A stretch of DNA of 64,000 bases from an uncultured Candidatus Saccharibacteria bacterium (GCA_964354975.1 CAYHBS010000002.1:16088-80087); one strand, 5' to 3'. Counted from the first letter of the stretch, positions 1 to 64,000 are shown. Made by a program: numbers and translations. Notes: generated from the letters alone by a model not told the origin.

Positions 1-1
1 T

Positions 2-250
2 CGACTCGAGATCGATCCGCGCGCCGGACAGCTGTTTGTCTTCTGCAATGCCCGGCACAACCGACTCAAGATCCTTCAGTTCGATTCGTCCGGCGTTTGG
101 GTCGCGGCCAAGCGGCTCGAGAAAGGGACGTTTCGTTGGCCCGAGTCTCGCGATCGCACGATCGTGCTGAGCTACGAAGAGATGGTGATGATCGTGGGCG
201 GACTCGATGCGACGAGCACGCGTCGACGTCGCTGGTATGGTCGTGGATAA
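2..250 (+). pseudogene. tnpB: IS66 family Orf2 (TnpB) 3' fragment, truncated by the window start
   Basis: The translation RLEIDPRAGQLFVFCNARHNRLKILQFDSSGVWVAAKRLEKGTFRWPESRDRTIVLSYEEMVMIVGGLDATSTRRRRW matches the conserved IS66 Orf2 C-terminal region. The stop codon is at 248-250. Confidence 0.6.
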
Positions 251-299
251 CTCGTGCATTGCCGAGCGCGCGCGTATTGACCGAGTACGCGTCGTCCTC

Positions 300-494
300 G
301 GGCTGCGAGTCCTTGCTCTGATGCTCGGCCAGCTCGGCCGCCGCGGCAGCGAGCGCTTCGTCGAGCAGTTTGGCGAAATCCAAGCGCAGCTGCTCGGGGC
401 TCACCTGCTCGGAGCGCCGCCCGTACAGTCGTCGTAGCAGCGCCGAGGGCGGACGCAGAGCGGCCGTGCTGTACTCGCTGGTGGTCAGCTGCAA
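300..494 (-). pseudogene. IS66 transposase N-terminal-like fragment, inverted relative to the other pieces
   Basis: The minus-strand translation ...ALLRRLYGRRSEQVSPEQLRLDFAKLLDEALAAAAAELAE matches the N-terminal motif of IS66 transposases. Downstream similarity is lost. Confidence 0.35.
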
Positions 495-642
495 GCGACT
501 CGGGATCGATCCCTACGCCTACCTGCGCGACGTGATCGCCACGGTGGCAACCTATCCGAACAAGCGCATCGGCGAGCTCACGCCGAGGGCGTGGGCCGCG
601 GCGCGCGAACCTCGGAGCGAGACCCGCGTCGCTTCGGCATAG
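370..642 (+). pseudogene. IS66 family transposase (TnpC) C-terminal fragment
   Basis: The ORF ends with LYSLVVSCKRLGIDPYAYLRDVIATVATYPNKRIGELTPRAWAAA, characteristic of IS66 TnpC C-termini. The upstream about 400 residues of a normal TnpC are missing. Confidence 0.5.
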
Positions 643-783
643 CCGGCCTTACCGGTCTCAAGCCTTATCGGCAGTTGGTCGAACGCTTACGTTCCTCCGG
701 TGTGACCGTGAACAGTGCGGTCTGATCTCGTTGTACTCCCGTCGCCAGCTCTCGATCACGACCTTCGCTTCCTTCTGTGAATC

Positions 784-824
784 GGCTTCCAACTTTGACC
801 CCTTTCGGCGCGCGATTTTGCACG
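784..824. repeat. About 40-bp direct repeat copy 1 (ttccaacTttgacccctttcggcgcgcGatTttg)
   Basis: Near-identical to 2331-2371. The reverse complement contains GGGGTCAAG twice, spaced about 23 bp apart. Confidence 0.6.
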
Positions 825-880
825 GAACCGGACATTTCTACTTTGCGATGACAGCGCTGGGTTGACTCCACTACCCGGCC

Positions 881-1219
881 TTACGGAGGCACGGGCCGGC
901 TGCGCTGCTGCAGCCACTCCAGGAGCGGACCCAGCCCATCGGGTACAGACATCTCGTCGAACTCGAACCGGCGCACGTCCACACCGGTGTGGAGTTCGAG
1001 TTCGTACACGATCTGATCCCTCGCTGAAGAGGACCGCGCGGCAGACACGTCTGATCTCGCGCTGCTTGCAAAGCGCTCGATGGCGAGACGATGTGCGGCG
1101 ACCAGCTCCTCCGCTGCGACATCGCAACCGCGCGAGAGGTTCGCAAAGCCGCCAGACTGCCGGAAATGGATCTGCCGCAGGCTCATATCAAAAACCGACG
1201 GCCTTCCATGCCTTCGCAA
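881..1219 (-). CDS. Hypothetical 112-aa protein co-oriented and overlapping (32 nt) with the M4 protease gene; candidate protease-partner (emfourin-like inhibitor?)
   Basis: ORF directly downstream of the protealysin-like protease on the same strand, with overlapping stop and start. No recognisable catalytic motif. The partner role is inferred from the known bicistronic protealysin-inhibitor arrangement. Confidence 0.35.
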   Translation of the reverse strand: MRRHGRPSVFDMSLRQIHFRQSGGFANLSRGCDVAAEELVAAHRLAIERFASSARSDVSAARSSSARDQIVYELELHTGVDVRRFEFDEMSVPDGLGPLLEWLQQRSRPVPP

Positions 1220-2225
1220 CAGCTTTCTCTTCGGTCGTGCCCATGGCCGCGGCCATCCGCGTGCTCATCGCAACCATCTCGGCGAAATCGCTTTGCTTAT
1301 TCAGCGCCAGCAACGTCTGGTACCAGATTGCTCCGGCCCTGACCCACGCGTTGCCACCGAGCGCCGTCGCCGTGAGGAAGAACGCGTGATTGGGGATGCC
1401 CGAGTTGATGTGCACGCCACCCGAATCTGCAGGGCCTGTGTACTTGTCACACAAGTGCTTCGGTTGAGGGTCGGTCCCTAGATTCGGATCGTTCTCGTAA
1501 GCCTTCCCCTCTTTGAACGTCCGCAGCGACTTGGCCGTCGTGCCCGGACCCATGATGTCGGGGCCGATAAGCCAGTCAGCCTTCGTGGCCGTCTGCTTCC
1601 TTTTCCACTGCTTGACGAGGGTCCCGAAAACGTCAGCAAAATGTTCGTTGAGCGCGCCCGACTCGTCCCGATAGTCCAGGTTCGACGTGTGGCTCACCAC
1701 GCCATGCGTCAGTTCGTGACCCACTACGTCCATCGACCGCGTGAACCGATTGAAAATAACGCCGTCCCCATCGCCATACGCCATCTGCTCGCCGTTCCAG
1801 AACGCGTTGTTGTACTTGTTTCCGAGGTGCACACTTGAGATGAGTGACATTCCGCGGTCATCAAGTGAATTACGGTTGAGCACCTTTTTATAGAAGTCGT
1901 AGGTCGCGCCCGAGTAGTCGTACGCTTCGTTCACGGCGGGATCTGTAGATTTGTTGTCACCCTCGCTGCGCACAAGCTTGCCGGGCAAAAGCGACGAGCC
2001 CTGCTTCTGCATGTCGTAGATCAGCCGATCCTTCTTGGCCCCTGGCGACGGTACCGCGGCCATCATCGCGAACTGCGAAAGCGCGGTGCGCGTTGCGCGC
2101 AACGACGCGGATCGGGCGATGGCCTCGATCGCCAGCTTACGCACTGCCGGGATCGGTGACTCGGCCATCTTGTCTAGTACGTACGGCGGGAGGATGCAGT
2201 GAATAGGCTTGCGTCCGCAGCTCAT
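1188..2225 (-). CDS. M4 (thermolysin-family) zinc metalloprotease, protealysin-like subfamily
   Basis: HEXXH motif (VVGHELTHGV) plus downstream NEHFADVFG glutamate, typical of M4 peptidases. There is no signal peptide, and the short N-terminal propeptide carries the PPL-type motif (CILPPYVLDKM). A strong SD (AAAGGAG) lies 8 nt upstream of the ATG at 2225. Confidence 0.85.
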   Translation of the reverse strand: MSCGRKPIHCILPPYVLDKMAESPIPAVRKLAIEAIARSASLRATRTALSQFAMMAAVPSPGAKKDRLIYDMQKQGSSLLPGKLVRSEGDNKSTDPAVNEAYDYSGATYDFYKKVLNRNSLDDRGMSLISSVHLGNKYNNAFWNGEQMAYGDGDGVIFNRFTRSMDVVGHELTHGVVSHTSNLDYRDESGALNEHFADVFGTLVKQWKRKQTATKADWLIGPDIMGPGTTAKSLRTFKEGKAYENDPNLGTDPQPKHLCDKYTGPADSGGVHINSGIPNHAFFLTATALGGNAWVRAGAIWYQTLLALNKQSDFAEMVAMSTRMAAAMGTTEEKAVAKAWKAVGF

Positions 2226-2330
2226 GCTTATCTCCTTTATGATGTCTTACGCGTGTTCTCCGTCTTCGCTCTGCAGCGATTGGTCATTTTGTATCCGCCC
2301 ACCGAACCTGATGCCATTACGGTGTGGCTC

Positions 2331-2371
2331 AGCTTCCAACCTTGACCCCTTTCGGCGCGCAATCTTGACCC
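2331..2371. repeat. About 40-bp direct repeat copy 2 (ttccaacCttgacccctttcggcgcgcAatCttg), about 100 bp upstream of the protease start
   Basis: Matches 784-824 with 3 mismatches. The two copies bracket the protease/partner gene pair. Confidence 0.6.
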
Positions 2372-2720
2372 CACCCGGTGCTTGAGATCCTCAGTAACCA
2401 CGCTCGGTTGCACGGGCATGGTCGGGGTCACGCTTGGACGCCGATACGGGGTCACACGGCACGCCTCGGGACGCGAGGTAGTGCCGCTCGGCCCCGCGCT
2501 CGACGACTTCTCGCCGGCGCGTGTAGCGCTCTCGGGATCGCTGGATGATCTCGGCGCTGTAAGGCGCTGCAGGGGTAGGGTGGCAGAGAGTCCGGCCACT
2601 GAACGGCGCGGACGTTCGTCCGTTCACGGCAAGCCGGAGATAGATGTCGTGGTGATCGAGCCCGGTCAGATCATCAGTGCACACGCTGATCCTTACAAGA
2701 TTTCACCGCATGCGTTCTCG

Positions 2721-3110
2721 TCAGTCGTACGTAGCCACCGTGGGTGAGAATCCGCGACCGCAAGTGTCGCATTTTTCATGAACGTCGACGTAGCCAGAGG
2801 CATTGCGCTCTGCCAGTTGGGATACAAGCGTCCCCGAGCAGGGTGGCGGACATTTCCGAACCCGCCAGTGATCACCGCACATCGTGCAGAGATACGAAGT
2901 GCCAACTTCGTCTGGGCTCGACTCGATTTCGTGGTTTTCACATGTAGGACAGCACTGAACTACTTTCATCTCTTCCCTCTGTGCCAACGGCTCGCCGAGT
3001 TTGTTGATCGAGGATACCACATGTATCCGCGGAATAGTGGCGGAGCCCACCGGACGACGGCGGGGGACAGATGCCGAGTGGCAACTGAGCGACCGTCGTT
3101 TACCGCTCAA
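2721..3110 (-). CDS. Cys-rich putative zinc-ribbon protein (4 CxxC-type motifs)
   Basis: Contains CCPTC, CTMCG, CPPPC and CDTCG. It overlaps the upstream MBL gene by 11 nt, which suggests operon coupling. Confidence 0.4.
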   Translation of the reverse strand: MSGKRRSLSCHSASVPRRRPVGSATIPRIHVVSSINKLGEPLAQREEMKVVQCCPTCENHEIESSPDEVGTSYLCTMCGDHWRVRKCPPPCSGTLVSQLAERNASGYVDVHEKCDTCGRGFSPTVATYD

Positions 3111-4206
3111 TCACGGCGTCGTAGCGCCCGTCGGTCGTTGCCTGGATGCGCACAGTGCCGTCCCATCCCGTCGCCAGGATCGCTTTCTCTACCTGAACCG
3201 GTGAGAAATCGCGGACGCCGTTTGCGACCAATACGGTTTTCTTCGTCGCCCGCTCGGTAGCGATTGATTGAGTCAACAGGTCAACGGTGACCCGTCGAGG
3301 GTGCCCAAACTGCCACCCTGTGAATTTCTCTTGTGGATGCGAGCGGCCGTATTCCGCGTCCTCCATTGAAATTACGGCGATCGCAGGCGTCATCGCCTCG
3401 AGCAGCTTCCTCGTAGTCCCGTTATACGATCCATGATGCCCGACATGGTAGACGTCGACGTCGAGCGTCGTTGTCCCCCTGTACCAATCGAGCAACGTGC
3501 CGATCGCGTATTCCTCGAGATCGCCCGTGAACAGAAAGGATGACTCCCCGTAGTCGACACGCGTTACGAGGCTATGGTTGTTCTTGTTCGCCCATTCGCC
3601 TTGTGGCCATCCGGGATTGTCATCCATCCGGCCTGACAGAATACGAATCCGCGGGTTCACATCGCCACAATCGATCGGGTCGATGATGTCATCCGTTAGC
3701 CCTGTGCGCGTGGGAAGTCTGGTGATTTCGGAGTCGGCGACCTGGCGCGTCTCGATGTGGAGTGTTTCGGCGTTGTTCCTCACCCAGTTGGGCTCCCCAG
3801 TTCCCGTGCCGGTGCTCTGGCCGGAGTCGATAAAACGTTCCACCGTAAATGATTCGACAATCTCCCGCAGTGCCCGGGTATGGTCGATGTGGTTGTGCGT
3901 GATGATGATGGCGTCGAGCGTGTGGTGAAGTGCGGTGTGAAGAGGATCATCGAAGAAGGCTTGTAAATAGGCCACGAGTGCGTCGGCTTTCTCTTGATCC
4001 CTCGCGCCGGCGTCGATCAACACCGCTCCGCACGGGAACTCGAGGAGCGTGGCATCCGCTTGGCCTACGTCGATGAAATGCGCCACCATCGGCGCCGTTT
4101 CAGCAGCAGCAAAGCGCACTGAAAGCGCGAGAGCGCCGACAGCACAACAAACGCGGTAGGCGAGCCTGCGAGTCACAAAACACTGAACGGGCATAACAAA
4201 CTCCAC
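3100..4206 (-). CDS. Secreted metallo-beta-lactamase-fold hydrolase, ComEC/Rec2-type MBL domain
   Basis: N-terminal signal-peptide-like segment. MBL HxHxDH motif (ITHNHIDHT) and a downstream HVGHHGS motif, typical of ComEC C-terminal-like MBL domains. Confidence 0.7.
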   Translation of the reverse strand: MEFVMPVQCFVTRRLAYRVCCAVGALALSVRFAAAETAPMVAHFIDVGQADATLLEFPCGAVLIDAGARDQEKADALVAYLQAFFDDPLHTALHHTLDAIIITHNHIDHTRALREIVESFTVERFIDSGQSTGTGTGEPNWVRNNAETLHIETRQVADSEITRLPTRTGLTDDIIDPIDCGDVNPRIRILSGRMDDNPGWPQGEWANKNNHSLVTRVDYGESSFLFTGDLEEYAIGTLLDWYRGTTTLDVDVYHVGHHGSYNGTTRKLLEAMTPAIAVISMEDAEYGRSHPQEKFTGWQFGHPRRVTVDLLTQSIATERATKKTVLVANGVRDFSPVQVEKAILATGWDGTVRIQATTDGRYDAVIER

Positions 4207-4390
4207 ATCCCCGAAACGACGACACGGATTGTGCCGTGCCTATCTCGGGCGAAGCAATAGGGGATTCCCCTTACGACGCGGACAGCCCTGGACAGAACGG
4301 CTGAAACCGTCGTATTAAACGGCGGCTCGAGGGGGCAGTCGACGTCGGCACACTTGACGCGACGTACCTACTGCGCACACAAGACAGACA

Positions 4391-5683
4391 ATGTACGACC
4401 TGGGGCTTGCACTGTCGGGTGGCGGCTCTCGTGCCGCCGCCTTCCACGCTGGAACGCTCAGGGCGATAGCCGATCTCCATCTCGTCGAGCGAATCGATGT
4501 TGTCTCGACGGTCTCTGGCGGGTCGTTGTTCGGGGGCGCCTGGCTCGCGGCGCGCGCCAGGGGTGAGTCAGAAGACGCATTCCTGGCAAGCATGAAGACG
4601 GAGCTCGAGAGAGGTTTCATCCTACGTTCGCTTCGCCCCTCGCTGGCGAAAACGTTCCTCCCGTGGCTCGAATACACCCGGACGCACGTGATCGGCGACA
4701 CGTTCGACCGGATTTTCCTTAAAGGCTTGACGCTCTCTGGCTTGCCCGAGCGCCCGGCGCTATGCCTGAACACGTCAATCCTCAACAACGGCCAGGTAGG
4801 GAAGTTCTCGCGTGAGGGATTTTCTGCTTGGGGCCTAAAAGTGCCCGGCGCAACGCCTGAGCATGTCGTCCCGTGGCACAACTTCCCGGTCGCGTACGCA
4901 GTGGCTGCCTCTGCGGCATTCCCGGTTGGACTACCGCCGCTTCGGCTGGGCCACGGACGATTTCCGTCCGGTACACGCTTCACGGAGGGACTTGCGGGTT
5001 CGAAACACCTTTTCCTAACCGATGGCGGCGTGCTGGAGAATCTAGGGATTCAGACGCTCCTGCGATCCGGCCGGTTCGCGGCTTGGGATCTTATCGTCAG
5101 TGACGCTGGCACAGCAGATACACGGTGGAGTCTCGTGCCAGGATGGTCGACAGTAAAGGGCCTAGGTATCTGGATTGCGAGTGGGCGGATCTTGGACCGA
5201 CTCATGATCGTGATGAACAACAAACAGAATCGGTGGGCTCGTCAGGAGGTGATCGACCAACTTGAATCCTCGTGGTTCGCAGCGGCTCTCCGTGACGGCC
5301 TAAAGACACCTGCCATCGATACTCTGCTGCGCACTCATCCCGTCCGGGCTCGGAGAAAGCTCATCTTCGCTCGCGTGAATCAGACCCGAAAATCTTTTGT
5401 CACTGGCATACCGAGACATCGGCTCGCAGAACTCGCCGATGGCAACGAGCGTGACGTCCCTGGGTCAGATGACTACGGGGGGTTATGTGACTTTCTACGC
5501 GCCGCGGGAGTGCATCTGGAGCAGGCGGACACATACTACGGTCAACTCGGCGATGACACGCAGGCGCTCGCAATGAATGAGGTGAAGACAAACTTCACCG
5601 CGTTACCAACGCAAGTCGTTGAACAACTGTCAAACCACGCTGCGTGGCAGGTGCACGCATGCGCGGCTGTGTACGGTGGATGA
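4391..5683 (+). CDS. Patatin-like phospholipase
   Basis: Oxyanion hole GGGSRAAAFHAG, nucleophile elbow G-x-S-x-G (TVSGGS) and catalytic Asp in the DGG motif (LTDGGVLENLG). Confidence 0.8.
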   Translation: MYDLGLALSGGGSRAAAFHAGTLRAIADLHLVERIDVVSTVSGGSLFGGAWLAARARGESEDAFLASMKTELERGFILRSLRPSLAKTFLPWLEYTRTHVIGDTFDRIFLKGLTLSGLPERPALCLNTSILNNGQVGKFSREGFSAWGLKVPGATPEHVVPWHNFPVAYAVAASAAFPVGLPPLRLGHGRFPSGTRFTEGLAGSKHLFLTDGGVLENLGIQTLLRSGRFAAWDLIVSDAGTADTRWSLVPGWSTVKGLGIWIASGRILDRLMIVMNNKQNRWARQEVIDQLESSWFAAALRDGLKTPAIDTLLRTHPVRARRKLIFARVNQTRKSFVTGIPRHRLAELADGNERDVPGSDDYGGLCDFLRAAGVHLEQADTYYGQLGDDTQALAMNEVKTNFTALPTQVVEQLSNHAAWQVHACAAVYGG

Positions 5684-5720
5684 GCAAAGAGGCTCACATC
5701 GATAGGTCGGGTGCCAAGGT

Positions 5721-6365
5721 ATGAAAATTGAAGAGATCGGGCCGTGGATACTGTTGTTTGTAGGCGCGCTGTTACTGCTGGGCGGTGCTTCTCTTGCCGC
5801 CCGAAAGCGTGGCAGTGTCCCAATGATCACCATCCTACTGATCTTTGGCCTCGGAACTGCGGGCATTGGCGTGTATGGCCCAACCTTTTTGGATCGATAC
5901 CAGCTGCTCAAAACGGTGGGGCCGTTGATTGGTTCACCGAGCCACGAGAGCTACAATGCGTTCCTCTCCGGTGTAGCGAGGGGGGACGTCGGACCGCTCG
6001 AGCGAGAACTTGGCCTGTCCTACATCTTGCAGCGGCCGATCGACGGGACAGAAGAGCTACTTCAGGCAGCGACGGCAAAGGCGGAACAAGATGACGCCCG
6101 AGTCGCTCTCAGCGCCGCAGGACAATGGCTCGAGGGGCGCCAGCGGGTAGCGGCTGTCTTGGCGGCCGATCTGATGCCGTCCAACCATACCGCGCGTCTT
6201 AGCGAGGAACAAGTCAAATTATTTGACCCGGCAACCCGCACCTTGATTATTCGCGATCTCGAGAAGCACGACGGGCGGCGACTCGCGACTGACCCGGGCG
6301 TCGTTGCACGGCTGAAGCACACAACACCTGATTTTCTGGAGCCAGGTCCAGTCATAGATCGGTGA
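5721..6365 (+). CDS. Membrane protein (two N-terminal TM helices), hypothetical
   Basis: Hydrophobic N-terminus (WILLFVGALLLLGGASLAA, ITILLIFGLGTAGIGVY). High-GC codon usage like the upstream genes. Confidence 0.4.
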   Translation: MKIEEIGPWILLFVGALLLLGGASLAARKRGSVPMITILLIFGLGTAGIGVYGPTFLDRYQLLKTVGPLIGSPSHESYNAFLSGVARGDVGPLERELGLSYILQRPIDGTEELLQAATAKAEQDDARVALSAAGQWLEGRQRVAAVLAADLMPSNHTARLSEEQVKLFDPATRTLIIRDLEKHDGRRLATDPGVVARLKHTTPDFLEPGPVIDR

Positions 6366-6535
6366 GCATACGGCGTTTCTGTGCGCCATTTTTTTTCGCC
6401 AATGACTCACAGCACATTGAGAAAGCCTCCGGAAAATCCGGGGCGATTCAAGAAAGCGTCAAGGATCATCTACGGTTGCCTCGCACGCCAACATCTCCAT
6501 CCTTCACGCTTCCTTCGCTCTTTCTATACTGGAGC

Positions 6536-6700
6536 ATGGAACTGACAGACGAAGATATCGTCGAGTATCAAGTGATGTGGAAAGAGGAATTCGGAGAAGA
6601 GATTAGCACAGCAGACGCGCGGCGCAGTGCGAGTGAACTCTTGGAGCTCTTCCGTGTGCTCTTCTTCGAGTCATCATCAGTCGAGCAGGAGGAAGAGTAA
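6536..6700 (+). CDS. Small acidic hypothetical protein (54 aa), speculative
   Basis: ATG-initiated sub-ORF of the 6362-6700 frame (MELTDEDIVEYQVMWKEEFGEE...). It lies at the GC-composition transition and has no clear SD. Confidence 0.2.
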   Translation: MELTDEDIVEYQVMWKEEFGEEISTADARRSASELLELFRVLFFESSSVEQEEE

Positions 6701-6837
6701 CAGGTCACGCGGCTTCTCGTAACGATTCATTCATGAGATCGTGAAGATTCTTTAGTTCGTCCTCATTCGCTGCATTCGCGCAAAAAGTTCGAACGTCCTC
6801 TACATAGCTCCACAGACATAGAATAGTATGGAAGAAT

Positions 6838-6880
6838 AAAAAAACAGCTCTCATTCGCATAAGCGTCCGAGAGCTGTTTA
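6838..6880 (-). terminator. Rho-independent terminator for the 6894-7661 gene
   Basis: 10-bp stem (CAGCTCTC.../...GAGAGCTG) followed on the minus strand by a T-run, immediately downstream of the minus-strand stop at 6894. Confidence 0.6.
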
Positions 6881-6893
6881 CTAACGTTAAATT

Positions 6894-7661
6894 TCAAGCA
6901 AGGAGCTGTAAGGCCTTGGCGAGATATTCTCCCGCCATGCACCAATTAATTGGATCGAGAGCGCTTCCGCTGGGGCGAAGCTGACCCTGTGCATCAATGC
7001 TCAAATCAGGGAACTCTGCAACAAGTGGCGCGACCAACTGAATCGTTTTCGGCCCGAGACCGCCGGCGGCGCCGATCCCGAACATTGGGAAACTCTCCCT
7101 GATCGCTCGCGCAAATGGGATGAGACCGTCGGCGTCCATGCCGAGACCCTTTCCCATACTTTTGTCGAGTAATACCCGGTGAATCACGCCTTCGTAGTTG
7201 CCGAGACGCTCGACGACTCTCCGTGGATCATTGTCGACTTCCTCCAGTGCGTTCTTGCCAATCTGGAGGACAATTTCAATCTGCTTGCGTGAAGTGCGAA
7301 CTCCGCGTGCAATCTCGCCAGGATCCGGCCAGATCATATCGAGCTGAAGAGCGTGGATACCGATACCTCCGTAGGAAATCGCAGTTGCGAGACTTTTCCA
7401 AAGATCGGGGTTGTTGTCATAATCCACGTAGTGCAGACAGTTGTATACTTCGTCCAAGGAGAAAATGCTCGCGATACGATCTTTTGGCGGAAAAGCGTTT
7501 TGCCACTTGCTCGGAATGCCGTGGAGTGTCTTATGACTCATCATGATGCCGACATGCAACACCCTGTTCGATTCATGCGATCGATGAGCGTTGAATACTC
7601 GTAACATTTCTTGAACTTGTCCGAAATCCGTGAAGTCGGTAATGCCGATGTATGGATTCAT
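6894..7661 (-). CDS. TIM-barrel protein resembling phosphoribosylanthranilate isomerase (TrpF-like)
   Basis: N-terminal YIGITDF (compare KICGIT), LLDKSMGKGLGMDADGL (compare LLDS..GGTG..FDW) and AAGGLGP...SIDAQGQL (compare AGGL.P.NV...GVDVSSG). It is an orphan, with no other trp genes nearby. Confidence 0.4.
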   Translation of the reverse strand: MNPYIGITDFTDFGQVQEMLRVFNAHRSHESNRVLHVGIMMSHKTLHGIPSKWQNAFPPKDRIASIFSLDEVYNCLHYVDYDNNPDLWKSLATAISYGGIGIHALQLDMIWPDPGEIARGVRTSRKQIEIVLQIGKNALEEVDNDPRRVVERLGNYEGVIHRVLLDKSMGKGLGMDADGLIPFARAIRESFPMFGIGAAGGLGPKTIQLVAPLVAEFPDLSIDAQGQLRPSGSALDPINWCMAGEYLAKALQLLA

Positions 7662-8089
7662 TTATAGCACCCTTTGTAAAGATTTTGGTTTCCAAAAACA
7701 CATTACATTTTTTGACGCGAATAAGCAACAATTCACCAGGTTCTAACTTCTTCCACGTATCTTATCTGGACAACCCCCGTATCAAATGTTTTTGTACATT
7801 CTTGCAAACCGTTTATATATGCCATACATCGACTTCTTTTCCCACAGACCACGTTGTATGTGCCCCCGCTCCTCTACTGAAATATGCTTGTATGTCATCA
7901 CCCTTTCAGATTACAGGGCGGTGCACTTACTTGTTGAACTTACTGTTTTTGCTATTGACAATATAATTGATAATGTGTATAATATATAGGTATAATTCCT
8001 ATTCGAATGGATAGGTCGTTCCGTGATGGGTCAGGTGGTTAGAATCCTGCCACAACATAGGATTCACAGCACATTGGATTCACAACACA

Positions 8090-8608
8090 TTGAGAAGGAG
8101 GTGCCGTATGGCACGCCAAAACGTAGAGTTCGCTATTGTCCAAGGACCCTCGAAGCTCGATCTGATGCTCTCTCTGTTCGACACTAACATGGGGGTGCGG
8201 ACGGTGAGTTTTCTGACGGCCAAGGGTGAAAACCAACCGGGTTTCTCCTACAACGTCCATATCATCTCCGTGAGGAGAGGACATCCCAGCGCAAAGATCT
8301 GGGAAATCGAGGGGCTCACAGAAACCCAAAACGGGAAGAAGAGGGTCTTGATCTACTACCTCTCGGACACGCGCGAAGGTCACATGAGAATCGAAGAGAA
8401 TCTTCGGACCAAAGGAATCATTGAAACGCCCAACAACTCTCGGAAAGCGGGTGCTCTCCTCGAAATCATCTTCAGGATGATTAACAGGTATCGGGAAAGT
8501 CATTCCGGCAACCTGGACGAAGAGATCTTCAATTTTTTCGAGAAGGCGAAGCGAGTTTACTACGCCAAGGACCGCTATTTCCTCACCAGGGCGATCAAGA
8601 ATATCTGA
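8090..8608 (+). CDS. Hypothetical protein (172 aa)
   Basis: Strong SD (GAAGGAGGTG) 6 nt upstream of the ATG. A terminator hairpin follows. No recognisable motifs. Confidence 0.5.
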   Translation: MRRRCRMARQNVEFAIVQGPSKLDLMLSLFDTNMGVRTVSFLTAKGENQPGFSYNVHIISVRRGHPSAKIWEIEGLTETQNGKKRVLIYYLSDTREGHMRIEENLRTKGIIETPNNSRKAGALLEIIFRMINRYRESHSGNLDEEIFNFFEKAKRVYYAKDRYFLTRAIKNI

Positions 8609-8626
8609 GGTCAAGAACCTCAACCA

Positions 8627-8670
8627 GGGCCCCTCGTGGAAGAAATTCCGCGTGGGGCTCTCACTTTTTA
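8627..8670 (+). terminator. Rho-independent terminator after the 8090-8608 gene
   Basis: GC-rich imperfect hairpin (GGGCCCCTCGTGG...CCGCGTGGGGCTC) followed by CTTTTTATATTT. Confidence 0.5.
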
Positions 8671-9253
8671 TATTTGTAATTTGTTGATATAATTCCATAA
8701 AGAATTTAAGAATTTGCCGCCAAAGCAGTAAATTCAACATCAATCTTCATCATTGAATCCGACAATTTGGATCTTTTGACTTTCTTGCTCATTCGACGCC
8801 TCCAAATCCCTGCCTCAATATATTAAAGAGAATTACTGCCGCAACTACAGACTCACGCTACACATAAGACAATATATCATTGGAATTTTATAAAAAGAGA
8901 ACCGTTTCACGTGCAACACCACAAATGATTACCCATAATCACTCGTACATATCAAGACTCTCTTAGATTTAGTATGTCGCACAAATAATATGTGAAACAC
9001 TCAAAACTATTACAATATTGATATTATAGACAATGTCGCTAAAGAAGATCCGAAGTTACGCCTAATACCAACAGTCAGTAGGCGGAAATAATAAGGAGGT
9101 TATGGTTTCACGTGAAATACACAGCTACTGTGGATAACTTGTGTGTTAAAATATAAAGGCCAGTGTCCCTGACCTTAAATGTCTTGTAGGATAAGGACAT
9201 ATGGCCTTGACCCTTGTGTGTATGAACCGTGGATAACTATTGATATTATGAGC

Positions 9254-9790
9254 CTTCAAAAGGACGTTGGTGAGGTAGGAGAGGATATTGTCCGATTGTT
9301 TCTCATGAAACAAGGGCATTCTATCGTCGCAAAAAACGCTCTTGGATATGGCTTTGAAATTGATATTGTTTCACGATATCATGGTTGCTTCTATTTTATC
9401 GAGGTAAAAAGTGTTTCCCATGAAACATATAGTCCCGGCTATTACGCCAGCGACAGATCGCGCTTACTTGTATGGCTTGGCAATGTTGCCAGAGGAGGAT
9501 GGAGAATACTTTCCGAGGGGAAAAAGAGTCGAAAGATTTTATTCTGGAATATCAATGAGACTGGGGAATCTTCTTCTGAAACGCAGATCGAGGAGTGGAA
9601 TAATTTGCTCGCTGGCGCGGCTGACCGAGTGAATTCGCTGAAATTGTTACATGTGAAACGAGGGATTGAGATTCTGACTCATAAGGGTCTCGTCCCGGAT
9701 GATGCCGAGCTGTCTTTTGAGGTGATAACGGTCATGCTCGATTTCTTTAGAAAAACCGCTATAATACAGCGCATTCCTTGTGAACTCTGA
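9254..9790 (+). CDS. YraN/UPF0102-family (PD-(D/E)xK) endonuclease-like protein with about 80-aa C-terminal extension
   Basis: MSLQKDVGEVGEDIVRLFLMKQGHSIVAKNALGYGFEIDIVSRYHGCFYFIEVKS matches the YraN family pattern (GE..A..YL...G..IL.RN.R...GEIDL.A.....L.FVEVK). The upstream in-frame extension to 9179 is probably not translated. Confidence 0.55.
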   Translation, partial: LQKDVGEVGEDIVRLFLMKQGHSIVAKNALGYGFEIDIVSRYHGCFYFIEVKSVSHETYSPGYYASDRSRLLVWLGNVARGGWRILSEGKKSRKILFWNINETGESSSETQIEEWNNLLAGAADRVNSLKLLHVKRGIEILTHKGLVPDDAELSFEVITVMLDFFRKTAIIQRIPCEL

Positions 9791-9852
9791 TGTTTCATGT
9801 GAAACGCGGAGGCTCTGATATTGGAGCTTTTAGCTGATAGGGGAAATACCAG

Positions 9853-10036
9853 CTTACTGTGACTCTCGGGCTGTCGGCCGTACTTCTATGAGATAAATTA
9901 AGGAAGTCGGCACCACCCGTATTGAGAATATCATCACCTTACGGTGATTATCGGGCTGTCGGCCGCACTTCTAAGAGATAAGCTATTGAAGTCGGCACCA
10001 CTTGTATTGAAAGTATCGTCACCTCGCGGTGACTAA
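9853..10036 (+). repeat. Tandem repeat of about 85 bp (two full units plus a third that continues into tRNA-Pro); each unit begins with a copy of the tRNA-Pro 5' leader and first 10 nt (cgggctgtcg) and ends in a GGTGA/TCACC hairpin
   Basis: Unit A 9853-9937 and unit B 9938-10022 are about 85% identical over their full length. The third unit (10023-) diverges into the authentic tRNA at 10037. Confidence 0.7.
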
Positions 10037-10107
10037 CGGGCTGTCGTATACCGGTAGTACGCATGTTTTGGGAACATGTAGACTGGGTTCAATTCCCAGC
10101 AGCCCGA
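10037..10107 (+). tRNA. tRNA-Pro (anticodon TGG), CCA not encoded
   Basis: Manual fold: acceptor CGGGCTG/CAGCCCG, D-arm GTAT-ACCGGTA-GTAC, anticodon stem CATGT/ACATG with loop TTTGGGA (U33, anticodon UGG, G37), T-arm CTGGG-TTCAATT-CCCAG, discriminator A followed by CCG. Confidence 0.8.
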
Positions 10108-10109
10108 CC

Positions 10110-10234
10110 GGTTTTTGGAGGGAAGCAGGAGGCAAACTGCTTTGCCTCTGTTGGGAATTGAAGGGCGAGCGATGTGCGAAGCACCGCAAAGCCCCGGCCG
10201 AGCTGATGGAGCGAGGAAGACCAGCAGCCCGACC
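10110..10234 (+). ncRNA. tRNA-linked structured element copy 1 (hairpin GAGGCAAAG/CTTTGCCTC, hairpin GTGCgaaGCAC, then a duplicate of the tRNA-Pro 3' end CCAGCAGCCCGACC)
   Basis: About 75% identical to the element after the second tRNA-Pro. The first hairpin shows compensatory changes between copies (GAGGCAAA/TTTGCCTC versus CAGGTAAA/TTTACCTG). Confidence 0.4.
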
Positions 10235-10269
10235 AGTAATCGTGAAGAAAGAATGCCTATTTTAATGTG

Positions 10270-10340
10270 CGGGACGTCGTATACCGGTAGTACATACGAT
10301 TCGGGTTCGTATAGACTGGGTTCGATTCCCAGCGTCCCGA
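10270..10340 (+). tRNA. tRNA-Pro (anticodon CGG), CCA not encoded
   Basis: Acceptor CGGGACG/CGTCCCG, same D-arm as the first tRNA-Pro, anticodon stem TACGA/TCGTA with loop TTCGGGT (anticodon CGG), T-arm CTGGG-TTCGATT-CCCAG, discriminator A. Confidence 0.8.
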
Positions 10341-10342
10341 CT

Positions 10343-10480
10343 GAACGAAGTGAAGGAGGTGCAGCAGGTAAACTACTTTACCTGCGTTGGGAATCGAAGG
10401 GCGAGCGATGTGCGTAGCACCGCATAGCCCCGGCCGAGCAGATAAAGCGAGGGATTCCCAGCCTGCCCACTTTGTGGGCG
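10343..10480 (+). ncRNA. tRNA-linked structured element copy 2 (hairpin CAGGTAAAG/CTTTACCTG, hairpin GTGCgtaGCAC, terminal hairpin GCCCACtttGTGGGC)
   Basis: Paralogous to 10110-10234 with covarying stem positions. Confidence 0.4.
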
Positions 10481-10563
10481 GCCCGAATGAATAAACAAAA
10501 GAGTGCGAAAAAAGTAAACTGATGCGTCTGCATTTGGATTGAATAACTCGGTATTTTTTTGAA

Positions 10564-10592
10564 TAAAAAAAGGAGTGCTGGTTAGGCACTCC
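10564..10592 (-). terminator. Rho-independent terminator for the 10607-10978 gene
   Basis: On the minus strand, hairpin GGAGTGCctaaccaGCACTCC followed by TTTTTTTT, immediately downstream of the stop. Confidence 0.65.
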
Positions 10593-10606
10593 AAGGTTCT
10601 GAAGCA

Positions 10607-10978
10607 CTACTCAAGTGTCGGCACCCTTTCGATTATATAGTCATTATTGAAACAATCTCCGCGATACACTTCGGTGCGAATCTTGTAGGGCAGCTTAGCC
10701 CTCCTAAATCTTTGATTGAGACTGCCAATTATGCCACCCGTGCTAAAACCATCAAACATTGTTTGGCCATGCGCTCTTCCTTTCCCATTTCGAAGTGCTA
10801 CAAGGAGTCCGGTAGTTTTTCCCTGAAATGCAAGGGTTGTGAAAATATTCTCCCAATCTTTGTGTGTTAAAGAAGGGGGATTTTCGTCGGTTTCAATGTT
10901 TGTTGTCGAGATTGTTTCCCAAGTTGCTTTGCCTTTTGCGTCTCGTGATTGTTGTTGGATCGTGATGCGGAGCAACAT
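10607..10978 (-). CDS. Small basic protein, possibly a divergent ribosomal protein L19 homolog (tentative)
   Basis: LAFQGKTTGLLVALRNGKG and RFRRAKLPYKIRTE loosely parallel the L19 motifs AFEGVVIAIRNRG and RKAKLYYLRE. The similarity is weak. Confidence 0.35.
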   Translation of the reverse strand: MLLRITIQQQSRDAKGKATWETISTTNIETDENPPSLTHKDWENIFTTLAFQGKTTGLLVALRNGKGRAHGQTMFDGFSTGGIIGSLNQRFRRAKLPYKIRTEVYRGDCFNNDYIIERVPTLE

Positions 10979-11087
10979 AAGACCTCCTTTTTTCCTGGAA
11001 GACTCCTAGACGAAGGAAAGCAGAAAGCGCATGAGAAGTCAAATAGTTGCAGCAAAAGATATCCTAACGACGTAACAGTACTTACCA

Positions 11088-12551
11088 CTATTTCACTTTG
11101 TGGCGTTTTTTTATTTTTTCGACTTCAGAACCCTCAACTTCTGCGGATGTTGATTTTGCTTCTTCTGATTTTTTCTTCAGCGCTACGTCATCCAGTTTGT
11201 TCAATGTTATTGCGAGATCCATGAGATATTCTTTCGTATTGTTCTTTGGCTCGTCGAGCACCGCGCCAAGAAGTGCATTCAATATATAACCAATGCGCGG
11301 GCTAGGGGAGAGTGAGAGCTCTTTCATAAGATCATTTCCAGTGACCTTGAGCATTTTCACGGATATTGGATCGCGCTGGAGTTGTTCCACCATGAAACGA
11401 AAATGACGCAATTTATATGGCTCTGCCTTTGGTACGCCCGAACCGATGCGGTCGCACATACGCACGCGAATGAGATCTTCCATATCTTCCACTCCCACTT
11501 GCGCAATGAGGCGTCGTACTGACGCGGGCGTCACTTCATCAACGTTGTAGTAGAACAAATGAAAGCGCACCAGCTTGGTGACTTTTTCTACCACCGACTT
11601 TGAATATTTCATACGCTCAAGTAGTGGACGCGCCATTTGCGCACCCACAATGTCGTGATTATAGAACGTGGAATATGTTCCATCGCCTTTTTTGGTGCGT
11701 GGTTTTGCAACGTCGTGAAGCAGTGCGCCGAGACGTACTTCAAGTGACCACCCTTGCTCCGCCGCGTATTTGAGCGCACGTACGTTGTGCTCCCACACCG
11801 TGTAGATGTGATGCAAATTTTGACCAACACCAATGCCCTCACAGAGTTCTGGCATGATGTATTGCATTAAGTCGAGCGTTTCGAGTTGTTGCACACCCAC
11901 TTCGGGATGCTCGGACATAATGATGCGGTCAAATTCCGCGCGAATCCGCTCCATCGCAATATCTTTGAGGAGTGCGGAATATTTATGCACGGCATTTGCG
12001 GTTTCGGACGCTATGGCAAAATCCAGTTGTGTAGCAAAGCGTACTGCACGCATAAGGCGAAGCGCGTCTTCGGAAAGTCGTGCAGCAGGATCTCCCACGG
12101 TTTTTACAATCTTCTTTGCCAAATCTTTCTCTCCACCAAATGGATCGACAATTTCAAAATCATTTTTTACGCGACACATTGCCATTGCATTGATGGTGAA
12201 ATCGCGACGTGCTAAATCTTTCTCAAGCGAATCGACAAATTCCACAGCGTCGGGGCGGCGGCGATCAGCATATCCCTGTTCGGTTCGGTACGGAGTCACT
12301 TCAATGATTGCGAGTGTTTCATCTTCACTTCCCGTTTTTATGCCGACCGTGCCGAAATTATTTTCGTAGACGTGGTCGGGGAATAACTTTTGAATATCTT
12401 CTGGTTTTGCGTTTGTCGTTACGTCCCAATCAGCGGGGGCGCGGCCAAGGAGTAAATCGCGAACACATCCACCAACAATGTATGCATCAAAACCACCTTC
12501 CTCAAGTATGTTGAGGACGCGCGTTACTTCAATTGGAATGGAGTATTTCAT
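11088..12551 (-). CDS. cca: CCA-adding tRNA nucleotidyltransferase (class II, PolyA_pol head plus HD domain)
   Basis: N-terminal GGCVRDLLLGR...DWDVTT nucleotidyltransferase motif. RDFTINAMA motif. HD domain in the C-terminal half. 487 aa. Confidence 0.85.
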   Translation of the reverse strand: MKYSIPIEVTRVLNILEEGGFDAYIVGGCVRDLLLGRAPADWDVTTNAKPEDIQKLFPDHVYENNFGTVGIKTGSEDETLAIIEVTPYRTEQGYADRRRPDAVEFVDSLEKDLARRDFTINAMAMCRVKNDFEIVDPFGGEKDLAKKIVKTVGDPAARLSEDALRLMRAVRFATQLDFAIASETANAVHKYSALLKDIAMERIRAEFDRIIMSEHPEVGVQQLETLDLMQYIMPELCEGIGVGQNLHHIYTVWEHNVRALKYAAEQGWSLEVRLGALLHDVAKPRTKKGDGTYSTFYNHDIVGAQMARPLLERMKYSKSVVEKVTKLVRFHLFYYNVDEVTPASVRRLIAQVGVEDMEDLIRVRMCDRIGSGVPKAEPYKLRHFRFMVEQLQRDPISVKMLKVTGNDLMKELSLSPSPRIGYILNALLGAVLDEPKNNTKEYLMDLAITLNKLDDVALKKKSEEAKSTSAEVEGSEVEKIKKRHKVK

Positions 12552-12826
12552 ATGTTGCGTATTTGTAATGCACCGCGCAGCATTTGCTTTAATGCATTCT
12601 TACCACGTGTGGTCTTAAAATATCCTTCACGTCACTTCGCATCATCTATGACGCTGTGTGCTTCATAATATATTAAAACAAACGGACGACGTGACTTGGT
12701 AGACTTTGACCCGCCATTCTTGTGCTCTTTCATTCTTCTCCGCAAATCCGATGAGTAACCGATATATAGCTTATTGTCCAAGAGACTTTTTAGGACATAG
12801 GTATAGTACATTCTCCTATTGTACAT
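12548..12826 (-). pseudogene. GIY-YIG nuclease-domain gene interrupted by an in-frame TGA (codon at 12630-12632) at a conserved Arg position
   Basis: The N-terminal 64 aa (YTYVLKSLLDNKLYIGYSSDLRRRMKEHKNG...RRPFVLIYYEAH) is classic GIY-YIG. After the TGA, the same frame continues as REGYFKTTRGKNALKQMLRGALQIRNI, matching the family C-terminus (KRREKYFKTTKGKKAL..ML). Its terminal TGA overlaps the cca ATG (ATGA coupling). Confidence 0.6.
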
Positions 12827-12905
12827 CGATCACATTATTGATTGGGAATTCATTGACCGTAAACCACGTTGGGTTCACGGCCATGAACTCCATGTAGTTC
12901 ATGGG

Positions 12906-12978
12906 TCCGCCCACTTGGATTCGAACCAAGGACCCACTGCTTAAGAGGCAGTTGCTCTACCAGCTGAGCTATAGGCGG
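12906..12978 (-). tRNA. tRNA-Lys (anticodon CTT), CCA not encoded
   Basis: Minus-strand fold: acceptor CCGCCTA/TGGGCGG, D-arm GCTC-AGCTGGTA-GAGC, anticodon stem ACTGC/GCAGT with loop CTCTTAA, T-arm CTTGG-TTCGAAT-CCAAG, discriminator A. Confidence 0.8.
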
Positions 12979-12984
12979 AAGATA

Positions 12985-13130
12985 TATGCACAAAAACATT
13001 AAATCATGAAAACACATGAACATTAAAGCACAAGAACACCAGAACATTAAAGCAAAAAAACATTAAATTATGAAAACACAAGAACATTAAATCACAAAAA
13101 CACGAAAACAAAAGAACACAAACAGTTTAT
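12985..13130. repeat. A-rich degenerate tandem repeat (aacattaaa[gt]ca... units, about 8 copies)
   Basis: Repeated acattaaa cores at irregular spacing of about 17-21 bp between tRNA-Lys and tRNA-Arg. Confidence 0.6.
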
Positions 13131-13234
13131 CGCGATCCCCCCGCCAGCTGGCGGATCCCACCCCGCTTTGCGGGGACGCTCCGACTTTCGAGTCCCTCCC
13201 GTCCCGCGCACCGGCGGGACTCTCGGACGCCTTG
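13131..13234 (-). other. GC-rich cluster of 3-4 hairpins immediately 3' of tRNA-Arg (CGCCAGCTGGCG palindrome, CCCCGCtttGCGGGG, GTCCCGCcggtgcGCGGGAC)
   Basis: Local GC is much higher than the flanking sequence. Contains a T-arm-like GGAGGGACTCGAAAGTC segment. Could be a terminator array, an att-site remnant or a small RNA. Confidence 0.35.
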
Positions 13235-13307
13235 CGTCCTCGGAGGGACTCGAACCCCCAACCTTTGGTTCCGAAGACCAACGCTCTAGCCATTGAGCTA
13301 CGAGGAC
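13235..13307 (-). tRNA. tRNA-Arg (anticodon TCG), CCA not encoded
   Basis: Minus-strand fold: acceptor GTCCTCG/CGAGGAC, D-arm GCTC-AATGGCTA-GAGC, anticodon stem TTGGT/ACCAA with loop CTTCGGA, T-arm GGGGG-TTCGAGT-CCCTC, discriminator G. Confidence 0.75.
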
Positions 13308-13408
13308 ATGCATGGACAGCGCTCTATTTATACCATGACATTTCACGAAAATAAAGAAAGGGCGGGAGGATCCGTATGGATCTTCCCGCCCCAGTTGTTT
13401 GCACCTCC

Positions 13409-13966
13409 TTAGCTATCTCGCCGCACATCAACTCCGAAGCTATACGTGCGATAAGGGTTGTCCGGATCCGGTAGAAATTTCACCCTCGCTCCACGCGACG
13501 GCATATAACTGAAACATGAAACGCCGGCTGGTGGCGGAGGATCACACTCCAACACACCAATCCGATTTTGAGAACTATCTCGAAAGTCGGTCTCCTCGTT
13601 TGTGCAGTCTGAGCAAACGGGAATGACCTTCCCTTTTCCGCTCGCGATCTTGATGTACGGAGTAACGTCGCCCGGCTTATACCGACGAAATTCCGTGCTC
13701 ACCACCGTTCCTACGTCCTGTCTGAAGAGCCAATGACTCTCGAGCGGCATTTCAACCGTCGGAGAGCCTTTGTAGTGAATCACCCAGTCGGAGTCGTAGT
13801 ATGAGTCGGTAAGGGGATTGTACTGCGCAATGAGTCTCATCACATCAGCACTCGCCCCAAACGTTGTTGTCATACTACCGACGCTCATCACCATCATCGC
13901 AACGGCACTCAGAATGAAGAGTGCACGAGCAATGCGAATGATCCGAGGAATCGTTGTCTTGTTCAT
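13409..13966 (-). CDS. Membrane-anchored hypothetical protein (N-terminal TM, Cys-containing extracytoplasmic domain)
   Basis: Hydrophobic segment ALFILSAVAMMVMSVGS. Overlaps the upstream gene by 4 nt. Confidence 0.45.
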   Translation of the reverse strand: MNKTTIPRIIRIARALFILSAVAMMVMSVGSMTTTFGASADVMRLIAQYNPLTDSYYDSDWVIHYKGSPTVEMPLESHWLFRQDVGTVVSTEFRRYKPGDVTPYIKIASGKGKVIPVCSDCTNEETDFRDSSQNRIGVLECDPPPPAGVSCFSYMPSRGARVKFLPDPDNPYRTYSFGVDVRRDS

Positions 13967-15282
13967 GGAGTCCCTCCTTGTCCTCCGCCTTGTCCCTTAC
14001 CACTCTTTCCCTTTCCACCTTGCTGGGGCGGAACAGGGGTTTGCGGTGTTTGCGATGGAGTAGCGCCCTGTGTTGTCACACCAAGCGCCGCACCCGCCGC
14101 CGCCAATGCACCAACGAGGGAGTTTGGATTGTCAGTGGATATGTGAATACCCTTTCTCACTTCCTGTTGAATTTGCACGGCGACGAGCAAGTCCTTGTCG
14201 ATTTCTTTAAGGATTTTTGCGACCTCCACCGTCTTTTTCGCGCGCTCAATATCGCCTTGCGCCTCCTTTGCTGCAATCTCTGCTTTTTCGAGCGCCGCTT
14301 CGTACTTCTCGGAGAACTTCGCATCATCACGATCGGCCGACTCTACTCTGCAGCCGAAGCGCTTTTCTACTTCACTATCCTGATTTTTCTCCTCCCTCTC
14401 GATATACTCCTCGATGAATTTGGCGTTCAAGCGGTAGAACGTCAGTTCTGCGCCCTGCTTGATCCATCCTTGATGATCAAGAAACTCTGTGTTGTCGGGC
14501 GCATTGTCTTTCGCTACAGGATCCCAATAAGCTCCTTGTAACGTAAGATTCTTCTTGTTTTCTTCGAGAAATTTCGCATCCTTGTGCGGCGGCTTCTCAA
14601 GCATAATCACGCTCAACATAATCAGCTGCTGCTCGCGTTCCGCAGCACGGAATTCAACGCCCCTGCTCTTTGAGATAATTTCCTGCACCACGACGGACGC
14701 GAAGGCCTCGATGCCCTTCGCTATGTCTGCAAAGGTTTCATATTTGAGTCCCACAGTGGAGAGATACCTCCGGAGCCGTTCGACCCACAGAATCTCTCGC
14801 ACTCGAATCTGAACGTTGTCAGCGGAAGTACCATTCACGCACACTTCTACTTTCTCACGCTTCAGGGACACCATCTCCATCGTGATTGCCCATTTGGGCA
14901 ACCACAGAATGCGATTTCCCGAATCGAGCGTCACGCGCATCGGCTTTCCAAACCATCGCAGGCGTCCCGCATGTTCCGTCGGTTCTGATGGCACTTTTGT
15001 CGAGACGCTCCACGAGTAGTACACCGCACCGGAAATTGCCAGCACGACACCGAATACATGCGCCACACTATAGAGAAGTGCCGAGAACACACACGTCACC
15101 GCAACGATAATCGCGATCTGCGCTTCGTAGCGCAGTATGAGCAGTTGGTCTAGGATCAGTATGCTCACTGGGGGTGAAGATTGCGTCGCGCTGGGAGTTC
15201 CTGTTCCGCGACGACCAATGAAAGTCGAGAGCACTGCGAGCACGCAGAGCCCGAGACCAAGACTAATGATAAGTGGGCTCAT
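13963..15282 (-). CDS. Membrane protein with two N-terminal TM helices, a possible SPFH/band-7-like core and a Gly/Lys/Gln-rich tail
   Basis: Two hydrophobic helices followed by a coiled-coil/EA-rich region and a C-terminal GGKGKSGKGQGGGQGG tail. The SPFH assignment is tentative. Confidence 0.4.
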   Translation of the reverse strand: MSPLIISLGLGLCVLAVLSTFIGRRGTGTPSATQSSPPVSILILDQLLILRYEAQIAIIVAVTCVFSALLYSVAHVFGVVLAISGAVYYSWSVSTKVPSEPTEHAGRLRWFGKPMRVTLDSGNRILWLPKWAITMEMVSLKREKVEVCVNGTSADNVQIRVREILWVERLRRYLSTVGLKYETFADIAKGIEAFASVVVQEIISKSRGVEFRAAEREQQLIMLSVIMLEKPPHKDAKFLEENKKNLTLQGAYWDPVAKDNAPDNTEFLDHQGWIKQGAELTFYRLNAKFIEEYIEREEKNQDSEVEKRFGCRVESADRDDAKFSEKYEAALEKAEIAAKEAQGDIERAKKTVEVAKILKEIDKDLLVAVQIQQEVRKGIHISTDNPNSLVGALAAAGAALGVTTQGATPSQTPQTPVPPQQGGKGKSGKGQGGGQGGTP

Positions 15283-15403
15283 TTGCCCCTCCTTTTGACA
15301 CCGCGATGCGGTGTTTTTGTGAATTTACTTTACCGGAGCATTATATAACAAAAAAGCACATTTGTCAATGCGCGAATGGTCAAAAACTCGTTACGTGACA
15401 ACG

Positions 15404-16318
15404 TTATTCCGATGTCTCGCCTTTGCGCTTTGAGCGATGCCCGTGAAATGCCTGGTGGACGTCTTTGAGCTGTCTGTCCGTGAGGTGGGTATAGACCTGT
15501 GTGGTGGTGATAGAGGAGTGCCCAAGAAGCACCTGTACACTGCGCAGATCGGCTCCATTGATGAGTAAATCGGTGGCAAATAAGTGCCGAAGCGTGTGTG
15601 GAGTAACAGATTTTACGATACCCGATTTCACTGCGTACCGCGAAATAAGCCGCTGAATTTGGCGCACCGTTAAACGCCCGGGATTCTTATTCGTTCCCAC
15701 AAATAGCGCGTCTTCAATATCCCCGCGTTTTTCGAGATATCCCTTGATTGCCTCGGTTGCGCGAGGGGAGAGAAACACCACGCGCACTTTTCCTCCCTTT
15801 CCACGCACGGAAAACTCTCCGCGCGTAAAATCGATTGAATCTTTATTGAGGCGCGCAAGCTCCGAGATGCGAAGTCCCGTCGAAAAAAGGAGCTCTAATA
15901 TCGCTTTGTCCCTTAGAGATCTTATGGACATTCCTTCGGGAGCAGCGAGGAGGCGCTCCAAATCTTCTATACTGGGTAAGTCAAAATCGCGTTGCTGGGT
16001 TTTGGGAAGCTCAATTTTTTCGGCAGCGAGCGTTTGAATGTCGCGTTTCGCGAGATACTTGAGAAACGCGCGGAGTGCAATTAAATGATACGTCTGCGTA
16101 CTCCGCGAGAGCGCCGCTCCGTGCGCGTCCACCGTGCGATTCAGCGCGAGGCGATACGAGCGCACGATATCGTCCGTAATCTTGGAAGGGAAGGTGACCC
16201 CGGAAAGCTCGGTAAATCGCAACAAATAATGGCGATAATTTTCAATCGTTTTGCGAGCGCGCCCCCGCTCTACTTCGAGATATTCTAAAAAATCGTCGAG
16301 ATATTGCATAGCAAACAA
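15404..16318 (-). CDS. Tyrosine site-specific recombinase, XerC/XerD family
   Basis: C-terminal catalytic region HTLRHLFATDLLINGADLRSVQVLLGHSSITTTQVYTHL (R..H..R/Y motifs). N-terminal SAM-like core-binding domain. Confidence 0.85.
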   Translation of the reverse strand: MFAMQYLDDFLEYLEVERGRARKTIENYRHYLLRFTELSGVTFPSKITDDIVRSYRLALNRTVDAHGAALSRSTQTYHLIALRAFLKYLAKRDIQTLAAEKIELPKTQQRDFDLPSIEDLERLLAAPEGMSIRSLRDKAILELLFSTGLRISELARLNKDSIDFTRGEFSVRGKGGKVRVVFLSPRATEAIKGYLEKRGDIEDALFVGTNKNPGRLTVRQIQRLISRYAVKSGIVKSVTPHTLRHLFATDLLINGADLRSVQVLLGHSSITTTQVYTHLTDRQLKDVHQAFHGHRSKRKGETSE

Positions 16319-16403
16319 ATGGTTCTTTCAGTATACCATGTCGCACAATATCGCATATTAAACACGACAAATTATTGACTCTTTACAATAACTGTGCTAT
16401 AAA

Positions 16404-16658
16404 ATGAGAAATTGGAGGTGGCAGGTGGAGAAAACAAAGAGACTACTATTTGCCAAACGATTAAAGGTCCTTCGGGAAATTGCTAGGTGGACTCCCGATC
16501 AAATGGCCAGTGAACTCAAAATCCCCGTCGCACAGTACTCTCTCCTCGAATCGGGAATTCTCCCTATTCACAAGGCGACTATTCGAGCAGTGCAGCAAAC
16601 AATGGTGGAGTCCGGTATCTATGCCGACGACAAGCTTGTATACCAAGGGAGTGACTAG
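16404..16658 (+). CDS. Small helix-turn-helix (XRE-like) DNA-binding protein
   Basis: 84 aa. LFAKRLKVLREIARWTPDQMASELKIPVAQYSLLESG matches the XRE-family HTH pattern. Divergent from the recombinase gene. Confidence 0.55.
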   Translation: MRNWRWQVEKTKRLLFAKRLKVLREIARWTPDQMASELKIPVAQYSLLESGILPIHKATIRAVQQTMVESGIYADDKLVYQGSD

Positions 16659-16860
16659 GAATGGGGCATGTTGTCGTAGGGATGCGACAACGCCCACAAA
16701 ACACGGGGCAGCCAGTCGGCTGTCCCACTTTTTTTGAATATCGCTCCGTAGCCCTTGCATTGTAAGGGAAATCATGGTACGCTTGAGTCAATTCGGCACG
16801 CGTACATCTCGCCATTGAGGCCAGAACTGGCTGTCTGAACCCTACTACTGAAACATCGAT

Positions 16861-17118
16861 ATGAAGCAAAAACTAAAAATCATCGAAACGCATCGCAGGC
16901 ATGACACAGATACCGGATCGGCGGGTGTTCAGGTCGCTATCATTTCACAGGAAATTGACAAACTTGCGTTGCATCTCAAAAAGCATCGCAAGGACAATCA
17001 CTCCCGAAGAGGACTTCTCGGTATGGTCGCAAAACGTCGTAAACTCCTTTCGTACCTCGAAAAGGAAGAGCCGAAGATATACCGCTCTACGATCAAAAAA
17101 CTTGGACTCAAGAAATAA
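16861..17118 (+). CDS. rpsO: 30S ribosomal protein S15
   Basis: TDTGSAGVQVAIISQEIDKLALHLKKHRKDNHSRRGLLGMVAKRRKLLSYL matches the S15 signature (GS.EVQVA..T..I..L..H...H.KD.HSRRGLL..V.KRRKLL.YL). Confidence 0.9.
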   Translation: MKQKLKIIETHRRHDTDTGSAGVQVAIISQEIDKLALHLKKHRKDNHSRRGLLGMVAKRRKLLSYLEKEEPKIYRSTIKKLGLKK

Positions 17119-17669
17119 TGGCCGTTCCGAAACAGAAAGATCAGTTAGTTCCCAGCGTCAAACATAAAGATCAACGTGTTGCGGTATTTATTGATGCCGC
17201 AAACATGTATCACTCTGCGCGCAGCTTGTATAATGCGCGTTTGAATTTTAAAGAGGTGCTTAAAACCGCAGTATTTAATCGGCAGCTCATTCGCGCTTTT
17301 GGATATGTTGTGCGCACAAAAACGGGAGAAGAGCAGCCGTTTTTTGATGCGCTCGTAAAACTTGGCATCGAAACACGCGTGCGCGAACTCCAAGAGTTTT
17401 TTGGGGGAGCGAAAAAAGCGGATTGGGACGTTGGTATCGCGGTGGACGCGATCCGTACGGCGGAAATCGTCGACACCATTGTGCTGATTTCCGGAGACGG
17501 AGATTTTCTCCCGCTCGTAGAATACATCAAGAACCAGGGGCGCCGCGTGGAAGTGGTTGCGTTTGGGCGCAGTTCATCTGCAAAATTAAAAGAAATGTGC
17601 GACGAGTTCACTGACTTAGACTCTGAACCAAATCGCTACTTACTAAAACGAGGAAGAGCAAATGCTTAA
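17118..17669 (+). CDS. NYN/LabA-like (PIN-like fold) domain protein
   Basis: VAVFIDAANMYHS...DWDVGIAVDAI...IVLISGDGDFLPLVEYIKNQGRRVEVVAF matches NYN-domain conserved acidic residues. The start overlaps the rpsO stop (TAATG) and the end overlaps the pnp start. Confidence 0.7.
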   Translation: MAVPKQKDQLVPSVKHKDQRVAVFIDAANMYHSARSLYNARLNFKEVLKTAVFNRQLIRAFGYVVRTKTGEEQPFFDALVKLGIETRVRELQEFFGGAKKADWDVGIAVDAIRTAEIVDTIVLISGDGDFLPLVEYIKNQGRRVEVVAFGRSSSAKLKEMCDEFTDLDSEPNRYLLKRGRANA

Positions 17670-19854
17670 TCGAGGAAAACAATTTACGTGCACCGTTGGC
17701 GGCAAAGAAATGACCGCCACATTTAATGATGCGGCTCCACAGCCAAATAGTTCGGTGCTTGTGCGTTGGGGAGACACCGTGGTGCTTGCCACCGTGGTGA
17801 TGTCGCGCGCGCAGAAATCGGGAGCAACGTATTTTCCACTCACCGTTGATTTTGAAGAGAAATTTTACGCTGCGGGCAAAATGCCTGGCATGCGATTTGT
17901 GCGCCGCGAAGGTCGACCATCGGACCACGCAATTCTCACCGGAAGATTTATCGACCGCACGATTCGTCCGCTCTTTGATCAGCGCATGCGCTATGATATT
18001 CAAGTTTCTATTCTCGTACTTTCATATGACAAGGTGCATCACCCTGATGTGGCCGCACTCCTTGCGGCGTCTCTCGTGCTACATACCAGCGACGTTCCAT
18101 GGAATGGACCAGTGGGAAGTGTGCGCGTCGCAAAAGTAAATGGGAATTTGGTTATTAACGCCACGGAAGAAGAGCGCGCGACCGCAGCATTTGAAATGCT
18201 CGTTTCCGGGCGTGATGGAAAGGTGAATATGCTGGAAGGAAGGTCGGTGGGAGCGAGTGAAAATGAGCTCATACAGGCAATTGAACTTGGCCTCAAAGAA
18301 ATTGCGGTAATCACGAAGTTTCAGGATGAGGTGCGCGCGGCAGTGGGAAAAGAAAAGCGCGTTCCTATAATCTACACTGAAATCCCTGAACTCGTTCAAC
18401 TCTTTCACAAAGAATTTCTCTCCGAACTCAAAACGCTTGTTGCGGCGGGACACGGAAAATCGGATTTGAACAACGCGTATGACACATTGGCAGAACGCTG
18501 GAACAGCGCGGCACGTGAAGCATATCCGGATGCCGCCTCGGATTTAATTGGAGATATTTTAGAACACGCGCTTGACGCTGAAGTGCATCGCCTCGCGCTC
18601 GAGGACGGAAAACGAGTGGACGGAAGAACATTTGATGAAATTCGACCTCTCTCCGCCGAGGCGGGAGTGCTTCCGCGCACACACGGATCGGGACTCTTTT
18701 ACCGAGGTGATACACATATTCTCTCGAGCGTTACGCTCGGCCCTCCTTCGGAAGATCTGCTGGTGTACACGATGACGGAGGATAAAAAGAAACGATTCAT
18801 TCATCAATATAATTTTCCTCCGTTTTCGGTGGGCGAGACGGGAAGAATGGGCAGTCCGGGACGTCGCGAAATTGGACACGGCGCACTTGCCGAAAAAGCG
18901 CTCGAACCAGTGATTCCAAATGCGGAAACATTTCCGTACATCATTCGTATCGTTTCTGAAACACTCTCTTCAAACGGATCATCTTCGATGGGATCGGTGT
19001 CTGCGTCTACCATTGCGCTGATGGATGCGGGAGTGCCAATAAAAGAGCCGGTTGCAGGAATTGCCATGGGATTATTTACGGGACCAAAAAATGCGTACAA
19101 GGTGCTCACTGACTTGCAAGGATTTGAAGATCATTATGGAGATATGGATTTTAAGGTTGCAGGAACACGCACCGCAATCACCGCGGTTCAACTCGATATT
19201 AAAGTGGCTGGTATCTCAATGGAGATGATTCGCGATACATTCAAAGACGCGCGTGTGGCGCGCCTCAAAGTACTTGATGTGATTGAGAGCGCGATTGCCA
19301 CACCACGCGCCGAACTCTCTCCGTACGCGCCTCGTATCATCACGCTCACGATTAATCCGGAAAAAATTCGCGACCTGATTGGCCCCGGAGGAAAAATCAT
19401 CAATGCCATTATTGACGCAACCGGTTGTCAGATTGATATCGAACAAGACGGCACCGTACTCATCTCAAGCCCCACCCCAGAATCCCTCGATGCTGCGGTT
19501 CAGCAAGTAAAAGCAATCACGAAAGAACCGGAAATCGGAGAAACATTTACCGGAAAAGTCACGCGTATTTTTCAGTTCGGAGCGATGGTAGAAATGGGTC
19601 CAAATCAGGAAGGACTTGTGCATATTTCCGAACTTGCGCCCTACCGCGTCGGAGAAGTAACTGATATTGTACATGTGGGAGACACCGTGCCTGTGAAAGT
19701 CATTGGAATTGATGATCTTGGACGTGTAAACCTCTCTATTAAAGCGGTGGCAACGCTCGAGCAAAAGCCTCGCCCCAGTGGAGAAGAAACGAAATCGCAT
19801 GCTCCCCAACGACCCCACCAAAATAACTCCCACGGGAGGCAAGGTAGGCGGTAA
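17662..19854 (+). CDS. pnp: Polyribonucleotide nucleotidyltransferase (PNPase)
   Basis: 730 aa. Two RNase PH-like domains, a KH domain (IRDLIGPGGKIINAI) and an S1 domain (GETFTGKVTRIFQFGAMVEM) at the C-terminus. Confidence 0.9.
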   Translation: MLNRGKQFTCTVGGKEMTATFNDAAPQPNSSVLVRWGDTVVLATVVMSRAQKSGATYFPLTVDFEEKFYAAGKMPGMRFVRREGRPSDHAILTGRFIDRTIRPLFDQRMRYDIQVSILVLSYDKVHHPDVAALLAASLVLHTSDVPWNGPVGSVRVAKVNGNLVINATEEERATAAFEMLVSGRDGKVNMLEGRSVGASENELIQAIELGLKEIAVITKFQDEVRAAVGKEKRVPIIYTEIPELVQLFHKEFLSELKTLVAAGHGKSDLNNAYDTLAERWNSAAREAYPDAASDLIGDILEHALDAEVHRLALEDGKRVDGRTFDEIRPLSAEAGVLPRTHGSGLFYRGDTHILSSVTLGPPSEDLLVYTMTEDKKKRFIHQYNFPPFSVGETGRMGSPGRREIGHGALAEKALEPVIPNAETFPYIIRIVSETLSSNGSSSMGSVSASTIALMDAGVPIKEPVAGIAMGLFTGPKNAYKVLTDLQGFEDHYGDMDFKVAGTRTAITAVQLDIKVAGISMEMIRDTFKDARVARLKVLDVIESAIATPRAELSPYAPRIITLTINPEKIRDLIGPGGKIINAIIDATGCQIDIEQDGTVLISSPTPESLDAAVQQVKAITKEPEIGETFTGKVTRIFQFGAMVEMGPNQEGLVHISELAPYRVGEVTDIVHVGDTVPVKVIGIDDLGRVNLSIKAVATLEQKPRPSGEETKSHAPQRPHQNNSHGRQGRR

Positions 19855-19897
19855 CATTCCTGCAGTTCATACCTTGAAAAGCGACGCCGCCTATATC

Positions 19898-21013
19898 ATG
19901 AACCGTCAAGATGTGACGGTTGTTGATATTGCACGCAAAGATCACCAAGTGCGTGAGCAAGACGCGCAGATATATAACGTTCCTCGCCGACCAAACTGGG
20001 CGAAGCGAATTCTTGTTACAGTGTCGGTCATTCTGATACTCACGGGAGTTGGCGCGGGGGGGTATTTGGGATACCGTTGGTACACTAAAGAACCCGAGCC
20101 GGTAAAGCCTATTGCCTACTCTCCCATCATTGAAGCGAACGTAATCACCGAGTACACGCTCCCCGCAAACAACACGGAAGCACTGCAGGAACATATTGCG
20201 GACGCAAAAAAATTATCGCTCCCCGCAGGACAGACTCGCTACATGCCGTTGATGTTGACCCGTAGTGGCACCGCGTTCGCGGAGCCGGCGGACGTAAGGG
20301 CATTTATGCATCTCGCGGCGCTTGCCCCTCCGCAATCGGTGCGAGATGCATTCACGGGAACATGGAGTATGTATACCGTGTACGGCGAATCGACTGCAGA
20401 CATCGCATGGTTATTTGCGAGCAATATAAACGCCCCCGAGCGCACCCGCAGCGCAATGCAAGAGTGGGAACGCTCCATTAGAATGGATTTTTCGCGCATC
20501 ACCGGCATTTCTGCTGCTCCCGCGCCAGCAACGCAGACGCGCACCATTGAAGGAATTACCATCACGAGATGGATCATACTCGGAACCACGGGGGATGACG
20601 TCACCACACTGCAAACATTCCTTAAGGATATTGGACATCTTCCTTCCGTATATACACCGTCAACGAAAATGGACGTACCTGCCGTAGACGCCCTCAAAAA
20701 ATATCAATGTGATCAGAAACTCGTGTGCGGCGGGACGGTGGACGAAGGCTACGGGGCAACGGGGCCAAAAACACGTACCGCGCTGAACATGGCGGTCACG
20801 GTGAGTGACGCGTCCGCAACCGCGGGAACAGTGGGAGGATTTGCTTCAGATACTATCGAAAACATTGATGTGCGTGTGCTCCGCGACTTCGCAAGTGGCC
20901 CAGGACTCTATACGTACGCAATATTTAATAATAACCTCGTCGTACTCACCACGTCTCCAGAAGCCATGCGCGTGATGCTTCAGTTGCTTCGTGTAAAACG
21001 AATTAATCTGTAA
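19898..21013 (+). CDS. Membrane-anchored protein with a putative peptidoglycan-binding domain
   Basis: TM helix (ILVTVSVILILTGVGAGGYLGY). C-terminal region DVTTLQTFLKDIGHLPS...VDALKKYQ...GTVDEGYGATGPKTRTALN resembles a PG_binding_1 repeat. The ATG at 19898 was chosen to avoid overlap with pnp. Confidence 0.5.
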   Translation: MNRQDVTVVDIARKDHQVREQDAQIYNVPRRPNWAKRILVTVSVILILTGVGAGGYLGYRWYTKEPEPVKPIAYSPIIEANVITEYTLPANNTEALQEHIADAKKLSLPAGQTRYMPLMLTRSGTAFAEPADVRAFMHLAALAPPQSVRDAFTGTWSMYTVYGESTADIAWLFASNINAPERTRSAMQEWERSIRMDFSRITGISAAPAPATQTRTIEGITITRWIILGTTGDDVTTLQTFLKDIGHLPSVYTPSTKMDVPAVDALKKYQCDQKLVCGGTVDEGYGATGPKTRTALNMAVTVSDASATAGTVGGFASDTIENIDVRVLRDFASGPGLYTYAIFNNNLVVLTTSPEAMRVMLQLLRVKRINL

Positions 21014-21050
21014 GTTGTTCGCATACATCAGGGGAGCGTACAATGTCGGT

Positions 21051-21419
21051 ATGGATACATCGATATTTCAAGGACTCCTCATAAAAGAAAAGGTGGATAT
21101 TGAGCGTACGCTTACCTCGGTGGGACACAAAGAAGGCGTTGGGCACATTACCGCATGGGAACCATCATTTCCGGATCTGAACGCATCGCGCGCGGAACAA
21201 AGCGAAGTCGCGGATGAATATGAAGAATTTGATAATCGCATTGGAGTAGAAACAAGTCTCGCGCGTCGTCTCTCTGACATTGATGCGGCGCTTTCACGTA
21301 TTACAAATGGAATATACGGAACATGCGCGGTCGGGGGCGAGCAGATTTCGGAAGATCGGCTCCGCGCAAACCCTGCCGCCACCACGTGCATCACTCACGC
21401 ACCCACGCGTACCGGCTAG
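21051..21419 (+). CDS. DksA/TraR-family protein with degenerate (2-Cys) zinc finger
   Basis: Coiled-coil N-region, then LSRITNGIYGTCAVGGEQISEDRLRANPAATTCITHA, the DksA C-terminal pattern with only two of the four Cys. Confidence 0.5.
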   Translation: MDTSIFQGLLIKEKVDIERTLTSVGHKEGVGHITAWEPSFPDLNASRAEQSEVADEYEEFDNRIGVETSLARRLSDIDAALSRITNGIYGTCAVGGEQISEDRLRANPAATTCITHAPTRTG

Positions 21420-21431
21420 GCCGGTATTTTT

Positions 21432-22970
21432 ATGGCTCAATGCATTCATAGCGTACAAACAATAGGCATTGTCGCACATCCCGTGGATGTTGAGGTTGAT
21501 CTTGCACCGGGACTTTTTCGATTTACTATTGTCGGTCTTCCCGATAAGGCAGTGGAGGAATCTCGAGATCGCGTAGGAGCCGCCATTGCACATAGCAAGC
21601 TCACTCCTCCGCACAAAAAACATGCGCGTGTCACCATTAACTTAGCTCCTGCGGACATCAAAAAAGAAGGGCCGATGTTTGACGTGCCTATTGCGCTCGC
21701 ATTTTTACTTGCCGGAAAACAAATTCGCTTTGATCCTGCGCGGAGATGGTTTGTGGGAGAGCTGGCACTCGACGGATCGGTGCGTGCGGGGAAAGGTATT
21801 ATTATTCTTGCGAGCGCCGCAAAGCGCGCAGGAATCACCGAACTCTACGTCCCCACCACGAATTGCGTGGAAGCGGCGATGGTTCCAGGAATTTCCGTGA
21901 TTGGTTTTTCAACGCTCGGTGAACTGATAGATCACCTTGAGGGACGCCACATCATCCCCGCAACTCCCAGTGGCACATTTCATTCCGTCACCCCTGCAAC
22001 GGTTGTAGATTTTGCGGATATCAAAGGGCAGGTGTCTGCCAGGCGCGCCGCAGAAATTGCCGCAGCGGGAAGACATCATCTCGCCCTTTCAGGACCTCCG
22101 GGCACTGGGAAAACAATGATTGCTCGTGCAATCCCAGGCATTATGCCGCCCATGACATTTGATGAAGCACTTGAAGTGACTGCAATTCATAGCGTATCGG
22201 GCACCGCGCGCGAGGATATTCGTAGCTACGGCGTCATACGCTCACGTCCATTCCGCAGTCCACATCACACAACATCCCACGCTGCGCTTGTTGGGGGAGG
22301 AACGGTGCCAAAACCGGGAGAGCTTACGCTCGCCCATCACGGTATTTTATTTCTCGACGAATTCCCAGAATTCAGTACCGCCTCCATCGAGGCGCTTCGT
22401 GAACCACTCGAAGAGCGTATGGTGACTGTTGCGCGCGTAAAAGCAACAAATACATTCCCCGCACATATTTTGCTGGTCGCAGCTATGAATCTCTGCCCGT
22501 GCGGGAGGCGAGGGGCTCACGAAGTATGCACGTGCTCACCGAGAGATCTGATGCGCTACCAACGGAAAGTGTCGGGACCCATAGTGGACCGCATTGATCT
22601 CTGGGCAAACGTTCCGCGTGTGGACGCCGCAAGCGCTACCGCGCTCCCCGCAGGGGACTCGTCGGAGCGCATGAAAGAACGTGTCGCGCGCGCTGCGCTC
22701 ATGCAGCGTGATCGATACGCGCATACTCCATATCTCTGGAACAGTGAGCTCCCCGCCGCAAAATTTGATATGTTTCTTGCACTGAGCGACGTGGCGTCTC
22801 GTACGCTCGCTACCGCGGCGTCGCAACTACACATGTCACTTCGCGCATTTCATCGTGTGAAAAAAATATCGAGAACCATTGCGGATCTCGATGCGTCGCC
22901 CTCAATTGAAAATGCACACATTCTCGAAGCGCTCCAGTTTCGCCCTCGCGTACAAGAAATACATCACTAG
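21432..22970 (+). CDS. comM: YifB/ComM-family Mg-chelatase-like AAA+ ATPase
   Basis: N-terminal Lon-protease-like ChlI domain (VDVEVDLAPGLFRFTIVGLPDKAVEESRDRV), Walker A LSGPPGTGKTM, and C-terminal Mg_chelatase_C. Confidence 0.85.
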   Translation: MAQCIHSVQTIGIVAHPVDVEVDLAPGLFRFTIVGLPDKAVEESRDRVGAAIAHSKLTPPHKKHARVTINLAPADIKKEGPMFDVPIALAFLLAGKQIRFDPARRWFVGELALDGSVRAGKGIIILASAAKRAGITELYVPTTNCVEAAMVPGISVIGFSTLGELIDHLEGRHIIPATPSGTFHSVTPATVVDFADIKGQVSARRAAEIAAAGRHHLALSGPPGTGKTMIARAIPGIMPPMTFDEALEVTAIHSVSGTAREDIRSYGVIRSRPFRSPHHTTSHAALVGGGTVPKPGELTLAHHGILFLDEFPEFSTASIEALREPLEERMVTVARVKATNTFPAHILLVAAMNLCPCGRRGAHEVCTCSPRDLMRYQRKVSGPIVDRIDLWANVPRVDAASATALPAGDSSERMKERVARAALMQRDRYAHTPYLWNSELPAAKFDMFLALSDVASRTLATAASQLHMSLRAFHRVKKISRTIADLDASPSIENAHILEALQFRPRVQEIHH

Positions 22971-24046
22971 AACGGATTTGCGGCTCCGCGAATTTCGAAG
23001 TGTACGTGGCATCCCGTGGAACGACCCGTTGTTCCAACATCTCCAATATATTGTCCTTTTTCTACGGCGCCGCCTTGCGCGACCATCACCGTACTCATGT
23101 GTCCATAGACGGTCTGTGTGCCATTTGGATGTTTAATGGCAACATATTTCCCATATCCTCCATTCCATCCGGAGTTACGCGAAATAATGACCGTACCTCC
23201 GGCAGACGCGTAGAGTGGGGTTCCACAGGGAGCGGCAATATCTACGGCATTATATCCATGGAGTCCCTGCGTTTTTTTCCCACCTGTGAGTGGGCGTCCA
23301 AAATATCCCGGTGCGCTTGGTGCGGAAGAACCGCGCACTCCGAGAGATTTTGCTACTGCGGACGGCGCTTGCGTGACCATATCGACATTTGGAATGATCA
23401 TGTCCTTGCCGACGCTTAGTGTGCTCCCTATCGCGAGCTCATTAAAAATACGAATTTCTTCAACGTCTCCTTTATATTTCTTCGCAATGGACTCAATGGT
23501 GTCTCCTTTCGCCACCGTGTGTTTCACTCCCGATACCGGAAGAATCACAAGCACGTCTCCTGGTTTAATTAGCTCGGGGCGAGAAATATTATTTGCCCAA
23601 TAAATGGTCCCTACGCTAATGCCAAACGTACGCGCAATAACGGAAAGATTGTCTCCGTCACGCACCGTGTAGGTGGTAATGATTGAAAGCCGAGTTTCTT
23701 CTGCATCAGAAATCGTGCCGAGTGGCCCAATTGCAGGAATAATGGCGTTTTCTTCGGTGTATGCCAGTGTCGGCCCTCCCGTTGCTGCTTTGGGATTGGT
23801 GTTGCGCACCGCCTCAAGAAACGGTTTTGAAATGATGGGGTCCTGGTGTGCGGCAAGTGAAGATGCGTCTACAGTTTCTACCGAAGATCCAAATAGGGTG
23901 CGGAAAAACTCTCCGATGGAAAACGCTCGCGCCAAAGAAGGAACCAGGATAACCCCCAGCATGAGGGTAAGCACTGAAACCCGCACACGACCCGCTGATC
24001 GCCTCGCGAGTCCGATATGGAGTTGTTGTGATGTAGTAATACGCAA
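22967..24046 (-). CDS. LysM-domain-containing M23-family metallopeptidase
   Basis: Two LysM-like repeats (YTVRDGDNLSVIARTF..., HTVAKGDTIESIAKKY...). M23 motifs HGYNAVDIAAP and GHMSTV...GTTGRSTGCHVHFE. Confidence 0.8.
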   Translation of the reverse strand: MRITTSQQLHIGLARRSAGRVRVSVLTLMLGVILVPSLARAFSIGEFFRTLFGSSVETVDASSLAAHQDPIISKPFLEAVRNTNPKAATGGPTLAYTEENAIIPAIGPLGTISDAEETRLSIITTYTVRDGDNLSVIARTFGISVGTIYWANNISRPELIKPGDVLVILPVSGVKHTVAKGDTIESIAKKYKGDVEEIRIFNELAIGSTLSVGKDMIIPNVDMVTQAPSAVAKSLGVRGSSAPSAPGYFGRPLTGGKKTQGLHGYNAVDIAAPCGTPLYASAGGTVIISRNSGWNGGYGKYVAIKHPNGTQTVYGHMSTVMVAQGGAVEKGQYIGDVGTTGRSTGCHVHFEIRGAANPF

Positions 24047-24209
24047 AGTGAGTTACGCGCCGGTTCTTCCAAAACGTCCACACAGTGTATGCGCTATAAT
24101 GAGTGGGCACTTGCCCAGTCGTGCCCACTAGCATACCCGAAAACGCCCCATTTTTCAACCGTTTTTATGGAGGCGCAGTGGGCAAAAAATCATTACTACA
24201 CAACGATAA

Positions 24210-26126
24210 ATGGACATTTTCCACGGGTTAAACCCGGAGCAGAAAATTGCGGTAGAAACAACTGAAGGGCCCCTCCTTGTGCTTGCGGGGGCCGGATCGG
24301 GAAAAACACGCGTTATTGCACATCGCATCGCACATATTGTCCGCCAAGGGACCGCTCCGGACCGTATTTTGGCGGTCACGTTTACCAATAAAGCTGCGGG
24401 GGAGATGCGGGAACGTATTCATGCACTTCTCGGTACGGTCGATGGTAGTGGAAGTGTGCCGTTTATTGGCACATTTCATGCGCTCGGTATTCAAATACTC
24501 CGCACGCATGGAAGCCGCATTGGACTGAGCGACCGCTTTTCGATTGCCGATCAGGAAGATTCATTGAAGCTCATTAAAGAAATTATGGTGGGTCGTCAAC
24601 TTGATCCGGATATCTACGACCCGCAACGGTTTCGCGGAATTATTTCACAACTCAAAAATGAAATGACACCGGTGTCGCAACTCGGAGCCGCGGGGTTTTC
24701 AAGTCCCTATGAAGAACAAATTGCGGGCGTGTACGTTGGGTATGAAGCGGCGCTGCATAAAATGCAAAACTGCGATTTTGATGATCTCCTTATCCGACCT
24801 GTACAACTACTAAAAGACCATGCGGATGTTCGCGAATATTGGCAGGACAAGTGGAAATACATTCACATTGATGAATACCAGGACACGAACGTTGCGCAGT
24901 ACCAACTCTCGCGTTTACTCTCCGCGCGTCATCACAACATTTGTGTGGTGGGAGATATTGATCAAGCAATTTATTCGTGGAGAGGCGCGGACTGGAGAAA
25001 TATTCTCAACTTTGAGCGTGACTTCGAAGGCGCTACCGTCATAATGCTTGAACAAAATTATCGATCAACCAAGGTGATTCTTGAGGCGGCGCGGAGTGTG
25101 ATAGCCAGAAACTCCGAACGCAAGCCAATCGCACTCCGCACTGACAACGCAGAAGGGGAAAAGGTGCGCATTAAAATATTAGAAGATGAGCGCAAGGAAG
25201 CGGCAATGGTGGTGAGTGATATTGCAGACGCCATTCGCGTAGGATACAAACATTCCGACATTGCGATACTATTCCGCACCAACGCACAATCACGCGCAAT
25301 TGAAGAGGCGCTGATGAAGCGCGCGATTCCATATCGATTAGTGTCGGGAGTGCGATTTTACGACCGAAAAGAGGTCAAGGATGTACTTGCGTATCTCAAA
25401 CGCGCGCGAAACCCGGAGGACGGAGTGTCCGAGCGTCGTGTTCTGAACATGCCTCCGCGCGGAATCGGAAAAGTGTTGCTATATAAGTATATTGCGGGCA
25501 TTTCACTCTCTGCTTCGGAGCAGAAAAAAATTGAGGAATTCACTCGTATCATCACGGAAATTAGCGAAAAATTTTCAACCACCAACCTCCCGGATCTCAT
25601 CACATTTATCATTGAGCGCGCGGGGTACGTAACGTATTTTTCAAAAGATGCTGAAGGAAAAGAGCGGCTCGCAAATATGCGCGAACTCGTGAGCGTTGCC
25701 GCAAAACACCGTGATACGCATGCGATAGAAATTATTGATGACTTTTTGCAGGAAGTGGAACTCATGAGCGATCAGGACCTCGTAGACACCACGGTGGATG
25801 CGGTGCACCTCCTCACCGCGCACGCCGCAAAAGGCCTTGAGTTTAAAGTGGTCATCGTGACCGGACTCGAAGAGGGGCTCTTCCCACATACGCTCGCGCA
25901 AGAAGAGGGAATGATTGAGGAGGAACGACGCCTCTTTTATGTGGCTGTTACGCGCGCGCGCGAGCGCATCATTCTTACGCTCACCATGCGCCGGATGATG
26001 AATGGAGAAGTTGCATTTAACGATCCTTCTCGCTTTATTGGAGAAATACCGGAGCATCTCGTCGACATCATTATTCCGGAGTACCCGTCCAAATCGTATG
26101 AAGAAGAAACAATCCATTATTTCTAA
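24210..26126 (+). CDS. UvrD/PcrA/Rep-family ATP-dependent DNA helicase
   Basis: Motif I LVLAGAGSGKTRVIAHRIAH, motif II HIDEYQDTN, plus C-terminal helicase motifs (VTRARERI). Confidence 0.85.
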   Translation: MDIFHGLNPEQKIAVETTEGPLLVLAGAGSGKTRVIAHRIAHIVRQGTAPDRILAVTFTNKAAGEMRERIHALLGTVDGSGSVPFIGTFHALGIQILRTHGSRIGLSDRFSIADQEDSLKLIKEIMVGRQLDPDIYDPQRFRGIISQLKNEMTPVSQLGAAGFSSPYEEQIAGVYVGYEAALHKMQNCDFDDLLIRPVQLLKDHADVREYWQDKWKYIHIDEYQDTNVAQYQLSRLLSARHHNICVVGDIDQAIYSWRGADWRNILNFERDFEGATVIMLEQNYRSTKVILEAARSVIARNSERKPIALRTDNAEGEKVRIKILEDERKEAAMVVSDIADAIRVGYKHSDIAILFRTNAQSRAIEEALMKRAIPYRLVSGVRFYDRKEVKDVLAYLKRARNPEDGVSERRVLNMPPRGIGKVLLYKYIAGISLSASEQKKIEEFTRIITEISEKFSTTNLPDLITFIIERAGYVTYFSKDAEGKERLANMRELVSVAAKHRDTHAIEIIDDFLQEVELMSDQDLVDTTVDAVHLLTAHAAKGLEFKVVIVTGLEEGLFPHTLAQEEGMIEEERRLFYVAVTRARERIILTLTMRRMMNGEVAFNDPSRFIGEIPEHLVDIIIPEYPSKSYEEETIHYF

Positions 26127-26946
26127 ACGCCGCGCGCGCGCGAAGCGCCCGCCACTTGGACAACATTTTTTGACGTCTGCGCGTGTGCTGACAGATATTA
26201 TACGCGCCGCGCATGTTCGTCCTGGTGAGCTGATTTTGGAAATTGGCCCAGGAAAGGGAGTGCTCACGCGTGCACTCCTTGCCTCTGGTGCGCGCGTGAT
26301 TGCAATTGAGCGCGATGAGATGCTCGCTGGGGCGCTTTCCAAAGAATTTGCAGGCAACACACACTTCACACTCATCACCGGTGACGCTATTGAAATCTTG
26401 GAGCAGGGGAGTGTTCCGGAGTTACGACGCACTTCATACGCGGTGATTGCAAATATTCCGTACGCGATAACCGGACGACTGTTCCGTTTACTCTGGTCGC
26501 ACGCCTCACTCCCCGCACCCACGCGCACGGTAGTGCTTGTGCAGAAAGAAGTGGCGGATCGCATGATGGCGGATATTAAAAAAGGAACGGGCATGAACCT
26601 GCTTGGACTCGCAACACATTGTTATGGAAATCCTGCGTACATCTCAACGGTTCCGAAAGGAGCGTTTCAACCGCCACCAAATGTACTTTCGGCAATCATT
26701 GCGATCACAAAACACGTCACATCGCCACTCGCAGAAGCACGCATCGAACATCTTGATGATTTTTTTGATATTGCGCGCACCGCATTTCAACAAAAACGAA
26801 AACAGCTTCACACATCGCTCAAATTGCAGTGGCCGAAAGCGGGAACCGCAAAAGAAAAATCGATCGAAAAGTATCGAATGCGCCGCCCCGAGACACTTTC
26901 GCTCGCAGATTGGATGAACCTTTATCAAGGTTTGCAAAAACACTGA
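26098..26946 (+). CDS. rsmA: 16S rRNA (adenine1518/1519-N6)-dimethyltransferase RsmA/KsgA
   Basis: GQHFLTS...ILEIGPGKGVLTRAL...NIPYAIT motifs. The start at ATG 26098 overlaps the helicase end by 29 nt. Confidence 0.8.
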   Translation: MKKKQSIISKRRARAKRPPLGQHFLTSARVLTDIIRAAHVRPGELILEIGPGKGVLTRALLASGARVIAIERDEMLAGALSKEFAGNTHFTLITGDAIEILEQGSVPELRRTSYAVIANIPYAITGRLFRLLWSHASLPAPTRTVVLVQKEVADRMMADIKKGTGMNLLGLATHCYGNPAYISTVPKGAFQPPPNVLSAIIAITKHVTSPLAEARIEHLDDFFDIARTAFQQKRKQLHTSLKLQWPKAGTAKEKSIEKYRMRRPETLSLADWMNLYQGLQKH

Positions 26947-27007
26947 AAAACATTAGTGATTATGCACAAAACAAGTGCGTAATTACTAGTATCCGACTGC
27001 TATACTA

Positions 27008-27832
27008 ATGTATATGCACGTTTGGAGGCACCTGCGGTTTGGTGCGGTGTTGCGTTATGCAGGCATAACGCTACTTTTGTTGATTTTTGGCGTCGGACTC
27101 TATTTTCAATTTGGCACTCAAGCGCTCTCCTACGTTTCAGGATTTGGAAGAAATTCAGAGCAACCTCTCATTGTTGGAAATCTTCCCGCGCAGCAGGCCA
27201 CCATCATCACCACTGGTGGAGACTGGCAGCAAACACTCAATGGTTTGGTCGCTCCGCTTGACGAGGGAAGTGGCTCATCTACTGAATATCAAAACACCAT
27301 GGTGGATGATTTGATTGGAATGTATCTCAAGGAAAAGATGCGTGTGGGGCAAGGCGGAAGCGTTGACGGAGAGGCGGTAGCGAGAAAGTACTTTAAAGAA
27401 AAGACGTATTATTCTTCGGTGCTCAGATTTCAGGAAAGCACATTTCGTATTTCCCGAACTGCATCAACAACTGTATATGCAAAAGAGTTGCAGCACGTTG
27501 TACAAATTTTTAACGACAAAACGGCAGCTCCCGCATCCCAAGCGTTTCTTGCATATCAAAAAAATGCAGACAGCAAAGATCTTGCTCCACTGATACAGAT
27601 TCAACCGATTATCCAAAACACGCTCGATACACTTCTCGCAATGGAGGTTCCCGCAGTCATGTTGTCTCTGCACAAACAAGCCGCGGAAATTCTCCTCAAT
27701 CAAGCATACTATATCTCCCAAATCACAGAGTCGAACGGCGACGTAATTCAAGAATTTACTGCGGTATCAGGATATATGCAGACACTTGAAGACGGTCCCT
27801 CAATTTACTCGCGAATTATGGCACTCAAATGA
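27008..27832 (+). CDS. Membrane-anchored hypothetical protein; first gene of the T4SS-like operon
   Basis: N-terminal TM (AGITLLLLIFGVGLYF). Its stop overlaps the next start (ATGA). Confidence 0.5.
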   Translation: MYMHVWRHLRFGAVLRYAGITLLLLIFGVGLYFQFGTQALSYVSGFGRNSEQPLIVGNLPAQQATIITTGGDWQQTLNGLVAPLDEGSGSSTEYQNTMVDDLIGMYLKEKMRVGQGGSVDGEAVARKYFKEKTYYSSVLRFQESTFRISRTASTTVYAKELQHVVQIFNDKTAAPASQAFLAYQKNADSKDLAPLIQIQPIIQNTLDTLLAMEVPAVMLSLHKQAAEILLNQAYYISQITESNGDVIQEFTAVSGYMQTLEDGPSIYSRIMALK

Positions 27833-29232
27833 TGCGCATATTCACATCTCGCCTACTGATGGCACTGTTTCTCGGCATCATACTTGTTGCGGCTCCCATG
27901 CCGTCACGCGCACAATTTGTGCCGGTATGGGTTGTGGAAGACACGCCGTTTGATGTCAAAGAAAATCTTCTTGATACGATGATGAAACCACTTGCGCGCC
28001 GCATCGCGAGCATGTTCGTTAATGCAACGGTGGATTGGCTACGCGCAGGCGGGAAAGGCGGAGGACCACTTTTCATCACCGATTTCCAAAAATTTGCTGA
28101 AGATGCGCTGGTGAACGCGTCGGGAGAATTTATTAATCAACTTGGACTCTCGGATCTTCTCTGTGGGCCGTTCCCATTTGCATTTGATATTAGTTTCTTT
28201 GGAGGAGCGGGGCGCAATAAATACGAACAGTTTGATTGCACTATTGAAGATGTCGTTGCCAATGTGGAGGATTGGCAGAATGATTTCAATAGCGGTGGGT
28301 GGCAAGCGTGGCATGAATATATGAAACCCCAAAATCGTGCAAGTAGCGCATTTATGCTCGCACTCGATACCGCAATCGTGGCAGGAGAGCAGGAGCGGGA
28401 GGAAGCAACTTCCAAGGCGAGCGCGTCTGGCGGCATACTTCCCAGCCAGCTCTGCGCAGACGTAACATACCCCACTTCAGCGGGAACCGTGGTCACTGAA
28501 GAGCGCTGTATTGACACTACTCCGCAAGAAGCAGTCGTAACTGCAGTCCATGATACATTGGGTTCGAGTATGGATTGGCTCGTTGATGCGGATGAAATAT
28601 CAGAACTTATCACAGCAGTTACCGATTTTGCAATCTCACAACTTATGAACGATGCGTCCGGTCTGTTGGGATCCGATCCCGGGCCACGCAATCTTGAACG
28701 TGATTCTGGAACTGCAATAGGTGTGGAAACAGGGAAGCAGTCGCTCAGATCGCTTACATCCTCTGCCATCACTACGGTTGACCGCACAGCAAATATTCTT
28801 CAGGCATATATCACCGAGCAACTTAGTCTTCAGCAAGATCCTCCATACAGCCCGCTGCTGTGCTCTCCTAGCAATCCGAGTTGTCTTTATACCGTCGATA
28901 ATGGAGGCTGCGCGCTTAGCCCCCCCATTAAAGGATGTCCAGTGCTCGTTTTCTACGGCGGAAATACTTTTGATGCCCAAGACCTTTACACAAATCTTCG
29001 TTTGCAGTCCGTGGAATTGGGCTCTTTCCGAGACGTTGCGGTCTCTACTGCCACCTCTATCGGTGAACTCTCGGATCTTGGTAGAGATTTGCAGTCATTA
29101 TGGAATGCGTCAAAACAATGGATTCGCATCACGGAAACCATTATGAATGAAGCACAAATTTCGGACATAGAACGTCGAATTGCTTCTACAGATGATAGTC
29201 TATCGGAATTTATTCGCTACAGCGGACAATAG
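27829..29232 (+). CDS. Secreted hypothetical protein (signal peptide, Cys-containing)
   Basis: Signal peptide MMRIFTSRLLMALFLGIILVAAPMPSRA. 467 aa. Translationally coupled on both sides. Confidence 0.5.
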   Translation: MMRIFTSRLLMALFLGIILVAAPMPSRAQFVPVWVVEDTPFDVKENLLDTMMKPLARRIASMFVNATVDWLRAGGKGGGPLFITDFQKFAEDALVNASGEFINQLGLSDLLCGPFPFAFDISFFGGAGRNKYEQFDCTIEDVVANVEDWQNDFNSGGWQAWHEYMKPQNRASSAFMLALDTAIVAGEQEREEATSKASASGGILPSQLCADVTYPTSAGTVVTEERCIDTTPQEAVVTAVHDTLGSSMDWLVDADEISELITAVTDFAISQLMNDASGLLGSDPGPRNLERDSGTAIGVETGKQSLRSLTSSAITTVDRTANILQAYITEQLSLQQDPPYSPLLCSPSNPSCLYTVDNGGCALSPPIKGCPVLVFYGGNTFDAQDLYTNLRLQSVELGSFRDVAVSTATSIGELSDLGRDLQSLWNASKQWIRITETIMNEAQISDIERRIASTDDSLSEFIRYSGQ

Positions 29233-29235
29233 AAT

Positions 29236-31429
29236 GCGAAAGTTTACTACTATTATTACGTCTATTCTTCTCTCTGCGCTGTTGCTCGCGATATTTGTCC
29301 CATCGCTTGCGCTGGCACAAAGCGGTGACGCATATAACGCGAATTTAACGATTATAGGGGAGACAAATCCTTGCGGAATAACAGGCTTGAGCTTCTGGTT
29401 AAGTACATGTCTTGTATACTGGTTTGCCAACTTTTTAGGAATAATTCTGTGGATGCTCGGGTGGATTATAGGGATCATCGGGCAGATATTTACCATTTTT
29501 GCATCTTTTGCGCTCAGTGGCGCCATGTTCGATTCTGCCTCCATCGATGAGGGGTGGATGATAATGAGGGATATTGGCAACATCGCATTCATATTTATTT
29601 TGCTCTATATTGGGGTAACTACCATATTAGATATTGGTGGGGTTAACACGAATAAACTGCTCGCGCGCGTGGTGATTGCAGTGCTACTCATGAATTTTAG
29701 CCTCGCACTCACGAAAATACCGATTGACGCAAGTAATGTATTCGCTATTGCGTTTCATAATGCGATTGGAAATGGAAACGCAAGAACCGATGGCTTTGAT
29801 CTTGATATTGATTCCTCTTTACGAAATATCGATATTTCCGGTGAACTGATGACTGCGATGAGTCCGCAACGACTCTTCACCTCGGTACAGATCGGCGCAG
29901 ACACTGTAACCAGCGCTAATTTTATGGAGACAATCATGGCGGTGATCGTAAATAGTATTTTTGCCCTTGTTGCGCTCGGTCTCCTAATTTATGTATTTCT
30001 CACAGGTATTGTGATTTTTTTGGTGCGCATCGTTGCACTATCAATGGTGCTGATTTTTTCGCCCGCCGCAGTTATTGCCTACGCCGCTGGCATGGATGGT
30101 TTTTTCAAAAAATGGAAAACATATCTCGTGAACTATGCAGTCGTGGCTCCTATCTATATGTTCTTTATTTATCTCACGCTCCGATTTGCAAAGAGTCCAT
30201 TTCTGCAAAAAGCATTTCAAGATGGCTTTTCAGGATTAGGGCAAGGGTGGGGAGTGGCCTCGATTGCAGAGTGGGCGTCTGGAAACGCAGTTTTTTTAGT
30301 TGGTTATTTTATGATCATTGGATTCCTCCAAGCTGGGGTAAAGATTGCAAAGCAGCTGGGCATTGTAGGGGCAGACGCTATTGATAAGCTTGGTAAAAAA
30401 TTTGCGGTCGTAGGTAAGGTTGCCGCACTCGCAACACCGCTGGGTGCGGGTATGGCCGCGGTAAGTATTGCTCAAAAGACTCTGTTTAACCCAGCGGCAA
30501 ACATTGTTAAGGCCGGGAAGTTGCGCACCGTGGATAGGGGACTGAAGGGTGTATATAACAAACTCGAGGCATCGACAAAAGCGGATCAAGAGGCTGGTAC
30601 AAAACGAAATATTGGAACACGCTTGCTACGCAACTATGGCATGAGGGGCGCCAATGCGGCGCTTGGACAAACTGAGGATCGTATTAAAGAATCTGAGAAG
30701 GAATTTGCAAGTGTGCGTTCAGCAGATGAATTAAAACTCGCTATCTCGAGTCCATTTATTAGCGCGGAAAAAGCGATGGCGGGAATGCGAGTACTCGCAG
30801 AAAAATTCAAAGACTTTAAACCGTTCGGCACATTCGATCCAAAGAACTTTGAGGCACTTTATGGCAGATTTAAGAATATAGGCGTCAATACGAAAAGTAT
30901 CGAGGATGTTGATCCAAGGTTTGCTAAACTTGGCAAGTCTGCAGATAAAACTCCAATGGAGCAGGTGGCCGAATCTGCAAAAAAACGATCAAATCGCGAG
31001 CGCATTCAAGGATACGATCAGGGAATCTTTGGTGCGGCAGATAAGGATGGAGTGGGAGATAGAGCGGCAGATGCGGAAAAGGTTGGTCTCGCGATTGCAG
31101 AAGGTATTGTAAGTTCTGGAAAGATGGAAAATATTATCACTATGCAGCAACACTCTGCCGCTGGTGAAAAGCGTCTCGTAGAAGTCTTACAATCATACGT
31201 GAATGAATATCACACAAAGAAGGGAACCACGGGAGACATCATTAAAGACGTGAAAGAGGCTCTGGAAGAAAAGGGCCTCGGGCGCGTCGCAAGAGGACTA
31301 GAAAATTCAAACTCCATAGAGGTGCGCGCGCTAATTCAAGAAAAAGTGGAGATGAAAAAAGTGACTGGTAAAAATCCGGGTGGCGCTGAGCGAACGATTC
31401 TTGATTCAGTTGAAAACTCTGCATTATGA
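29236..31429 (+). CDS. VirB6/TrbL-like polytopic membrane protein with long hydrophilic C-terminal domain
   Basis: Signal peptide plus about 6-8 predicted TM helices in the N-terminal 400 aa, followed by a charged about 330-aa tail. The topology and operon context with VirB4 and PrgI-like genes match the VirB6/TrbL class. Confidence 0.5.
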
Positions 31430-32877
31430 AATACCCCCTTATTCAAGTGAGGGAAATAGTGCATACGCTTCCGCAGAGTATACTCATGGTATTTGAGTCT
31501 GACAAAACAGGGGAAATTATCCGAGAAATAGCGGAAAAATTTCAACTAGAAGATAAAACTACTTGGGCCCTCGCAGATCAAGTTACATATACGCTTGTTG
31601 GACTGCTGAATCCAGAACAATTTCATGATTCGGTCATGCGCGAGCTCAACCTTCGTCCATCAGAAACTGACGAGATAGTAAAAGAGGTTGATGAAAAAAT
31701 TTTTCAACACATTCGATCTGACCTTAATAATCTTGCGCGGGGTGGTGCGCCAAAATTTACTGACGCAGCGCAGACTCCACCAACTCCACATCCTCCAACG
31801 CCTGCGATTATCCCCAACGTGCCAGCGCATGCGCCTGACCAAATTGAACGCGCAGCCGCTTCTTCATTATGGAATATCCCATTAAACCCTGTGGTCACCG
31901 AGGCCACTCCCATGACGCCGCGCACACTATCAACTCCCTCCCCACAAAAAATCTCTCCGGAACCTGTGCCACAGCCGCTCCAACCAAAATCAGCAGCCCC
32001 ACTCCCTCCGCCACCAAAAGAGGAGCTGGTGGTGCCTCATAAAAGCGGATCTCAACACACGAGCAACATGCCAGGAATGCGTCATCCGTGGCTTTCAGAT
32101 CCGATCAAACTTCCCAGTACGGTCGCGCCCACTCCCGGCTCCGTAAAGGAAGTAGAGAAAAAGGGGCTGACCGAAAAGCCAAAGGTGCCCACCTTTGAAA
32201 AGGTAAGTGCAAGTACGAAGACAGAGATTATAACGGCGCCCTCCGTATCTGTCGCAACAAAACCTGAATCACCTAACATTTCTTCTATTCCGCAACCGAT
32301 ACAACAAAGAGCTCCGATGCCCGCGAGCACACCCTCCATCGTAAAGCCCCTTACTTCGACTACGCCCCTCCAAAAAACTTCAGCACCGGCACCTGCGAAC
32401 GTATCAGTTCCGCTCAAACCACACATCTCGGAACCTGTTTCAACCAAAGACATAACATCCACCGAAGTGATTATGCCCGGGAAGGGAGTGAACATCCCAA
32501 TACCTAAAATGGTAAGTCGTCTTCCTATAGAAGAGCGGGACGCGTCGCGCATTACCATTGTGCGTAAGCAAGTTACAGAAGCGCCAAAAACTATTACCAC
32601 AAAAGTGCCGTCCACTCCAGCGGACGCTCCAATTTCACCCGTTTCTTCAACAATATCACCTAGCGCTCATAAAACTTCAAACAATTCAATCACACGCACC
32701 ACACCAACTCCCGTAGCGTCTGCAACCGAAGCGGTGAAGTCGCCAATAAAAATACCCACCCCTGGAGCTCCGTCGCACGAGGTGGTGCGTCCAGAAAAAA
32801 CTCCTATCACGCCACCAACGCCGGACACACCAATATACCAAGGCGGAAAAGATCCTTATCGCGAGCCAGTATCCTAA
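31426..32877 (+). CDS. Hypothetical protein with structured N-domain and long Pro/Thr/Ser-rich low-complexity region
   Basis: The N-terminal 110 aa are globular, followed by PTPHPPTPAIIPNVPAH... and repeated P/S/T-rich segments. Confidence 0.45.
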   Translation: MKYPLIQVREIVHTLPQSILMVFESDKTGEIIREIAEKFQLEDKTTWALADQVTYTLVGLLNPEQFHDSVMRELNLRPSETDEIVKEVDEKIFQHIRSDLNNLARGGAPKFTDAAQTPPTPHPPTPAIIPNVPAHAPDQIERAAASSLWNIPLNPVVTEATPMTPRTLSTPSPQKISPEPVPQPLQPKSAAPLPPPPKEELVVPHKSGSQHTSNMPGMRHPWLSDPIKLPSTVAPTPGSVKEVEKKGLTEKPKVPTFEKVSASTKTEIITAPSVSVATKPESPNISSIPQPIQQRAPMPASTPSIVKPLTSTTPLQKTSAPAPANVSVPLKPHISEPVSTKDITSTEVIMPGKGVNIPIPKMVSRLPIEERDASRITIVRKQVTEAPKTITTKVPSTPADAPISPVSSTISPSAHKTSNNSITRTTPTPVASATEAVKSPIKIPTPGAPSHEVVRPEKTPITPPTPDTPIYQGGKDPYREPVS

Positions 32878-32878
32878 T

Positions 32879-33304
32879 ATGTTGCAATTTCAAGTACCAC
32901 AATTCGTCGATGTTGAAGATAAGGTGATTTGGATTTTATCATTCCGGCAGTTTGGTATTTTTCTTGCCGCAGGTGGGCTCATCTTTCTCGTCCGACAATT
33001 TCGCTTTCCCACAGCCATTTTTGGCATCTTTGCACTTGCCATTGTGGGATTTGCGTACATGCTTGCGTTCCTTAAAGCAGAGGGGAGGCCATTTCATCAT
33101 CGCGTTCTTGGATTTATTCGCTACTATTTCAGCCCGCAACTCTATCTCTGGGCAACGCCGAAAGAATCTGCTCGTGAAGTGGAACAGCGTGACCAGAAAA
33201 AAGCACAGCGGATCGTAGCGGCGGCACCCGTTACCGAAAAGAAGCTTACTCCCAATAAACTAAAGGAGCTCGCCTGGAAGCTTAATATTCACGAACAGAA
33301 ATAA
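32879..33304 (+). CDS. PrgI-family small membrane protein (Gram-positive-type T4SS component)
   Basis: MLQFQVPQFVDVEDKVIWILSFRQFGIFLAAGGL matches the PrgI-family N-terminal signature (VPQ..D.EDK...G.L..RQ) followed by two TM helices. Confidence 0.6.
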   Translation: MLQFQVPQFVDVEDKVIWILSFRQFGIFLAAGGLIFLVRQFRFPTAIFGIFALAIVGFAYMLAFLKAEGRPFHHRVLGFIRYYFSPQLYLWATPKESAREVEQRDQKKAQRIVAAAPVTEKKLTPNKLKELAWKLNIHEQK

Positions 33305-33305
33305 T

Positions 33306-33947
33306 ATGGCTAATTTACCAGCGTCACAAAAAATATTAGAGATCGAGGAAATACGAGACAATGTGCTCGTGATTAAAAATAAGGGGCTCCGCACCATACT
33401 TCTCTGTACCTCGATTAACTTCGACCTCAAATCCACTGATGAACAAGAGTCTATTATTCTTTCATATCAACGCTTTATCAATACACTCGATTTTCCGGTA
33501 CAATTTTTTGTCTCTTCGCGCAGATTAAACATCGATGGGTATTTGGACGATCTTCGAATACGCGCAAGTGAGGAAACAAATGAATTACTAAAAATACAGA
33601 CCAATGAGTATATTGCGTTCATGAAGTCCCTCGTGACCTCAAACAGTATCGTTACAAAAACGTTTTATACGGTCGTACCATATCAGCCTGCTGAAGCAAC
33701 GAAAGAAGCATCAATGATTTCTGGAGTATTTAGTATGATCACGGGAAAGCAAAAAACGGACGCGGATGTTGCAGAAAAATTTGATGAGTGGAAATCACAA
33801 CTCTTGCAACGCGTGGCGGTTGTTGAGCAGGGACTCTCGGGAATTGGCATTCGCTCGGTCGCGCTCGGTACGGAAGAACTCATTGAACTCTTCCGGCAAC
33901 TCTACAATCCGGATCTCGCAGGACCTATTGGAGTGACAATAAAATAA
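33306..33947 (+). CDS. VirB4/TraC-type ATPase N-terminal domain encoded as a separate ORF
   Basis: LVIKNKGLRTILLCTSINFDLKSTDEQESIILSYQRFINTLDFPVQFFVSSRRLNIDGYL is the conserved N-terminal region of Gram-positive VirB4 homologs. It is separated from the ATPase ORF by TAA plus 1 nt. Confidence 0.65.
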   Translation: MANLPASQKILEIEEIRDNVLVIKNKGLRTILLCTSINFDLKSTDEQESIILSYQRFINTLDFPVQFFVSSRRLNIDGYLDDLRIRASEETNELLKIQTNEYIAFMKSLVTSNSIVTKTFYTVVPYQPAEATKEASMISGVFSMITGKQKTDADVAEKFDEWKSQLLQRVAVVEQGLSGIGIRSVALGTEELIELFRQLYNPDLAGPIGVTIK

Positions 33948-33948
33948 T

Positions 33949-35757
33949 ATGGCGCTATTTAATAAACAACAAAAAAATCTTCCTGCCAATATCGCGCCCG
34001 TTCTTCCCGACGACGTGTATCGCGAGGGACTTGTCGAAATGCGGGATATTATTGCTCCAAGCGCATTTTCGATAGCGTCCGCACATGTACAACTTGGGAA
34101 TGTATTTACGCGCACCATGTTTGTACTCTCGTACCCGCGCACACTCGCTCCTAATTGGTTTGGCGACATCATCAGTCTTGATAAAGTATATGACGTTTCA
34201 ATATTTATCCATCCTGCAGACACCGCAAAGGTGCTGAAGGACTTACAAAAACAATCGGCACGCGTACTTTCGCAAATTCGCGAAAACGAAGAGAAGGGAA
34301 TGGTGCGCGACCCCATGCTCGATACCGCATATCGAGACATAGAGACACTGCGAGATCGCCTCCAGCAGGCAACGGAAAAATATTTTTCATTTGGACTGTA
34401 TATTACGGTGTATGCCGACTCTGCAGATGCACTAAACAAAGCGGAGCATGAAGTAAGATCAATTCTAAGCTCTAAGCTCATTGAGACTCGCCCCGCGATG
34501 TTCCGACAAAAAGAGGGGCTTCACTCCACGTTTCCAATGGGCACTGATCTGTTGGGGGTAAATTATAATATGAACACCGCTCCGATATCTAGCGTCTTCC
34601 CATTTTCTTCACTCGAACTTACGTCGGATAGGGGAATTCTCTACGGTATGAATCGAAGTAATGCCTCGCTTGTTATTTTTGATCGCTACAGCTTGGAGAA
34701 TTACAACTCCGTTATTCTTGCCACTTCAGGAGCCGGAAAATCATACACCGCAAAGTTAGAAATTATCCGCTCCCTGATGTTGGGTACGGAAGTGATTATT
34801 ATCGACCCCGAGCGCGAGTATGAGTTTCTTGCGGAATCCATCGGCGGGCGCGCATTCAATATTTCTCTCACGTCAAAGCATCATATCAATCCATTCGACC
34901 TTCCAACACCCAGAGAAGACGAATCATTGTCTGATGTGCTCCGCTCGCACATCATCGGACTGGTGGGGCTCTTTCGTATTATGCTCGGTGGACTCACCCC
35001 CGAGGAAGATGCGGTGCTCGACCGCGCAATCACCGAAACGTACGCAACGAAGGACATCACCGCAGAAAGCGACTTTACCGGGCGCACGCCTCCGCTACTC
35101 ACTGACCTGGAGCTTGTACTATCTAATATGGAGGGTGGGGAGGCACTCGCAATGCGACTGCGAAAATATACTACTGGTACGTGGGCGGGGTTTCTTAATC
35201 AACACACCAACGTCGATATCACAAAAAAATTAACAGTATTTTCGGTGCGCGACATGCAAGACGATCTCCGCCCCATTGCGATGTATCTCATTGTCCAGCA
35301 CATTTGGAATGCTATTCGACAAGAACTAAAGAAGCGTATACTACTCGTCGATGAGGCGTGGTGGATGATGAAAAGTGAGGACGGCGCATCATTCCTCTTT
35401 GGTATCGCGAAGCGCGCGCGTAAATATTATCTAGGTCTCATGACCATCACGCAGGACGTTGCGGACTTTATGGGCTCGCAGTATGGACGCGCCATTATCA
35501 CGAACTCATCCGTACAGCTACTGCTCAAACAATCTCCGAGCACGATTGATATTGTAAAAGAAACATTTCACCTCACCGATGAAGAACGATATTTACTGCT
35601 TGGCGCAGAGGTGGGAACGGGAATATTCTTTGCGGGAATGAAGCATGTCGCAATTCGCGTAATTTCCTCTTATACTGAACATCAGATTATCACTTCTGAT
35701 CCATCGGAAATCCTGGCAGTCAAACAAGCAAAAGAAGAATATGCGAGTAATCAATAA
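33949..35757 (+). CDS. VirB4/TrbE/CagE-family T4SS ATPase (central and C-terminal domains)
   Basis: Walker A ATSGAGKSYTAKLEI, IIIDPEREY, Walker B LLVDEAWWMM and the ITQDVADF motif. Extensive collinearity with the VirB4 family. Confidence 0.85.
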   Translation: MALFNKQQKNLPANIAPVLPDDVYREGLVEMRDIIAPSAFSIASAHVQLGNVFTRTMFVLSYPRTLAPNWFGDIISLDKVYDVSIFIHPADTAKVLKDLQKQSARVLSQIRENEEKGMVRDPMLDTAYRDIETLRDRLQQATEKYFSFGLYITVYADSADALNKAEHEVRSILSSKLIETRPAMFRQKEGLHSTFPMGTDLLGVNYNMNTAPISSVFPFSSLELTSDRGILYGMNRSNASLVIFDRYSLENYNSVILATSGAGKSYTAKLEIIRSLMLGTEVIIIDPEREYEFLAESIGGRAFNISLTSKHHINPFDLPTPREDESLSDVLRSHIIGLVGLFRIMLGGLTPEEDAVLDRAITETYATKDITAESDFTGRTPPLLTDLELVLSNMEGGEALAMRLRKYTTGTWAGFLNQHTNVDITKKLTVFSVRDMQDDLRPIAMYLIVQHIWNAIRQELKKRILLVDEAWWMMKSEDGASFLFGIAKRARKYYLGLMTITQDVADFMGSQYGRAIITNSSVQLLLKQSPSTIDIVKETFHLTDEERYLLLGAEVGTGIFFAGMKHVAIRVISSYTEHQIITSDPSEILAVKQAKEEYASNQ

Positions 35758-36742
35758 ATTTGTTACAATTATCGCTACCGCCGTCCTCTGTACACCCTGG
35801 TTTCTCAACTTCACGTTCGTGAATGCACAATTTGGTGCGCCAACTGTTTCACCTGGACAAATCCAAATTATTGCGACACCAACTCAATCAAACGCGAATG
35901 AAGCAGTAACGCTCGAAGCAAGGTCGTACGCCGTTAATCTGAATGCAATGGATATTATTTGGTATGCCGATGATAAAATTGTTACTTCAGGTTACGGCCT
36001 TTATTCCACTACGGTCACCCTTGGTGCCATTGGATCAGAAACACGCTTACGCGTCGTGGGAAGAATGTCTGGGGCGTTAGTTGCTGAGGGATTTATTACG
36101 CTTCGCCCCGCTAATCTTGTTCTTGTTATGGAGGCAAACTCCACTGCTCCATTTTGGTATCAAGGAAGAAAACTCCCGTCTCCTCGGGGGTCAGTGAGCA
36201 TTACCGCATTTCCCACGCTTGCGGGAATATACGCATCGTTAAGTCCAAATAGATTGCAGTATACTTGGCATGTAAATAACTCGGGTGCAATTGCGCTCGC
36301 TGGGGTAGGGAAGCAAACATTGCGCCTTCCCCTTCCAAAAGCCCCCACAGCGGTTACGCGAGTACAAGTAACCGTTACCGACCCCAGAGGCACATATTCT
36401 GCAACCGGATTTGTGCATGTGATACCTGAAAAACCACACGTTACACTATTCAGTGATCAATCACACTCGCGTACACGAAACGCGGTTTCCGGAACAATAC
36501 AACTCCGTCCTGATGAAAAAATTGGTCTTTACGCGGAACCTTTTTATATAGGAAATTCTGGAGATCATACGTTTGAATGGAAAAGTAACGGACAAAAAAT
36601 TCCCATCACTGGAGAGCGTGGCAACACCGCAGTCCTCACTATGCCAAGCGTCCCCGCTGCATACACAATCACCGCTAGCGTCTTAAATATCCAAAATGCC
36701 TTTGAGCGTGCGATGGCTACATTAATCTTACGAGTCGAATAA
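35741..36742 (+). CDS. Secreted beta-rich hypothetical protein
   Basis: Signal peptide (VTIIATAVLCTPWFLNFTFVNA). Overlaps the VirB4 ORF end. Confidence 0.5.
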   Translation: MRVINKFVTIIATAVLCTPWFLNFTFVNAQFGAPTVSPGQIQIIATPTQSNANEAVTLEARSYAVNLNAMDIIWYADDKIVTSGYGLYSTTVTLGAIGSETRLRVVGRMSGALVAEGFITLRPANLVLVMEANSTAPFWYQGRKLPSPRGSVSITAFPTLAGIYASLSPNRLQYTWHVNNSGAIALAGVGKQTLRLPLPKAPTAVTRVQVTVTDPRGTYSATGFVHVIPEKPHVTLFSDQSHSRTRNAVSGTIQLRPDEKIGLYAEPFYIGNSGDHTFEWKSNGQKIPITGERGNTAVLTMPSVPAAYTITASVLNIQNAFERAMATLILRVE

Positions 36743-36743
36743 C

Positions 36744-37190
36744 ATGAGCACGTTGTTTAAAACTTTTTGGACCTCACTCGTTATGTTTGTCTTTACAACC
36801 GGAGTGGTATTCGCACAAACGTTCCCTGCGCCGTACCAATTATCAGAACCGCTACCTGGGTCTCCCAATAGGGCGGTGGGTAGCCTCGCGGAGTATTTGA
36901 GTCTTGCATATATATCGCTCCTTTCTGCTTCGATTGCCTTTGGATTAGTCATGTTGGTTTATAGTGGGGTGGAATATATCACTGCGGGTGGAAATCAAAA
37001 TGCAATAAAAAGCGCAAAGGACCGAATGTTTAGAATCGCAAAGGGTTTCATTATTATCGTTGGAGCCGTGTTGCTTCTCACTACATTAGGAGGAGACTCG
37101 CTTTTGGAGATGAATTTCGATATACGTCCAACTGGCACGCCATTTCCTACAGGAAACAATGCTCCGTCGGCTCCTACTGGTAATGAATAG
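36744..37190 (+). CDS. Small secreted protein with two hydrophobic helices, a candidate VirB2/TrbC-like pilin
   Basis: Signal peptide, then two TM segments separated by a short loop (LSLAYISLLSASIAFGLVMLVY...GFIIIVGAVLLLTTLGG), about 120 mature residues. This is pilin-like architecture in the T4SS-like operon. Confidence 0.4.
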   Translation: MSTLFKTFWTSLVMFVFTTGVVFAQTFPAPYQLSEPLPGSPNRAVGSLAEYLSLAYISLLSASIAFGLVMLVYSGVEYITAGGNQNAIKSAKDRMFRIAKGFIIIVGAVLLLTTLGGDSLLEMNFDIRPTGTPFPTGNNAPSAPTGNE

Positions 37191-37196
37191 ACCTAT

Positions 37197-38357
37197 ATGA
37201 ACAGCTCCCGAAAAAAAATCCTTATCATCATTTCGTTTGTCATTATTCTTTCTGGCATGAGTACGCTTTTTTGGTATTTTAATCGGCAAGAAGGCGGAGT
37301 GGCGCCGGAAGGGAATCTTCCGGACAGCGAGGGGCGTGTCGACTCTCCTGGCGTTTCAGCTGGACCGGTGGGCACTATTATCACCGAGGGGGAGGAGGCC
37401 ACGGCGGAAATCGCGCAGAATGTTATTAGCGGCGTATTTGCTCCCAACAGCGCTACCGTAAGATATATTGAGCGCGCGAGTGGACTTGTGTACGAAAAAC
37501 CGATCACGGGAGGCACGGCAATAGCACTCTCGGACAAGCGGCTTGATAACGCCTATATTGCCGATTGGGCGGGGAATGGCAGCGCCGCACTTCTCACATT
37601 TTCCACCGATGGGGTAAAACCAAATTTTGCGCACGTCGCATTCACGTCTTCAAGCTCGGTGGTCACGGTGCTTCCCGCAGAAACGCTATTTGCGGCAATC
37701 TCACCCGATGGCGCGCGCGTGGCATTTGCGAAAACGTCCACGGACGGATCAATTATTGCGAGCGCGCTCCCAAATGGCACAAAACCGATTACCCTTGCGC
37801 CGCACCCGCAAACTCAACTTCTCATGTCGTGGGACGTGAGTGCCCGCCCGGTAGTGCGCAACCCGGGCTCCGCATTTGCCGAGAGCCTTGCTTGGATGGT
37901 TGGGGGCGGCACTTATACTCCGATCGTTCCTGCGTCGTATCAGCTCTCTCTTCTTGAGCGTCCGTCCGGGCAATACATACTCTACAGTGCGGCTGAAAAA
38001 AGCACGGACGCGCCATCTCTCTACCTTATCGATACAAAAACAAAAACCACTACGGAACGACTGATGACTGCGCCATTTGCAACGTATCCGGAGAAGTGTG
38101 CCTGGGCGCGTGTAAATATGTCGGTTGTCTATTGTGCGGTTCCTACAAATATTCCAAAACAAAGTTACGACGCGTGGCTCCGTGGTGAACAACATTTTAC
38201 TGATCGCATCCTGCAGTGGGATATACTCACCGGTGAAGTAAAAACAATTGTGGAGGGAAATTTTGATGCAATTGAGCTTGCCATTGCTCCCGATGATAGT
38301 GCGCTACTTTTTGTAAACAAAAATGACTCCTCACTCTGGGGTCACATGCTCAAATAA
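37197..38357 (+). CDS. Secreted protein with TolB-like beta-propeller repeats, hypothetical
   Basis: N-terminal TM/signal anchor. Repeated ISPDGARVAFAK / IAPDDSALLF motifs typical of WD40-like (TolB/PD40) blades. Last gene of the operon. Confidence 0.45.
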   Translation: MNSSRKKILIIISFVIILSGMSTLFWYFNRQEGGVAPEGNLPDSEGRVDSPGVSAGPVGTIITEGEEATAEIAQNVISGVFAPNSATVRYIERASGLVYEKPITGGTAIALSDKRLDNAYIADWAGNGSAALLTFSTDGVKPNFAHVAFTSSSSVVTVLPAETLFAAISPDGARVAFAKTSTDGSIIASALPNGTKPITLAPHPQTQLLMSWDVSARPVVRNPGSAFAESLAWMVGGGTYTPIVPASYQLSLLERPSGQYILYSAAEKSTDAPSLYLIDTKTKTTTERLMTAPFATYPEKCAWARVNMSVVYCAVPTNIPKQSYDAWLRGEQHFTDRILQWDILTGEVKTIVEGNFDAIELAIAPDDSALLFVNKNDSSLWGHMLK

Positions 38358-38370
38358 TATTTGCGCGTGG

Positions 38371-38838
38371 CTACGGATATGGACGGATCACGACGCACCG
38401 CGCATGACCCTCCCCTGTTGATTCAGTAGTGATGTCTGGATATTCTTGGAGCGTCACGTGCACAATGCGTCGCTCAAACGCTGACATCGGCGCGAGTACG
38501 ACCTCCTTTTTGAAATACCGCACTCGCTGAGCGCCCATGCGGGCCTGGTCGCGTAATTCCTCATATTGCTTCCTTCGATAATCATTTACATCCACCAATA
38601 TTTGGGCGCTATCATGACCAAGCTCGTGCTCCATAATGCGTCGGATCATATGATTGAGTGCTTGGAGTCGTGCGCCATCTTCACCAATGAGCACTCCGGC
38701 TTCGGGAGTGCGAATCGTGAGCGTGAGTGTATCTCCAAGGGCACCTTCTTCAAGGGTGCCGGAAACGCCCATGAGTTTAAGCAGCGTCTCGAGGTGTTGC
38801 GCCGCTCGTTGTGATATGTTGTGTTCCTGTGGATTCAT
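38371..38838 (-). CDS. jag: Jag/KhpB-like RNA-binding protein (KH plus R3H domains)
   Basis: VLIGEDGARLQALNHMIRRI (KH-like) and ERRIVHVTLQEY (R3H). The true start may be the internal Met at about 38772, which would avoid the 62-nt overlap with yidC. Confidence 0.7.
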   Translation of the reverse strand: MNPQEHNISQRAAQHLETLLKLMGVSGTLEEGALGDTLTLTIRTPEAGVLIGEDGARLQALNHMIRRIMEHELGHDSAQILVDVNDYRRKQYEELRDQARMGAQRVRYFKKEVVLAPMSAFERRIVHVTLQEYPDITTESTGEGHARCVVIRPYP

Positions 38839-39556
38839 ATCTCATAGTTGCTGCGCGTTTACGCACAATTCCTTCGTGCACTATAGCAAGCACATTCATC
38901 ACTGTCCAATACAGCGGCAGGGCTGCGGCAAACTTCATACCAAAGAGCCCCACCATCAGTGGAATGATGTATGGCATTTGTGTCTGCATCGCTCGTTGAA
39001 ATTCTGGACCAAATCCCTCGCCACGTTGTGGTTGCGCTTTTTGTTTCGTCATCATCAACTTCACTTGGACGAATTGTGTGATGGCCGCAAGAATAGCAAG
39101 CGGAATAAATGGTTGCGAGAGATTAATTCCTAAAAACATCATATTAATATAATCAGGATGTGGTACAAAACTGTATAGCTGCGCAGAAATATCTCCGGTC
39201 AGTCCGTGTTGAAATATTTTAAAGAGCGCAATCAGGATAGGGAGTTGTATGAGTAGCAAAAAAAATGAGGTAAATGGATTGATGCCATGTTTTTTGTACA
39301 GCTCAAGGGTGCGGCGAGCGAGCTCCTCTCGATTGTCTTTATGTTCCTCTTTCAGGGCGGTGAGGTGGGGCTCCAAATGTTTCATTGCTTCCTGCACTTT
39401 TGTTGCGCGGTGTTGAAGAGGGAAGAGAATGGTGCGCACACATATGGTAATAATGATGACCGCGTATCCTACGCTTTGATCGGGCATTATGGCGGTCAGC
39501 GCAATAATGGCATTGAGCAGTGGCTGGTAGATAATTGTGGTATAGAGAAATTTCAT
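38777..39556 (-). CDS. yidC: Membrane protein insertase YidC (short Gram-positive/Oxa1 type)
   Basis: GYAVIIITICVRTILFPLQHRATKVQ...ELYKKHGINPFTSFFLLLIQLPILIALF are conserved YidC/Oxa1 core helices. Confidence 0.85.
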   Translation of the reverse strand: MKFLYTTIIYQPLLNAIIALTAIMPDQSVGYAVIIITICVRTILFPLQHRATKVQEAMKHLEPHLTALKEEHKDNREELARRTLELYKKHGINPFTSFFLLLIQLPILIALFKIFQHGLTGDISAQLYSFVPHPDYINMMFLGINLSQPFIPLAILAAITQFVQVKLMMTKQKAQPQRGEGFGPEFQRAMQTQMPYIIPLMVGLFGMKFAAALPLYWTVMNVLAIVHEGIVRKRAATMRYESTGTQHITTSGATPRDAA

Positions 39557-39891
39557 ATGAGTATACGTGCGAGTGTTTGTGTCACATCTTTTAACAAATC
39601 CTCTGGCGATACTTCGCTCGCATCTGTTTTGAGTCGAATAACGACATCATACCCTTTTTGCACCCTGGGAACAATTTTTGTACGTATACATTCAGTCACT
39701 TTTCGCTTATTCCGGTTTCTCACCACCGCAAACTTTGAGACACTTTTTGGAACTACCACACAAAAGCGTGTGAATTCGCTATCGCTGCGTAAGATGTGAC
39801 ACAAAACAAAATGGCCATGAAGACGAATTCCCGTCGACATGGCACGCCGAATGTCTGTATCGCTTTTCAGCCGCGAGTGTGGCGGCAACAT
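39553..39891 (-). CDS. rnpA: Ribonuclease P protein component
   Basis: RNR motif region (FAVVRNRNKRKVTE). 112 aa. Located between rpmH and yidC. Confidence 0.85.
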   Translation of the reverse strand: MLPPHSRLKSDTDIRRAMSTGIRLHGHFVLCHILRSDSEFTRFCVVVPKSVSKFAVVRNRNKRKVTECIRTKIVPRVQKGYDVVIRLKTDASEVSPEDLLKDVTQTLARILI

Positions 39892-39901
39892 ACGAATATG
39901 A

Positions 39902-40036
39902 TTATACCGTAAGACGCTTACGTCCTTTTGCTCGGCGCCGTTTCACAACCTTCACGCCTCCAGCACTGCGCCGTCGCTTTAAAAAGCCATGGGAACGGCT
40001 CCGTTTTCTCTTTTTTGGTTGATAGGTAACTGACAT
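39902..40036 (-). CDS. rpmH: 50S ribosomal protein L34 (not in the supplied ORF track; below the length cutoff)
   Basis: Minus-strand translation [44 protein letters not shown] (44 aa), a canonical L34, directly upstream of rnpA. Confidence 0.85.
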
Positions 40037-40170
40037 ATCTTGTGAAAATCATTATACACATGTCATACACACCTTGTAAACACTTAGGGCGTAAAACCAT
40101 TTTTTGCGTAGTTGGCTCACTTGTTGCACACTAGAGGGTAAACAGAGTAAAACATAACTACACCCACCAT
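40037..40170. promoter_or_regulatory. rpmH-dnaA intergenic region with tandem DnaA boxes (TTATACACA at 40052-40060 and adjacent TCATACACA); a candidate part of oriC
   Basis: The consensus TTATNCACA is matched exactly once and once with one mismatch. Divergent rpmH and dnaA promoters are expected here. Confidence 0.55.
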
Positions 40171-41550
40171 ATGCAACAACCCATCAATCACCAAGAACTG
40201 TGGCAAAAGGTTCTGAGTCAGATGGAACTAGAGACATCAAAGGCAAATTTCGCAACATGGTTTCAAAATACGACGCTCCAGGGCATCCAAGACGGCACTG
40301 CGCTCATTACCGTTCCGAATGCATTTGCTAAAGAGTGGTTAGAAAGAAAATATCATCGCTCCATTGTCAAGGCCCTACGGGACCAGACTGATGCGGTGCG
40401 TTCGGTAAATTACGCGATTAGTTCGCTCATTCAAAATCAGCGTCTCCAGAAAAAGATTGACCAACCACTCGAGGAACGGCATGAGCAGCTGGAATTTAAG
40501 GAGTTTTCGGTCGATCGTGAGACAAATCTTAACCCCAGATATACATTCGATAGCTTTATTGTTGGGTCGTTTAATGAACTAGCACATGCGGCCGCGCTAT
40601 CAATTACAAAGAGTATGGGATCACTCTATAATCCTTTTTTCGTCTATGGGGGGGTTGGGCTTGGGAAAACACATCTCCTTCAGGCAATCGGGAATGAGGT
40701 AAAAAAAATACACCCCAATTACCGTATTTTATACCTCACATCTGAAAGGTTTATGAATGAGCTCATCACACTCATTCAAAACCGAGAGCCCCTTGGGGCG
40801 TTTAAAGAAAAATATCGTGCGGTTGATCTTTTAATTATTGATGATATTCAGTTTATTGCGGGAAAGAATAAGACAGAGGAGGAGTTTTTCCACACATTTA
40901 ATGTGCTCTACGAGTTAGGTAAGCAGATTGTGTTTTCATCCGACAAACCCCCACAGATCATTCCAAATTTAGAAGCACGGCTGCGCTCACGTTTTGAGGC
41001 GGGGCTTATTGTTGATATTGGTCAACCTGAATATGAGTCACGCCTTGCAATACTCAAAGCAAAAGCGCTTGAAAAGCACTATATTCCCCCGGAAGAGGTG
41101 TTGGAATATATTGCGTCTCTCATTCAACAAAATATTCGTGAATTAGAAGGAGCGTTGAATATTTTAATTGCAAAAACCCGTCTCCGTACCCAACCACTAT
41201 CTATTGATGAGGCAAAACAGACACTGGAGCAGTTAAATCTCCAAGCACAACGTGTGGTCACTACGTCGCAGATTTTAAAGACGGTGGCTGAATTTTTTGG
41301 GATTGAAGAAAAAGATTTGTTCGCGAGAAGTCGTAAGAGGGAGGTGGTAAAACCCAGACAAATTGCGATGTACTTGCTTCGTGAAGATTTTCATGGATCA
41401 TATCCGTATATCGGACAAAAATTAGGTGGGAGAGACCACACCACCGCATTACATGCGCACGATAAGATCACAACGGATTTGAAAAAGAATGGAAAACTTG
41501 TGGAAGAAATTAGACTCATCAGGGAAAAGTTGTACAAAACTTCTCCGTAG
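40171..41550 (+). CDS. dnaA: Chromosomal replication initiator protein DnaA
   Basis: AAA+ Walker A GGVGLGKTHLLQAIGN, Walker B LLIIDDIQF, and C-terminal DNA-binding helix region (IAMYLLRE...IGQKLGGRDHTT). Confidence 0.92.
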   Translation: MQQPINHQELWQKVLSQMELETSKANFATWFQNTTLQGIQDGTALITVPNAFAKEWLERKYHRSIVKALRDQTDAVRSVNYAISSLIQNQRLQKKIDQPLEERHEQLEFKEFSVDRETNLNPRYTFDSFIVGSFNELAHAAALSITKSMGSLYNPFFVYGGVGLGKTHLLQAIGNEVKKIHPNYRILYLTSERFMNELITLIQNREPLGAFKEKYRAVDLLIIDDIQFIAGKNKTEEEFFHTFNVLYELGKQIVFSSDKPPQIIPNLEARLRSRFEAGLIVDIGQPEYESRLAILKAKALEKHYIPPEEVLEYIASLIQQNIRELEGALNILIAKTRLRTQPLSIDEAKQTLEQLNLQAQRVVTTSQILKTVAEFFGIEEKDLFARSRKREVVKPRQIAMYLLREDFHGSYPYIGQKLGGRDHTTALHAHDKITTDLKKNGKLVEEIRLIREKLYKTSP

Positions 41551-41730
41551 TAATGAGAAAAAATCGTATGGGGAATTTTCTTCCAGTCTTCATCCACATC
41601 TTATCAGTGGTGTACAAATAAAAAAGAATTGAAATACCCTTGTAGTAACATAATATTTATCCTTCCACACATATGCACGTAGGTAATAATAGTAATAAGT
41701 ATTTAATAAAGAAATAATTATATTATTACT
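41551..41730. promoter_or_regulatory. dnaA-dnaN intergenic AT-rich region with DnaA-box-like sites (TCATCCACA at 41590-41598) and an AT-rich DNA-unwinding-element-like stretch; a candidate oriC
   Basis: 180 bp at over 75% AT with box-like 9-mers. This is the classical position of oriC between dnaA and dnaN. Confidence 0.5.
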
Positions 41731-42843
41731 ATGCAGTTTGAATGTGTTGCTGAATATTTAAAGAAATCTGTAAGTATTGTTGAGCGTGTTGTTGGAAAAA
41801 ATCCAGCCGTTCCAATTCTTAGTACCATTCTTTTTACATACGAGCAGGGTAGAGTAATTATTGCAGCAACAAATCTCGAAATTGGGGTTGAAACATCCTT
41901 TCCTTGTTCCGGGGGGAAATACGGAGCGATAGCAATCCCTGCGCGTGTATTTTCGTCATTTCTCCTTGGTGTTGAAAATACCGCAAACCTTATTATTGGT
42001 CTTCATAATCACCAACTCACTATTGACGTTCATAATCAGCAAACAAAATTTCAAACACTTCCCACAAATGAGTTTCCTCCATTTCCCACACAACACGATA
42101 GTGCGGTCATTACCGTGCACCGATCATTATTCATTGATGCAGTAGGAAGGGTTGTTGTTGCCGCGTCCCCATTTAATATTCGTCAAGAGCTTGGATCGGT
42201 ACTCTTTCGTGTGAGGCAAGATCTCGTGTGTGTTGCCACAGATAGTTTTCGATTAGTAGAGGTACGTATTGCTCCTGGAGAATTTACCACGACCGAGCGG
42301 ACGCAACAATTTATGATTCCCGTACATGTTGTTGATGAGTGTGTACGTATTTTTAAAGAAAGCGCAGATGAAACGATCGCGCTCCACTTTTCACCACAAA
42401 GCGTCACTATTCGCTCTAAAGAAACCACCGTCTATTCACGACTCATTGATGGGGTATTTCCCGCGTATGAAGAAATTATTCCAAAACAATTTATCACGGA
42501 GTGTGTGGTGGATCGCCAAGAACTCTTACAGCACCTCAAGCAGGCGAAATTATTTTCTGGGAAACTCCACGATGTATATCTCTCATTCACATCAGATGGA
42601 GGTGTGTCCATCACCTCCGAAAGTCCTGATGTGGGTCAATACCACGCCGCGCTCCCAGCGCACATTACAGGGGAGGGGGTGAATATTACACTGAATTGGA
42701 AGTATATGATTGATGCGCTTCAAACATTTACGGAGCGAGAGGTATTTATTGGGGCGAACAAGGGAAAGGATGCGGTATTATTTAAAAACACCTCAAGTAC
42801 TCACAAACACATTATTATGCCGATGCGTGGTTTGAGAGAATAA
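41731..42843 (+). CDS. dnaN: DNA polymerase III beta subunit (sliding clamp)
   Basis: 370 aa with three beta-clamp domain repeats. N-terminal MQFECVAEYLKKSVSIVERVVGKNPAVPILSTILF is typical. Confidence 0.88.
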   Translation: MQFECVAEYLKKSVSIVERVVGKNPAVPILSTILFTYEQGRVIIAATNLEIGVETSFPCSGGKYGAIAIPARVFSSFLLGVENTANLIIGLHNHQLTIDVHNQQTKFQTLPTNEFPPFPTQHDSAVITVHRSLFIDAVGRVVVAASPFNIRQELGSVLFRVRQDLVCVATDSFRLVEVRIAPGEFTTTERTQQFMIPVHVVDECVRIFKESADETIALHFSPQSVTIRSKETTVYSRLIDGVFPAYEEIIPKQFITECVVDRQELLQHLKQAKLFSGKLHDVYLSFTSDGGVSITSESPDVGQYHAALPAHITGEGVNITLNWKYMIDALQTFTEREVFIGANKGKDAVLFKNTSSTHKHIIMPMRGLRE

Positions 42844-43127
42844 TGTTTCAATCTCTCGAATCATATTTTCAAAAACACCGGCGTGCGTTCGTGCGCACAC
42901 AATATACAAACCCTGCCAATATTCAGGGTGTACTCAATCAAATCTTTGAAGAGCTCCATGTTCCTGTGAAAGTGGATGAAAAGCGTGTGATGGTGAAAAA
43001 TAGCACCATTATCATACAAGGACTATCAGGTGGGGAGCGTCATTTGATTGTAAAAAGAAATCAGGAACTCTGCACACTTCTCTCGTCCCGCACCGGAGGC
43101 GTGATTACGGACGCGCGATTTCAATAA
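42843..43127 (+). CDS. Small protein downstream of dnaN, possibly DUF721/DciA-like
   Basis: 94 aa. Position and size resemble DUF721 proteins found after dnaN/recF. Sequence similarity is only qualitative. Its stop and start overlap dnaN (ATAATG). Confidence 0.35.
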   Translation: MFQSLESYFQKHRRAFVRTQYTNPANIQGVLNQIFEELHVPVKVDEKRVMVKNSTIIIQGLSGGERHLIVKRNQELCTLLSSRTGGVITDARFQ

Positions 43128-45594
43128 TTGCGCTGACAGAACCACGATTCTCCATAGTGTCATACATACGCACCTGGAGATCCCCAGAGGCATCTTCGCC
43201 ATCTTCTGATTTTGGGATTTCAAAAGTAATCGATGAAAAATTGCTCGTTTGGGATTTGATAAATTCACCATTCCAAAATATATCCAAGTGTTTAATTGGG
43301 TATGTTGCGGTTGTTCGTAGTCCCACCGAAAAAGAAACCCCCGGAGGTACTGGACTCGTGGGAAGGTTCAGTAGTTTTCCGGTCGGTTGAAACTGTGGAA
43401 GATGCACATCGTCCGTCTCCATAGGAATGGAGTTCAAATTTGAAAGCCCTTGTGCGGCAGCCCATACTGCGACGGGCGCCTCCCAGTTACGATATTGTGG
43501 ATCAGACGCGGGGTTTGTTGGGACGGGTCCACGCGGCGTGTCCTTATCAACCCAATGGAGAATATCATGGGTCTCCTGAATAATTCGCTCTTCTCTCACG
43601 TCCTCCGGAGTAAATTCAGTCGCAAGCTTTCCAGAAATCCTATCAATGGTGTATATCCGTGAACCCCTCCACTCACCGTTGAGTACTGGTTTTGTTACCG
43701 ATGCATCGGGTGTATACGTTTGAAATACTTCATGGGGATATTTTGTCAACGCATAGTCCATAAATTCTCTCCACAGCGGAGCGACAATAAATCCCGCAAC
43801 TTGTTTGATGACCGGAGAGTTATCATTATTCCCAGCCCACGCCCCCACAACCACGCCACTGCTATACCCAACAGTCCACGAGTCTCGAAAATCATTCGAT
43901 GTTCCTGTTTTAACCGCTACGTCCCCTGCAGGGAAATAGAGTGGGGACTCGGCGCCAAACATTGGTGTACGCGCCCTATTGTCCGAGAGCACACTGGATA
44001 TTGCGCTCGCGGTAGATGGTTGTAACACAGGAGTGCTGGTGACTTCCTGTTCATACACCACCGATCCGCTATTTGTCTCAATTTTCAAAATTGCGGCGTG
44101 CGGGACAAATACCCCATTATTTGAGAATGTGGCATATGCATTTGTTAGTTCGAGTGGTATCACCTCGCCACCCCCAAGGACGAGCGAGAGTCCGAATCTA
44201 CTTGGATCGGTAAGTGTGGAGATGCCCATTTTTCGCGCAAGCGTGAGCACCGTATTCATTCCTGTGAGATAGAGTACTTTTACCGCAGGAATATTGATTG
44301 ACTGTGCGAGCGCATCACGCAGCATTATCGGGCCTCTGAATTTCAGGTCATAATTTTGCGGTGTGTAGGACGCAGAGTTAATGGTAGAAAATTCCGTTCC
44401 GAGATCAAAGACTACTGTTTCGGGAGTGTACCCTTTTTCAAAGGCGGCGGCGTAGACTATAGGTTTAAATGATGACCCTGGCTGGCGACGAGCGAGGGTG
44501 ACGTTGTAATTTCCATCATGATCAATGTCAAAATAATCTCGTGACCCAACCATCGCAAGAATTTGCCCCGTTTTTGGTTCGAGCGCCACGAGACCCGCAT
44601 TTGTTGCGTTGAAATTTTTTGAGTTTGATTCGGCGTATTTTGCAACCACCTCTTCTCCGCGCGCCTGCATCTCCACATCGAGCGATGTGATTACTTTAAA
44701 TCCCTGCTGCTCCACCTCGAGCTCCGGGAACTCTTCTTCAAGAAGTGATCGCACGTACATGACAAAGTGTGGGGCGCGGATACCGCGGGCGGACGGCGCG
44801 AGAAATGTCACTGATTCCTTCAGTCCCGCAGCATATTCTTCGTCAGTGAGGTAGTGGAGATCTTTCATGCGGGAGAGCACTAAATTTTTCCGCTCCTCAA
44901 GGAGATTGCGATTATTACCGTACGGAGAATATCGTGTTGGGGCGTTAGCAATTGCTGCAATGTATGCGGATTCCGCAAGAGAAAGTTCAGATGCGTGTTT
45001 GCCAAAAAATGTTTGTGCGGCTGATTCAATACCATACGCATTTGATCCGTACGGGATTTCATTGAGATACAAACTAAGAATCTCGTCCTTCGCGTACACG
45101 GTTTCGAGCTTCAGTGCGATAATGGCCTCTTTCACTTTTCGTATAATGGTCTGGCGCGGATTCAGGAGCGCATATTTTACAAGTTGTTGTGTGATGGTGG
45201 ATCCTCCTTGCTTAATCTCTCCCGAGAGAACATCAACAACGAGTGCGCGAAGAATTCCGCGGATGTCTACGCCGGGGTGTGAGTAAAAATCCGCATCTTC
45301 AATAGCAACGGTTGCATTTTTAACATTACGCCCAATTTCTTCAAACGGCACCACGGTGCGACGCTCTTCTCCGTGAAGTTCCCAGAGGAGAATTTGACCA
45401 GTGCGGTCGTAAATTTTTGTTGACTCCACCACCTCACGCTCAGAAAAACTTTCGATATTTGGGATAGAAATAAAGTAAAAGAAAAGCACGAACACAATCA
45501 TCCCGGAAAGCAATAACCCGCAAAGGAGCACCGCAGCGGAGAGCATGGGATGTGTCCGTATGGTGTGCGTGATTGTAAATGTGCGGCGCTTCAT
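43105..45594 (-). CDS. Bifunctional class A penicillin-binding protein (glycosyltransferase GT51 plus transpeptidase) with C-terminal extension
   Basis: GT51 motifs (EDADFYSHPGVD, GGSTITQQL). Transpeptidase SSFKP (SxxK), SxN and KTG(T) motifs. N-terminal TM anchor. Confidence 0.88.
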   Translation of the reverse strand: MKRRTFTITHTIRTHPMLSAAVLLCGLLLSGMIVFVLFFYFISIPNIESFSEREVVESTKIYDRTGQILLWELHGEERRTVVPFEEIGRNVKNATVAIEDADFYSHPGVDIRGILRALVVDVLSGEIKQGGSTITQQLVKYALLNPRQTIIRKVKEAIIALKLETVYAKDEILSLYLNEIPYGSNAYGIESAAQTFFGKHASELSLAESAYIAAIANAPTRYSPYGNNRNLLEERKNLVLSRMKDLHYLTDEEYAAGLKESVTFLAPSARGIRAPHFVMYVRSLLEEEFPELEVEQQGFKVITSLDVEMQARGEEVVAKYAESNSKNFNATNAGLVALEPKTGQILAMVGSRDYFDIDHDGNYNVTLARRQPGSSFKPIVYAAAFEKGYTPETVVFDLGTEFSTINSASYTPQNYDLKFRGPIMLRDALAQSINIPAVKVLYLTGMNTVLTLARKMGISTLTDPSRFGLSLVLGGGEVIPLELTNAYATFSNNGVFVPHAAILKIETNSGSVVYEQEVTSTPVLQPSTASAISSVLSDNRARTPMFGAESPLYFPAGDVAVKTGTSNDFRDSWTVGYSSGVVVGAWAGNNDNSPVIKQVAGFIVAPLWREFMDYALTKYPHEVFQTYTPDASVTKPVLNGEWRGSRIYTIDRISGKLATEFTPEDVREERIIQETHDILHWVDKDTPRGPVPTNPASDPQYRNWEAPVAVWAAAQGLSNLNSIPMETDDVHLPQFQPTGKLLNLPTSPVPPGVSFSVGLRTTATYPIKHLDIFWNGEFIKSQTSNFSSITFEIPKSEDGEDASGDLQVRMYDTMENRGSVSAIIEIARP

Positions 45595-45869
45595 AGGGAA
45601 GAGAACATACCCTACCTGCGGGAGGGTACATCCTATTGTTTATATTAAATCTTCGTCAAGCACATCCTCGGCGTCTTCGGCGTTCTTTTCCACCACTAAC
45701 GCTTTTTCCAATGCTTCAGTTTCCGTCTCTTCGACTTCGTCTGGCATGAATTCCTCAAACTGATCCATATAAATGATATGTGGAGGGGGTTAGTAATCAG
45801 TGCCCTATTCTTATCAAGAACTCGCGTGGGTGTAAAGAGTGTATTGTGTGTGGAGTATGTGTGGACAAC

Positions 45870-46346
45870 TCAAGGACGATACAACCGTTCTGCTGTAATA
45901 GCAATTGCGATTGCGTCCATCACGTCGTCTTGAGTGATACCTGACGGACGAGAAAGGATGCGTTCCACCATATGCCGTACTTGCACTTTCTCCGCGCGCC
46001 CATGTCCGGTAAGCGCGAGCTTCACTTGATTGGGGGTAATGTCCAAAATAGGAACAGCGTGTGATGCGAGCAGTGCGAGCACGGCGCCGCGCGCCTCTGC
46101 GACTCCGATGGCAGTTTTTACATTTTTTGCCATATAAAGCGTTTCCACCCCAGCGGCACTTGGACTATACGTCATAACGATACCAGCGAGCGCTTGTTGC
46201 GCGGTCCACAGTCGGTCAGCGATGTGCTGCGTTGCAGGTGTTTCAATGAGCGCAGCGTACACGAGCGTAATAGTACCGTTACTACCCAAAGAGACCACTG
46301 CGACACCAAGTCTGCCATATCCAGGATCAATTCCGAGAATATTCAT
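45870..46346 (-). CDS. ruvC: Crossover junction endodeoxyribonuclease RuvC
   Basis: MNILGIDPGYGRLGVAVV with the catalytic Asp, RNase H-like fold. 158 aa. Confidence 0.88.
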   Translation of the reverse strand: MNILGIDPGYGRLGVAVVSLGSNGTITLVYAALIETPATQHIADRLWTAQQALAGIVMTYSPSAAGVETLYMAKNVKTAIGVAEARGAVLALLASHAVPILDITPNQVKLALTGHGRAEKVQVRHMVERILSRPSGITQDDVMDAIAIAITAERLYRP

Positions 46347-46888
46347 TCTCCGGCGTCGTTGGTGTAAATATCCTGCACATCGTCGTGATCGTCAAGCGCG
46401 TCCACCAGACGCTCGAGCGTGGCACGATCTTCAACTCCAAGTGTTATCAGGGAGTATTCTTTGGGCTCCCACCCCTCGGCCGTCTTATCGAACGCCCAAA
46501 GAACGCTGCCGGACTGGGCCCACTTTCCCCCAACAGCTCTCAACAGATGTTTTATTTCGTTGGAAGTGCGATTATTATTGTCGGTGATACCAAGGATTAG
46601 TACCGCCACACCTCCCGGTCCGTACGCTTCATAGAGCACGGAAGACAGCGTTTCCTCTCCCGCTCCCGTCGCTTTTGCAATCGCGCGGTCGATATTGTCA
46701 CTTGGCATGTTCAGTGAGCGCGCCTTCTCGATCGCGGACGCAAGTGTCGCATTCCCGCTCGGATCCACTCCCTTTTCACGCGCCGCTATCGTGATGGCGC
46801 GTGCAAGCTTTGAAAATAACTTTCCGCGACGCGCGTCGGTAGATGCCTTTTTATGTTTAATTTGTGCCCACTTGGAATGTCCCGCCAT
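46343..46888 (-). CDS. YebC/PmpR-family DNA-binding regulator (short form)
   Basis: MAGHSKWAQIKHKKASTDARRGKLFSKLARAITIAAREKG is the invariant YebC N-terminus. Overlaps ruvC by 4 nt. Confidence 0.8.
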   Translation of the reverse strand: MAGHSKWAQIKHKKASTDARRGKLFSKLARAITIAAREKGVDPSGNATLASAIEKARSLNMPSDNIDRAIAKATGAGEETLSSVLYEAYGPGGVAVLILGITDNNNRTSNEIKHLLRAVGGKWAQSGSVLWAFDKTAEGWEPKEYSLITLGVEDRATLERLVDALDDHDDVQDIYTNDAGE

Positions 46889-47414
46889 GATGTGTTGCTT
46901 GTCTTGCGGTCATAATAATAAGTTCTCGGATACGATCAGCGTTTGGCACGTCGCGAACTATAAAACTTTTGTCACCCGCCGTATGAATAGTGATAGTACC
47001 AAAGTGGAGCATGGTTGCAAGAAAGGTGGGCGTCTCAACGGTAACGTCCTGAATATTTTCCACGCCGAACTCTGATATTTCTCGATGAAATAAACCGCGC
47101 TGCTCAATATCAATAACGCGCTCATTCGTAAGAATCCACACGTCGAGCCAATAGAATACAAGCTCTGTTAGTAAGGTCGCGGCCAGGATAAGCCACAGGA
47201 GTGTCAGCACAAAGAGCCCGAGCGTGCTCGAAAGCGCCACGATGAGGAATGGAGAGATGCTTGCGATAGTTAATAACATAGCGGGAGGAATGATTGCGAT
47301 GAGGAGTGTGGAGACAATAGGAAGAATGAGCACCGCCCAGTGTCGATGCATAATTGTAACCACGCGTTCGGTATTGCGAAGCGTAATCATGGGGTAAGGG
47401 TAAAAGAATTCCAC
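46857..47414 (-). CDS. Membrane protein with bacterial PH (YdbT/DUF304-like) domain
   Basis: Two TM helices followed by a region typical of bPH_2 proteins (LTNERVIDIEQRGLFHREISEF...ITIHTAG). Confidence 0.5.
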   Translation of the reverse strand: MEFFYPYPMITLRNTERVVTIMHRHWAVLILPIVSTLLIAIIPPAMLLTIASISPFLIVALSSTLGLFVLTLLWLILAATLLTELVFYWLDVWILTNERVIDIEQRGLFHREISEFGVENIQDVTVETPTFLATMLHFGTITIHTAGDKSFIVRDVPNADRIRELIIMTARQATHHGGTFQVGTN

Positions 47415-47602
47415 GGAACTTGGAAAAACGCAACAATCGCAATCGCTATTATCACAGTCATCAGCGGAATCAACACGTAGAGGAGACGATGATGCGGCTC
47501 ACCGGGGACTCGATAGGTATGAAGGTGCCACAAATGAACACCAACAAACAGCACGTAGAGAAGTAGAAACATGACAAATGCGATGAGCGCAGGGGTGAAC
47601 AT
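47387..47602 (-). CDS. Small two-TM membrane protein, hypothetical
   Basis: 71 aa, two hydrophobic helices. Coupled between ruvB and the PH-domain gene. Confidence 0.35.
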   Translation of the reverse strand: MFTPALIAFVMFLLLYVLFVGVHLWHLHTYRVPGEPHHRLLYVLIPLMTVIIAIAIVAFFQVPWNSFTLTP

Positions 47603-47604
47603 GA

Positions 47605-48630
47605 TTATGAGGCAATGAGCGGGGGCTGTCCTTCGGGCAACCCTATGCCGAGGTGGGCGTATGCATGTGCGGTTGCGAGTCTGCCGCGGGGCGTGCGCTC
47701 AATAAATCCCAGTTGTAATAAGTACGGTTCATACAACTCCTCGATGGTGCTTGCGTCTTCGGATATTGCCGCCGCAAGCGTGCTGACTCCCACGGGACCC
47801 CCACGAAACTTCACGATCAGTGCTTCAAGAAGTCTACGATCTTCCGCATTCAAGCCCTGTTCATCAATATCAAGGAGTGTGAGTGCTTTTTGAGCATCCT
47901 CGGTGCCAATACGCTGACTACCCGATACCGTTGCGACGTCTCTGCAACGCTTCAGTAGTTGATTTGCGATACGCGGAGTGCGACGGCTCCGAGCGGCAAT
48001 GAGTATAATTGCATCATCATCAATCACAATATTGAGTACACGCGCAGATCTTCGCACGATACGCTCAATTTCTTTTACGTCATAAAAACTCAATCGGTAT
48101 GCTCCGCCAGAAAAACGTGAACGGAGCGGACTTGAGAGTAATCCCGCGCGCGTAGTTGCTGCAAGAAGTGTGAATGGAGGAAGATCAAGTTGTATGGTGC
48201 GCGCGGAAGGCCCCTTGCCAATAATAATATCAATAGTGCGCGACTCCATCGCGGGGTAAAGTACCTCCTCGACGAGTTTATTCATACGATGGATCTCGTC
48301 GATAAACAAAATATCTCCCGGAGAAAGATTTGTAAGGAGTGACGCAAGATCTCCCACGCGCTCAATGGCGGGGCCGGAAGTAATTTTCATTTGGGCATGC
48401 ATCTCTCGCGCAATAAGATACGCGAGTGTGGTTTTTCCAAGACCCGGAGGGCCGTAGAAGAGCACATGCTCAATTGGTTCAGATCGTGTTGCGGCGGCCT
48501 GAATTAAGATCCGAAGCGTATTCTTAATCTGTTCTTGGCCAATATATTCATCCCACGTCTGCGGACGGAGCGTCACATCGAGCGTAGATGAAAACCCAGT
48601 GGGGACGATATTATTTTCGGTGCTTGACAT
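47605..48630 (-). CDS. ruvB: Holliday junction branch-migration ATPase RuvB
   Basis: [12 protein letters not shown], Walker [12 protein letters not shown], Walker [10 protein letters not shown], and C-terminal winged helix. Confidence 0.92.
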
Positions 48631-48876
48631 ACAGGTATAATTCTGCTAACATTATCGTAGCATATTTACTGATTCCCTCCAGAAGCCTCTAGGTAATTAA
48701 GGTTATCCTTATCTGCTCCGCTTTTAGTACATGGCTGATCTGGCGTCCCGGCTTGCCGGGAAGTGCTGGGTCATTCCTCGAAGAGGCGCTCCGTTCCGTT
48801 TCGGCGGGACAAATTACCTAGGGACTTGTAGAGGGAATTTTTTATTTTTATAGCGCCACGAGCACGGTGCGCGCAA

Positions 48877-48913
48877 CAAAAAAATATTCCAGGAATGCCT
48901 GGAATATTTTTTT
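48877..48913 (-). terminator. Palindromic rho-independent terminator (A-run / ATATTCCAGGaatgCCTGGAATAT / T-run) downstream of the GspE/PilB gene
   Basis: 10-bp perfect stem flanked by A7 and T7. It can act on either strand. Confidence 0.7.
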
Positions 48914-48941
48914 CCAATAGATTTTATTGTTTGGGAATATA

Positions 48942-50618
48942 TTATTCACTCCCCACGACGCGCACCACTTCTTCCAAGCTTGTTGCACCGGCAATCACCT
49001 TTAACATTGCGTCTTGATACATTGTGAGCATCCCTTGCGCGCGCCCTGCTTCAAAAAAATCTGCTTCAGATGGAGCGCCAAGCATGAGTCGCTCGACGGC
49101 ATCATCAATGCGAAGCGCCTCGTAGACGCCGATTCGTCCTTTATATCCAATTGTCGTACATTCTTTACATCCCGGCGCGCGCCATACGAGTATCTCTTTT
49201 GGAATAATACTCGCGTGCACCGTTGGAATACTTTGTAATGCCGTCTCAATGCGGGCGCGCTCTTCAGCGTTCGGGGCGAATGATTGTTTGCAGTGACTGC
49301 ACAGTTTACGTACCAAGCGCTGCGCAATAGCAAGATTGACCGCGGGAGCTATGATATTTGGTTTTACACCAATATCAATAAGGCGAGGAATAGTGCCCGC
49401 GGCGTTATTCGTGTGCAACGTTGAGAATACGAGGTGACCGGTCAGCGCGGCATGGAGCGCCGTTTGCGCAGTCTCTAAACTTCGGATTTCTCCAATAAGA
49501 ATCACGTCCGGATCTTGCCTTAAAATTGCCGCGAGCCCGAGTTCAAATGTGTAATGTCCCGCAGCATCTACCTGTGTTTGCGTGATGCCTTGTAAATGAT
49601 ATTCGATTGGATTTTCAATCGTGATTATCTTAATGTCAGGTGACTGGATTTTTTTGATAAATGCGTAGAGGGTGGTGGTTTTCCCTGATCCGGTGGGGCC
49701 CGTAGTAACAATCATTCCATTTGGACGCTCAAGCTCCTTACTGATGAGTTCATACACCGGGCGCTGCATTCCAAGATCTTCAAGGGTAAGGGCAATTGTT
49801 TTTGGGTTCAGGACGCGCATCACGAGGGACTCACCATATGGACCAGGGAGTGAAGAAAGGCGCACCTCAATATCCGCCTTCGCTTGACGAATGGTGAAGC
49901 GCCCATCTTGTGCGCGATCGTGCACGTTAAGTTTCAGTTCCGCGACAAGTTTGATGCGCGAGAGAAGGAGTTTGTAAATTTCATTTGGAATACTTGTCGC
50001 CCCGTGGAGTACGCCGTCGAGGCGGTAGCGAAGTACGGTATGTTTTTCTTCTTGCTCTAGGTGAATATCAGATGCATCGAGTGCGAGTGACCCCGCAAGA
50101 ATAAGCTCCAACAAGTCCGTTGCACGGAATTTCTCTGTGTTTTCTGCGGCGGTGGTGATAAGCGCGCCAAGTTCTTTAATCGATCCGACGGTAGCTTGAA
50201 ATGATCGCAAGCGATCCACAGCAATATCCACGATACCGGGCGGCGCGTCGGACGCCTCAATAATTTCAGCATAGCGATTCCACACGTGTTCGAGTGATGG
50301 AATGGACGCTAAGTAGCTATCAACTTGATACCGCTGCGTTGCGAGCGATTGTATGAGTTCGCGGACCGCAGGGAGCTCCGGATTTTTAACCGCAACGCGC
50401 AGCTTTCTTGCGACGCGCTCAAAAACAGCGACGCCAACACGTCGCGCCTCTGATTCCGGAATCAGCTTGAGCGCATCGAGATCGATTGGAATGATGCGCA
50501 AATTAATATATGGAATACTATAGCGCTCCGCCATAACCGCGGCGAGCTTCTCCGCCTCCTCTAGGTGTGTACGCTGTAGTTTTGCGTTTGTATCGTCTGA
50601 TCTCGAAAAGTCCGTCAC
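48942..50618 (-). CDS. GspE/PilB-family type II secretion / type IV pilus assembly ATPase
   Basis: N-terminal GSPII_E_N-like domain, Walker A TGPTGSGKTTTLYA, Asp box, Walker B and His box, and a C-terminal tetracysteine (CSHC...CKEC). Confidence 0.88.
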   Translation of the reverse strand: MTDFSRSDDTNAKLQRTHLEEAEKLAAVMAERYSIPYINLRIIPIDLDALKLIPESEARRVGVAVFERVARKLRVAVKNPELPAVRELIQSLATQRYQVDSYLASIPSLEHVWNRYAEIIEASDAPPGIVDIAVDRLRSFQATVGSIKELGALITTAAENTEKFRATDLLELILAGSLALDASDIHLEQEEKHTVLRYRLDGVLHGATSIPNEIYKLLLSRIKLVAELKLNVHDRAQDGRFTIRQAKADIEVRLSSLPGPYGESLVMRVLNPKTIALTLEDLGMQRPVYELISKELERPNGMIVTTGPTGSGKTTTLYAFIKKIQSPDIKIITIENPIEYHLQGITQTQVDAAGHYTFELGLAAILRQDPDVILIGEIRSLETAQTALHAALTGHLVFSTLHTNNAAGTIPRLIDIGVKPNIIAPAVNLAIAQRLVRKLCSHCKQSFAPNAEERARIETALQSIPTVHASIIPKEILVWRAPGCKECTTIGYKGRIGVYEALRIDDAVERLMLGAPSEADFFEAGRAQGMLTMYQDAMLKVIAGATSLEEVVRVVGSE

Positions 50619-51463
50619 GACTTTATTGTACCCAGTCCGAGAGTCAGCAGCAATTTACGTACGTTGCGCTCCGCTTCGGTAAACGAACCCATGTAGGGAA
50701 GCATCACGTGCGCACTACTGCGCGCAACACCCAATTGTGCAGCAATTTGTTGGAGGGTATGTTCATTACGTGAGTGCACAAGTCCTGTGACATCGCGTCC
50801 AAGTTCTTGCCAAAGCACCACAACACACTGCGGTCCTCCCGAGAGTGACTCCATCGAAGGAACGAGCGCCAGCGCATCGGTGGGACTTGATTCCGTTTTC
50901 AAAAAATCATCGGGAGAAATAAATGACCAGAGCGTGCCAAGCTCTAACTCTTCGCGCGACCTGAATAGCATTCGTGAGAGTAATTTCAGGTTTCCTGCCT
51001 TTGCAGAAGTTGCTCCAGAGCGCGCAATGGAAATATGCTTGTATGTTTTATTCGGGTACATGCGCTGAAGGGTTTCTTGTTCAGTTTCTGTATTTGGAAA
51101 TCCCACGGTGATAATCAGGTCACACTCCGGGAGCGCTTCTTCAAATGTAAAATGCTGTGTGTCGAGTTCACGGTAACTGGTGAAATAGACGGTAAGCGCG
51201 TCTCCTTTGCGTTCGTAGCGAAGCTCTTCGATCGGAATATCCGCGGTATTAACGGTGAGCGCAAAGTCACGCGGCGGGAGTTTTTCATTAAAAAGCATAT
51301 TCCAATGATCATGAGTGACTCCGGGGTTTCCAAGTAAATATCCCTTCTCCCCCGCAGCCTTTTTGACCGCAAATGCAGCAAGAAGCGCCTCGTGAGTGGG
51401 CGAAGGAGGGACGATAATACCGACAAAACGCGCCTGTTCGATGTCTCCTTTCAGATTATGCAT
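50615..51463 (-). CDS. Hypothetical protein co-transcribed upstream of the GspE/PilB ATPase
   Basis: 282 aa with no recognisable motifs. Overlaps the ATPase start by 4 nt. Confidence 0.45.
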   Translation of the reverse strand: MHNLKGDIEQARFVGIIVPPSPTHEALLAAFAVKKAAGEKGYLLGNPGVTHDHWNMLFNEKLPPRDFALTVNTADIPIEELRYERKGDALTVYFTSYRELDTQHFTFEEALPECDLIITVGFPNTETEQETLQRMYPNKTYKHISIARSGATSAKAGNLKLLSRMLFRSREELELGTLWSFISPDDFLKTESSPTDALALVPSMESLSGGPQCVVVLWQELGRDVTGLVHSRNEHTLQQIAAQLGVARSSAHVMLPYMGSFTEAERNVRKLLLTLGLGTIKS

Positions 51464-51551
51464 GGATTGCTTATACCATATATACAGAAAAAACGCAAGT
51501 GCTGTAAGGGCTTTTTGGTTTTTGGCGACTTGACAGGTTTTTCCCGGCGTG

Positions 51552-51580
51552 TTGACAAGACTTACAATTCAAGGTATAAT
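51552..51580 (+). promoter_or_regulatory. Consensus sigma70-type promoter (TTGACA-17 bp-TATAAT)
   Basis: Perfect -35 (51552-51557) and -10 (51575-51580) hexamers with 17-bp spacing, about 50 bp upstream of the 51630 start, which has the SD GAGGAGG. Confidence 0.7.
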
Positions 51581-51629
51581 TACAACAGAAATACAGAAGT
51601 CCGCCTAGGTAGGCGAGGAGGACGACAAA

Positions 51630-52277
51630 ATGATGGAAAAAATCATGGGGAAGTGGGCGTTGGGTATTTTCATCGCTGCGTTCGCCTCACAGATCGAGGC
51701 AGGGAGTAGGGCAATGAAAGCTTTGAAGAAGATCTTTGCAATGTTCATCATCGTCGCTGTGGCGATTGTAATGGTCATTGCGACGACGTCGCCGGCGGAG
51801 GCGCTTCTGGTGTGTAAGGCTCCCGGACATTGCAAGAATGTGTACGGAAGCGTGAACTCCGGTCGTAATCGGAGTTCGCGGGGCAGGAGCTACCACTACG
51901 GTAACTCCTACGATTCCGATGGGTCGTCCGGATCCATGATGGCGCTTGGCTCCAACGGAGGTGACACCGCCGTGAACCATCGCTCTAATGGCTCGCTGGT
52001 AGAGGTAAGCATTTGGCCCCCTAAGCTCTGCTTGTTGTGCTCGGAGAGCACAACCGAAGCGGCAGCCAATGATGGCGATAACGACGTGCCGCAAGGCCAG
52101 GTGATATCTGGCGGCGGACAAGTGTATTCGCGGCCATCACCAACCGTGTCACAAGCTTCCTACGCGCCACGGGACGGAAGCGTAACAACGAGTTGCGACG
52201 CGCTTGAGAGATCCTGTCAGGGTCTCGAAGGATGCGGAGCGCTTGTCGAAGAGTGCTGGGCAGAGCGGGGGCAGTAG
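51630..52277 (+). CDS. Hypothetical membrane/secreted Cys-containing protein, monocistronic
   Basis: Two N-terminal hydrophobic segments. GC-richer codon usage than its neighbours. Bracketed by a consensus promoter and a strong terminator. Confidence 0.5.
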   Translation: MMEKIMGKWALGIFIAAFASQIEAGSRAMKALKKIFAMFIIVAVAIVMVIATTSPAEALLVCKAPGHCKNVYGSVNSGRNRSSRGRSYHYGNSYDSDGSSGSMMALGSNGGDTAVNHRSNGSLVEVSIWPPKLCLLCSESTTEAAANDGDNDVPQGQVISGGGQVYSRPSPTVSQASYAPRDGSVTTSCDALERSCQGLEGCGALVEECWAERGQ

Positions 52278-52303
52278 CAATGCTACCCTCCCTAACAACT
52301 TTA

Positions 52304-52342
52304 AACGGGCGACTTCAGGAGGAAGTCGCCCGTTTTTCTTTT
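52304..52342 (+). terminator. Rho-independent terminator (CGGGCGACTTC...GAAGTCGCCCG followed by a T-run)
   Basis: 11-bp GC-rich stem with TTTTTCTTTT tail, 27 bp after the stop codon. Confidence 0.75.
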
Positions 52343-52379
52343 ATATTGAGTTCGCATTGGTACGTGGTACGCTACGCGC

Positions 52380-52844
52380 ATGCAGGTGCGTATTGCAACC
52401 ACAAAGCGATCAGATTTTACCAAAGCAGTGCGTGTTTTTTCAGATGCGTTGCTTGAGCGCGCTCCAAATGTGAAAGGGGCCCTCGTGGTATCACTCAATG
52501 GAGAGCTCGGTGCGGGAAAAACCACCTTCGTACAGGAGTTTGCGCGCACACTCGGTGCGCGCGGGCGCGTGCTTTCCCCAACCTTTATTGTGACCCGTTC
52601 ACACGAGCTTACGAATGGTCCGTGGGACATATTGCATCATGTTGATGTGTACCGATTTGAATCAACGGCGGAACTAGACCCCATTGGTTGGAAGGAAATG
52701 GTGAGTGATCCGCGCGCCGTGATGTGCGTGGAGTGGGGGTCAAAAATAAAGGCCGCACTTCCTAAAAAACGCATTGACATTTTAATTGATGGCGGCGAAA
52801 AACCAGCACATCGCAAGCTTACATTCAATTTTTATGGCCTCTAA
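52380..52844 (+). CDS. tsaE: tRNA threonylcarbamoyladenosine biosynthesis protein TsaE (YjeE)
   Basis: P-loop GELGAGKTTFVQ, SPTF motif and HVDVYR motif. Confidence 0.85.
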   Translation: MQVRIATTKRSDFTKAVRVFSDALLERAPNVKGALVVSLNGELGAGKTTFVQEFARTLGARGRVLSPTFIVTRSHELTNGPWDILHHVDVYRFESTAELDPIGWKEMVSDPRAVMCVEWGSKIKAALPKKRIDILIDGGEKPAHRKLTFNFYGL

Positions 52845-55455
52845 AAAGAAATCGACAGCGAACACGATTGTGCTTCTTGATACGCACGCGCTTATTCACC
52901 GTGCGTACCATGCGCTCCCTGACCTTCTTTCTCCCACGGGAGAGCCGGTGGGGGCGGTGTACGGAGTAGCAACGGTGCTCATGAAACTGATTAAAGAATT
53001 AAAGCCAACACACATCGCCGCGGCGTTTGATCGCGCGGAACCAACATTTCGGCATCAGGCGTACGAATCATATAAAGCGCAGCGACCAGAAATAGACGAA
53101 GCGCTCGTGCGCCAATTCGCGTCCGTACGAGAACTCGTAGCCGCGTTTAACATTCCGGTGGTGGACGCCCCAGGATTTGAAGCGGACGATATCATTGGCA
53201 CGCTCTCAAAGAAATTTGCAGATAAGGGAAGTCGCATCATCATTGCATCGGGGGATTTAGATACATTACAACTTGTAGTGGGAGACCGGGTATGTGTGTA
53301 TACGCTTCGAAAGGGAATTCAGGACACGATACTCTACGACGAAAAAGGAGTACGCGAACGATTTGGATTTGTGCCGGAACTACTCCCAGATTTTAAGGGA
53401 CTGAAAGGAGATCCATCTGACAACATCATTGGTATTAAGGGTATTGGAGAGAAAACCGCCTCTCTTCTTGTGGGAGAATATGGCGACTTGGAACACATCT
53501 ACAGGGCACTGAAAAAATTGCCGCATCCGAAGTGGTTAAAGCCGCGCATGGCGGAGCTCTTGAAGAACGGAGAAGAAGAAGCGCTATTCTCTCGCGAGCT
53601 TGCGCGTATTCGTTTTGACGCGCCGGTTGCTGTTTCCATAGATGACCTCAAGCTCCAAGTTGATACCGCACAGGTGTCTGATTTTTTTACTCGTTTTGGA
53701 TTTCGGTCATTGGTACAACGTGTGCGTGATTTGAATGGTGAGCCAAAAAAGGAATTATTGGCCGAACAGCAAACGCTTCTTCATGATGCGCGGTCCACCA
53801 CTATTGATGTGACGTCTGAAAATGAAAAAGATTTTTTTGCAGATACGGCAAAAGGAATTGTGGCAATCGCCGTTTCGGGAGATGGAGCGGTGGTCGCAAC
53901 ACAGACGAGTGAGTGGAGAGTGAATATGCTCCGTGCGGCGCGCGCATTACACGACACTCCCAATGCGTCCGATGTTGTTTTGCATGATGCAAAACCAGTA
54001 TTGAAAGCATGTCTGACCGCTGACATTGAGGTTCCTCCGTATGCGGGGGATACGACGCTCGCAGAATGGCTTATTGATCCTCAACGGCGCACGTCGGAAG
54101 CGGAAGACCTCATTACCGCGCATGCACCACATGCGCAGAGTGGTATACGAGCGTTACAAAATGTACATGAGGAACAAATAAAAAAAATCACCGCGCAATC
54201 ACTCCTTCCCATATATAAAGAGATGGAGCTACCGCTCACACCTGTACTCGCAGCGATGGAACACGTTGGGGTGCATGTGGATGTGCGCGTACTCGATGGG
54301 CTACGAAAAAGCACAGGAACACGAATCGCGGATCTAGAGGAGCGGATTATACGGTCTGCGGGGACGGAATTTAATATTCAGTCTCCAAAACAGCTCGGAG
54401 AAGTATTATTCGAAAAACTCGGGATCGGCGTAAAGGGAATTCGCAAGACGAGCACGAGCGCGCTTTCCACCGCGCAGTCCGAGCTCGAAAAAATAAAAGA
54501 TGTGCACCCAATTATTCTATTGATACTCGAATACCGAGAGCTTACAAAATTACAGAATACGTATATTTCCGCGCTTCCTGATCTTGTGGGGAGTGATGAA
54601 AAAATTCACACCACGTATCAACAAACGGGGACCGTCACGGGAAGGGTTTCCTCGCACAATCCAAATCTACAAAACATTCCCATACGCACGGATCTGGGAA
54701 TGGAAATTCGCAAAGCCTTTATTCCATCGGAGGGGTTTGTGCTCGTGTCATTTGATTATTCGCAGATTGAATTGCGTATTGCCGCAGCGCTTTCAGAAGA
54801 TTCTACTATGATGGACGCTTTTGCGCGCGGAGAGGATATTCACACCGTGACCGCCGCGCGTGTGAGCGGAGTTGATCCGAGTGTGGTGACAAAAGAAATG
54901 CGCCGTCAGGCAAAAATCATCAACTTTGGTATTCTCTTCGGGATGGGATCAACCGCACTCTCTGAACTTATGGGTACACCACGCACAGAAGCGAAAGAAT
55001 ACATGCAACGATATTTCAATGCCTTTTCTGGAATTGAGCGATATATCGAACGAACGAAAGCATTCGCGCGAAAACATGGATATGTAGAAACCGCGCTTGG
55101 GAGGAGGAGATATTTACCCGCAATCAATTCAAGGCAATTTCGCGCGTCACGAGAGGCGGAACGTATGGCAGTGAATATGCCCATTCAAGGAACGGAAGCG
55201 GACATTATCAAGCGCGCCATGATTGATATTGCGCGCGCATTTGATATTGTTCGGAGTCCTCTCGGGGATGTGCGCATGCTCCTGCAAGTGCACGACGAAT
55301 TAGTGTTTGAAATTCGTTCCGCACGCGTGAGTGATGCACTGCCGCACATTGTTGCGATTATGGAAGGTGCGTCCAAACTCTCCGTGCATATGAAAGTAGA
55401 TGTGCGCACGGGGAGTAGCTGGGGGGCGCTCGAAACATTTTCACAACACTCGTAA
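52834..55455 (+). CDS. polA: DNA polymerase I
   Basis: 5'-3' exonuclease domain (LLDTHALIHRAYHA..., GIKGIGEKTA), central 3'-5'-exo-like region, and polymerase motifs A (LVSFDYSQIELRI), B (RRQAKIINFGILFG) and C (QVHDEL). The start at ATG 52834 overlaps the tsaE stop. Confidence 0.9.
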   Translation: MASKKKSTANTIVLLDTHALIHRAYHALPDLLSPTGEPVGAVYGVATVLMKLIKELKPTHIAAAFDRAEPTFRHQAYESYKAQRPEIDEALVRQFASVRELVAAFNIPVVDAPGFEADDIIGTLSKKFADKGSRIIIASGDLDTLQLVVGDRVCVYTLRKGIQDTILYDEKGVRERFGFVPELLPDFKGLKGDPSDNIIGIKGIGEKTASLLVGEYGDLEHIYRALKKLPHPKWLKPRMAELLKNGEEEALFSRELARIRFDAPVAVSIDDLKLQVDTAQVSDFFTRFGFRSLVQRVRDLNGEPKKELLAEQQTLLHDARSTTIDVTSENEKDFFADTAKGIVAIAVSGDGAVVATQTSEWRVNMLRAARALHDTPNASDVVLHDAKPVLKACLTADIEVPPYAGDTTLAEWLIDPQRRTSEAEDLITAHAPHAQSGIRALQNVHEEQIKKITAQSLLPIYKEMELPLTPVLAAMEHVGVHVDVRVLDGLRKSTGTRIADLEERIIRSAGTEFNIQSPKQLGEVLFEKLGIGVKGIRKTSTSALSTAQSELEKIKDVHPIILLILEYRELTKLQNTYISALPDLVGSDEKIHTTYQQTGTVTGRVSSHNPNLQNIPIRTDLGMEIRKAFIPSEGFVLVSFDYSQIELRIAAALSEDSTMMDAFARGEDIHTVTAARVSGVDPSVVTKEMRRQAKIINFGILFGMGSTALSELMGTPRTEAKEYMQRYFNAFSGIERYIERTKAFARKHGYVETALGRRRYLPAINSRQFRASREAERMAVNMPIQGTEADIIKRAMIDIARAFDIVRSPLGDVRMLLQVHDELVFEIRSARVSDALPHIVAIMEGASKLSVHMKVDVRTGSSWGALETFSQHS

Positions 55456-55475
55456 AAAAGTGATATAATTGCTCC

Positions 55476-56672
55476 ATGTTCCTTGGTGAACGGCATATTC
55501 GTATGGACCGGGAGGGGAGAATCCTTCCACGGATGGGCAAGTCTCTTTTTGTCCGTCTATTCTTTTCACTGCTCTCGCTTGCATTCATTCCGATGATTCT
55601 CATCGGCCTGTTTGCATGGACAACATTTCAAGCGCTCATCAGCGCGTCAGGGGGAGTGTCGGTTTCAACCGAGCTTTCCACCAATCTCATTGCGCAGGGG
55701 ATATACATTTTTCTGTACATTCTCCTTATGGCACTCTTTCTCGCGTACGTGATGAGTCGAAGTATTACCCAATCGCTTCGTACGCTCACGGGAGCGGTGG
55801 AACAAATCACGACGGGAGACCTAGATCTCTCATTTCGTATTACACGCAAAGATGAAATTGGCATTCTGGGGCAGTTTTTTAATGATATGATTCGCAAGCT
55901 CAAAGAAGTAACGGAGCGTCAGCAATCTATTTCTAAAGTAAAATCAGAATTTATTTCAATTACTGCGCATCAACTCCGCACTCCGCTCTCGGCAATGAAG
56001 TGGGCACTCCACCTGCTTGAGGAGGGGGACCTTGGAAAAATGAACAAAAAACAAGAAGAGATTGTACGGCGTACATATGAAGAGAATGAACGGATGATTC
56101 AACTGGTCAACGATCTCTTAAATGTGGCGCGCATTGAGGAGGGGAGATTTGGATATAATTTTTCTGCATTGAATATCAATGAACTCGTTTCCTCCACAGT
56201 GAAGGAGCATGAGCTCATGGCGTCGCAAAAGAATATTGCACTTTCACTTTCACTTCCTCCGGAGCCATACACTATTTTTGCAGACAGGGAGCGACTGAAT
56301 TTGGCGCTCACAAACCTCATTCGTAACGCGCTCAACTACTCTGTAAAAGGGATGCAGGTTTCGGTAGTGATGCAAAAATTAAAAGAGGATTATATACAAG
56401 TGTCTGTTGCTGACCAGGGGCTCGGGATTGCAGATGAAGATAAAGAGAGAATTTTCTCAAAATTTTTCCGCGGCGCGAACGTCGTAAAACAAGAAACTGC
56501 AGGCAGTGGGCTCGGCCTCTTTATTACACGGAATATTGTCGCCCAGCACGGTGGATCCATTTGGTTTGAATCCGCCCTTGGGAAGGGGACTACATTCTTC
56601 TTTACCCTCCCACTCGCGAAGCGTCTCGTCCCTCCCTCGGAGCACGCTCCAGTAGAAACAGCGGGGATATAG
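55476..56672 (+). CDS. Sensor histidine kinase (2 TM, HAMP, HisKA, HATPase_c)
   Basis: TM helices, HAMP (LRTLTGAVEQITTGDLD), H-box (ITAHQLRTPLSAMKWAL), and N, G1, G2 boxes (LIRNALNYS, DQGLGI, GSGLGL). Confidence 0.85.
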   Translation: MFLGERHIRMDREGRILPRMGKSLFVRLFFSLLSLAFIPMILIGLFAWTTFQALISASGGVSVSTELSTNLIAQGIYIFLYILLMALFLAYVMSRSITQSLRTLTGAVEQITTGDLDLSFRITRKDEIGILGQFFNDMIRKLKEVTERQQSISKVKSEFISITAHQLRTPLSAMKWALHLLEEGDLGKMNKKQEEIVRRTYEENERMIQLVNDLLNVARIEEGRFGYNFSALNINELVSSTVKEHELMASQKNIALSLSLPPEPYTIFADRERLNLALTNLIRNALNYSVKGMQVSVVMQKLKEDYIQVSVADQGLGIADEDKERIFSKFFRGANVVKQETAGSGLGLFITRNIVAQHGGSIWFESALGKGTTFFFTLPLAKRLVPPSEHAPVETAGI

Positions 56673-56712
56673 ACGACTTCCACGCGCGGGTGTTAACCTA
56701 TACCTAATCATT

Positions 56713-57108
56713 ATGACGGTACCAACAGATAAAATCACCATTCTTCTTGTAGAAGATGATAAGTTTCTTCGCGATCTCATCTCTGGCAAATTAAAACAAG
56801 AAGGGTACACCGTGGTGGAAGGAGTGGATGGAGATGAGGGGCTTCGACTCCTCAAAGAGAAACAACCATCCATCGTATTACTTGATCTTGTGATTCCGGG
56901 AATTGACGGATTCGAACTCCTCAAGACCGCGAAAGGGGACACATCCGTCAGCGCTATCCCTATCATCGTGCTCTCGAATCTCGGAGCCAAAGAAGACATC
57001 GACAAAGCAATGGCACTCGGTGCGCATGATTTTCTTGTGAAAGCACACTACACTCCCGCAGAGATTGTGCAGACGGTGAAGGACATTATACAAAAGGCGT
57101 ACAACTAA
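56713..57108 (+). CDS. Single-domain response regulator (CheY-like receiver)
   Basis: LLVEDD...phospho-acceptor LLDLVIPG...SNLGAK...KAHY, with no output domain. Confidence 0.8.
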   Translation: MTVPTDKITILLVEDDKFLRDLISGKLKQEGYTVVEGVDGDEGLRLLKEKQPSIVLLDLVIPGIDGFELLKTAKGDTSVSAIPIIVLSNLGAKEDIDKAMALGAHDFLVKAHYTPAEIVQTVKDIIQKAYN

Positions 57109-57112
57109 CCAC

Positions 57113-57859
57113 ATGGAGCTCACGGTACTTGCCGGGACAGATGCGCGGCAGATTTTTCAACATGTACGGCGCATCATCGAAGAAGCTACTCAAAAACAAG
57201 AGATCATATCCGAGGTGGACGTCGACGAAGCAGGAGAGGAGGTGCTCGAAATACTCGCCGCACGTTCTCTCTTTATTGGGAAGCGGTGTGTGATCGTAAA
57301 AAATTTATTTAAGAACGAAGCGGTGGCTGACGCAGTATATGCGTGGTGGAAGACAGAGAAGCAGAGGAATGATCAGTTAGTGATTGTTGTTGTAAACGGC
57401 GAAAAGACGACCGCGCATCCAATGCTTGCATACGCAAAAAAACAGAAATATGTAACTACGTACGATCTGAAGTCTGTCGGTGAGGAAGTGGGACGCCGCG
57501 AAATTTACCAGTTTGTTGATGAGTATCTCGCAGGCAACACTACGCGAGTGCTTAGTGAATACGCATCACTGACACGAAGGGGCATAAAAGCGCCAGAATT
57601 ATTCTGGGCACTTCATTTTCAGGTGCGTTCCATGGTAAGCGTGCTCGAATATGCACGAAAGGGAATTTCAGAAGTGGAAATCATCGAGCGCACAAAACTC
57701 CACCCATATGTTGTGGGCAAGTGCGTTCGTATGTCGCGCACATTGCCTCCCGGATTTCTCACGCGCACGCTTTCCCGCCTGCGCGACATAGATCTCAAAA
57801 TAAAAACAACACCATCGCAGTTTGATGATGTGTTTTTACAATTTTTATTAACCGCGTAG
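57113..57859 (+). CDS. holA: DNA polymerase III delta subunit (short form)
   Basis: 248 aa. Size, position and the delta-subunit-like N-terminal fold. Low-information sequence, assigned partly by analogy. Confidence 0.5.
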   Translation: MELTVLAGTDARQIFQHVRRIIEEATQKQEIISEVDVDEAGEEVLEILAARSLFIGKRCVIVKNLFKNEAVADAVYAWWKTEKQRNDQLVIVVVNGEKTTAHPMLAYAKKQKYVTTYDLKSVGEEVGRREIYQFVDEYLAGNTTRVLSEYASLTRRGIKAPELFWALHFQVRSMVSVLEYARKGISEVEIIERTKLHPYVVGKCVRMSRTLPPGFLTRTLSRLRDIDLKIKTTPSQFDDVFLQFLLTA

Positions 57860-57860
57860 A

Positions 57861-58124
57861 TTAGGATTTTTTAGCGGTCTGGCGAGCGATGGACGCCTTT
57901 CTGCGACTGGCGGTATTTTTTGAGATAATTCCGCGTTTTGCCGCCTTATCAATTGCTTGGTAGGCCTGCGGAAGGAGTTTTTGTGCTTCAGTGATGTCAT
58001 GTGCGCGTACGTGACGATGAATGTCCTTCACGACATCTTTCATGGCGCGACTGCGGCGCAGATTAAACACGCGACGGCTTTTTGATTGCCGAAGCGCCTT
58101 CTTTGCGGAGCGAGTATTTGGCAT
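57861..58124 (-). CDS. rpsT: 30S ribosomal protein S20
   Basis: MPNTRSAKKALRQSKSRRVFNLRRSRAMK... is the conserved S20 N-terminus. 87 aa. Confidence 0.88.
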   Translation of the reverse strand: MPNTRSAKKALRQSKSRRVFNLRRSRAMKDVVKDIHRHVRAHDITEAQKLLPQAYQAIDKAAKRGIISKNTASRRKASIARQTAKKS

Positions 58125-58127
58125 GAC

Positions 58128-60146
58128 TCACAGCGTATCATGGTCTTTCACATCTGGCAAGACTCCGTCAAGGGATTTTATGACGTCGCGTATTTCGGCG
58201 GCACGCTCAAAATCGAGCTGGTTGGCGGCCTCAATCATTTCTTGTTCGAGTTCTCGTTTCAACGCACGTTCCGAGAGCTCGTGCCGGTTCTTTTGAATAA
58301 TTTTTGCAAGCTCCGCAGGGGTGCGCTTTTTTGATGCTCGAAATGACTCAAAGAGATCTTCTCCAACAGGCTTTCCAAGAGCAGTGGGCGTTATACCATG
58401 TGCCACGTTGTATGATTCCTGTAATTTCCTGCGACGAGCGGTCTCGTCGAGTGCGCGCTGCATGGAGCCCGTCACGCGATCCGCATAAAAAACCACGTGT
58501 CCCGTGGGATGCCGTGCGGCTCTTCCGATTGTTTGGATGAGTGTGGTGTCATTACGGAGAAACCCCTCTTTGTCTGCGTCTAAAATACAAATCAAACTCA
58601 CTTCCGGGAGATCCAGCCCTTCCCGCAGGAGATTGATACCTACAATTGCATCAATATCTCCAAGGCGAAGCTTACGGAGAATGTCGGGGCGCTCAAGTGT
58701 TTTAATATCGGAATGTAAGTAGGTAACGCGAATACCTTTACCCTCTAGGTATTCCGAAAGATCCTCCGCGTTTCGCTTTGTAAGACACGTCACCAATGAC
58801 CGCTCACTACGAGACGCACGTTCCAAAATATGTTGAGCCGCACTTTCCACCTGTCCTTCAATGGGCTCAATAGAGATAGTGGGATCAAGTAGTCCTGTCG
58901 GTCGAATGAGTTGTTCTACGACCGGGCCGCGATCCATCTCGAATGCGTTGGGCGTTGCTGACACATACACCGTCGTTCCCGTGCGTATTTCAAATTCTTC
59001 AAATGTCAGTGGTCGGTTATCGATTGCCGATGGCATACGAAATCCAAAATCAACAAGCGTTTGTTTCCGCGCGCGGTCTCCGTTATACATCCCGCGAATT
59101 TGCGGAAGGGTCATGTGGGACTCATCAACGAAGGTGATAAATCCTTTGGGAAAATAGTCGATGAGCGTATGTGGAGGAGTGCCCGGGGCGCGACCCTCGA
59201 TATGGCGAGAATAATTTTCAATACCGGAACAATATCCAGTTTCTTTCAGCATTGCGATATCAAACATCGTGCGCTGGTTCAGGCGCTCTGCCTCAAGAAT
59301 TTTTCCCTCCGCCCGAAGAGCGGTCACGCGCGCGTCGCGTTCCGCATCAATGTTCGTAATCGCGCGCTCCAGTTTTGTGTTTCCGGTGACGAAATGCTTT
59401 GCGGGGAATACGGTAATCTCCCGCGCTGTTTCCCAGAGTGGGTCGGGGAAGCTCGTTTTTCCAGTTTTGATGCGATCAATTGTGGATCCAAAAAGCTCAA
59501 TACGTGTCACGGTGTTTCCGTCCGGAGCGTAGATTTCGACCAACTCGCCTTTTACACGAAAGGTTCCAGGTGTTTTTTCCACCTCATTTCTCGAATATTG
59601 GAGCATTGCGAGTGCGCGGAGCAGTTCGCTTCGTTGCACGGTCTCTCCCGTGCGAAAGTGCACTGCCATCGATCGGTATTCATCGGGATCGGCAAGTCCA
59701 TAAATAGCAGATACAGATGCGACCACAATAACGTCCCTGCGTGTAAGCACTGCGGCGGTTGCGGCGTGGCGAAGTTGATCTAAGAATGTATTAATTTTTG
59801 CATCTTTTTCGATATAGGTGTCGGTGACCGGAAGGTACGCCTCCGGTTGATAGTAGTCGTAGTACGATACAAAGTAGTGCACGGCGCTTTCTGGGAAAAA
59901 TGATTTGAATTCTTGGTACAGTTGTGCGGCAAGCGTTTTGTTGTGTGAAAGAATGAGCGTGGGGCGACCCAGTGCTTGAATCACATTTGCCATCGTGAAT
60001 GTTTTTCCCGATCCGGTAACCCCAAGAAGTGTTTGATATTGAGTCCCTTCACGGATATGACTCATCAGCGCTTCGATTGCGCGCGGTTGGTCTCCCATTG
60101 GTTGATAGCTCGAAGAGAGTCGAAATAGAGTTGGTTCAGTATTCAT
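58128..60146 (-). CDS. uvrB: Excinuclease ABC subunit B
   Basis: FRLSSSYQPMGDQPRAIEAL, Walker A GVTGSGKTFTMA, beta-hairpin region, helicase motifs and C-terminal UVR domain (AAEIRDVIKSL). Confidence 0.92.
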   Translation of the reverse strand: MNTEPTLFRLSSSYQPMGDQPRAIEALMSHIREGTQYQTLLGVTGSGKTFTMANVIQALGRPTLILSHNKTLAAQLYQEFKSFFPESAVHYFVSYYDYYQPEAYLPVTDTYIEKDAKINTFLDQLRHAATAAVLTRRDVIVVASVSAIYGLADPDEYRSMAVHFRTGETVQRSELLRALAMLQYSRNEVEKTPGTFRVKGELVEIYAPDGNTVTRIELFGSTIDRIKTGKTSFPDPLWETAREITVFPAKHFVTGNTKLERAITNIDAERDARVTALRAEGKILEAERLNQRTMFDIAMLKETGYCSGIENYSRHIEGRAPGTPPHTLIDYFPKGFITFVDESHMTLPQIRGMYNGDRARKQTLVDFGFRMPSAIDNRPLTFEEFEIRTGTTVYVSATPNAFEMDRGPVVEQLIRPTGLLDPTISIEPIEGQVESAAQHILERASRSERSLVTCLTKRNAEDLSEYLEGKGIRVTYLHSDIKTLERPDILRKLRLGDIDAIVGINLLREGLDLPEVSLICILDADKEGFLRNDTTLIQTIGRAARHPTGHVVFYADRVTGSMQRALDETARRRKLQESYNVAHGITPTALGKPVGEDLFESFRASKKRTPAELAKIIQKNRHELSERALKRELEQEMIEAANQLDFERAAEIRDVIKSLDGVLPDVKDHDTL

Positions 60147-60209
60147 GTGTCGGGTACACTACCAGTATGCAGGCAGGTCGTCATTTCAACAATTCAGGAG
60201 CGCAGGATC

Positions 60210-60792
60210 AATGATTGCACTACTGACAGGTGCCATTGCGTTTCGCGGAATGAGATACGTCATTCTTGATGTTGGGGGAGTAGGATACCGCGTGTATATG
60301 TCCGACCTTGATTTGGGTCGTGTGGGCGCGGAAGGTGCGGTGGTGTCGCTGCACACACATCTCCACGTCCGCGAGGATATAATGGATCTCTACGGATTTT
60401 TTACTCGGTCGGAACTTGAATTTTTTGAATCCCTTATTTCCATATCTGGGATTGGTCCGCGCTCTGCGCTTGGTATTCTCGGCGTTGGACCCGTGGATCA
60501 ATTAAAGCGTGCGATTGCTGCAGGGGACATTCGTCACCTCACAAAAGTTGCGGGCATTGGTAAAAAGACCGCAGAGAAAGTGGTGCTTGAGTTGAAAGAT
60601 AAGTTAAGCGGAGGAGCGGAACATGTGATGTATACAAGTGGAGACGCTGACGCACTCGACGCACTCGTGTCCCTCGGATATTCACAGGAGGAAGCGCGTG
60701 ATGCGCTTCGTGCGGTTCCGAGTGAGATTATGGAAGTAAAGTCGCGCGTGCAATATGCACTCCGCGACTTAGGAAAAGGAGACCGCACATAG
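60210..60792 (+). CDS. ruvA: Holliday junction DNA helicase RuvA
   Basis: MIALLTGAI...VILDVGGVGYRV (OB domain), helix-hairpin-helix pairs (ISGIGPRSALGIL, VAGIGKKTAEKVV), and C-terminal domain III. The ATG at 60210 is the likely start. Confidence 0.85.
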
Positions 60793-60828
60793 TTGTCAAA
60801 ACAATATTCTCCTGGTACAGTGTGATTT

Positions 60829-61032
60829 GTGACTTCACGAAATCCCCGAAGCTGGAAAAAATTCATCCGCACCAAAAAGGCGGAACTTCGTCGTGCTGGT
60901 ACTCCAGATGCAGACGTAAAAACCATCATCGCGAGTGAATATGCGCGTCTCAAAATAGCCCCAGCGGCACCCGTAGAGAAAAAACCTTCTAAGAAAGCAA
61001 AGGCAGGCAAAACAAAAAAAACTTCCAAGTGA
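60829..61032 (+). CDS. Small Lys-rich basic protein, hypothetical
   Basis: 67 aa, with the C-terminal tail KKPSKKAKAGKTKKTSK. Confidence 0.3.
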   Translation: MTSRNPRSWKKFIRTKKAELRRAGTPDADVKTIIASEYARLKIAPAAPVEKKPSKKAKAGKTKKTSK

Positions 61033-61070
61033 AGTAATCTTGATATTCAATAGTCACTCGCAATCCTACT

Positions 61071-61625
61071 ATGAGGAGCGAGAAACCCCAACCCAAACGC
61101 AAATCTACGCAACGCTCTTTTCATAAAAATGTAGCAGTATTTCGGCGCGAGGGAAGTAATCAGGAGGTCGTCGCTATGCTCCACAATATTCGTTCCCTGC
61201 AAAATGTCGGAGCGATGTTTCGCACCGCTGACGCCGCTGGCATCCAAAGGATTATTCTCACGGGGTATACTCCGACACCACTGAATCTTCTTGGTGAAGT
61301 ACGAACAGAGTTTGCAAAAACTGCGCTTGGTGCAGAGCGGAGCGTGCAGTGGGAGCAGAAAAAGAATATTTCATCCGTTATTTCACAGTTAAAAAGTGAG
61401 GGACATAACATCTATGCCATTGAAGAGACAATGGGAGCAAAAAATATTTTTACATACAGAACAAAAAAGCCCTGCGCGTTTGTTGTGGGGAACGAGGTCA
61501 CTGGTCTTTCTCGCGCCGTGCTCGTGAAGTGTGATGCGGTACTCGCAATTCCGATGAAGGGAATAAAAGAGTCGCTCAATGTATCTGTAGCATTTGGAAT
61601 CGCCGCGTACGAAATCGTAAAATAA
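61071..61625 (+). CDS. SpoU/TrmH-family RNA 2'-O-methyltransferase
   Basis: SPOUT motifs LHNIRSLQNVGAMFRTADAAG, FVVGNEVTGLS and AIPMKG...SLNVSVAFGIAAYEI. Confidence 0.8.
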   Translation: MRSEKPQPKRKSTQRSFHKNVAVFRREGSNQEVVAMLHNIRSLQNVGAMFRTADAAGIQRIILTGYTPTPLNLLGEVRTEFAKTALGAERSVQWEQKKNISSVISQLKSEGHNIYAIEETMGAKNIFTYRTKKPCAFVVGNEVTGLSRAVLVKCDAVLAIPMKGIKESLNVSVAFGIAAYEIVK

Positions 61626-61659
61626 AAAAAATAGACCCCCAGCGCCGTCACTGGGGGTC
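61622..61659 (-). terminator. Rho-independent terminator (minus-strand sense): GACCCCCAGtgacggcgCTGGGGGTC followed by T9
   Basis: 9-bp GC stem followed on the minus strand by TTTTTTTTT. Downstream of the minus-strand promoter at 62021-62049. Confidence 0.7.
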
Positions 61660-62014
61660 CTAAACTGTTCGCCTATTGGCTAACTACAAACTTGCCGTCC
61701 CTACCCTCTCTTTTTGGTAAATATCCGACCGGTTGTGTCGGTCAGTGTCCGCGCTCACGTCGACGCTTGTTGCGTCGCCCTCGTGTCCCGTCGTCGCTCT
61801 TGCGGAGTCGACGCTGGAGATCTTCCAAGTCCACTTCGGCGACACTGTTCCTGTCGCTCACCTCGTAGTAGGTGGCATTCGAACTTCTTGTGTCGTCGCA
61901 CCAGATGGGCAACACCCTTCGACACCCATCTCCGAGTAACTCCTTCGGAACCATTCCGCTCATCCTCTCCATCCTCCACTGAAGATTGGAACGCCGCCGC
62001 AAGTGAGCCAAAGT
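61660..62014 (-). ncRNA. Candidate about 390-nt transcript (ncRNA or small unconventional ORF) bounded by a consensus promoter and a terminator
   Basis: No convincing ORF or SD in any frame. GC-richer than the flanks. I could not match it to RNase P RNA, tmRNA, SRP RNA or 6S RNA by eye. Confidence 0.3.
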
Positions 62015-62020
62015 TACGTT

Positions 62021-62049
62021 CGATATGGAGTATACTATGTGACGCCATA
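62021..62049 (-). promoter_or_regulatory. Consensus sigma70-type promoter on the minus strand (TTGACA-17-TATACT)
   Basis: -35 TTGACA (62049-62044) and -10 TATACT (62026-62021) with a 17-nt spacer. Confidence 0.6.
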
Positions 62050-62067
62050 TCTGTCAAGCGCGTGTAA

Positions 62068-62078
62068 GAAATAGTTGT
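62068..62078 (+). promoter_or_regulatory. Extended -10 promoter element (TGcTATAAT) for the hydrolase gene
   Basis: TGCTATAAT at 62070-62078, 24 bp upstream of ATG 62102. Divergent from the minus-strand promoter. Confidence 0.5.
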
Positions 62079-62101
62079 GCTATAATGTAAAAACTCTATA
62101 T

Positions 62102-62776
62102 ATGGCAATGCAAAATAGTATTTCTACCATCACACTGACCACTACCGACAACACGCGTATTGTGGGGGATTACTATCACGGATCCACGAGTGCGGGTGTA
62201 CTACTCCTACATATGATGCCGGCAACGCGTGAGTCATGGGACGATATTGCGCTGAAATTTCAGGATCATGGATTTCACGTACTTGCGATTGATTTGCGGG
62301 GGCATGGAGAATCAGAAGGGGGGCCGGATGGCTTTCGCTCATTTTCAGATAGACAGCATCAAGCGAGTATTCATGACGCGGAAGCGGCAGTGGCATATTT
62401 GAGGTCGCAAGGAGCCATCGAACTCCATGTGATGGGCGCGTCCATCGGTGCAAATCTTTCGCTCCAAATGCTCGCACGTGATGCTGACGTGGTATCCGCA
62501 ATCTGTATTTCACCCGGCCTCGATTATTATGGCATCCGCACAATTCCATTTGCAGATAAGACGCGGGGAGATCAATCCATCATGCTACTTGCTGCTCGTG
62601 ACGACACACGCATGGGAGAGGAGCAACCAGACACCATACTAAAACACATTGCAGATGCCGCACATGGACGGGCGCAAGTAGAAATTTTTGATGAAGGAGG
62701 GCACGGGACAGATTTATTGAAACATTGGCCAGATTATGTCGGTACCATTATTGATTGGACGCAAGGGCACGAATAA
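62102..62776 (+). CDS. Alpha/beta-hydrolase fold protein
   Basis: Nucleophile elbow G-x-S-x-G (MGASIG), HGFHVLAIDLRGHGES lid region, and C-terminal GGHG. Confidence 0.7.
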   Translation: MAMQNSISTITLTTTDNTRIVGDYYHGSTSAGVLLLHMMPATRESWDDIALKFQDHGFHVLAIDLRGHGESEGGPDGFRSFSDRQHQASIHDAEAAVAYLRSQGAIELHVMGASIGANLSLQMLARDADVVSAICISPGLDYYGIRTIPFADKTRGDQSIMLLAARDDTRMGEEQPDTILKHIADAAHGRAQVEIFDEGGHGTDLLKHWPDYVGTIIDWTQGHE

Positions 62777-62777
62777 T

Positions 62778-63581
62778 ATGGAGCACGATATTGTTTTTGA
62801 CATAGAAACAGAAAAATCATTCGATGAAGTCGGAGGGCGAGACCATCTCACCGATCTTGGTGTTACTGTGGTCGGCGTGTATTCATACTCCGATAATTCA
62901 TATTATGCGTATGAAGCGAATGAATTTCAGAAACTGACGGAGGTACTCAAAGGCGCTCGCCGACTTATTGGTTTTAACATTCGTGATTTTGATATTCCGG
63001 TGCTTGCGCCGCACGTTGGTGTGAACCTTTTTTCGCTCCAAATGCTCGATTTGATGGACGATGTGGCGCGGGGCGCGGGGTTTCGTATTTCTCTCGATAG
63101 TCTCGCAAAGGCAACGCTGGGAGCTGAAAAGTCAGGACATGGACTCGACGCAATCACGTGGTGGCGCGCGGGAGAGAAAGAAAAAGTGAAATCATACTGT
63201 TTGCAGGACGTGCGTCTTACAAAAGACTTGTACGAATATGGCAGCCAGCGAGGCGAAGTATATTTCATTTCAAAATATGGAGGAGGAAAGGTCACAGTGC
63301 CGGTACGGTGGCGTGAAATTTCGCAACATGATGTGCCACATTTGGTGAAGCGCGCATATGACGAGCGCAAAACCATCGTGGTGAAGCTGTTGATGTCATC
63401 TGCGTCAAAGGAAAATCCAGAAACACGCGTGGACGTTACGCACATTGACCGAAAATCATTCGAGGGGTACTCTCACGAACGGAAGGCAACGCGCACGTTT
63501 CCGTTCGATGCGGTTGCTTCAATCACGCTCACTGACCACACGTATTTACTTGAACAAGATGTCCAACAAACACTTATCTAA
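62778..63581 (+). CDS. DEDD-family 3'-5' exonuclease (RNase H-like)
   Basis: Exo I (IVFDIETEK), Exo II region (GFNIRDFDIPVL) and Exo III (YCLQDVRLTKDLYEY). Confidence 0.65.
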   Translation: MEHDIVFDIETEKSFDEVGGRDHLTDLGVTVVGVYSYSDNSYYAYEANEFQKLTEVLKGARRLIGFNIRDFDIPVLAPHVGVNLFSLQMLDLMDDVARGAGFRISLDSLAKATLGAEKSGHGLDAITWWRAGEKEKVKSYCLQDVRLTKDLYEYGSQRGEVYFISKYGGGKVTVPVRWREISQHDVPHLVKRAYDERKTIVVKLLMSSASKENPETRVDVTHIDRKSFEGYSHERKATRTFPFDAVASITLTDHTYLLEQDVQQTLI

Positions 63582-63630
63582 TAATCTGAATTTTATAAAC
63601 TCACATGGTGAGCGTTTTTCGGTTACGTCA

Positions 63631-64000
63631 ATGTTAGATGCGATGCGCACCTACATGGCGCATGATCCAACGCGGGACTATGAGATTGTGATAGGAACTG
63701 ATTCTCGTGCCGGAGAGCGTGATGTTCAATTTGTTACATCGGTGGTGTTTCGCAGAGTTGGAAATGGCGGGATATATTTTTATACACGCACGGAGGAGCG
63801 CTCCGTTATGACCATGCGTGATCGTATTTGGAAGGAAGCCATGCGGTCTATCACGCTCGCTCAAGAACTTCGTTCGGTGCTGCGCGAGCAGTTTGGAGAT
63901 GAAATTGTGTGGGATAAGCGTATTACATTTCAGCATATTCACCTCGATATTGGCACGCAAGGCCCCACGCGTGAACTGGTGGATGGTGTGAGTGGTATGG
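63631..64000 (+). CDS. DUF458/YkuK-like RNase H-fold protein, 3' end truncated by the window
   Basis: The translation MLDAMRTYMAHDPTRDYEIVIGTDSRAGERDVQFVTSVVFRRVGNGGIYFYTR... matches the family pattern (IGTDS...FVT.V...G.G..YF). This plus-strand ORF is not in the supplied track, and the 63634-63960 minus-strand ORF is its shadow. Confidence 0.55.
   Translation, partial: MLDAMRTYMAHDPTRDYEIVIGTDSRAGERDVQFVTSVVFRRVGNGGIYFYTRTEERSVMTMRDRIWKEAMRSITLAQELRSVLREQFGDEIVWDKRITFQHIHLDIGTQGPTRELVDGVSGM

What the first reader, a model, noticed from the sequence alone, without database searches (positions are those of the whole stretch)
61622..62049. Candidate about 390-nt non-coding (or cryptic small-protein) transcript between trmH and the hydrolase gene
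A consensus minus-strand promoter (TTGACA-17-TATACT) and, about 390 nt downstream, a strong minus-sense intrinsic terminator enclose a GC-richer segment with no SD-preceded ORF. The best minus-strand frames start with TTG or an internal ATG and encode an Arg-rich 70-89-aa peptide of no known family. I could not match it to RNase P RNA, tmRNA, SRP RNA or 6S RNA by inspection.
Basis: seen in the sequence. Interest (0 to 1): 0.55.

Follow-up and report, generated by a model that had tools for sequence, protein, structure and literature searches.

The report
Unannotated small protein gene, not ncRNA
The promoter-to-terminator unit between trmH and the hydrolase gene is a real, conserved transcription unit, but it encodes a fast-evolving 73-residue protein of no known family, found only in one small group of groundwater Patescibacteria, and is not a structured non-coding RNA.

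Summary
A near-consensus minus-strand promoter (TTGACA-17-TATACT, 62057-62029) and a strong intrinsic terminator (61660-61633 plus T8) bracket about 398 nt of GC-richer DNA with no Rfam match. One detail is wrong: ATG 61963 has a GGAGG 9 nt upstream and opens a 73-codon ORF (61963-61742).

Six further species of the same genus-level clade keep the unit between trmH and the hydrolase gene. Each has an SD-preceded ORF of 64-79 codons. Substitutions among close orthologues are mostly synonymous (dN/dS 0.06-0.21; differences by codon position 8/2/21), shifted frames show no such bias, and the length difference between window and L040 is an in-frame 27 nt. The ORF segment does not fold better than shuffles (z -0.8). 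So this is a protein-coding gene.

The protein has a short N-terminal motif (DG-x(1-2)-R-x-V-x(0-2)-LP), an acidic middle and an Arg-rich tail (…RGH). It matched nothing in Pfam, NCBIfam, PHROGs, PADLOC, PDB or two very large protein collections.

Unusually, the promoter and a 5'-terminal hairpin are better conserved (50-62% invariant positions) than the coding region (17%). Function is unknown. My best guess is an abundant nucleic-acid-binding small protein made from a stabilised mRNA.

The parts
62052..62057 (-). -35 hexamer TTGACA
   Evidence: Invariant in all 7 species. The flanking GCTTGACA is also conserved.
62029..62034 (-). -10 hexamer TATACT, with a conserved TAG just upstream
   Evidence: It reads TAGTAT[AG][CT]T in all 7 species.
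61989..62021 (-). 5'-terminal stem-loop of the mRNA: GAACGU...GCGUUC, 6 bp plus an inner 3-bp stem. It starts 0-5 nt from the inferred transcription start (about 62022).
   Evidence: RNAalifold on 7 species. Five pairs are invariant. The sixth is U-G in 3 species, U-A in 3 and C-G in 1. 62% of positions are invariant in a 4-species comparison, against 17% in the CDS. The transcription start is inferred from the distance to the -10 hexamer and has not been measured.
61985..61988 (-). Conserved unpaired CCAAU-type stretch just 3' of the hairpin
   Evidence: CCAA[UA] in 6 of 7 species and CGAAA in L039.
61973..61977 (-). Shine-Dalgarno GGAGG, 9 nt upstream of the start codon
   Evidence: GGAGG is invariant in 7 species, and the spacing to the start codon is 5-10 nt in all of them. 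The ATG that abuts the SD (61972-61970) is out of frame in L040 and L037, so it is not the conserved start.
61742..61963 (-). Coding sequence of a 73-residue protein (MSGMVPKELLGDGCRRVLPIW...RRRERGH), stop codon included
   Evidence: ORF. Orthologous ORFs are. dN/dS is 0.06-0.21 and the window-L040 length difference is an in-frame 27 nt. No family match was found.
61726..61744 (-). Small hairpin overlapping the stop codon (UGACCG...CGGUCG)
   Evidence: RNAalifold. Present in 4 of 6 species, changed on both sides in L004, and deleted in L043. Support is weak.
61697..61711 (-). SD-like purine block in the 3' UTR: AGAGAGGGTAGGGAC here, AAGGAGGATAGGGAA in relatives
   Evidence: It is conserved in 6 species. 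No conserved ORF follows it (read from the sequences). Its role is unknown.
61624..61660 (-). Intrinsic terminator: 12-bp stem at 61660-61633 and T8 at 61631-61624. The T-run overlaps the stop codon of the convergent trmH gene.
   Evidence: It is conserved, with G-C to A-U double changes, and relatives carry a GNRA (GCAA or GAAA) tetraloop.

Best explanation
This is a monocistronic small-protein gene.

Shown or directly supported:
- A near-consensus sigma-70-type promoter precedes the unit.
- The predicted mRNA is about 398 nt. It has a 5' UTR of about 58 nt that begins with a conserved hairpin, a strong GGAGG ribosome-binding site, a 73-codon ORF, a 3' UTR of about 115 nt, and a strong intrinsic terminator that abuts the convergent trmH gene.
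- The ORF is translated and under purifying selection.
- The gene is confined to one genus-level clade of groundwater Patescibacteria. Between sub-clades it evolves much faster than its neighbours.

Inferred from anatomy:
- The 5'-terminal hairpin, the strong promoter and the strong SD point to a stable, highly expressed message.
- The protein is hydrophilic and probably largely disordered. It has no signal peptide or membrane segment, so I infer it is cytoplasmic.
- It has a short conserved N-terminal motif (DG-x(1-2)-R-x-V-x(0-2)-LP), an acidic centre and an Arg/Lys-rich C-terminal tail that usually ends in RGH.

My best guess at function, at about 25-30% likelihood, is this. The basic tail binds nucleic acid (RNA, the ribosome or DNA), and the N-terminal motif docks to a conserved partner.
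For: Transcription signals: with conservation shown.

Coding status:
- An SD-preceded ORF of 64-79 codons sits at the same position in all 6 species with complete sequence, and the 5' part of one is present in a 7th.
- Nei-Gojobori dN/dS is 0.21, 0.12 and 0.064 for L037/L039, L037/L043 and L039/L043. Differences by codon position are 12/6/16, 9/6/24 and 8/2/21.
- The same pairs read in shifted frames show no synonymous excess.
- For window versus L040, pS is 0.67 and pN 0.28, and the CDS lengths differ by 27 nt, in frame.
- Between window and L004, 7 of the 14 codons that encode KEL-GDGC-R-LPI differ only synonymously, including TTA/CTG, AGG/CGA and TTG/CTC.
- The conserved 5'-UTR block GGCGGCGTTCC is read in a different frame in L037 than in window and L004, so it is not coding.
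- ORFs in the other frames and on the other strand are not conserved.

Against a structured RNA body: the CDS fold has z = -0.79, and there is no Rfam match.

Protein properties: GRAVY is -0.7 to -1.3, the best 15-residue hydropathy window is at most 1.06, and charge by thirds is for example -1/-4/+9.

Lineage restriction:
- The collection of 5.8 billion non-redundant proteins returned only the query itself.
- HMMER against 1.84 billion representatives returned only the query plus three long proteins, each matched in 4-7 short stretches, which I take to be low-complexity hits.
- More distant genomes, found through TrmH or through hydrolases about 50% identical, lack the gene at this position.
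Against: - Codon usage of the window ORF is atypical for this genome. Its score is -0.09 per codon, below every 73-codon window of 32 long genes (mean 0.28, minimum -0.055).
- ORF length alone is not significant in this T-poor sequence (p about 0.08).
- The two protein sub-families are barely alignable, at about 30% identity, with pairwise BLASTP E-values of 0.56 and 2.8.
- Two AlphaFold2 models have low confidence (pLDDT 59.5 and 57.8) and disagree, one being beta strands plus a helix and the other all-helical. There is therefore no fold evidence.
- There are no expression data.
- Nothing tested here bears directly on nucleic-acid binding. The basic tail is not well conserved in L004, and net charge ranges from +5 to -4 across orthologues.
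Confidence: 0.85

Rival explanations
1. Dual-function RNA. The transcript encodes the small protein, and it also acts as a regulatory RNA through its conserved 5' or 3' UTR. One form of this would be a 3'-UTR-derived sRNA that carries the conserved purine block just upstream of the terminator.
For: The UTRs are conserved at the nucleotide level more strongly than the CDS. The 5' hairpin region has 62% invariant positions and the promoter 50%, against 17% for the CDS. A 15-nt purine block and other short blocks in the 3' UTR are conserved in 6 species, and no conserved ORF follows them. At about 400 nt, with its own promoter and terminator, the unit has the size and layout of known dual-function sRNAs.
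Against: No target is known or was searched for. The conserved 5' features are just what an mRNA needs: a promoter, a 5' stabiliser hairpin and an SD. The 3' UTR outside the terminator is only 23% invariant. Pairing between the 5' and 3' UTRs is not consistently better than shuffles, with z from -2.1 to +0.6 across 6 species. There are no copies of either conserved block elsewhere in the 64-kb window.
Confidence: 0.1
2. Small DNA-binding transcription regulator of the ribbon-helix-helix or AbrB type. It would be encoded divergently from the alpha/beta-hydrolase gene and would control that gene or itself.
For: The layout is divergent, with the hydrolase start only about 140 nt from the small gene's start. 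The protein has the size of such regulators. By eye, the R-x-V-x-LP motif followed by LDELD in the L037 type resembles the N-terminal strand and first helix of RHH proteins, and GR-V-V-IP of AbrB. The tail is basic.
Against: Pfam scans of all six members at E<=1 gave no RHH, AbrB, MazE or other DNA-binding family. The stretch between the two promoters is poorly conserved, at 27% invariant positions, so there is no conserved operator there. Prolines interrupt the would-be helices. The structure models are uninformative.
Confidence: 0.08
3. Pure non-coding RNA of about 390 nt. The ORF would be an accident of the T-poor composition.
For: ORF length alone is not significant (p about 0.08) and codon usage is atypical. 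The whole transcript folds somewhat better than shuffles (z = -2.73). The UTRs are conserved.
Against: dN/dS is 0.06-0.21, with differences concentrated at third codon positions and an in-frame length difference. The frame, the start codon and the SD spacing are kept in all species. Folding of the ORF segment alone gives z = -0.79, so I take the excess seen in the full transcript to come from the terminator and the UTRs. There is no Rfam match.
Confidence: 0.03
4. Leader peptide or attenuator, or a type I toxin.
For: It is a small ORF followed by a strong terminator.
Against: Nothing lies downstream in the same orientation, because the terminator abuts the 3' end of the convergent trmH gene. 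There is therefore nothing to attenuate. The peptide is strongly hydrophilic (GRAVY -1.27, best 15-residue hydropathy window 0.39), unlike membrane-active type I toxins. No antisense promoter or conserved antisense ORF was seen.
Confidence: 0.01

Closest known systems
Lineage-restricted (orphan) small protein genes of under 100 codons that annotation pipelines miss
   Same: It has 73 codons, its own promoter, SD and terminator, no family match and atypical codon usage. Some gene callers call it. The protein collection lists only ENA and Logan as sources, although the neighbouring hydrolase of this genome has an NCBI accession. It evolves fast between sub-clades and is under purifying selection within them.
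   Different: Nothing differs in kind. The unusual point is that the promoter and 5' UTR are as conserved as housekeeping genes while the CDS is the fastest-evolving feature of the locus.
Dual-function sRNAs such as SgrS/SgrT, RNAIII/hld and SR1/SR1P (from general knowledge)
   Same: It is a short monocistronic transcript of a few hundred nt with a small ORF and conserved untranslated parts.
   Different: The ORF occupies about 56% of the transcript. There is no known target and no C/U-rich seed. The conserved 5' elements are explained by expression signals alone. No base-pairing function was shown.
5'-terminal stabiliser stem-loops and SD-like stabilisers of bacterial mRNAs, such as the ompA 5' UTR, the aprE leader and cryIIIA STAB-SD (from general knowledge)
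   Same: A conserved hairpin sits within a few nt of the inferred 5' end, a strong GGAGG follows, and a second SD-like block is present in the transcript.
   Different: The 5' end has not been mapped and half-life has not been measured. The second SD-like block lies in the 3' UTR, whereas STAB-SD lies in the 5' UTR.
Small basic ribosome- or nucleoid-associated proteins such as bS21, Sra and HU-like proteins (from general knowledge)
   Same: The size is similar, the tail is Arg/Lys-rich, and the expression signals look strong.
   Different: There is no sequence or profile similarity to any of them. Three of the six orthologues are net acidic, with pI about 5.1-5.3.

Membership tests
Any described RNA family (Rfam 15) | A covariance-model match at or above the family's gathering score | tested here: not met
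   The whole window gave only 4 tRNAs. Over 61500-62200 at E<=10 there were only two chance hits on the terminator (rimP leader E = 9, NsiR1 E = 8).
Structured non-coding RNA (generic) | Folding energy better than shuffles, and base pairs kept by compensatory change across the body of the transcript | tested here: not met
   The ORF segment has z = -0.79. Pair support is limited to a short 5' hairpin, with one pair varying on one side only, and to the terminator.
Protein-coding gene | An open frame with a start codon and SD is kept in the orthologues | tested here: met
   There are 6 complete ORFs of 64-79 codons and 1 partial one. GGAGG lies 5-10 nt upstream of the start in all.
Protein-coding gene | An excess of synonymous over non-synonymous change in that frame only | tested here: met
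   dN/dS is 0.064-0.21. Differences by codon position are 8/2/21 for L039 versus L043. Shifted frames show pS at or below pN.
Protein-coding gene | Length differences are multiples of three | tested here: met
   Window and L040 differ by 27 nt. L037, L039 and L043 have no indels in the CDS, whereas their UTRs differ in length.
Protein-coding gene | Codon usage typical of the genome | tested here: not met
   The score is -0.09 per codon, below all 73-codon windows of 32 long genes (minimum -0.055). The annotated frame is still the best of the three sense frames, and an antisense frame scores almost the same (-0.106).
Known protein families (Pfam, NCBIfam, PHROGs, PADLOC, PDB sequences) | A significant profile match | tested here: not met
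   The best match was DUF3563 at E = 0.018 and 15 bits, against a cut-off of 26.9 bits.
AbrB/MazE/SpoVT swapped-hairpin DNA binders | Profile-profile similarity over the roughly 45-residue domain | tested here: not met
   hhalign gave a probability of 0.4% over 5 aligned columns. No Pfam PF04014 hit was found.
Ribbon-helix-helix regulators | A match to RHH profiles, with an N-terminal strand followed by two helices | tested here: not met
   No RHH family matched at E<=1 for any of the 6 members. The AF2 models are of low confidence and discordant. No profile-profile test was run.
Type I toxin | A hydrophobic, membrane-spanning small peptide with an antisense RNA | tested here: not met
   GRAVY is -1.27 and the best 15-residue hydropathy window is 0.39. 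No antisense promoter was seen.
Leader peptide / transcription attenuator | A regulated gene downstream on the same strand | tested here: not met
   The terminator abuts the 3' end of the convergent trmH gene.
Dual-function sRNA | A base-pairing function on trans targets in addition to the ORF | not testable with these tools
   Only conservation of the UTR blocks can be shown. Most of the genome and any transcriptome data are unavailable.

The most novel reading that the evidence does not exclude
The constraint on this locus may lie mainly in the RNA. The promoter, the 5'-terminal hairpin with its CCAAU stretch, and the 3'-UTR purine block are kept across species, while the protein is almost free to change between sub-clades. 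That pattern would fit either of two things. One is a dual-function RNA whose UTRs regulate other genes. The other is an autoregulatory loop in which the small basic protein binds the conserved 5' hairpin of its own mRNA, as ribosomal-protein operons do. In the second case the protein would be a new ribosome- or RNA-associated factor specific to this Patescibacteria clade.
Probability: 0.12. Interest if true: 0.5.

Novelty: new member of a known kind. Interest (0 to 1): 0.25.

Why it matters
The practical value is for annotation. A real gene sits in what looks like a 450-nt gap in this Patescibacteria genome and its relatives. The protein collection lists it only from ENA and Logan gene calls. 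In three of the related loci the callers called nothing, or only a fragment, between trmH and the hydrolase gene. It defines a previously undescribed small-protein family, found in 7 species so far. Patescibacteria have tiny genomes in which little is dispensable. A strongly promoted, clade-specific, rapidly evolving small protein is therefore a reasonable candidate for a lineage-specific function, but nothing here shows what that function is. The case also makes a methodological point. Evidence from this genome alone (ORF length, codon usage) was ambiguous, and the question was settled by the substitution patterns of six relatives.

Tried and rejected
- **Rfam.** Searches at gathering scores and at permissive thresholds found nothing.
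- **Protein homology, large collections.**
  - The word-indexed search of 5.8 billion proteins returned only the query for the window protein and nothing for the L004 orthologue.
  - HMMER against 1.84 billion representatives returned the query plus three long proteins, each matched in 4-7 short stretches, which I dismissed as low-complexity hits.
- **Protein homology, curated libraries and phage collections.**
  - Pfam, NCBIfam, PHROGs and PADLOC gave no hit.
  - A profile search of PDB sequences gave no hit.
  - tblastn against phage records gave nothing for the window protein and one chance hit at E = 0.7 for the L039 orthologue.
  - A viral-contig scan gave nothing.
  - A metagenome scan with a two-sequence alignment of the small protein gave nothing.
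- **AbrB-like idea.** It arose by eye from ELLG...RRVLPI against AbrB's DELGRVVIPI. I rejected it after hhalign gave a probability of 0.4%.
- **Structure.** AF2 on the single window sequence gave pLDDT 59.5, with beta strands plus a helix. AF2 on the L037 type with a 5-sequence alignment gave pLDDT 57.8, all helical. The two models disagree, so I treat both as uninformative. Foldseek against PDB gave a best E-value of 2.
- **Long-range pairing between the 5' and 3' UTRs.** The 3' GGGAACGC could pair with the 5' GCGUUCC. I rejected the idea because z ranges from -2.1 to +0.6 and the register differs between species.
- **SD sequestration by the UUCC stretch.** The possible pairing is only 4 bp and is broken in L039 (read).
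- **A second tiny ORF after the 3'-UTR SD-like block.** Start codons and frames are not conserved (read).
- **Plus-strand 117-codon ORF (61714-62067) and the other minus-strand 117-codon ORF.** Neither is conserved in L037.
- **More distant relatives.**
  - Of the loci found through TrmH, only L004 carries the gene or its motif.
  - L006 and L012 have other genes downstream of trmH.
  - Three genomes whose hydrolase is about 50% identical lack the gene.
- **Literature.** One search on small proteins in groundwater Patescibacteria found nothing relevant.

Full report
**1. What is in the sequence**

On the minus strand, TTGACA (62057-62052), a 17-nt spacer and TATACT (62034-62029) form an 11/12 match to the sigma-70 consensus. 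Only seven sites in the whole 64-kb window reach 11/12 or better, three of them perfect 12/12. This organism therefore uses such promoters, and this one is among its best.

About 370 nt downstream lies a 12-bp hairpin with 8 G-C pairs (61660-61633), followed by T8. The T-run overlaps the stop codon of the convergent trmH gene (SpoU methylase, Pfam E = 2e-33). The enclosed segment has 0.545-0.58 GC, against about 0.43-0.49 around it.

Rfam finds nothing here, either at gathering scores or at E<=10.

The observation therefore stands, with one correction. GGAGG (61977-61973) lies 9 nt upstream of ATG 61963, which opens a 73-codon ORF ending at TGA 61744-61742.

Gene callers had called exactly this ORF on three identical contigs. 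One is a Hainich aquifer ENA assembly and two are Logan assemblies (P0001).

**2. Relatives**

TrmH used as a probe gave one close genome, L004 (TrmH 67% identical), with a syntenic minus-strand ORF. The very conserved downstream exonuclease gave L037.

Hydrolase homologues fall into a tight group at 73-78% identity, followed by a gap down to 50%. Fetching their contigs brought the total to seven species:

- the window
- L004 (same species as L038)
- L037 (same species as L046)
- L039
- L040 (with L041 and L042)
- L043 (with L044 and L045)
- L047, which holds only the 5' part

All of them have the arrangement trmH, then the small gene on the opposite strand, then the hydrolase gene.

The gene is absent at this position in more distant genomes. 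Of the loci found through TrmH, only L004 carries the gene or its motif, and L006 and L012 have other genes downstream of trmH. Three genomes whose hydrolase is about 50% identical lack it too.

NCBI labels the window organism's hydrolase 'Patescibacteria group bacterium' (MEK7659692.1). The collection lists the small protein only from ENA and Logan.

**3. Coding or not**

Every species has an SD-preceded ORF of 64-79 codons at this position:

- Window: MSGMVPKELLGDGCRRVLPIW...RRRERGH
- L040: MRGVVPKELIGDGCKRVLPIW...RRSERGH
- L004: M(RV)RAIIKELTGDGCMRMLPI...
- L037, L039 and L043: MVDGNYRHVALP[SN]LDELD...ARRRGH
- L047: MRMLISDGGYRQVPELPDY...

Within the L037/L039/L043 group there are no indels. 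dN/dS is 0.21, 0.12 and 0.064. Differences by codon position are 12/6/16, 9/6/24 and 8/2/21. The same pairs read in shifted frames show no synonymous excess.

Window versus L040 gives pS 0.67 and pN 0.28, and the two coding sequences differ in length by 27 nt, in frame. Between window and L004, seven of the fourteen codons that encode KEL-GDGC-R-LPI differ only synonymously, three of them by two-base Leu or Arg swaps.

ORFs in the other frames and on the other strand are not kept in L037. The ORF segment taken as RNA folds no better than shuffles (z = -0.79). I take the z of -2.73 for the full transcript to come from the terminator and the UTRs.

Evidence from this genome alone is weak. A stop-free run of this length arises in about 8% of shuffles of this T-poor sequence. 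Codon usage scores below every comparable window of 32 long genes, and an antisense frame scores about as well as the annotated frame. The comparative evidence decides for a translated gene.

**4. Conservation pattern**

In a four-species alignment (window, L040, L004 and L043) the small CDS is the least conserved gene-associated feature at this locus. Only the non-homologous spacer before trmH is lower.

| Feature | Invariant positions |
|---|---|
| Small CDS | 17% |
| 3' UTR excluding the terminator | 23% |
| Promoter | 50% |
| trmH | 50% |
| ruvA | 55% |
| Hydrolase | 55% |
| 5'-UTR hairpin region | 62% |
| Exonuclease | 70% |

The block GGCGGCGTTCC in the 5' UTR is read in a different frame in L037 than in window and L004. 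Its conservation is therefore at the nucleotide level.

RNAalifold places a hairpin at the very start of the inferred transcript (62021-61989). Five pairs are invariant. A sixth is U-G, U-A or C-G depending on the species. There is also a 3-bp inner stem.

The 3' UTR has three features:

- a weak hairpin over the stop codon
- a conserved SD-like purine block, AAGGAGGATAGGGAA in relatives and AGAGAGGGTAGGGAC here
- the terminator, which in relatives carries a GNRA tetraloop and shows G-C to A-U double changes

Neither conserved block recurs elsewhere in the window. Pairing between the 5' and 3' UTRs is not consistently better than chance.

**5. The protein**

The protein is hydrophilic (GRAVY -0.7 to -1.3) and has no hydrophobic segment. 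In every orthologue the middle third is acidic and the last third basic. For the window protein the charges by thirds are -1, -4 and +9.

The only motif common to all seven species is DG-x(1-2)-R-x-V-x(0-2)-LP near the N-terminus. Five of the six complete orthologues end in RGH.

No similarity was found to any family or solved structure:

- Pfam, NCBIfam, PHROGs and PADLOC
- a profile search of PDB sequences
- the 5.8-billion-protein collection
- HMMER against 1.84 billion representatives
- phage records and viral contigs

An AbrB-like resemblance seen by eye was rejected by hhalign (probability 0.4%). Two AlphaFold2 models have low confidence and disagree with each other. Foldseek found nothing (best E = 2).

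**6. Most likely mechanism**

Shown:

- The unit is an independent, conserved transcription unit.
- It carries a translated ORF under purifying selection.

Inferred from anatomy:

- Expression is high, given the near-consensus promoter and the strong SD.
- The 5'-terminal hairpin stabilises the mRNA, by analogy with the ompA and aprE leaders (general knowledge).
- Termination is clean, so transcription does not run antisense into trmH.

Guessed, at about 25-30%: the Arg-rich tail binds RNA, the ribosome or DNA, and the N-terminal motif contacts a conserved partner.

The rivals are a dual-function RNA (about 10%), a divergently encoded small transcription regulator of the hydrolase gene (about 8%), a pure ncRNA (about 3%), and an attenuator or type I toxin (about 1%).

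**7. Verdict**

This is an ordinary kind of object: an unannotated, lineage-restricted small-protein gene. It belongs to a previously undescribed family. The one feature worth remembering is that the promoter and 5' UTR are more conserved than the protein.

Noticed in passing
window 60829-61032 (+): A second conserved small ORF of 67 residues lies between ruvA and trmH (MTSRNPRSWKKFIRTKK...KKAKAGKTKKTSK). It has a Lys-rich tail. Nucleotide identity is 70-79% in three relatives, and gene callers call it there as 68-69 residues. It has no Pfam hit and no PDB sequence hit. By eye, its N-terminal half (P-R-S-W-x-x-F...P...Y-A-R-L-K) recalls an HMG-box-like pattern. That resemblance is untested.
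   Followed up: partly
window 61033-61175 (+): The stretch upstream of the conserved trmH start (MLHNIRSL, 61176) does not align with relatives: only 7% of positions are invariant and pairwise identity is 9-15%. The longest window ORF nevertheless extends to ATG 61071. This looks like a lineage-specific insertion, or a replaced 5' region, in front of trmH.
   Followed up: no
L037 about 553-575, and two copies in L043 about 1950-2040 (locus coordinates, approximate): A palindromic element AATCCGGAAA(A)TATTTTCCGGATT sits between the small gene's terminator and trmH. It occurs once in L037 and twice in L043, and is absent from the window. It could be a second terminator that serves trmH, or a small REP- or MITE-like repeat.
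   Followed up: no
window 62775-63581 (+): The RNase_H_2-family 3'-5' exonuclease-like protein is 92% identical at the protein level between window and L004. TrmH is only 67% identical and the hydrolase 73-78% across the clade. This protein is under unusually strong constraint for this locus.
   Followed up: no
window 7955 (+), 51552 (+), 15368 (-): Three perfect 12/12 TTGACA-17-TATAAT promoters occur in the window. I did not look at which genes they drive.
   Followed up: no
window 61970-61972 (-) and the equivalent sites in L040 and L037: In most species an ATG directly abuts the GGAGG (GGAGGATG). It is in frame with the gene in window, L004 and L043. In L040 it is out of frame and opens an 18-codon overlapping ORF (counting the ATG), and in L037 it opens a 6-codon ORF (read). 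With zero spacing from the SD it is unlikely to initiate translation. The nucleotides are conserved all the same.
   Followed up: partly
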